The notes under the pieces: model-generated
The model's database searches: none
Told to the model about the DNA's origin: nothing
What the model saw: only the letters and a program-made list of their open reading frames with translations
DNA from: a bacterium
Lineage (GTDB): Bacteria; Omnitrophota; Gorgyraeia; Gygaellales; Profunditerraquicolaceae
Reading direction: 5' to 3'
Assembly (NCBI GenBank): GCA_021813045.1
Contig: JAKAMF010000001.1
Coordinates: 13,539-37,538, forward strand
DNA: 24,000 bases
Part shown: piece after piece, positions 1 to 24,000 of the stretch
How positions within the stretch are numbered: the stretch's first letter is position 1
Layout of the letters: each line of letters starts with the position of its first letter
Position numbers and translations under genes: made by a program

Positions 1-744
1 TTCTACTAAGCGCGCGAAACTTGGCGCATACCAGATATTATTATTATAAACCGGCATGGGCTGATAGCTGGCCTGATGCGGATGAGGAGTAGTCATAAAA
101 TGATACGACAGGCAGCCGAAATATTCTTTTTCCACACAGGTGTCCGCGTCAAAACAAGAAACAATCACGTTTTCCAGAGGAATTTTTTCTTTTAAAATAA
201 ATTCTTTGGCTGCTTTGGCTGCCCAAGTGGCATTAGCGCCCTTGGTGCGCGCTTCACCCGGCAGGCCGTCCGGATGAAAAGTAGAAAGATATCCGCGGAA
301 TAATTTTTTAAATTTTTCTTCCAGCGCCCGGCTGTTTTCTTTAGCCTGCGGGTTACGTTCTTCAAAAGCAACCACCACAATAGTCTTTTCTTTGGGATAA
401 TTAGCGTCAGCTAAGGCCTGCAAAGAAGGATTAAGTATAGCCAAACCTTCCTTATAAACCGGGAAAATTACCAGATGATAGAATTTGCTCCAATCATTAT
501 TCAGTGATTGGCATTGATTCAGCCAATCCCGATTCTTTTGCCGGGATAATTTATGATAAGCCATTACTAAAAGCGTAGTTAAATAAAGCGAACGGATAAT
601 CCAGTAAAAATCAAAAATGATAATCCAGATCGCGCAGGCAACCGGATTAAAAATTGCCAGGATTACTAAAAGCAGGATAATCCCCCAGGAAGTTGCTCCG
701 GGAATGATCTCAAAAAAACGTGTCAGCTTATTGCGTTTTTTCAT
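1..744 (-). CDS. Family-2-like glycosyltransferase, membrane-anchored; N-terminal 248 codons only (3' end runs off the left edge)
   Basis: Absent from the ORF track because no stop lies in the window. Reading the minus strand from ATG at 744-742 gives an unbroken frame to base 1: MKKRNKLTRFFEIIPGATSWGIILLLVILAIFNPVACAIWIIIFDFYWIIRSLYLTTLLVMAY... Two N-terminal hydrophobic helices are followed by GT-A-like motifs (VIFPVYKEG, NYPKEKTIVVVAFEE, DxD-like CFDADT). The start overlaps the upstream gene's stop by 17 nt. Confidence 0.7.
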   Translation of the reverse strand, partial: MKKRNKLTRFFEIIPGATSWGIILLLVILAIFNPVACAIWIIIFDFYWIIRSLYLTTLLVMAYHKLSRQKNRDWLNQCQSLNNDWSKFYHLVIFPVYKEGLAILNPSLQALADANYPKEKTIVVVAFEERNPQAKENSRALEEKFKKLFRGYLSTFHPDGLPGEARTKGANATWAAKAAKEFILKEKIPLENVIVSCFDADTCVEKEYFGCLSYHFMTTPHPHQASYQPMPVYNNNIWYAPSFARLVE

Positions 745-1669
745 TTGTCCTTAACTTTCTTAATTCCTGAAAAATTGAGGCCCGGGGATTTAAGTCCAGG
801 CGGTAAAGATTATTATAGGTATTTCCGTCTTCTGCCTTTTGCCAATCATTAAAATATAAAGCGTCTTGCCCATTATCATAATAACCATTACTAACCGCGC
901 TATTTAAGACCACCAACTCCACCGCCTGGCTGGCCGGTTTTGCCTCCAACGCCACGATATTCTTGCTGCTGATAACGATTATATGGTAATTATCCGAATG
1001 CCAAAAGGCGTCGCTGATCAAACCGGCGTTATATTCGATTACGAACGAATCATCGCTGGAAGGATTTTGCGTATCCAATAAAGCCACTCCGATGCGATGC
1101 TGATTAAAATACAAAACCTTCTTCCGGTCGCTGGATAACTTCCATTTTATCGGCTGCGGATTAATCCGGATAAATTGCGCCAACCGTTCCAAATGCAGGC
1201 CCTCTAAATCAGAACGGAATACACCGGATTGTTTCTCATCAATATAATAAATTATTTTCTTGTCTTCATCTACCCAGAAAGTATCCAGCCCCTCTTTATT
1301 GACTTGCTTAACATGCGGCCGCAGAGGGAAAAGAATAATTTTTTCTAGCAAAGTTACTTGGCGGGCAAAAACCTGCGCCTGCCCGGTCCAAGGAAAACGC
1401 CCTTCTAACTCTAAGCGTAAATTATAAGTTGCCGGGATGAGTTCGCGTAAAGTAGCCGGGGTTTTATCATTCAGTAATTTTCCGTCCAAATAAATACTCG
1501 CTCCTTCCGGCTGAGTACGGATAGAAATCAGGCCGGTAGGAGTGAATTTAAGCGTCTTTTGGTTAAACTTCAGACCCAGGGCAAAGGTAAGAATTAAAGG
1601 CAGGCCGATAATAAAAATAGAAACGCTGAGATAATAAAGCAGGGCGCGGATTCTTTGTTCGCTAAACAT
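728..1669 (-). CDS. PEGA-domain membrane protein (N-terminal TM helix, PEGA domain, C-terminal beta-rich region)
   Basis: 313-aa ORF with ATG at 1669, 3 nt after the folE stop. It has a TM segment (LLYYLSVSIFIIGLPLILTFALGL) and the literal PEGA motif in IRTQPEGASIYLDGKLLNDKTPATL. The C-terminal part resembles beta-propeller/TolB-like repeats, which is inference only. Confidence 0.8.
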   Translation of the reverse strand: MFSEQRIRALLYYLSVSIFIIGLPLILTFALGLKFNQKTLKFTPTGLISIRTQPEGASIYLDGKLLNDKTPATLRELIPATYNLRLELEGRFPWTGQAQVFARQVTLLEKIILFPLRPHVKQVNKEGLDTFWVDEDKKIIYYIDEKQSGVFRSDLEGLHLERLAQFIRINPQPIKWKLSSDRKKVLYFNQHRIGVALLDTQNPSSDDSFVIEYNAGLISDAFWHSDNYHIIVISSKNIVALEAKPASQAVELVVLNSAVSNGYYDNGQDALYFNDWQKAEDGNTYNNLYRLDLNPRASIFQELRKLRTNEKTQ

Positions 1670-1672
1670 AAT

Positions 1673-2227
1673 TTATCTAATTAAAGCTAAGGCCTCGGAA
1701 CGGGTTTTTTCATTTTTCTGGAATATCCCGCGCACGGCGCTGGTCACGGTCATTGTCCCGGCTTTTTTTACTCCGCGCATAGACATACAAAGATGCTCGG
1801 CCTCGATGATTACCATACACCCGGCTGGTTTTAACTTTTTCATGATGATCTCGGCAATCTGGGTAGTCAGCCGCTCCTGCACCTGCGGGCGCTTAGCTAA
1901 AATATCTACTACCCGGGCTAACTTGCTTAAACCGGTAACCCGCCCGCCCTTAGGGATATAAGCCACGTGCGCCTTACCTAAAAACGGCAGTAAATGATGC
2001 TCGCAAACCGAATAAAGCGGGATCCCTTTTAATAAAACAATTTCCTGATGCTTATGGTCGAGGATAACTTCCAGTTCCTTTTCCGGATTCTGTTTAATCC
2101 CGGAGAAAATCTCTTCATACATTTCCGCTACCCGGCGCGGAGTTTCCTGCAAGTCTTTTTTCTGTGGATTTTCTCCGATCGCCACCAAAATATCTTTTAC
2201 TGCTCTTTCAATTTTTGGTTTATCCAT
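1673..2227 (-). CDS. folE: GTP cyclohydrolase I (FolE type 1)
   Basis: Hallmark motifs are VCEHHLLPF, the ...[10 protein letters not shown]... segment and [13 protein letters not shown]. The track ORF extends to 2278, but the ATG at 2227 is preceded by AAAGGA 5-6 nt upstream and gives a typical ~184-aa FolE ([14 protein letters not shown]...). Confidence 0.93.
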
Positions 2228-2366
2228 TTTTATCCTTTGCTTAGAAAACACACATACCTTGCCCAATTTGATGGGCAAGTACGCGCTTATTGCGCTGCCC
2301 GCCCATTAGCCCAAAAAGGGCGTGCTTGGCAATCATTTATGCCAAGGCACCGATAGGGCGGGGTGC
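2228..2366 (-). promoter_or_regulatory. Structured 139-nt mnmE-folE spacer: candidate cis-regulatory leader (three-way junction plus terminator-like hairpin)
   Basis: Minus-strand pairings found by eye: CCCGCCC (2362-2356) with GGGCGGG (2304-2298); CUUGGCA (2346-2340) with UGCCAAG (2331-2325); GCCC-U5-GGGC (2321-2309); GCGC-AAUAA-GCGC (2295-2283); CUUGCCCA-UCAAAU-UGGGCAAG (2279-2258) followed by GUAUGUGUGUUUUCU. AUGGGC (2306-2301) is also complementary to GCCCAU (2276-2271). Confidence 0.35.
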
Positions 2367-3740
2367 CTATTTGCCGATACAAAATTCCGAAAATATCTTA
2401 TCCAATAAATCTTCCGAGAAACGCTTGCCTAAAATATCATCCAAAAGCCCCAAGGCATCTTTAATTCCCTGGACGATAAATTCTAAAGGTAATTTATTAT
2501 CCATTGATTTAAGGCTTTGGGCAATAAGTTTTTCTGCTTGCCGCAGTAATTCAATATGCCGGGTATTGGCAACTAAAAGTGACTCTTGCGGACGCACGCT
2601 GCCCCGATAAACTAAACCGGTGATTGCTTCTTCTAAAAGATCGATCTGACGCATTTTTTTGGCGGAGATTTCTACCAAATAAGGAAATTTTTTCTTAATT
2701 TCGGCTTTATTGATCTTTGGCGGCAAATCAATTTTATTGATTACTGCGATGGTTTTCTCGGCCGCCAATTTATTTATTAAATACTTGTCTTCTTTGTCTA
2801 ATTTACGTGAGCCGTCTAAAAGTAAAATTATCAAATCGGCTAAACGAATGTGCTGGCGAGAACGCTGAATAGCTTTTTTCTCCGCCAGATCCCGCGGCTG
2901 GATAATGCCGGCGGTATCAACGATCCTTACCGGGATGCCTTTAATATCAATGATCTCCTCGATTGCGTCACGAGTAGTCCCGGCAATCGGAGTAACAATC
3001 GAACGCTCTCTTTTTAAAAGCGCATTTAACAAAGATGATTTTCCGGTATTGGCCTTGCCGCAGATTACCGTATGGATCCCCTCGCGTAAAATCCGGGCAG
3101 AAGCAGCATCGGACAATAATTTTTGAAGTCGGGAATCGATTTCTTGCAAGCGCCGGGAAAAATCAGCCAGCTGAATTTCTTCTTCGGGAAAATCTATACT
3201 TGCCTCTAATCCGGCCAGAATATCCAAAAGGCCTTTTCTGTGTTCTTGGATAGTTTTAGACAAACCGCCTTTTAACTGTTGCGCGCCGATGGCTAAAGCA
3301 GCATCGGTCTTGGCCTGAATAATATCCAGGACTGCTTCGGCTTGGGCTAAATCAATTCTGCCGTTTAAAAACGCGCGCTTGGTAAATTCACCCGGCTGCG
3401 CCAGGCGGGCGCCTTTTTCTAAAACTAAATCCAGCACGCGGCGCAAAGCAACAATCCCGCCGTGGCAATTAATCTCCGCCATATCCTGACGGGTAAAACT
3501 CGCCGGAGCGCGCATTACGGTTAACAAGGCCTCATCGATAACCTCTCCCTTATCCTCTACCCAGCCATAACGCAAAGTATAACTTTGGAATTCCGAAGGC
3601 CTTTTGCCGTTTTTAGCTTTAAAAATTACATCGGCAATTTTTAAGGCCGCCGGGCCGCTTAAGCGCACAATCCCAATACCCGCTTCGCCGAAAGAAGTAG
3701 CGATTGCCGCGATCGTATCGTTTAAATCATAATTTTTCAC
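2367..3740 (-). CDS. mnmE: tRNA modification GTPase MnmE (TrmE)
   Basis: 457 aa. N-terminal DTIAAIATSFGEAGIGIVRLSG, G domain GKANTGKSSLLNAL / DTAG / NKID, and the canonical C-terminal CIGK. GTG start at 3740 with AGGAG 9 nt upstream. It overlaps the folC stop by 14 nt. Confidence 0.95.
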   Translation of the reverse strand: MKNYDLNDTIAAIATSFGEAGIGIVRLSGPAALKIADVIFKAKNGKRPSEFQSYTLRYGWVEDKGEVIDEALLTVMRAPASFTRQDMAEINCHGGIVALRRVLDLVLEKGARLAQPGEFTKRAFLNGRIDLAQAEAVLDIIQAKTDAALAIGAQQLKGGLSKTIQEHRKGLLDILAGLEASIDFPEEEIQLADFSRRLQEIDSRLQKLLSDAASARILREGIHTVICGKANTGKSSLLNALLKRERSIVTPIAGTTRDAIEEIIDIKGIPVRIVDTAGIIQPRDLAEKKAIQRSRQHIRLADLIILLLDGSRKLDKEDKYLINKLAAEKTIAVINKIDLPPKINKAEIKKKFPYLVEISAKKMRQIDLLEEAITGLVYRGSVRPQESLLVANTRHIELLRQAEKLIAQSLKSMDNKLPLEFIVQGIKDALGLLDDILGKRFSEDLLDKIFSEFCIGK

Positions 3741-5028
3741 TTCTAAATTCTCCTACCACAAATAATGAACCGGTAACTAAAATTAAATCTTCTTTATTTG
3801 CTGCCTGTAAGGCTTTCTTCTTTGCCTCTCTTACCGTTTTTGTTTTAATCACTTCTGCCTTCTGCCCTGTGCCCTGTGCCCCAACAGCTTTAGCCAACCT
3901 ATCAACACTCGCCGCCCGCGGAGTATTCGCTTGAGTTAAAATTATTTTACCGGCCAGCGGACAAATAACTTTACAAATTCCGGCAATATCCTTATCGCTG
4001 GAAACACCTAAGACTAAAATTAATTTATTATATTTAAATCCTTGTTTTACCGTTTTTGCCAGCGCAAGCATAGAAGCGACATTTTGCGCTCCGTCTAATA
4101 CAATAAAAGGCTGCTTGCGGATTATCTCGCACCTGCCCGGCCAAATCGCGCTAGCAATCCCCCTTTGAATTGCTTTTTTATTTATTTTTATTCCCTTGCC
4201 GCTTAAGGCTTCTGCTACGGCAGCTGCAACCGCGGCGTTGCTTAACTGATGCTGCCCTAAAAGTTGAGGCCTGAATTTAGGTTGAATTTTCGCGCAGACC
4301 TCATACAATTTGGCGCCGGTTTCCCGGCATTTTTTTCTGATTACCTCCTGCGCGTCTTTTTCCTGCGGAGCAGAAATTATAATTTGTTTTTGATTTTTTA
4401 TAATCCCGGCCTTTTCCCGCGCAATTGCCTTTAATGTCCTGCCTAATTTATCCGTATGTTCCAAGCTTATCGGTGTGATTACGCTAACCAAGGCGTTGAC
4501 CGCGTTAGTCGCGTCCAGCCGGCCGCCTAAACCGGTTTCCAAAACCGCGAAATCGATTTTTTTCTCTTTAAAATAATTAAAAGCCAGCGCGGTATAAACC
4601 TCAAAGAACGTTAAGGCGCCAAATCGAGAATGACGATTAAATTTTTCAATCGCCGGCTTAAGTTTAGCGACCTGCTGCGACAAATCTTGCCGCGAAATCA
4701 TTCCCTCAAAATCTTTACTTACCCCTTGTACCTTCCCCCTTGCGCCCAATATTCTAATCCGCTCCCGAAAATCCTCTAAATGCGGAGACGTATAAAGTCC
4801 GGTTTTAAAACCGGCCCGGCGCAAGATATAAGCGATAAAGGCACAGGTCGAGCCCTTGCCCTTAGTCCCGGCAACATGAATACTTCTAAAACTATTTTGC
4901 GGATTTTTGATCACGGAGAGAAAATCGATCATCCGCTCAGGCCTTAAGGCCTTTTGATAAGGCCAAAAGCTGGCGCGCTCATAGTCAACAAATGACTCGA
5001 GGTATTTAATTGTTTCTAAAAAAAGCAT
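3727..5028 (-). CDS. folC: Bifunctional folylpolyglutamate synthase / dihydrofolate synthase
   Basis: 433 aa, Mur-ligase fold. P-loop HVAGTKGKGST, followed by LETGLGGRLDATN and the typical FolC length. ATG at 5028 lies 6 nt after the purH stop. Confidence 0.9.
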   Translation of the reverse strand: MLFLETIKYLESFVDYERASFWPYQKALRPERMIDFLSVIKNPQNSFRSIHVAGTKGKGSTCAFIAYILRRAGFKTGLYTSPHLEDFRERIRILGARGKVQGVSKDFEGMISRQDLSQQVAKLKPAIEKFNRHSRFGALTFFEVYTALAFNYFKEKKIDFAVLETGLGGRLDATNAVNALVSVITPISLEHTDKLGRTLKAIAREKAGIIKNQKQIIISAPQEKDAQEVIRKKCRETGAKLYEVCAKIQPKFRPQLLGQHQLSNAAVAAAVAEALSGKGIKINKKAIQRGIASAIWPGRCEIIRKQPFIVLDGAQNVASMLALAKTVKQGFKYNKLILVLGVSSDKDIAGICKVICPLAGKIILTQANTPRAASVDRLAKAVGAQGTGQKAEVIKTKTVREAKKKALQAANKEDLILVTGSLFVVGEFRSEKL

Positions 5029-5034
5029 GTGAAT

Positions 5035-6597
5035 TTAGTGCCGGAAATGCCGGATGCCGGTAAAGACCATGGGAATTTTGTATTTATCGGCCATCTGGAT
5101 AATTTTATCGTCGGCAATGGAGCCGCCGGGCTGGATGATCGCTTTAATCTTGTATTTAGCAGCCAACTGTATCGCGTCTTCTTTGGGGAAAAAAGCGTCG
5201 GAGGCCAGCACTGAACCTAAGGCTATTTTACCCGCTTTCTTGGTTGAGATAAAAACCGAGTCTACGCGCGACATCTGTCCCGCGCCAATGCCTACGGTTT
5301 TGGTACCGCGGGTTAGAATAATCGCGTTGGACTTAACGTGTTTAGCAACTTTCCAGGCAAAAAGCAATGATTCCATTTGCGCCTTAGTAGGTTTCTTTTG
5401 AGTAACTACTTTTAATTTACTCTCATCCAAGGTTAAGCTATCTTCATCCTGCAAAAGCAACCCGCCGTCGACTTTTTTAAAATCTAAACCGCTGCTTTTG
5501 ACAAGTAAATCCGGCATTTCCAATAAGCGCAGATTTTTTTTGTTCTTTAATAAAGCTAATGCGTCAGAGCTGAACTCCGGGCAAATCACGCACTCTAAAA
5601 ATCCGCTTTTTTCAATTAGTTTGGCCAGCGCCAAATCAATTTTACGGTTAACGCTGACAATCCCGCCAAAAGCGGAAAGCTTATCGCAGGCCCAGGCATC
5701 TTTATAGGCCTTAAGCAAATCCTTATTTTCCGCCACGCCGCAAGGATTGTTATGTTTAATAAAAACTACTGCCGGTAAAGTAAATTCACGGACAATATTT
5801 ACCGCGGCGTTTAAATCAAGGATGTTATTAAAAGAAAGTTCCTTGCCCCAGAGCTGTTTAGCGCTGGCCAGCCCCTTAAGCTGTCCTTTGTCCGCGTAAA
5901 AGGCGGCTTTCTGATGCGGATTCTCGCCGTAACGTAAGTCCTGTATTTTGCTAAATTCAAAACCGATACTGTTGCCAAAACCGGTTTCCGGAGCCGGGCC
6001 GGTGAGAATTTTTTTGCTTAAATAATTATAAATCGCCTGGTCATAGCGGCTAGTCAATCCGTAAACCTCTACGCCTAATTTACGCATGGTCTTTTCGGAT
6101 AAAGCGCCCTTATTTTCCTTTAGTTCCTGAATAATTGCGGCGTAGCGTTCAGGATTGCTGATCACTGCCACGGATTGCGCATTTTTCGCCGCGGAACGCA
6201 GCATACTTGGGCCGCCGATATCAATATTTTCAATCGCTTCTTCTAAAATAACATCCGGCTTGGCCACGGTTTTTTCAAAAGGATATAAGTTAACCACCAC
6301 CATATCGATTAAGCCGATTTCATGCTCTTTTAATTTAGCCATGTGTTCCGGGTTAGCGCGCAAAGCCAAAAGCCCGCCGTGAATTTTCGGATGCAGCGTT
6401 TTTACCCGGCCGTCGAGCATTTCCGGAAAACCCGTATACTCGGAAACATCTTTTACCGGAAGATTATTTTCCCGCAATACCTTGGCCGTGCCGCCGGTAG
6501 AGAGAATCTCTACGCCGAACTTGACTAATTCTTTGGCAAAATCCACGATGCCGGTTTTATCCGACACACTGATCAACGCGCGCTTAATCTTAACCAT
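5035..6597 (-). CDS. purH: Bifunctional AICAR formyltransferase / IMP cyclohydrolase
   Basis: 520 aa. N-terminal MGS-like IMPCH domain (ALISVSDKTGIVDFAKEL...STGGTAK...GRVKTLHPKIHGG) and C-terminal AICARFT domain (...KHNNPCG...). AGGAG lies 9 nt upstream of the ATG at 6597. Confidence 0.95.
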   Translation of the reverse strand: MVKIKRALISVSDKTGIVDFAKELVKFGVEILSTGGTAKVLRENNLPVKDVSEYTGFPEMLDGRVKTLHPKIHGGLLALRANPEHMAKLKEHEIGLIDMVVVNLYPFEKTVAKPDVILEEAIENIDIGGPSMLRSAAKNAQSVAVISNPERYAAIIQELKENKGALSEKTMRKLGVEVYGLTSRYDQAIYNYLSKKILTGPAPETGFGNSIGFEFSKIQDLRYGENPHQKAAFYADKGQLKGLASAKQLWGKELSFNNILDLNAAVNIVREFTLPAVVFIKHNNPCGVAENKDLLKAYKDAWACDKLSAFGGIVSVNRKIDLALAKLIEKSGFLECVICPEFSSDALALLKNKKNLRLLEMPDLLVKSSGLDFKKVDGGLLLQDEDSLTLDESKLKVVTQKKPTKAQMESLLFAWKVAKHVKSNAIILTRGTKTVGIGAGQMSRVDSVFISTKKAGKIALGSVLASDAFFPKEDAIQLAAKYKIKAIIQPGGSIADDKIIQMADKYKIPMVFTGIRHFRH

Positions 6598-6614
6598 TTA
6601 ATCTTTTCTCCTTT

Positions 6615-7319
6615 TTATTTATTACAGCGGAAAACGATATAATCGCCGTCCTGGACGATGTATTCCTTCATTTCTAAGCGGATGTGATTGGCGGAGCGGG
6701 CCTTATTTAAAGAGCCATCATTGATCAAATCCTGGTAGCTGACTACTTCCGCGCGGATAAATCCTTTTTGTATATCCGAATGGATCGCACCCGAGGCCTC
6801 CCAGGCATTAGCGCCTTTTTTAATTGACCAGGCATGGGCATCTTTGTCGCCGGCAGTAAAATATGATATCCAGCCAAAATGATAATAAGCATTAAACAAT
6901 AATTTCCCCTTGTCTTCCAATCCTTCGGGCTTAGCTAAATATACCGGCTTAATGGTTAAAAGCGAATAACCGGAAATTAATTTTCCTTCTTCTTCATTCA
7001 GGGTTAATTCGGAGAGAAATTTTTCCTTATCCAATAGCTCTTTAAAACGGATAAATAAATTTTTCTCGATTTCATCGGCTGACCGGCCCAGGCGGGTTTC
7101 AACGAACTCCATATCATTGACGATCAAGTCAAGTTTGGCGCTTTCCGGACAAGCAATTCCGTCTGCCTCGATGATTTTCTCCGGATCCGTCACAATATCC
7201 GCCTGAATATATACTTCTTTCGGCGAATTAAACATAGTTTTAAGGACCTTGACCCGCGGATCCACGATGTTGGCGCGGCCGGGCGCAATACCTTCAATTC
7301 CCAAAATTCCGATTTTCAA
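6615..7319 (-). CDS. YchF-like protein lacking the P-loop NTPase motifs (retains the YchF C-terminal TGS/DUF933 domain)
   Basis: 234 aa. The C-terminus matches YchF closely (YFTAGDKDAHAWSIKKGANAWEASGAIHSDIQKGFIRAEVVSYQDL...YIVQDGDYIVFRCN). The N-terminus MKIGILGIEGIAPGRANIVDPR lacks GxxxxGKS. TTG start at 7319 with GAGGT 7 nt upstream, directly after the EF-G-like stop, so no upstream exon could supply a P-loop. Confidence 0.8.
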   Translation of the reverse strand: MKIGILGIEGIAPGRANIVDPRVKVLKTMFNSPKEVYIQADIVTDPEKIIEADGIACPESAKLDLIVNDMEFVETRLGRSADEIEKNLFIRFKELLDKEKFLSELTLNEEEGKLISGYSLLTIKPVYLAKPEGLEDKGKLLFNAYYHFGWISYFTAGDKDAHAWSIKKGANAWEASGAIHSDIQKGFIRAEVVSYQDLINDGSLNKARSANHIRLEMKEYIVQDGDYIVFRCNK

Positions 7320-7322
7320 TTT

Positions 7323-9257
7323 TTATACCTCGACTTCTTTCTTATTGTGTTCTGTCTGATATTTACTGATCACGGTGTTGGCTATTTTTGCCGGCGCTTG
7401 TTCATAGCGTAAAAACTTCATGTTAAAAACGCCTTTACCCTGCGTCATTGAGCGTAAATCCGTAGCATAAGTAAACATTTCTGACAAAGGCACTTGTGCC
7501 TTAAGAATATTTGTCCTCCCCTTTACATCCATACCCAGGGGCCTTCCCCGGCGGGCATTTAAATCACCGGAAACCTGCCCGACAAACTCTTCCGGGATAT
7601 AAACTTCTACTTCCATAATCGGCTCTAAAATTACCGGATGCGCCTCGGCTACTGCCTTACGAAAAGCCATCGCCCCGGCAATCTGAAAGGCCATATCCGA
7701 AGAATCAACATCATGGTAGGAGCCGTCATCTAAAACTACCTGCACGTCAACTATGGGGTAGCCGGCGATTACTCCTTCGACCATCGCATTACGAATGCCT
7801 TTTTCCACCGAAGGAATAAAATTACGCGGAATCGCCCCGCCAAAGATCTTGTCGACAAATTCAAACCCCTTACCGGAATCCAAAGGCTTGAGTTGAATCC
7901 AGGCATCGCCGTATTGGCCGCGGCCGCCGGATTGTTTCTTATACTTTCCCTGCACGCGCACTGACCGGGTCACGGTTTCGCGGTAAGGAATCTTGGGAGT
8001 GCCCAGATCTACTTCTACATTAAAACGTTTCTTTAAACGGCCGACCATCACTTGCAAATGCAGATCGCCTAAACCCGAAACGATTTCTTCTTTGGTTTCC
8101 GTGTCGCGGTGAACCTTTAAAGTCGGGTCTTCTAAAGTAAGCTTGGCTAGCGATTGCGAAATCTTTTCTTCGTCCTGGCGCGAACGCGGCTTAATAGACG
8201 CTGACATCATCGGTTCGGGAAAAACAAATCCCGGGAAGATCACCGGATGGGTATTTTCCGCTAAAGAATCCGCGGCATGCGTTTCTTTTAATTTGGGTAT
8301 CGCGACAATATCGCCGCAAGACGCCTCTTCAATCACTCTCTGCTCTTTGCCTTGCAAAAAATACAATTGGCCGAAACGTTCGGCTAACTTACGGCTGGCA
8401 TTATAAAAAGTAGAGCCGGAATGCAGCTTGCCGGAAAAAATCCGCACCAAGCTTAGCTGCCCGACGTAAGGATCAATAATATTCTTGAAAACAAAAGCGG
8501 AAAACGGAGCGCTGGCGCTAAAATCAACCTTCCCCTCAAGCAATGTTAAGGCCGGGCGCTGTTCCGGCGAAGCAAAATATTCCTTGATTGCCTTAAGCAG
8601 CTCATCCAGGCCCTGGTCTTTCAGGCCTGAGCCGAGGATAATCGGAAAAATTTTGGCGTTAACTACTGCCGAACGCAAGCCGGCGGCCAATTCTTCGCTT
8701 GATAAAGACCCGCTGTTTAAATATTTCTCCAGCAGCTTATCGTCGCTTTCCGCGACTAGATCCACCAGTTGATTCGTATCGCCCAACATCACTACTTTAT
8801 TAGAAAGAACTTCTTTGATTTCGCTGACAACTTTATCTATATCGGTATTTTCCGCGTCAATTTTATTAATAAAAATAATCCGCGGTAGGTTTAATTCCTG
8901 CGCCAAGGCCCAGGCCTTTTCCGTGCCTACGCCTACGCCGTTAACCGCATCAATAACAATTACCGCGTTATCCGCCGCGCGCACGCTGGAAACTGTCTCG
9001 CCGAAAAAATCAATATAACCGGGCGTATCCACGATCTGGATGCGCGTATCCGCGTAATCACAAAATAAAAAACTGGAATTAATCGAAATCTTGCGCTCGA
9101 TCTCATCCCAGCTGTAATCGCTGACCGTATTGCCCTCGAGCACCGTTCCCTTGCGCGAGGTAGCTTTACATTTAAAGAGCAAACTTTCCGCTAAGCTGGT
9201 TTTACCTGATTGAGCATGGCCCAAAAAGACAACGCTTCGTTTATTTTTCGCATCCAT
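7323..9257 (-). CDS. Elongation factor G paralogue (EF-G II-like translational GTPase)
   Basis: G1 GHAQSGKTS, G3 DTPGYIDF, G4 NKID, domain IV GSYHDVDSSDMAFQIAG, and five-domain length. The track ORF begins at a TTG at 9311. The ATG at 9257 has AAGGAG 8 nt upstream and gives 644 aa (MDAKNKRSVVFLGH...). Confidence 0.9.
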   Translation of the reverse strand: MDAKNKRSVVFLGHAQSGKTSLAESLLFKCKATSRKGTVLEGNTVSDYSWDEIERKISINSSFLFCDYADTRIQIVDTPGYIDFFGETVSSVRAADNAVIVIDAVNGVGVGTEKAWALAQELNLPRIIFINKIDAENTDIDKVVSEIKEVLSNKVVMLGDTNQLVDLVAESDDKLLEKYLNSGSLSSEELAAGLRSAVVNAKIFPIILGSGLKDQGLDELLKAIKEYFASPEQRPALTLLEGKVDFSASAPFSAFVFKNIIDPYVGQLSLVRIFSGKLHSGSTFYNASRKLAERFGQLYFLQGKEQRVIEEASCGDIVAIPKLKETHAADSLAENTHPVIFPGFVFPEPMMSASIKPRSRQDEEKISQSLAKLTLEDPTLKVHRDTETKEEIVSGLGDLHLQVMVGRLKKRFNVEVDLGTPKIPYRETVTRSVRVQGKYKKQSGGRGQYGDAWIQLKPLDSGKGFEFVDKIFGGAIPRNFIPSVEKGIRNAMVEGVIAGYPIVDVQVVLDDGSYHDVDSSDMAFQIAGAMAFRKAVAEAHPVILEPIMEVEVYIPEEFVGQVSGDLNARRGRPLGMDVKGRTNILKAQVPLSEMFTYATDLRSMTQGKGVFNMKFLRYEQAPAKIANTVISKYQTEHNKKEVEV

Positions 9258-9334
9258 CTTAAGCGCTCCTTTTTTAAAAAGGTTATTAGAAGAGGAAGGA
9301 AAATACTTCAAAGCCAGAAAGTTATGTCATTTGT

Positions 9335-9363
9335 ATTATATATTAAGGTAAGGGCAGGGTCAA
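9335..9363 (-). promoter_or_regulatory. Sigma-70-type promoter (TTGACC - 17 nt - TATAAT) for the EF-G-like/ychF-like/purH/folC/mnmE unit
   Basis: The minus strand reads TTGACC (9363-9358), then the 17-nt spacer CTGCCCTTACCTTAATA, then TATAAT (9340-9335). It sits about 80 nt upstream of the SD-supported ATG at 9257 and downstream of the kamA hairpin. Confidence 0.55.
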
Positions 9364-9392
9364 GGGGAAAACGTCTCTTTTAAGGGGAATTG

Positions 9393-9413
9393 GGGGGCAG
9401 TGTGCCTGCCCCC
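9393..9413 (-). terminator. GC-rich stem-loop just after the kamA stop (terminator-like, no U-tract)
   Basis: 8-bp stem GGGGGCAG/CUGCCCCC with a 5-nt loop, beginning 6 nt after the kamA TAA. It is followed by CAAUUCCCCUUAAAAG rather than a U run, so it may be a non-canonical terminator or an mRNA-stabilising hairpin. Confidence 0.4.
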
Positions 9414-9419
9414 TAGGCC

Positions 9420-10595
9420 TTATTCCAGGTAGGTATAGATCTTGCCTTTGTAATTGCGCAGCACGTATTTTCCTTTGGCCTGGGAAAGGATATAATTCGG
9501 GCCAACCGGAATCTTGCCCCCGCCGCCCGGGCCGTCAATCACGTAAGTCGGCACCGCGTAGCCGGAAGTGTGCCCGCGTAACTTTTCCATAATATTAATC
9601 CCCACGGCAACCGGGGTGCGGAAATGCTGTGTGCCCCTGACCGGATCGCATTGGTAAATATAATACGGCCGCACGCGGATCTGCAAAAGCTCCTGCATCA
9701 GTTTGCGCATAATGTACGGGCGATCGTTGATCCCTTTTAAAAGCACGGTCTGGCTGCCTAAAGGAATCCCCGCGTCAGCCAGCATCTCGCAGGCAATCTT
9801 ACACCGTTTGGTAATCTCTTTAGGATGATTAAAGTGGATGCTTACCCAGACCGGTGAATATTTTTTTAGCGTGTTGGCTAATTTTTCCGTGATGCGCTGC
9901 GGCAAAGTCACCGGGGCGCGCGTGCCGATGCGCAAAAATTCCACATGCGGAATAGCGCGGATCTTCTGCAGCAGATTTTCAATTTCTTCGTCTTCCATAA
10001 TCAAAGGATCGCCTCCGGAAATCAGCACATCGCGGACTTTCCGGTTCGATTTTATATAATCAATCGCCGCGTCAAAGCGGTTAGAAGAATTATCCTGATG
10101 GGCGTGCTCGCCGACTAACCTTCTTCTGGTGCAATGGCGGCAATACATGGCGCAATGATCGGTCGCCAATAATAAAACCCTATCCGGATAACGATGTACC
10201 AGATGCGGAGCCGGTGAATCGCGGTCTTCCGCGCAAGGATCGGTCATTTCGTGCGGGGCAACGGTAAATTCCGTGCCCACCGGCACGGCCTGCCGGCGAA
10301 TCGGGCAAGCCGGGTCATCCGGGTCCATCAAAGTTGACCAATAAGGAGTAATCGCCATAGACAACCGTCCGCTGGCTTTTTTCAACCCCTCTTCTTCTTC
10401 CGGGCTCAACTTAATTACCTGCGCCAATTCTTCGCGGCTGCGGATACGGTGTTTTAACTGCCAGCGCCAATCCTCCCAATCCAAAGGATTGACATCTTTA
10501 TACAAAGCTATCTGCAGGTAATCCAAGGTTCTTCTTACTCGCGGCTGCAGCTCTTGTTGCGCTTTTTGATTCTCAACCGTCAATAGATTGCTCAA
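9420..10595 (-). CDS. kamA: Lysine 2,3-aminomutase (radical SAM / PLP, KamA/AblA type)
   Basis: 391 aa. CAMYCRHCTRRR radical-SAM motif (Cys codons 10154-10131), the GPGGGGK PLP-lysine motif, and RPYYIYQCD / VIDGPGGGGK, which keep the two Asp that bind the lysine epsilon-amino group in the Clostridium enzyme. Also HRYPDRVLLL and the N-terminal WxDWRWQ. TTG start at 10595 with GGGAGGAG 8-9 nt upstream, 1 nt after the preceding stop. Confidence 0.9.
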   Translation of the reverse strand: MSNLLTVENQKAQQELQPRVRRTLDYLQIALYKDVNPLDWEDWRWQLKHRIRSREELAQVIKLSPEEEEGLKKASGRLSMAITPYWSTLMDPDDPACPIRRQAVPVGTEFTVAPHEMTDPCAEDRDSPAPHLVHRYPDRVLLLATDHCAMYCRHCTRRRLVGEHAHQDNSSNRFDAAIDYIKSNRKVRDVLISGGDPLIMEDEEIENLLQKIRAIPHVEFLRIGTRAPVTLPQRITEKLANTLKKYSPVWVSIHFNHPKEITKRCKIACEMLADAGIPLGSQTVLLKGINDRPYIMRKLMQELLQIRVRPYYIYQCDPVRGTQHFRTPVAVGINIMEKLRGHTSGYAVPTYVIDGPGGGGKIPVGPNYILSQAKGKYVLRNYKGKIYTYLE

Positions 10596-10596
10596 T

Positions 10597-11616
10597 TTAA
10601 TTCTCCTCCCTTTTGGAATTTTTTAAGAATCTATCCTTGGCGCTAATCAGAATCATATTAATCAGGTCTTCGTATTTCATCCCTGCCGCGTAAGCCATGA
10701 CCGGAAAATTCGATTCTTTCGGGTCAAGCCCGGGCAAAGGGTTAATTTCTAAAACGTAGGGAACGTTATTTCTATCCAGACGGATATCCGTACGCGAAAT
10801 GTCCGAACAGCCAACCGCCTGATGCGTGGCCAGCGCCGTATCTTTAACCAGTTTTTCTGTTGCGGCGTCGAGCCGGGCCGGACAATGAAATGAAGGCACC
10901 AGGCCCAACTCCATATTGCCCTGAAATTCTTTCATCCGCCAGCTATAAAAAAATTCTCCGCTTTTTACGCAAGTATCAAAATCGATCTCTAAAATCGGCA
11001 GGACCTGCGCCTTGCCGTTTTCAATAATCCCGACGGTAAGTTCTTTACCGCGAATAAATTCTTCCACTAACGCTTCCTGTTTATAGTCACGGATAATCTC
11101 TTTTACTTTTTTAAACAGCGCTTCTTTGGTTTCTACGACATTAGAGGCATTAATTCCTTTGGCTGAGCCCTCGCAATTCGGCTTAACGATCAAAGGAAAT
11201 TTTAATGACGGGTCCAACTCTTCGGTTCCTTTAACAAAGAGCTGAAATGCCGGCGTGGGAATGTTTTCTGCTTTCAGGATTTTTTTGGTGAGTGATTTAT
11301 TTAAAGCCAGGGCCAGAGAAAAAGTATTTGACCCGGTGTAAGGAATATCTAAATAATCTAGAATGGCGGGGATCTCTGATTCGCGGAATTTACCGGATTT
11401 GCCTTCGGCGATATTAAAAACAAAATCTACTTTATTTTTGCGGAAATAAGAAAACAGGTCGGTATTAGACGCGTTAACCCGGCAAACCTCATGCCCCTTT
11501 TTTTCTATGGCCTGGGCTATCGCACCTACGGTTTCCGCAGAATCAAATTCGGAAAAATAATCCGCGGGTTTAGTTTCGTCTTTTTCTTTTAAATTATAAG
11601 TCAGCGCTACTTTCAT
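10597..11616 (-). CDS. ATP-grasp ligase, D-alanine--D-alanine ligase family (paralogue 2), substrate unknown
   Basis: 339 aa. FPLIVKPNCEGSAKG, EEFIRGKELTV and RTDIRLD...YVLEINPLPGL (ATP-grasp Mg/ATP ligands). The ATG directly abuts the upstream stop (TAG-ATG at 11619-11614). Confidence 0.85.
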   Translation of the reverse strand: MKVALTYNLKEKDETKPADYFSEFDSAETVGAIAQAIEKKGHEVCRVNASNTDLFSYFRKNKVDFVFNIAEGKSGKFRESEIPAILDYLDIPYTGSNTFSLALALNKSLTKKILKAENIPTPAFQLFVKGTEELDPSLKFPLIVKPNCEGSAKGINASNVVETKEALFKKVKEIIRDYKQEALVEEFIRGKELTVGIIENGKAQVLPILEIDFDTCVKSGEFFYSWRMKEFQGNMELGLVPSFHCPARLDAATEKLVKDTALATHQAVGCSDISRTDIRLDRNNVPYVLEINPLPGLDPKESNFPVMAYAAGMKYEDLINMILISAKDRFLKNSKREEN

Positions 11617-12606
11617 CTAAGCTAGGTTGTGCCTTTTTAAGGCACAGGCCAATATCCTGCCGACGATCTGCTCATAGGTCAGGCCGATTTCCCGGGCCAC
11701 CAAAGGAAAAACGTCTTCGGTGGACAAAGAAGGCAGGGGATTGATCTCCAAAACATACGGCTTGCCGTTTTTGTCTACGCGAAAGTCTACCCTGCCGAAA
11801 TCGCAGCACTCTACGGCGTTATATGTCTTTAAAGCCAGCTCAGCGATTTTTTTATCTAAATCAGCCGGGATTTTTGCCGGACAGATATATTCTAATTTAT
11901 CAGAATGAATGCGGGCAAAATTATAAAATTTATCGTTCAGCTGCAACCGGCCGTCAATTTTGATTTGCACCGTAGGCAGGGCCTCCGGCGGATCATTGCC
12001 CACTACTGCCACGGTAAATTCCTGGCCGGAAATAAATTCCTCTATTAAAGCCGGTTGTTTATAAGTGTTAATCACGTGCTCGGCCTGTTTTTTTAATTGT
12101 TCGCTGTTTTCCACGCGCGAATTCTCGCTTAAGCCCTTAGAAGATCCCTCGAAGCGCGGCTTAACAATTAAAGGAAATTTTAAATGGTCGGTATCGGAAA
12201 ACGATTCAATGTTCCTTATCTCTAGAAATTTCGGAGTGGGAATATTATCGGCAATAAAAATTTTCTTGGCCATAATTTTATCCAAAGTCAGGCCGAGGGT
12301 TAAAGCATCGGCTCCCACAAAAGGAATCCCCGCCATTTCCAGGATAATCGGCACTTGTGATTCGCGGTTCCTGCCGGTAAGGCCTTCAGAAATATTAAAA
12401 ACAATGTCTACTTCCAGATTATTTATTTTTTCCAGCAAGTTAGCGACATTGCCGATTTTTTTTACTTTATACCCCTGTGATTTGATCGCGCTGGCGATCA
12501 CTCCGACGGTAGAAGGGGCATCGAATTCGGCATTAGCATCCGGCGGGTCGCCTGCCTTAAACTGGTAATCTGTCTTTAAATCGTAAGTTAACCCAACAGT
12601 TTTCAT
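11617..12606 (-). CDS. ATP-grasp ligase, D-alanine--D-alanine ligase family (paralogue 1), substrate unknown
   Basis: 329 aa. FPLIVKPRFEGSSKG, EEFISGQEFTV and GRVDFRVD...YVLEINPLPSL. Clearly paralogous to the next gene over its whole length (shared LTY.LK, EFD...TVG.IA.AI, D.VFNI.EG..G..RES.P.IL). ATG at 12606. Confidence 0.85.
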   Translation of the reverse strand: MKTVGLTYDLKTDYQFKAGDPPDANAEFDAPSTVGVIASAIKSQGYKVKKIGNVANLLEKINNLEVDIVFNISEGLTGRNRESQVPIILEMAGIPFVGADALTLGLTLDKIMAKKIFIADNIPTPKFLEIRNIESFSDTDHLKFPLIVKPRFEGSSKGLSENSRVENSEQLKKQAEHVINTYKQPALIEEFISGQEFTVAVVGNDPPEALPTVQIKIDGRLQLNDKFYNFARIHSDKLEYICPAKIPADLDKKIAELALKTYNAVECCDFGRVDFRVDKNGKPYVLEINPLPSLSTEDVFPLVAREIGLTYEQIVGRILACALKRHNLA

Positions 12607-12619
12607 TAATTTTTAAAGT

Positions 12620-12657
12620 AAATAAAAAATAAGGGCCCCTGCTAAGCTTGAGCCCTT
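12620..12657 (-). terminator. Rho-independent terminator (8-bp GC-rich stem plus U6AU3)
   Basis: Minus strand: AAGGGCUC (12657-12650), 11-nt loop, GGGGCCCUU, then AUUUUUUAUUU (to 12620). The U-G wobble is only valid on the minus strand. It lies 89 nt after the HAD stop and ends 14 nt before the ATP-grasp ATG. Confidence 0.7.
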
Positions 12658-12745
12658 CTAAAATTCTACCGATTTTCCAATTTCTGCTTTTTTCTCCCCT
12701 TAAAAAATTTGTAACTTCTTTATTTACAATATTTTTTTATCACAA

Positions 12746-13378
12746 TTACCTTTTCTTGTCAAGGATTTTAAGAAAAATTCCCTCTCCCTCTAAATCTTTT
12801 TGCAGCTGCGGTAGATTTTTAAAAACGAAGCCACGGATCTTTAATTTACGCGAAGCCTCAATCAAATCTTGGCGGTCATCCGTGTAAAATATCTCTTCCG
12901 GCTTTACCCTCAAAGCCCGGATTACGCTACGGTATAGCGCGGGATCGGGCTTTTTTGTTTTCATCCGGTAAGAAAGGAATAAATTATGGAAGGCATCAAA
13001 GACGGGAAACTTGTTTTTTAGATAATCAAAGTGCAGAATATTAATATTGGAAAGCAAATATACTTTATATTTCTTTTTTAGTTTTTTCGCTAAGGCATAG
13101 ACCCGCCGGTTTTGGCTGGTAAAAACAAATATATCATTCCAGATCGGCAGAAACTCTTTGTAGCTCAAGCGCAAGCCGAGCGCCCTCTTGACTTCTTTAA
13201 AAAAATCTGCTCCGGAAATCCTTCCTTCTTCAAAGAGCGCGGTAAGCGGCGAATCAAAGAAAAAATTATAGATTTCTTCCTGAGTTTTATCGGTATATTT
13301 CAATATTTTTTTCGCGGCAAGATTATGGTCAAAATGAATCAGGACCCTGCCGAGGTCAAAAACAATTGCCTTAATCAT
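12746..13378 (-). CDS. HAD-IA family hydrolase (YihX-like, FDLGxV motif I)
   Basis: 210 aa. Motif I IVFDLGRVLIHFD (same DLGxV form as E. coli YihX), motif II LLSN, motif III/IV K...DD (TKKPDPALY...YTDDRQDLI). Confidence 0.8.
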   Translation of the reverse strand: MIKAIVFDLGRVLIHFDHNLAAKKILKYTDKTQEEIYNFFFDSPLTALFEEGRISGADFFKEVKRALGLRLSYKEFLPIWNDIFVFTSQNRRVYALAKKLKKKYKVYLLSNINILHFDYLKNKFPVFDAFHNLFLSYRMKTKKPDPALYRSVIRALRVKPEEIFYTDDRQDLIEASRKLKIRGFVFKNLPQLQKDLEGEGIFLKILDKKR

Positions 13379-13385
13379 CTATAAT

Positions 13386-14369
13386 CTAATTATTGCTTTC
13401 TTTGTTTTTCTTAAAGAGGTCGAGGAACCTGTCTTCGTATTCTTTATAGACGTTCCATTTATCAAGCTCGGCTTTTAGTTCTGTGGCCTTTTCTAAGTTA
13501 GAACGCGATTCGCCGAAGAGCTTCTCAATCCTCTCCTTAACCGAGCCCGGGAGATTAGTCAGCTGGCTGAGCGATTTTTTAATTTTGTCGATCTCTTCTT
13601 CGCCGATCGGCCCAAGCGGAGCGCCTACTTTCAAATAATCTAAAAGTTTATTGATCTCTTCTTCCATATGGTGCGCCTGTAAAAGCAAAGTAGTAAGATT
13701 AAGTTTGATTTCTAAAATCCTCGCCAAAACAGCCAATACCGCGGCGGCGGCCTTAGGATTTTCAATTTGCACGGTATAAAGCGGGATTTCTCCTAAAAGA
13801 CAAAATCCATCCAACCCTTCTCTTTTGGCGATCCCTAAAAATAAACCATTCATCCCGCTAATCTGACCTTCCGATAAAACAGTCAGATTATGCTTCTTTA
13901 GAGAATTAATCATATCTTTACTGGTGGCGGTAAACCAAACGCTGGAATCCTGGGTGTGTTCAATCGGCTGCGGCATAGCGGCAAAGCTGATTGCAACCTT
14001 CGCCTTCATTGTTTTGGCTACAGAAAATATGCGCTGACAATAACGGTCAGCCTTAGCCAAATCCGGTTGGCTATTGCTGATAAAAATAATCAAATCGTTA
14101 ACCGGCTGCTTAACGGTTTTTCTCGCCGGGTTCTTCCAGAAATAAAAAACTCCGTGCGGTAATTCCGGAAGTCCTAAAACGCCTTCCTTGACCTGGCTAG
14201 CCGACAAATAAAAAAAATCCTCTGAGGCAACCGTGGCGAATTCTTCCGCCTTGAGTTGCTCAACCAAAAACTTGGCTGACTTAAACGCCACCTCGCCCAT
14301 CCCCGGCCAGGCAACAATAAAATACGGGTTACGTAAACTCGGCCGCTTAGTAAATTTGATCCCTTCCAT
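13386..14369 (-). CDS. PAC2-family (proteasome-assembly-chaperone-like) protein with a C-terminal coiled-coil extension
   Basis: 327 aa. The N-terminal ~230 aa resemble PAC2/PF09754-type proteins (LRNPYFIVAWPGMGEVA..., GLFLGIAKREGLDGFCLLGEIP). The last ~90 aa are charged and heptad-like. GAGGAG lies 8 nt upstream of the ATG at 14369. Family assignment is from memory of the family pattern, not from a search. Confidence 0.6.
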   Translation of the reverse strand: MEGIKFTKRPSLRNPYFIVAWPGMGEVAFKSAKFLVEQLKAEEFATVASEDFFYLSASQVKEGVLGLPELPHGVFYFWKNPARKTVKQPVNDLIIFISNSQPDLAKADRYCQRIFSVAKTMKAKVAISFAAMPQPIEHTQDSSVWFTATSKDMINSLKKHNLTVLSEGQISGMNGLFLGIAKREGLDGFCLLGEIPLYTVQIENPKAAAAVLAVLARILEIKLNLTTLLLQAHHMEEEINKLLDYLKVGAPLGPIGEEEIDKIKKSLSQLTNLPGSVKERIEKLFGESRSNLEKATELKAELDKWNVYKEYEDRFLDLFKKNKESNN

Positions 14370-14373
14370 ATTT

Positions 14374-15507
14374 TTAACTCCTCGCAGGATGATAATTTTT
14401 CAAAAATCTCTCTAAAACCAAAGCCCCTTTATGCAAATTGCCTATTTTTACGTATTCATCGATTGCGTGCGCGCAGCCCTCAGAACCAAAACCAGAAGCG
14501 ATCGCCGGAATCCCCTGATCTTGAAAGAAAGTAATCGTAGTCGCGCCTTCCGAGCCGCTTATCTGAGGCTTAATTTTAAAATCTTCTAGGGCGCTAACAA
14601 ACCCTTTTACCAGAGGATGGCGGGGATCAATCTGATAATGGTTTTGTATCCCCTCAATTTCAATTTTAAACTTCTTTGCGTGTTTGACTATAATCCGTTT
14701 CAACCGGCCGATTAAATCCTCTGCCCTGGTCCCGGGTAAAAAACGGAAATCTAATTCGAACTCGCACCAGTCGCTGACCACATTGACTTTGTCGCCGCCG
14801 CGGATAGTGCCGATATTCATCGTCGGCGGGCGCAGGTATTTATTTTTTTTATATTGGAATTTACGCGCCTTTAAATCCCGGAGGATTTCCAGGGCGATAT
14901 CAATCGCGTTTATCCCGCGCCAGGGATAAGCGCCGTGCGCTTTTTTCCCGGAAATTTTTACTTTTATATGTAAGAGGCCTTTTTGCGCGACCACGACCAC
15001 AAAATCATCGGCATCCAAAACCAGCGCGGCATCCGGCTTTAATATTCCTTTTTTCAACAACGGAATCAATCCCAAATCAGATCCGCACTCTTCATCACTG
15101 GTTGCCGCAAGAAGCAGATTATAATCTAAAATCTGCTTTTCTTCAACTAAACTATTAATTACTTCCAAGCTTACCGCCAAGTTGCACTTGCAATCGGTGG
15201 CGCCCAAACCGTAAATTTTTCCTTTGCGGATTAAAGCGCCAAAAGGATCAAGGTTCCAATTTTTCCCCGAAGGCACCGTGTCCAGATGAGGAGTAATTAA
15301 TAATGTGTGCCCGGCGTTTGCCCCTTTTAAACAAGCCAGGATATTCGGGCGGCCTTTTTTAAAAGCGTAAACCTCGACTTTTAGGCCTAAGCGTTTTAAA
15401 TATTTTTCTACAAAACCGCATATCTTTTCTTCGTTTCCCGGAGGATTCTGCGAATCGATACGGATAAGTTCTTGCGTGAGCCTAATCAATCGTTGTTTAT
15501 TAATCAT
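14374..15507 (-). CDS. M20 family metallohydrolase (ArgE/DapE/acylase-type)
   Basis: 377 aa. LIRIDSQNPPG, ITPHLDTVP (metal His/Asp), GLGATDCKCNLA, the SDEECG (Asp/Glu metal ligands) motif, a central dimerisation/lid domain and a C-terminal His. Confidence 0.85.
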   Translation of the reverse strand: MINKQRLIRLTQELIRIDSQNPPGNEEKICGFVEKYLKRLGLKVEVYAFKKGRPNILACLKGANAGHTLLITPHLDTVPSGKNWNLDPFGALIRKGKIYGLGATDCKCNLAVSLEVINSLVEEKQILDYNLLLAATSDEECGSDLGLIPLLKKGILKPDAALVLDADDFVVVVAQKGLLHIKVKISGKKAHGAYPWRGINAIDIALEILRDLKARKFQYKKNKYLRPPTMNIGTIRGGDKVNVVSDWCEFELDFRFLPGTRAEDLIGRLKRIIVKHAKKFKIEIEGIQNHYQIDPRHPLVKGFVSALEDFKIKPQISGSEGATTITFFQDQGIPAIASGFGSEGCAHAIDEYVKIGNLHKGALVLERFLKNYHPARS

Positions 15508-15607
15508 TAGAATCCGAAGTTAGCGTTAAAAGATACTGCCTCAGCGTCAAAAAATTGCCCTCAACATTAACGGAATTTTTGAATAAAATTAAAATCGGCT
15601 TGCGTAC

Positions 15608-16927
15608 TTACTTCTTCTTAGCTTTTGCGGCCACGGCAGCAATAATTGCCGCGCCCACCCCTGAGCCGTCTTTAGTCAAGACCATTTGAACCTTTTTAGC
15701 TTTTTGCCCAAAAATAGTTTTCAGAGCTTTGCGCATCTGCCTGCTGAAAACCGGATGTTTTTCATAAACACTGCCGTCAATAGCAACTGTATGTTTTTTC
15801 TTTAAGGCCGGATCTATGCGTTTAATTACCGCAGCCAGACAAGAACCGCTGATATTCGCTGCCCTAGCCGCAACTAATTCGCAAACTTTTTTTACTAAAG
15901 CTGCTTGGCTAAAAGAACATTTCTTTATCCCGAAATATTTTAAAATCTTTTTAGTTCGGCTAAGATCAGCCGTGCAATCGGCTTCGATTTCTGACATATA
16001 TTCCGACTTAAAACTTTTTGAACGGCCAAACAAAGCAGTGTCCCGTTGATCAAAAATTAAATCTTTTTTGCATAAATCTACCAGAATCAACCTGACGATC
16101 TCCCCCAGATACATCCCGCCGACCATCTTTTCTAAAATTTGCTCGCCGGAGTTTTCCGAAGCGCGGTCTAACTGACGATCATAACAAGAAACCGTCAATT
16201 TATTAAAATTCCCCCACTCAATATTAACAATCATCTTTGCCCCGGACGGTTTGGTTCCGCGCCATTTAATAATTTTAGCCAGCGCCTCGCGGTAACAAGC
16301 GTTAGTCCCTGTGCCGAGAATTATTCCCACGTCGCTATGAACATCACTGTAGCCACGACAGACCAAGGTTCCGACAGTATCATTAACTAAAGCGGTAATT
16401 TTCAAATTATAAATGCCCTGCCGGTAAAGCGCGCGCTCGAGTAACTTGACCACATCCTTACCAACCACCCCCTTAGCGCAAAAATCTTTAGTCCAATGCG
16501 CCAAGACTCCCGAAGCAATCGCTGTCTGCCTGACCGGAAAAGAAAAAGTAAATCCCGCTTCAATCGGCTGCCAGCGAAGTAAATCCTTGATCTTTTTAGC
16601 GATAAATCCAAAAAGCTCATCCGCTGAAACACGGGTATATTTCTTATCAATCACGAATTTTTTTTCTTTTAACTTCTTGATCCGGCCGCGGCCGCTTAAT
16701 TCGATTTCCAAAACACGTAAATTCGTACCACCCAAATCAACAGCGATAAATCTGCCCCGCTCATCCCCTTTGGGCACATCTACGTAAGCAGGGATCATTT
16801 TCAGGGAACTCTTTCGACCGGCCAGGCCGTTAGCCATTTCCCGGCTAAAAGCAGAAATAATTTCCCGACAATCCGCCGGTTTAAGCTCAAATTGTTCTTT
16901 TAAATTTTTTAAGAATTGGCTGGGCAT
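15608..16927 (-). CDS. Hexokinase (eukaryote-type hexokinase family)
   Basis: Near-canonical hexokinase signatures: AVDLGGTNLRV, GFTFSFPV, ALVNDTVGTL, GIILGTGTNACY, VNIEWGNF and AIDGSVYEKHPVF. The track ORF starts at a GTG at 16936; I prefer the ATG at 16927 (MPSQFLKNL...). Either start overlaps the upstream gene's 3' end. Confidence 0.85.
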   Translation of the reverse strand: MPSQFLKNLKEQFELKPADCREIISAFSREMANGLAGRKSSLKMIPAYVDVPKGDERGRFIAVDLGGTNLRVLEIELSGRGRIKKLKEKKFVIDKKYTRVSADELFGFIAKKIKDLLRWQPIEAGFTFSFPVRQTAIASGVLAHWTKDFCAKGVVGKDVVKLLERALYRQGIYNLKITALVNDTVGTLVCRGYSDVHSDVGIILGTGTNACYREALAKIIKWRGTKPSGAKMIVNIEWGNFNKLTVSCYDRQLDRASENSGEQILEKMVGGMYLGEIVRLILVDLCKKDLIFDQRDTALFGRSKSFKSEYMSEIEADCTADLSRTKKILKYFGIKKCSFSQAALVKKVCELVAARAANISGSCLAAVIKRIDPALKKKHTVAIDGSVYEKHPVFSRQMRKALKTIFGQKAKKVQMVLTKDGSGVGAAIIAAVAAKAKKK

Positions 16928-17544
16928 ACCTGACACCTAGGTTTACTTTTCCAACAAAAATCCTTGGCTAATTTCACTAAAAGCGCGTGGTATTCGTTGA
17001 ATAATTTTACATCTTTTTTTAAATTTTGCATAAATAAATCCTGTGTCTGATAGTAATCGGCGCGGCGATTAATAAATTTATGCCGGCTGAGTATTCTTTT
17101 GGTATAGGCATCAATCACAAACACCGGTTTATGCAGGCCGTAGAGTAAAATTGAATCCGCGGTTTCCGGGCCAATACCATTCACGGATAATAACTCCTGG
17201 CGTAAAATATTCCAATCCTTTTGCCGCATTTTAGCTAAATCACCGGAATAGTTTTTAGCCAAATACCGCAAAAAATTTTTCAAGCGCTTGGCTTTAATAT
17301 TGTAATAACCGGCCGGCCGGATTAAAACGGCTAATCTCCCCTCCGGCAGCGAATGCATTTTTTTAAAACTCAATAATTTGCGCTTTTTTAAATTATTAAT
17401 CGCCTTTTCTACATTCTGCCAGTTAGTATTTTGCGTAAGGATCGCGCCGACCATTACCTCAAAAGCGCTTTCTCCCGGCCACCAATGCTGCGGGCCGAAA
17501 TTCTTATATAATTTCTCATAGAGAGAAATTAAATCTACTTTCAT
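16909..17544 (-). CDS. Endonuclease III-related HhH-GPD DNA glycosylase (probably monofunctional)
   Basis: 211 aa. GAILTQNTNW, HhH motif SVNGIGPETADSILLYG, catalytic Asp in VFVIDAYTKRIL, and a C-terminal Cys cluster CWKSKPRCQVCPANS. ATGA overlap with the PilZ gene stop. Confidence 0.85.
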   Translation of the reverse strand: MKVDLISLYEKLYKNFGPQHWWPGESAFEVMVGAILTQNTNWQNVEKAINNLKKRKLLSFKKMHSLPEGRLAVLIRPAGYYNIKAKRLKNFLRYLAKNYSGDLAKMRQKDWNILRQELLSVNGIGPETADSILLYGLHKPVFVIDAYTKRILSRHKFINRRADYYQTQDLFMQNLKKDVKLFNEYHALLVKLAKDFCWKSKPRCQVCPANS

Positions 17545-19469
17545 TGTTTCAGTTCCAGGGGATTATAATCGTAAAACGCGAATAGCGCATAGGCAGTGCC
17601 GGCAACCGAACCAGTACATTCGCCTGTAGGCGTAAACCAGCCATGGCCGGTATCGGCGTTTTCCTGCGTGGCATAAGGCAGGCAATATCCGCCCTGGCCA
17701 GAAGGAGAAGGGCTAGTAATAACCATCCTGCCCAAATTAACTAAATATTCCTCAGCCTTATCCCGATATTCTTTAGCTATAGCTACATCCCCTTTTTTAC
17801 GGTGGTATTCGGACATAATCTTTAAAGAAATAACCATTTGGGCTGTCCATTCCGAAGAAACTACCCCGCCTCGCGCAGTATGCCTATCGGCGGCAAAATC
17901 AAAACCTTTAATTAATAACTTTTGGCCGTTATCTTTTTTAAAGCTTACTTCTGCCGCGCAGTTTTTTAAAGCAAAATTCATAATCTCATCCGGGTTCATC
18001 TTAATTTTTTCTAACTGTTCCGGGCCCAAAGCGGCAATTGACCAAGCGTAAGTATCGGTAGCAATGGTCGAATCTCCTTTACCGCGGGTAACCGGCACGC
18101 CCTGCCGGTCGTAAGCGTGGATGACCAACCAATTTAATATTTTATCCTGTGCTTCTTTATATTCAGCTCTGGCAGTAAGTTTATAGAGCATCCCAAAAAA
18201 AGCAAAGGCATCAAGATTATGCTCGGTAGAATACCAGCTAACTGCCGGCCCGCCGCGCAGACCGTATTCCTTATCCTGGTTTTGCAGATTAATGATACTC
18301 TGGGCAATACTTTCCGCCAAAGAAAAATACATTGATTCTCCGGTCTGAGAAATATACTGCAAGACAAATATCCCCAGCCAGATGTTCGGCCCGCTGTGCA
18401 CGACATATTCTACCGGCGAGCCGTCATTAGCAAAATAGGCATTATAGAACAAATCATCCTCGCCGCGCTGGGCATTCAAACGGAAAAACTCTAAGATCTT
18501 TTTGGCTTTAGCATATTCTTGATCCAATAAATAAGCCTGCCCGGCCAAGGATTGGTCATAAATAAACGCCCAACCGGCAATTCTGTTATCGCCTTCAAAG
18601 CTCATTACCAAACCGGTGCGGCGATTCTGATGGCTGGCCAGCCACTGCTGCATTTTACCTAAATCCGCCTTGGCCAATTCGGCTTTACGCTTGGCCAAAC
18701 GCATTAGCTCCTCCACATTAGAATCGCGAGTGCGGGTTAAAGCAATTAGTTTTTCCTGTAAAGCGGATTTTTCCTGTTTTAACTTCTCGATCTGCTCGCT
18801 AACCGCCTCTTTTGGCTTAATTAAAATCTTTTTCTTTTCGTGTTCCAGCTTATTGATTTTTTCCTGGAAATCTTCAATCCGTTCTTTAAACATGCGGCTT
18901 AAGACATCGATATCTTTTATTTTTTCGCGGGCAGAAACTGCTTCATTAGTTAATTCCTGCAGCTGTTGGAAGGCTGTTTCTTTTTCCTGGTTTAATTTAA
19001 GATTAGAGAAAATCGCCTGAGCAAAAAGAGCCGCTAAAATAATAATCAACCCGCCGGTAAAAACAGGTGTCATTCTTTTTAAATGCGCCCAGCGCATAAT
19101 CGACCGGATATCCGCTGGTTCAATCCAGTCATAGCAAAGGCCAAAAAACAATTTCCCCTTTTCCGGCAGATCTTCCCGCCAGGCGACATGGCTTAAGGCA
19201 AAGATTTTTTTATTGCTTGCCGGTAATTCCAGACGCAGAGAAAGCGCGCATTTGCCGCTCCGCACTAATTCTAAAAAGCTCTTTTCCGGATTATTAATTT
19301 CCAGACAGATGCCTCCGGCGCTGACATTACGGCTAAAACCTTGAAACCACGGCGTAAGCGGTTGTTTTGTTTCTGGGTCAACCAGCTGGAATTCCACCGG
19401 GAAAACCATATCTAACCGAAGGTACTTGCGGCGGTCGCTATCTGAATTACGGTTTTTTTCTAGTATCAT
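17541..19469 (-). CDS. PilZ-domain (c-di-GMP receptor) membrane protein with a coiled coil and a large helical-repeat C-terminal domain
   Basis: 642 aa. PilZ motifs RxxxR (RKYLR, residues 14-18) and NxSxxG (NVSAGG, residues 48-53). TM helix MTPVFTGGLIIILAALFAQAIF (~132-153) and a ~120-aa charged coiled coil. The ~370-aa C-terminal domain is rich in aromatic helix-hairpin patterns (STEHNLDAFAFFGMLY, TDTYAWSIAALG, GSVAGTAYALFAFYDY). ATGA overlap with the upstream stop. Confidence 0.8.
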   Translation of the reverse strand: MILEKNRNSDSDRRKYLRLDMVFPVEFQLVDPETKQPLTPWFQGFSRNVSAGGICLEINNPEKSFLELVRSGKCALSLRLELPASNKKIFALSHVAWREDLPEKGKLFFGLCYDWIEPADIRSIMRWAHLKRMTPVFTGGLIIILAALFAQAIFSNLKLNQEKETAFQQLQELTNEAVSAREKIKDIDVLSRMFKERIEDFQEKINKLEHEKKKILIKPKEAVSEQIEKLKQEKSALQEKLIALTRTRDSNVEELMRLAKRKAELAKADLGKMQQWLASHQNRRTGLVMSFEGDNRIAGWAFIYDQSLAGQAYLLDQEYAKAKKILEFFRLNAQRGEDDLFYNAYFANDGSPVEYVVHSGPNIWLGIFVLQYISQTGESMYFSLAESIAQSIINLQNQDKEYGLRGGPAVSWYSTEHNLDAFAFFGMLYKLTARAEYKEAQDKILNWLVIHAYDRQGVPVTRGKGDSTIATDTYAWSIAALGPEQLEKIKMNPDEIMNFALKNCAAEVSFKKDNGQKLLIKGFDFAADRHTARGGVVSSEWTAQMVISLKIMSEYHRKKGDVAIAKEYRDKAEEYLVNLGRMVITSPSPSGQGGYCLPYATQENADTGHGWFTPTGECTGSVAGTAYALFAFYDYNPLELKQ

Positions 19470-21838
19470 TTTTTTCGCAAAACAATCCTTTGTTTGACTT
19501 TTTTAGCCAGAACCTGCATGAATTCCTTAAAAGCCGGATACTCTTCCTGAGAAACCGTATTTTTTTTCAGTAAAACTTTTTGCGTAAAGTATATGTTATT
19601 GCCGATTTTTTTATACTGACAATCAAATTTAAGCCAAGGGCTGTCTTGGGTAACGCTATCCGGCAGATGAGCTATGTTGAAACCATCCGGTATATTTATC
19701 ACAAAATCTGTTTCCTGGCTGTCCAGAGAGCTAAAATCTATCGGATATTTCCGCTTTTCTTGAGCGACTACCGCAGTATCCAAACCGCTTAATTGCGGGA
19801 CGATCCTTAAATTTCCCGCGTCAATCAAATATTCTTTTCCGGAAAATTCATAAGTTAGAACTACGGGCTTATTTAAATCATTTAAATTATCCACGGAGTA
19901 GCTATTCAGCTTGGCGCCGATAGAAATTTCCTGGATCTTTTCCTTAAGCATCTGCTCAATTAATTCCGGCGGAGTATAAATTAACCAATAACGCTGAGTC
20001 TGATCGTAAAAACCATTGGTAAAAACTGTCTTTTTGGCGGCTATGCTTTCGTCGGCATTCAGCCTAATACTGGTTACCTGCTTAAGCAAATTATGCTCTG
20101 CCGGATAAAGCGGAGTATCCATTATTTTATACCCCTTGCCTGAACAAAGCAGCACCCGGCGCTCTTGGTCGCCGACCGGCAGGTCCCCGAATGAGCAAGT
20201 CTCAGCGGTAGGATCAAGAAAAACTACTTCACCTTGCAGTTCGACCGCGGCAATACAGTGGTTAAAATCAATGGAAGCAAAATCATCCATCAAATTATCA
20301 TTATCGCGCGTGGCAATCAATACTAAATCAGCTTCCGCCCCGATTTGGCTGAGCATGGTTACCAAAAGCACGGCCTTATCTTTACAATCTCCATACTTAT
20401 TGCGGAAGATATCCTCGGCCGCATGCGGCTCATATCCGGCTTGGCCGTATTCAACTCCGACATAACGGATATCCTTGGCGCAAAAATTATAAACCGCCTT
20501 AATCTTATCCTTTAAATTATCTAAACCGGAAGTTAATTCTTTAATTTTATTTTTGATCTGCTGATCGGCTTTAATTTTATCTTTGGCCAACCCCCACCAC
20601 CATTGGTAAACCTCTCCCCAGGAGTTAAAACTGGAGATCATAATCTGAGGATTAACCTGACAATCTGGCGGCATGTTTGGTTCAGGGATAATCTGGGGGA
20701 TATTTTTAAACTGCCATTTATAAATAACTGAATTGCCGCCGTTTTGCGCCTGCGGATCCAGGTTTGCGGAAAAATTATTGTATTTTTCGTTGAGTTTTTT
20801 AAAATTGACTTTTCTCTCTTTGGGCGCGCTCAATTTAAAATCTGCGGCAATAATCGGATCGGCGGCCTGCAGCGGATAACTTACCACGAAATCTTTCTTA
20901 TTGACCAGCTGGTTGCTACGGATAACCGCTTTATATTCGATAACCGAGCCTTCGGCAATCTCCGGGAAAGAGATAATAAAAACACGGGCGTTAGAATAAA
21001 GCGGGAAATTTAAATAAAGTGAGACGTCGCGGATATGCCGGCGGCCGACATCAACCACTGTACCTTCCGGCTTGATCACGCGGGCAAATTCCAGATCGAC
21101 CTTTTCATAGGTAGAATCATAATTGATCTTAGTTTCGGAAAAATTTTCTTTCCCTCTTTGATTAATGATCTTAATAATATAATGCAGGGTGGAAATCTGA
21201 GTATTTTCCGGGGTGATCTCGATTTTTTCATCGCAGGATAAAATTAAAGCCCCGGCCTGCGGGTATTGGCTTGGCAAAGGAGCCTGGGTAATAATTTTAT
21301 AAACCTGCGGATCGATCTGGCTGATATTCAGCGAATTAACCGCTTTTTCAATTTCTCCCAGCCGGTCTTGCGCAAGGCGGTAAAATTCTCCGGAAGATAT
21401 TTTACGATAGGCGGCCATGGCCTTATCATAAAGACTCAACTTCTCGCAGGTTTTGCCAAAATAATACAGTGCTTGATTATCCAGGGTGCCTGCCTTTTCG
21501 AAAGTTTCTAAGGCATCGGTATAATCGCCTGTTTTATAATAAGCAATAGCTAAGGCCTGCCGGGCAACGTCGGTTGTGCTGTTTTTAAAGGCGGCAAATA
21601 ATTTTTCAAACTGGCCGTATTTTAAATAAAGCCCGCCCAAATCCAAGTCGAGTTTTAATTTTTTATACTCTTGCTCGGCAAAGCTGAAATATTGCTCGAT
21701 CTTTTTTTCGTACTGCTTAGCCTTGGCTTGGCCGCTCTTGGACCCGCAGCCGATTACCCCGCAGAGTAAAAAAGCAAAAATCAATATTAAGAATGCGCCT
21801 GTGTCTTGGCGTCTTGGTGTCTTTACGCTCATCTCCAT
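19466..21838 (-). CDS. Lipoprotein with N-terminal TPR-like repeats, a DUF3857-like domain and a transglutaminase-like cysteine protease core
   Basis: 790 aa. Signal peptide with lipobox VIGC (Cys31), TPR-like helices and the transglutaminase-core nucleophile motif YGDCKDKAVLLVTMLSQIG, with downstream His/Asp candidates. AGGAG lies 5 nt upstream of the ATG at 21838. Confidence 0.8.
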   Translation of the reverse strand: MEMSVKTPRRQDTGAFLILIFAFLLCGVIGCGSKSGQAKAKQYEKKIEQYFSFAEQEYKKLKLDLDLGGLYLKYGQFEKLFAAFKNSTTDVARQALAIAYYKTGDYTDALETFEKAGTLDNQALYYFGKTCEKLSLYDKAMAAYRKISSGEFYRLAQDRLGEIEKAVNSLNISQIDPQVYKIITQAPLPSQYPQAGALILSCDEKIEITPENTQISTLHYIIKIINQRGKENFSETKINYDSTYEKVDLEFARVIKPEGTVVDVGRRHIRDVSLYLNFPLYSNARVFIISFPEIAEGSVIEYKAVIRSNQLVNKKDFVVSYPLQAADPIIAADFKLSAPKERKVNFKKLNEKYNNFSANLDPQAQNGGNSVIYKWQFKNIPQIIPEPNMPPDCQVNPQIMISSFNSWGEVYQWWWGLAKDKIKADQQIKNKIKELTSGLDNLKDKIKAVYNFCAKDIRYVGVEYGQAGYEPHAAEDIFRNKYGDCKDKAVLLVTMLSQIGAEADLVLIATRDNDNLMDDFASIDFNHCIAAVELQGEVVFLDPTAETCSFGDLPVGDQERRVLLCSGKGYKIMDTPLYPAEHNLLKQVTSIRLNADESIAAKKTVFTNGFYDQTQRYWLIYTPPELIEQMLKEKIQEISIGAKLNSYSVDNLNDLNKPVVLTYEFSGKEYLIDAGNLRIVPQLSGLDTAVVAQEKRKYPIDFSSLDSQETDFVINIPDGFNIAHLPDSVTQDSPWLKFDCQYKKIGNNIYFTQKVLLKKNTVSQEEYPAFKEFMQVLAKKVKQRIVLRKK

Positions 21839-21858
21839 CTATCTCCTATTGGGAATAA

Positions 21859-22602
21859 TTATACCAGACTTTTATACTTTTCCCGTAAGAAATTAGTTAC
21901 TGGCCGAAAATAAACAGAGCCGATCTTTGTTTTACCGACGCCGGCAATCGGCATAATCCCGATTAAAGAATTAGTTAAAAATGCCTCATCCGACCGCTCC
22001 AAATCAGAAACTAAAAACTTTCCCTGACAAACAGTTAGGTGAAATTTTCCCGCTAAATCAATTACCGCTTTACGGGTAATCCCGTTTAAGCAGCCGGAAG
22101 ACAAGCCCGGCGTAAAAAGCTCGCCGCCTTTAATCCAAAAAATATTGCTGCGGCTGGCTTCGCTCAAATAGCCTCTTTGATTTAATAAAAGCGCTTCGTC
22201 AAAACCTTTTTGGCGGATAATTTCAAAGGCGGTTTCGTAAAGCGCACGCGAAGTGGTTTTGTGGCGGGAAAAAAGCGAATTCTGATTTTGCCTTAAATCC
22301 GCCAAACAGACCCTGAACCCCTGCCTGTATTTTGACTGCGGGTAGGGCTTATATTTTTTAACCAATAACTCAAATTCTTTTTTCGGTGATCTAAAAATTG
22401 TCAAACGCAAATAGGCGTCTTTTAAACCGCGGGATTTAATTTCCCGGAGGATCAGTTTCTTTAGCCCGGCCAAAGGCAGTGGCAATTTAATTTTCAACTG
22501 CCGGGCGGAATCAGCCAGCCTTTGTAAATGCGCCGCAAGATAAACCGTCCGCCCCCGGTAAAAACGCATCGTCTCAAATAACCCCAACTGGCTAGTTTTC
22601 AT
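21859..22602 (-). CDS. pabC: Class IV aminotransferase-fold enzyme, probable aminodeoxychorismate lyase
   Basis: 247 aa with class-IV (BCAT/PabC) fold patterns (GLFETMR, ...YLRLTI..., EASRSNIFWIKGGELFTP...LNGITR). The 4-nt ATGA overlap with pabB favours PabC over a D-amino-acid or branched-chain aminotransferase. Confidence 0.7.
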   Translation of the reverse strand: MKTSQLGLFETMRFYRGRTVYLAAHLQRLADSARQLKIKLPLPLAGLKKLILREIKSRGLKDAYLRLTIFRSPKKEFELLVKKYKPYPQSKYRQGFRVCLADLRQNQNSLFSRHKTTSRALYETAFEIIRQKGFDEALLLNQRGYLSEASRSNIFWIKGGELFTPGLSSGCLNGITRKAVIDLAGKFHLTVCQGKFLVSDLERSDEAFLTNSLIGIMPIAGVGKTKIGSVYFRPVTNFLREKYKSLV

Positions 22603-23963
22603 TTTATACCCAGGGCCCGAAAGATCCCTTCCGCTTTAACCAGGGTTTCGCTATATTCGTCTTCCGGCTGCGAATCAGCCACGATCCCGCCGCCCACCCC
22701 GAAAGTGATTTTTGCTTTTTCTTTTAAGATAGTGCGGATTAAAATATTAAAATCCAGGTTGCCGGAAAAATCCAAATAACCCAGGCTCCCGGTATAGATT
22801 GAACGCCTGTCCGGCTCCAGCTCTTCAATAATTTCCATAGCGCGGATCTTCGGGCAGCCGGTGATCGAACCTCCGGGAAAACATGCCTTTAATAAATCGA
22901 TGCGGTCCTTGCCCTTGGCCAACCGGCCGCGGATTTCCGCAATAGCCTGATAAACCGTGCTGTATTTTTCGATCCGCCTTAAGGACGGCACGCGAATAGA
23001 GGCATAATCACAAACCCGGCCAAGATCATTGCGTTCCAAATCCACGATCATCATTAATTCCGCTTTGTCTTTTTCGCTTGAACGCAACTGATTAAATAAC
23101 TTTTTGTCCTTAGTTGATTGGATCCCCCTCGGCCGGGTGCCTTTCATCGGATAAGTCCAAACCTGGTTATTTTCCAGTTTTAAAAATCTTTCCGGCGAAG
23201 AACTGATAATTTGAAAGTTCCCGGCGTCAAAATAAACGCTAAAATCGGATGGGCTGGCTTGCCGCAAAGCCAGATAAATCTTTTCCGCCGGTAAATCGGT
23301 TTGGCCAATAAACTGCTGAGTCAGGTTAAGCTGATAGATATCCCCTTTTTTAATGTAATCTTTGGCCTTGCGCACTGCTTGCAAGTATTGCGCTTTGTTA
23401 AAATTAGCGTTAAGTTTTATTTTTGATTTAGCCGGCGCCAAGGCATGATTATCCGAAGGCCTGACCCGGCAAAGCAGTTGATAGATTTTTTTAAAATTAG
23501 CGGCGCAAAGTTTTTCCGCCGCCGGCGCCCGGGTTTCCGGAAAGCCTGCGCTAAAAATATAAATCCGGCTGCGGCAATGGTCGATCGCTACCCCACAATT
23601 ATAAAAACCAAAAAAAGCCGCCGGAATATCAACCCGCGGCTTTTGCCTTCTTTTTAATTTCGGCTCTAAATCAAAACCTAAATCATAAGCCAGATACCCG
23701 ACTGCCCCGCCGGAAAAAGGAAACGGGAATTTTTGGACGCCGGTATTGTAGGCGGCCAAACGCTGGCGCAATTGATTAAACACTAAAGAAGAATTCTCTT
23801 GGATGGTTAAAAAAGGGTCGATACCTAAAAATGAATACCTGCCATTAAGTGTTTTGCCTAAGCCGCTATCTAAGAAAAAACAGTTTTTCTGGCGGCTAAA
23901 TAACGCGAAGATATCCTGCGGCTTAAGTTTGAGTTTATATGATTTCCAGGTGTAATATGCCAT
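22599..23963 (-). CDS. pabB: Aminodeoxychorismate synthase component I (chorismate-binding enzyme)
   Basis: ~454 aa, chorismate-utilising family. SSSPERFLK, MKGTRPRG, EKDKAELMMIVDLERNDLGRV, FPGGSITGCPKIRAMEIIEELE and GGGIVADS. The track ORF starts at a TTG at 23966; the adjacent ATG at 23963 is preferred (AGGA 4 nt upstream). The PabB versus TrpE call rests on coupling to the class-IV enzyme. Confidence 0.8.
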   Translation of the reverse strand: MAYYTWKSYKLKLKPQDIFALFSRQKNCFFLDSGLGKTLNGRYSFLGIDPFLTIQENSSLVFNQLRQRLAAYNTGVQKFPFPFSGGAVGYLAYDLGFDLEPKLKRRQKPRVDIPAAFFGFYNCGVAIDHCRSRIYIFSAGFPETRAPAAEKLCAANFKKIYQLLCRVRPSDNHALAPAKSKIKLNANFNKAQYLQAVRKAKDYIKKGDIYQLNLTQQFIGQTDLPAEKIYLALRQASPSDFSVYFDAGNFQIISSSPERFLKLENNQVWTYPMKGTRPRGIQSTKDKKLFNQLRSSEKDKAELMMIVDLERNDLGRVCDYASIRVPSLRRIEKYSTVYQAIAEIRGRLAKGKDRIDLLKACFPGGSITGCPKIRAMEIIEELEPDRRSIYTGSLGYLDFSGNLDFNILIRTILKEKAKITFGVGGGIVADSQPEDEYSETLVKAEGIFRALGIK

Positions 23964-24000
23964 CAATCCTGAATGTGCGCTCGTCTTTGCGTAAACTGCA

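Follow-up and report, generated by a model that had tools for sequence, protein, structure and literature searches.

Beta-amino acids serve as acyl donors for carnosine synthase, EpmA, the ATP-grasp step of blasticidin biosynthesis, and PylC, and both carnosine synthase and Ngg belong to ATP-grasp subfamilies distinct from that of Ddl. The reaction of the PylB/PylC pair, in which the ligase joins a rearranged amino acid to an amine, was reportedly detailed by Gaston et al. in 2011. PylC belongs to the Ddl/CPS superfamily of ATP-grasp enzymes (PMC2933860), peptidyl nucleosides including blasticidin S are assembled by ATP-grasp enzymes (PMC11641026), and Ngg carries out acetylation and peptide-bond formation in the synthesis of NAGGN (PMC8070244). 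Here, we analyzed a three-gene operon within a 24,000-nucleotide stretch of Omnitrophota DNA (the window), in which two Ddl-fold ATP-grasp ligases are encoded together with a lysine 2,3-aminomutase (KamA). We consider it fairly likely that this operon is one biosynthetic module in which beta-lysine supplied by KamA is amidated by the ATP-grasp ligases, likely to give a small soluble product. The module recurs across many uncultured bacteria and archaea, sometimes as one fused protein, and we found no published description of it.

All three genes lie on the minus strand and are tightly packed, with coordinates and junctions exactly as given in an earlier note on this DNA. The first gene encodes grasp-A (12606..11617, 329 aa), a Ddl-fold ATP-grasp ligase of the Omnitrophota 'A type', and its stop codon abuts the start codon of the second (...GCT TAG-ATG AAA). 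The second encodes the paralogous Ddl-fold ligase grasp-B (11616..10597, 339 aa) and is followed, at a junction that reads GGGAGGAG-AAT-TAA-A-TTG, by the gene for the radical SAM/PLP enzyme KamA (10595..9420, 391 aa), which starts with TTG and has its Shine-Dalgarno (SD) sequence at about 10610..10603, 7 nt 5' of that codon. The GC hairpin and new promoter that had been described downstream are both there: a G+C-rich hairpin lacking a U-run lies directly 3' of the KamA stop codon (9393..9413, minus strand; fold energy -21.1 kcal/mol), followed by a promoter-like site that serves the next gene (9363..9335; TTGACC-17-TATAAT, an 11/12 sigma-70-like match). The hairpin marks the 3' limit of the unit; the gene beyond it has a promoter of its own.

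On the 5' side, the earlier note had described an insulating terminator. The hairpin and U-run do fold as described, but a generic insulator role is not supported: they are part of a conserved, operon-specific leader upstream of grasp-A (12607..12745, minus strand). This leader comprises an extended -10-like element (TTGTGATAAAAAAAT, 12745..12731), an SD-like element (AAGGGGAG, 12701..12694), a mini-ORF encoding MENR* (AAATTGGAAAA, with its TTG at 12680..12678), and the hairpin (AAGGGCUC/GGGCCCUU, 12657..12631; -15 kcal/mol) with its U-run (12630..12619), ending 12 nt from the grasp-A ATG. More than 25 Omnitrophota loci show these blocks 5' of grasp-A in the same order and at the same spacing, regardless of the upstream gene. 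Our covariance model of the leader (R1) matches the window at 12708..12621 with 63 bits, and its matches number exactly one per locus, always 5' of grasp-A, with none elsewhere in 1.19 Mb; the hairpin arm sequence is likewise almost confined to this site, and no Rfam family matches the leader. In Omnitrophota, this conserved leader with its terminator-like hairpin probably controls read-through into the operon.

The linkage of the genes extends well beyond the window. Among 80 related genome loci, KamA is encoded within 6 kb of a ligase in 62 of the 66 that could be judged, and the linked module occurs in at least seven phyla including Archaea (Omnitrophota, Elusimicrobia, Desulfobacterota/Syntrophales, Chloroflexota, Nitrospirota, Bacillota, and Bathyarchaeia), all of its carriers being uncultured MAGs. 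Its recurrence in dozens of genomes, spread over several phyla, shows that the arrangement is more than chance. Fusion proteins of the Rosetta-stone kind were also found: double ATP-grasp proteins make up about 40 of the best 150 cluster representatives, and Pfam confirmed grasp+grasp, grasp-KamA (P0209), and KamA-grasp (P0214, P0254) architectures. Given this conserved linkage across phyla and the existence of fusions, the three genes appear to be one functional unit, as had been proposed.

KamA is predicted to be a lysine-type 2,3-aminomutase. It passes TIGR03820, the AblA equivalog model (527.3 bits versus a cut-off of 525.4), and fails the models for glutamate mutase (475 versus 650), arginine mutase (TIGR04468; 409 versus 600), and EpmB (256 versus 369); by these scores it is neither EpmB nor a glutamate 2,3-aminomutase. 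The solved lysine 2,3-aminomutase (PDB 2A5H) matches KamA with E = 1.2e-147, in an alignment that stops at residue 367 of 416; the window enzyme is of a short form that lacks the C-terminal domain. The lysine-specific residues of that structure are all present: KamA carries the radical-SAM motif CAMYCRHC (C148/C152/C155), the PLP lysine K361 in DGPGGGGK, R157, and the Asp pair D317 and D354, which correspond to D293 and D330 of 2A5H. Among the 63 module-linked KamAs, at least 62 retain the equivalents of R134, D293, D330, and K337. Passing the AblA model, failing the glutamate model, and the presence of the Asp pair all agree with the earlier prediction that the product should be beta-lysine rather than beta-glutamate.

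The number of ligases and the accessory genes differ between lineages. Grasp-B was found in 36 of the 49 Omnitrophota-type loci, the other 13 having a single ligase; single-ligase modules also occur in several phyla outside Omnitrophota, and the locus encoding the grasp-KamA fusion has no second ligase. Two successive ligations, as first suggested, are therefore not general. For a few members of the ligase family no KamA is encoded nearby (in Bacillota, Kofleriaceae, and the L085/L086 double-grasp proteins), implying that the family is not restricted to beta-lysine. A small GNAT lies 3' of the ligases in seven Chloroflexota/Syntrophales loci and adjoins the module of Bathyarchaeia; these GNATs are about 170 aa long and do not match the AblB model. 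The weak similarity of the Bathyarchaeia GNAT to the streptothricin acetyltransferase Sat4 could be read as self-resistance-like. In one alternative, the module would make a bioactive metabolite or weapon: a cationic beta-lysine oligomer or peptide resembling the streptothricin side chain, antimicrobial or directed at a host. Beta-lysine oligomers are known from streptothricins (cited in PMC11641026), and the Asp in the nucleophile pocket of grasp-A would match a cationic acceptor, for example a second beta-lysine. Such a product would also be in keeping with a predatory or episymbiotic way of life, as has been proposed for Omnitrophota; a host-dependent lifestyle of this phylum is put forward in bioRxiv 10.64898/2026.06.07.730766. 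Nevertheless, we regard this reading as improbable: the Sat4 similarity amounts to 26 bits against a cut-off of 380, the module is 2-4 genes long and has no genes for an exporter, a scaffold, or tailoring that are shared between phyla, it sits in conserved housekeeping synteny in Omnitrophota, and free-living anaerobes of many phyla carry it.

The genes around the operon bear on a second alternative. No ablB, EpmA, kamDE/kdd/kce, or NRPS gene was found within 10 kb on either side in the Pfam table, in line with the claimed absence of known beta-lysine partners. The M20 hydrolase gene, to which the earlier note had attached a carnosinase-like link, is instead an ArgE/DapE-family deacylase (TIGR01910, 244 bits versus a cut-off of 217.6) whose synteny in Omnitrophota is no more than loose and which the modules of other lineages lack; the link is not supported. 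The Omnitrophota operon adjoins genes for EF-G-like and YchF-like translation GTPases, and in Desulfobacterota a PUA methyltransferase and AspRS follow the module. ATP-grasps of other subfamilies (RimK, TTL, LysX) modify proteins, and the beta-lysylation of EF-P is fed by the KamA-family enzyme EpmB; the module ligases could accordingly place beta-lysine on a protein amine or C-terminus, either at Lys34 of EF-P as a non-orthologous replacement of EpmA or as a RimK/TTL/LysX-like tag on a carrier protein. We consider this more doubtful still. The ligases are of Ddl type in fold and length, not of RimK/TTL type, and carry an omega-loop region, a feature that a closed site for small molecules would be expected to show; KamA scores as AblA and not as EpmB. 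Archaea use aIF5A instead of EF-P, and the occurrence of the module in Bathyarchaeia therefore counts against an EF-P target. Moreover, the module contains no conserved small target protein, and the EF-G/YchF genes are set off by the hairpin, their own promoter, and, in other genomes, inserted genes (one to three unrelated ones between KamA and the EF-G-like gene in other Omnitrophota), and are missing outside this phylum.

As the earlier note had claimed, grasp-A and grasp-B are diverged paralogues of Ddl type. Both match PF07478 (Dala_Dala_lig_C; E = 1.6e-40 and 4.5e-34, respectively), they are 41% identical to each other, and they score 165-201 bits with the curated NCBIfam Ddl models, under all cut-offs (243-246). 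The AlphaFold model of grasp-A (pLDDT 90) bears out the Ddl fold, with Foldseek TM scores of 0.79-0.85 against Ddl structures that share about 25% identity with it. The catalytic residues are conserved in grasp-A (K110, K149, E189, E196, R272, D274, E287, and N289) as well as in grasp-B, and all ATP, Mg, and catalytic residues are retained in more than 120 ligase copies. The substrate pocket, in contrast, differs systematically from Ddl, with altered equivalents of Tyr216, Ser281, and Leu282: in grasp-A, Asp298 replaces DdlB Ser281 (a change kept in 50 of 50 Omnitrophota copies), and grasp-B has K229 (K215 in Ddl), E230 (Y216), S302 (S281), and N303 (L282). The pockets also vary within the family: the A and B types of Omnitrophota and, in other phyla, the ligase next to KamA and the second ligase are all distinct, which implies that the partner substrate may differ between lineages. 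That the genome makes D-Ala-D-Ala (or D-Ala-D-X) for its peptidoglycan with these two ligases, their adjacency to kamA reflecting a cell-wall role such as a stem peptide or cross-bridge with beta-lysine, is very improbable. Ddl is the best match in every library, JGI uses the label 'D-alanine-D-alanine ligase', and Omnitrophota have complete peptidoglycan pathways with K01921 called present in 176/176 genomes, a call that could in principle rest on these paralogues, but the sub-cut-off scores, the changed pockets, the lack of a mur/dcw context, with no mur or fts neighbours at any of the 80 loci, the KamA fusions, the archaeal (Bathyarchaeia) modules, and the plain NCBI name 'ATP-grasp domain-containing protein' all speak against it. 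Judged from sequence and context, the ligases thus resemble Ddl, but do not appear to be bona fide cell-wall D-Ala-D-Ala ligases.

We therefore return to the reading that we favor, that the module probably makes a beta-lysine-containing amide. In a first step, KamA would convert free L-lysine to beta-lysine by radical SAM/PLP chemistry, as its conserved residues suggest; it would bind all three functional groups of the substrate, the alpha-amine through PLP, the carboxylate through Arg157, and the epsilon-ammonium through Asp317/Asp354. In a second step, the ligases would use ATP to form an acyl-phosphate and then an amide bond, as suggested by analogy and by a Ddl fold whose catalytic residues are intact. 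The acyl donor is most likely beta-lysine; this assignment rests on analogy, since the alignment of the ligase N-terminal domain to Ddl is unreliable, and an invariant acidic motif in that domain (D23-x3-E27-F-D29) would suit its two amines. At the site that binds the D-Ala2 carboxylate in Ddl, grasp-A would present its Asp and grasp-B the retained Ser, and from these differing second-substrate pockets the two ligases probably take different partners or work one after the other. The product would most likely be small and soluble, a di- or tripeptide or a short oligomer that contains beta-lysine, to which the small GNAT could add an N-acetyl cap in Chloroflexota, Syntrophales, and Bathyarchaeia. 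A compatible-solute-like role, comparable to that of N-epsilon-acetyl-beta-lysine and NAGGN, appears most plausible, given a soluble amide product and the GNAT cap in some phyla.

Our literature search found no paper on this module and no characterized pathway of this composition, which agrees with one part of the earlier claim of 'no known counterpart'; that claim was nonetheless overstated, as PylB/PylC, blasticidin, and NAGGN synthesis share its logic. The PDB search with grasp-A did not retrieve PylC at E <= 1e-5. The Ddl/VanA family has the same fold and the same three domains as the module ligases, along with every catalytic and ATP residue, and differs in scores, pocket residues, gene context, and the archaeal occurrence of the module. 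The AblA/AblB system, which makes the osmolyte N-epsilon-acetyl-beta-lysine in methanogens and some bacteria, shares the first enzyme and a small operon leading from lysine to a beta-lysine amide, with a GNAT in the module of some phyla. It differs in that the window has no AblB, the GNATs of other phyla are not of AblB type, KamA lacks the C-terminal domain, and the amide would be formed by ATP-grasp ligases instead of, or besides, acetyl-CoA. EpmB/EpmA likewise couples a KamA-family beta-lysine supply to ATP-dependent ligation, there to the lysine epsilon-amine of EF-P, whereas here the EpmB model failed, the ligase is an ATP-grasp enzyme rather than a LysRS paralogue, and neither EpmA nor efp lies nearby. 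The closest mechanistic precedents are PylB/PylC, the aminomutase and ATP-grasp pair of blasticidin, NAGGN synthesis, and carnosine synthase. In PylB/PylC, a radical SAM lysine mutase precedes an ATP-grasp ligase of the Ddl/CPS superfamily (PMC2933860), although PylB, unlike KamA, is biotin-synthase-like, and the module lacks pylD, pylS, and pylT. NAGGN synthesis (Ngg/AsnO) and carnosine synthase also yield a small amide or dipeptide solute by ATP-dependent ligation, combined in NAGGN with N-acetylation (PMC8070244), but use other substrates and no aminomutase. In blasticidin S biosynthesis, the beta-amino acid made by a KamA-family 2,3-aminomutase, the arginine enzyme BlsG, is coupled by an ATP-grasp enzyme via an acyl-phosphate (PMC11641026), and the window KamA is closely related to the arginine mutases of TIGR04468, as its 409 bits with that model show; the module differs from it in the lysine-type Asp pair of KamA, in having no nucleoside-biosynthesis genes, and in the Ddl type of its ligases.

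We found that grasp-A and grasp-B, two Ddl-fold ATP-grasp ligases, and KamA, a lysine 2,3-aminomutase, are encoded by a minus-strand operon (hereafter the module) in which grasp-A (12606..11617, a 329-aa ORF) is followed by grasp-B (11616..10597, 339 aa) and KamA (10595..9420, 391 aa). Read from the sequence, the grasp-A/grasp-B junction is a TAG|ATG abutment and the grasp-B/KamA junction is GGGAGGAG-AAT-TAA-A-TTG. By fold computation, hairpins form both upstream and downstream of the operon, the 3' hairpin being followed by a strong sigma-70-like promoter, and none of the known beta-lysine partner genes lies within +/-10 kb. In its ORFs, abutment, hairpins and lack of known partners, the operon is as the earlier note on this DNA had described it. 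Close homologues of grasp-A carry Candidatus Omnitrophota protein names. The missing Shine-Dalgarno sequence before grasp-A was rejected as an oddity, because a good one precedes only about 6 of the window's 19 genes. An antisense ORF of 167 aa inside grasp-A (12065..12568, plus strand) is unsupported and almost certainly spurious.

Scanning genomes with an alignment of 9 sequences gave 80 loci; we called ORFs in them and searched these with the window proteins. KamA was encoded within 6 kb of a ligase in 62 loci and absent in 4; we set aside 12 loci in which a contig end was too near to judge and 2 without a called ligase ORF. The linked loci are mostly Omnitrophota-type (43), with the remainder in Chloroflexota/Dehalococcoidales (7), Desulfobacterota/Syntrophales (4), Bathyarchaeia (4), Elusimicrobia (2), Nitrospirota (1) and Bacillota (1). 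Furthermore, a deep representative search gave 1170 clusters at E <= 1e-30, and among the best 150 of these 1170 about 40 are proteins of 540-790 aa with two ligase modules. Fusions confirmed with Pfam include grasp+grasp, grasp-KamA (cluster representative P0209) and KamA-grasp (P0214 and P0254). Together, the linkage and the fusions argue strongly and independently for a pathway shared by KamA and the ligases, and for joint action of the two ligases. The proposal that the three genes are one functional unit with conserved linkage is thus borne out by 62 linked loci and by grasp-grasp, grasp-KamA and KamA-grasp fusions. A single ligase accompanies KamA in 13 out of 49 Omnitrophota-type loci, in both Elusimicrobia loci and in the Nitrospirota locus, and near the P0209 fusion a second ligase is likewise lacking. 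KamA with a single ligase is therefore the minimal unit, and the two successive ligations first supposed are not universal.

Fused double ATP-grasp proteins also occur without KamA within 7-10 kb (L085 7001..11484, L075 8942..11215, and L086); their carriers are a MAG contig whose taxonomy is not stated (L085) and Kofleriaceae, and after the L085 fusion come genes for a GNAT and an amidohydrolase. These KamA-free proteins indicate that the ligase family is not restricted to beta-lysine chemistry. As for cultured carriers, our profile search returned MAG proteins only; all carriers seen are uncultured. We also observed the Omnitrophota-type operon at 72-77% identity, with its leader and synteny, in MAGs labelled 'uncultured Planctomycetales', 'Planctomycetales bacterium' or 'Margulisiibacteriota' (L011, L013, L014, L018, L020, L023, L024, L027, L030 and others); these labels are probably wrong.

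The aminomutase of the window passes the AblA/lysine 2,3-aminomutase model TIGR03820 marginally (527.3 bits, cut-off 525.4), a narrow margin explained by a match that spans just positions 6-360 of the 417 in the profile, and fails the models for glutamate 2,3-aminomutase (475 bits, cut-off 650), arginine 2,3-aminomutase (409 bits, cut-off 600) and EpmB (TIGR03821; 255.8 bits, cut-off 369.3). Ligase-linked KamAs from other phyla score 385-487 bits on TIGR03820, under its cut-off. KamA aligns with the solved Clostridium subterminale enzyme (2A5H; E = 1.2e-147), carries the radical SAM CxxxCxxC cysteines (C148, C152 and C155), a motif kept in 63 out of 63 ligase-linked KamAs, and has R157, D317, D354 and K361 in place of R134, D293, D330 and the PLP lysine K337 of 2A5H. 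At least 62 of the 63 retain equivalents of these four residues, in all phyla. Since each of the three functional groups of lysine finds its ligand, KamA should act on free L-lysine and yield beta-lysine. The assignment of KamA as lysine-type in the earlier note is upheld by the lysine-binding Asp pair, the PLP lysine, the TIGR03820 pass and the failed glutamate and EpmB models. Aligned to 2A5H, KamA stops at the position of residue 367 out of 416 and has Arg in place of Cys268. This short form, ending near residue 367 and with Arg for Cys268, is common to all ligase-linked KamAs, none of which has a homologous C-terminal tail. The inter-subunit Zn site of 2A5H, whose ligands we take to be Cys268, Cys375, Cys377 and Cys380, would accordingly be absent as a whole, together with the C-terminal domain, so that the oligomeric state of the short KamAs may differ from that of the solved enzyme.

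Both ligases carry the Ddl C-terminal domain and are 41% identical to each other. The predicted structure of grasp-A (pLDDT 90) superposes over its full length on Ddl structures (Foldseek; TM 0.79-0.85 at about 25% identity). The ATP, Mg and catalytic positions of Ddl (K97, K144, E180, E187, R255, D257, E270 and N272) are kept in all copies, over more than 120 family members, and with every such residue conserved the family is predicted to consist of active ligases. We nevertheless conclude that grasp-A and grasp-B are not bona fide Ddl, since their scores lie below the curated cut-offs and the D-Ala pocket is changed: grasp-A reaches 168.6 bits on TIGR01205 (cut-off 245.65) and 200.7 on NF002378 (cut-off 243), and grasp-B 164.8 and 197.8 bits on the same two models. 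In HMMER and MAFFT alignments, the Lys215/Tyr216/Ser281/Leu282 positions (DdlB numbering) are R232, I233, D298 and V299 in grasp-A and K229, E230, S302 and N303 in grasp-B, while the second ligase of Chloroflexota and Bathyarchaeia has a third pocket type (S150->A/G, Y216->W, G276->D). Asp298 for Ser281 is invariant in Omnitrophota grasp-A (50 out of 50 copies), and an acidic side chain at the position that in Ddl binds the D-Ala2 carboxylate points to a cationic nucleophile for grasp-A. An invariant N-domain motif, D23-x3-E27-F-D29, would suit a diamino acyl donor, with the caveat that the alignment of this domain to Ddl is unreliable. There was no canonical Ddl within the 1.19 Mb of fetched loci, which cover module neighbourhoods rather than whole genomes. 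The view that these ATP-grasps are not true Ddl, already taken from the sequence, thus holds on curated cut-offs, pocket residues and the lack of mur/fts context.

In databases, the grasps are named 'D-alanine-D-alanine ligase' (JGI) or just 'ATP-grasp domain-containing protein' (NCBI). Metagenomic searches gave at least 5857 matches at E <= 1e-10 and at least 7863 at E <= 1e-20, within the 8000 candidates that each search scored, and many such Ddl- or ATP-grasp-annotated proteins are members of a family with a functional tie to lysine 2,3-aminomutase. Recognizing this family corrects a systematic mis-annotation, and inferences of peptidoglycan capacity drawn from COG1181 or K01921 in Omnitrophota, Chloroflexota and archaea could be affected. 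Specifically, published calls of a universal ddl in Omnitrophota rest on K01921 or COG1181 (bioRxiv 10.64898/2026.06.07.730766; PMC12283558), and grasp-A/grasp-B paralogues could inflate or confound them.

Upstream of the operon, we observed a leader (12745..12607, minus strand) that is also found in L005-L036 and precedes grasp-A across Omnitrophota loci irrespective of the upstream gene. It consists of an extended -10-like block, TTGTGATAAAAAAT; a T-run-GGAGG followed by about 13 nt; AAATTGGAAAAA followed by about 20 nt; a hairpin whose GGGCUC/GAGCCC arms are conserved and whose loops vary; and a U-run, with the grasp-A ATG often just 2-17 nt beyond. A covariance model built from 23 leaders gave one match per locus, always 5' of grasp-A and including 11 loci outside the training set, with no match elsewhere in the 1.19 Mb of fetched loci. 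The arm sequence of the hairpin is likewise almost confined to the leader site. Rfam has no family for it, either at gathering thresholds over the whole window or at E <= 10 for the leader. The leader contains a TTG-initiated mini-ORF whose stop overlaps the grasp-A ATG in four loci; we rejected it as a conserved peptide, since it varies from 1 to 27 codons and its sequence is not conserved. In most loci there is no room for a promoter 3' of the U-run, and the hairpin is thus probably part of the operon mRNA leader, exerting attenuator-like control. The upstream hairpin, which had been read as a strong terminator insulating the operon, does fold as stated, but it belongs to a conserved, operon-specific leader rather than being a generic insulator. 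This leader is a candidate new cis-regulatory element.

The only accessory gene that recurs across phyla encodes a small GNAT, which lies directly 3' of the ligases in 7 Chloroflexota/Syntrophales loci and also beside the module in Bathyarchaeia. None of the GNATs in other phyla matched the AblB model (TIGR03827), and the window operon has no GNAT gene in the +/-10 kb around it. In a single occurrence, in a Nitrospirota MAG (L080 12117..13118, plus strand), the gene after a grasp-KamA pair encodes a free-standing MprF C-terminal (LPG_synthase_C/DUF2156) protein; this GNAT-fold protein of the aminoacyl-transferase type may serve instead as the enzyme for capping or transfer. A nearby M20 hydrolase had been put forward as a carnosinase-like partner, a suggestion that we rejected: by curated-model score it is an ArgE/DapE-family deacylase, PAC2, HAD and often more genes lie between its gene and the operon, it is missing in many Omnitrophota loci, and it is absent beside the module in all other phyla, leaving loose synteny within Omnitrophota only. 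We also rejected a link to the EF-G-like and YchF-like genes as phylum-level synteny, given the EF-G-like gene's own promoter and inserted genes in other genomes. The EF-G-like paralogue (7323..9311, minus strand; 644 aa by a public gene caller, 662 aa from the first TTG) has all five EF-G domains and its promoter is strong; in Omnitrophota it is always near the operon, with inserted genes between them in several genomes. The YchF-like protein (6615..7319, minus strand; 234 aa) has the C-terminal YchF domain only (Pfam, residues 151-233), with no Pfam match to a G domain in its N-terminal half; a length of about 234 aa is found in many Omnitrophota loci and a 369-aa form in few (L040-L042). 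The window further encodes a protein of the PAC2 proteasome assembly chaperone family (13386..14369, minus strand) and one of the hexokinase family (Hexokinase_1/2; 15608..16936, minus strand), families that are more typical of archaea or eukaryotes.

Gene order, coupling, conservation, fusions, conserved residues and fold are what the analysis establishes. We propose that KamA would convert L-lysine to beta-lysine, that a Ddl-type ligase would form beta-lysyl-phosphate and pass it to an amine, that the second paralogue may add or accept a different partner, and that the GNAT, where present, would cap an amine. The size of the module, its association with a GNAT and the closed active site of the Ddl type lead us to favour a product that is small, soluble and compatible-solute-like. 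Protein beta-lysylation is a rival reading, in which beta-lysine would end up on a protein; from EpmA/EpmB the module differs in its failed EpmB score, and the window has neither tRNA-synt_2 (the EpmA-type LysRS paralogue) nor an EF-P gene. A second rival is a cationic bioactive oligomer. The last is a role in the cell wall; mur and fts neighbours are lacking in all 80 loci, and the module also occurs in Bathyarchaeia. We put forward, as a possibility that falls just short of probable, that a minimal module of KamA and a Ddl-like ligase makes a new family of ribosome-independent beta-lysine peptides or amides (candidates being beta-lysyl-(beta-)lysine oligomers or beta-lysyl dipeptides, N-acetylated in some lineages), that it has spread horizontally through uncultured anaerobic bacteria and archaea, and that its control in Omnitrophota lies with a leader of a new type, which carries a mini-ORF and a terminator. 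If true, this would add a fifth fate for beta-lysine and point to a new metabolite in abundant uncultured subsurface lineages. With only 2-3 genes, the module is directly testable by heterologous expression.

We came across no paper that describes the module in literature searches that combined aminomutase, KamA or beta-lysine with ATP-grasp or Ddl. It is a real, conserved and apparently uncharacterized beta-lysine ligation module. The AblA/AblB system has an adjoining AblB-type GNAT (TIGR03827), which the window operon lacks. Lysine fermentation (kamA-kamDE-kdd-kce) differs in its beta-lysine 5,6-aminomutase and downstream genes, which are absent from the window and from the conserved neighbourhoods. 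PylBCD is a PylB/PylC/PylD trio, whereas the mutase of the module is of the KamA family and no dehydrogenase gene accompanies it; no PylC structure was retrieved at E <= 1e-5. The claim that no characterized pathway has this composition stands, but 'no known counterpart' was overstated. Carnosine synthase is one precedent for the logic of the module. Others are PylB/PylC, a radical SAM lysine mutase with a Ddl/CPS-superfamily ligase (PMC2933860), blasticidin S, with an arginine 2,3-aminomutase and an ATP-grasp ligase (PMC11641026), and NAGGN synthesis by Ngg, which combines acetylation and peptide-bond formation (PMC8070244). The module is, in short, a new variant of known biosynthetic logic.
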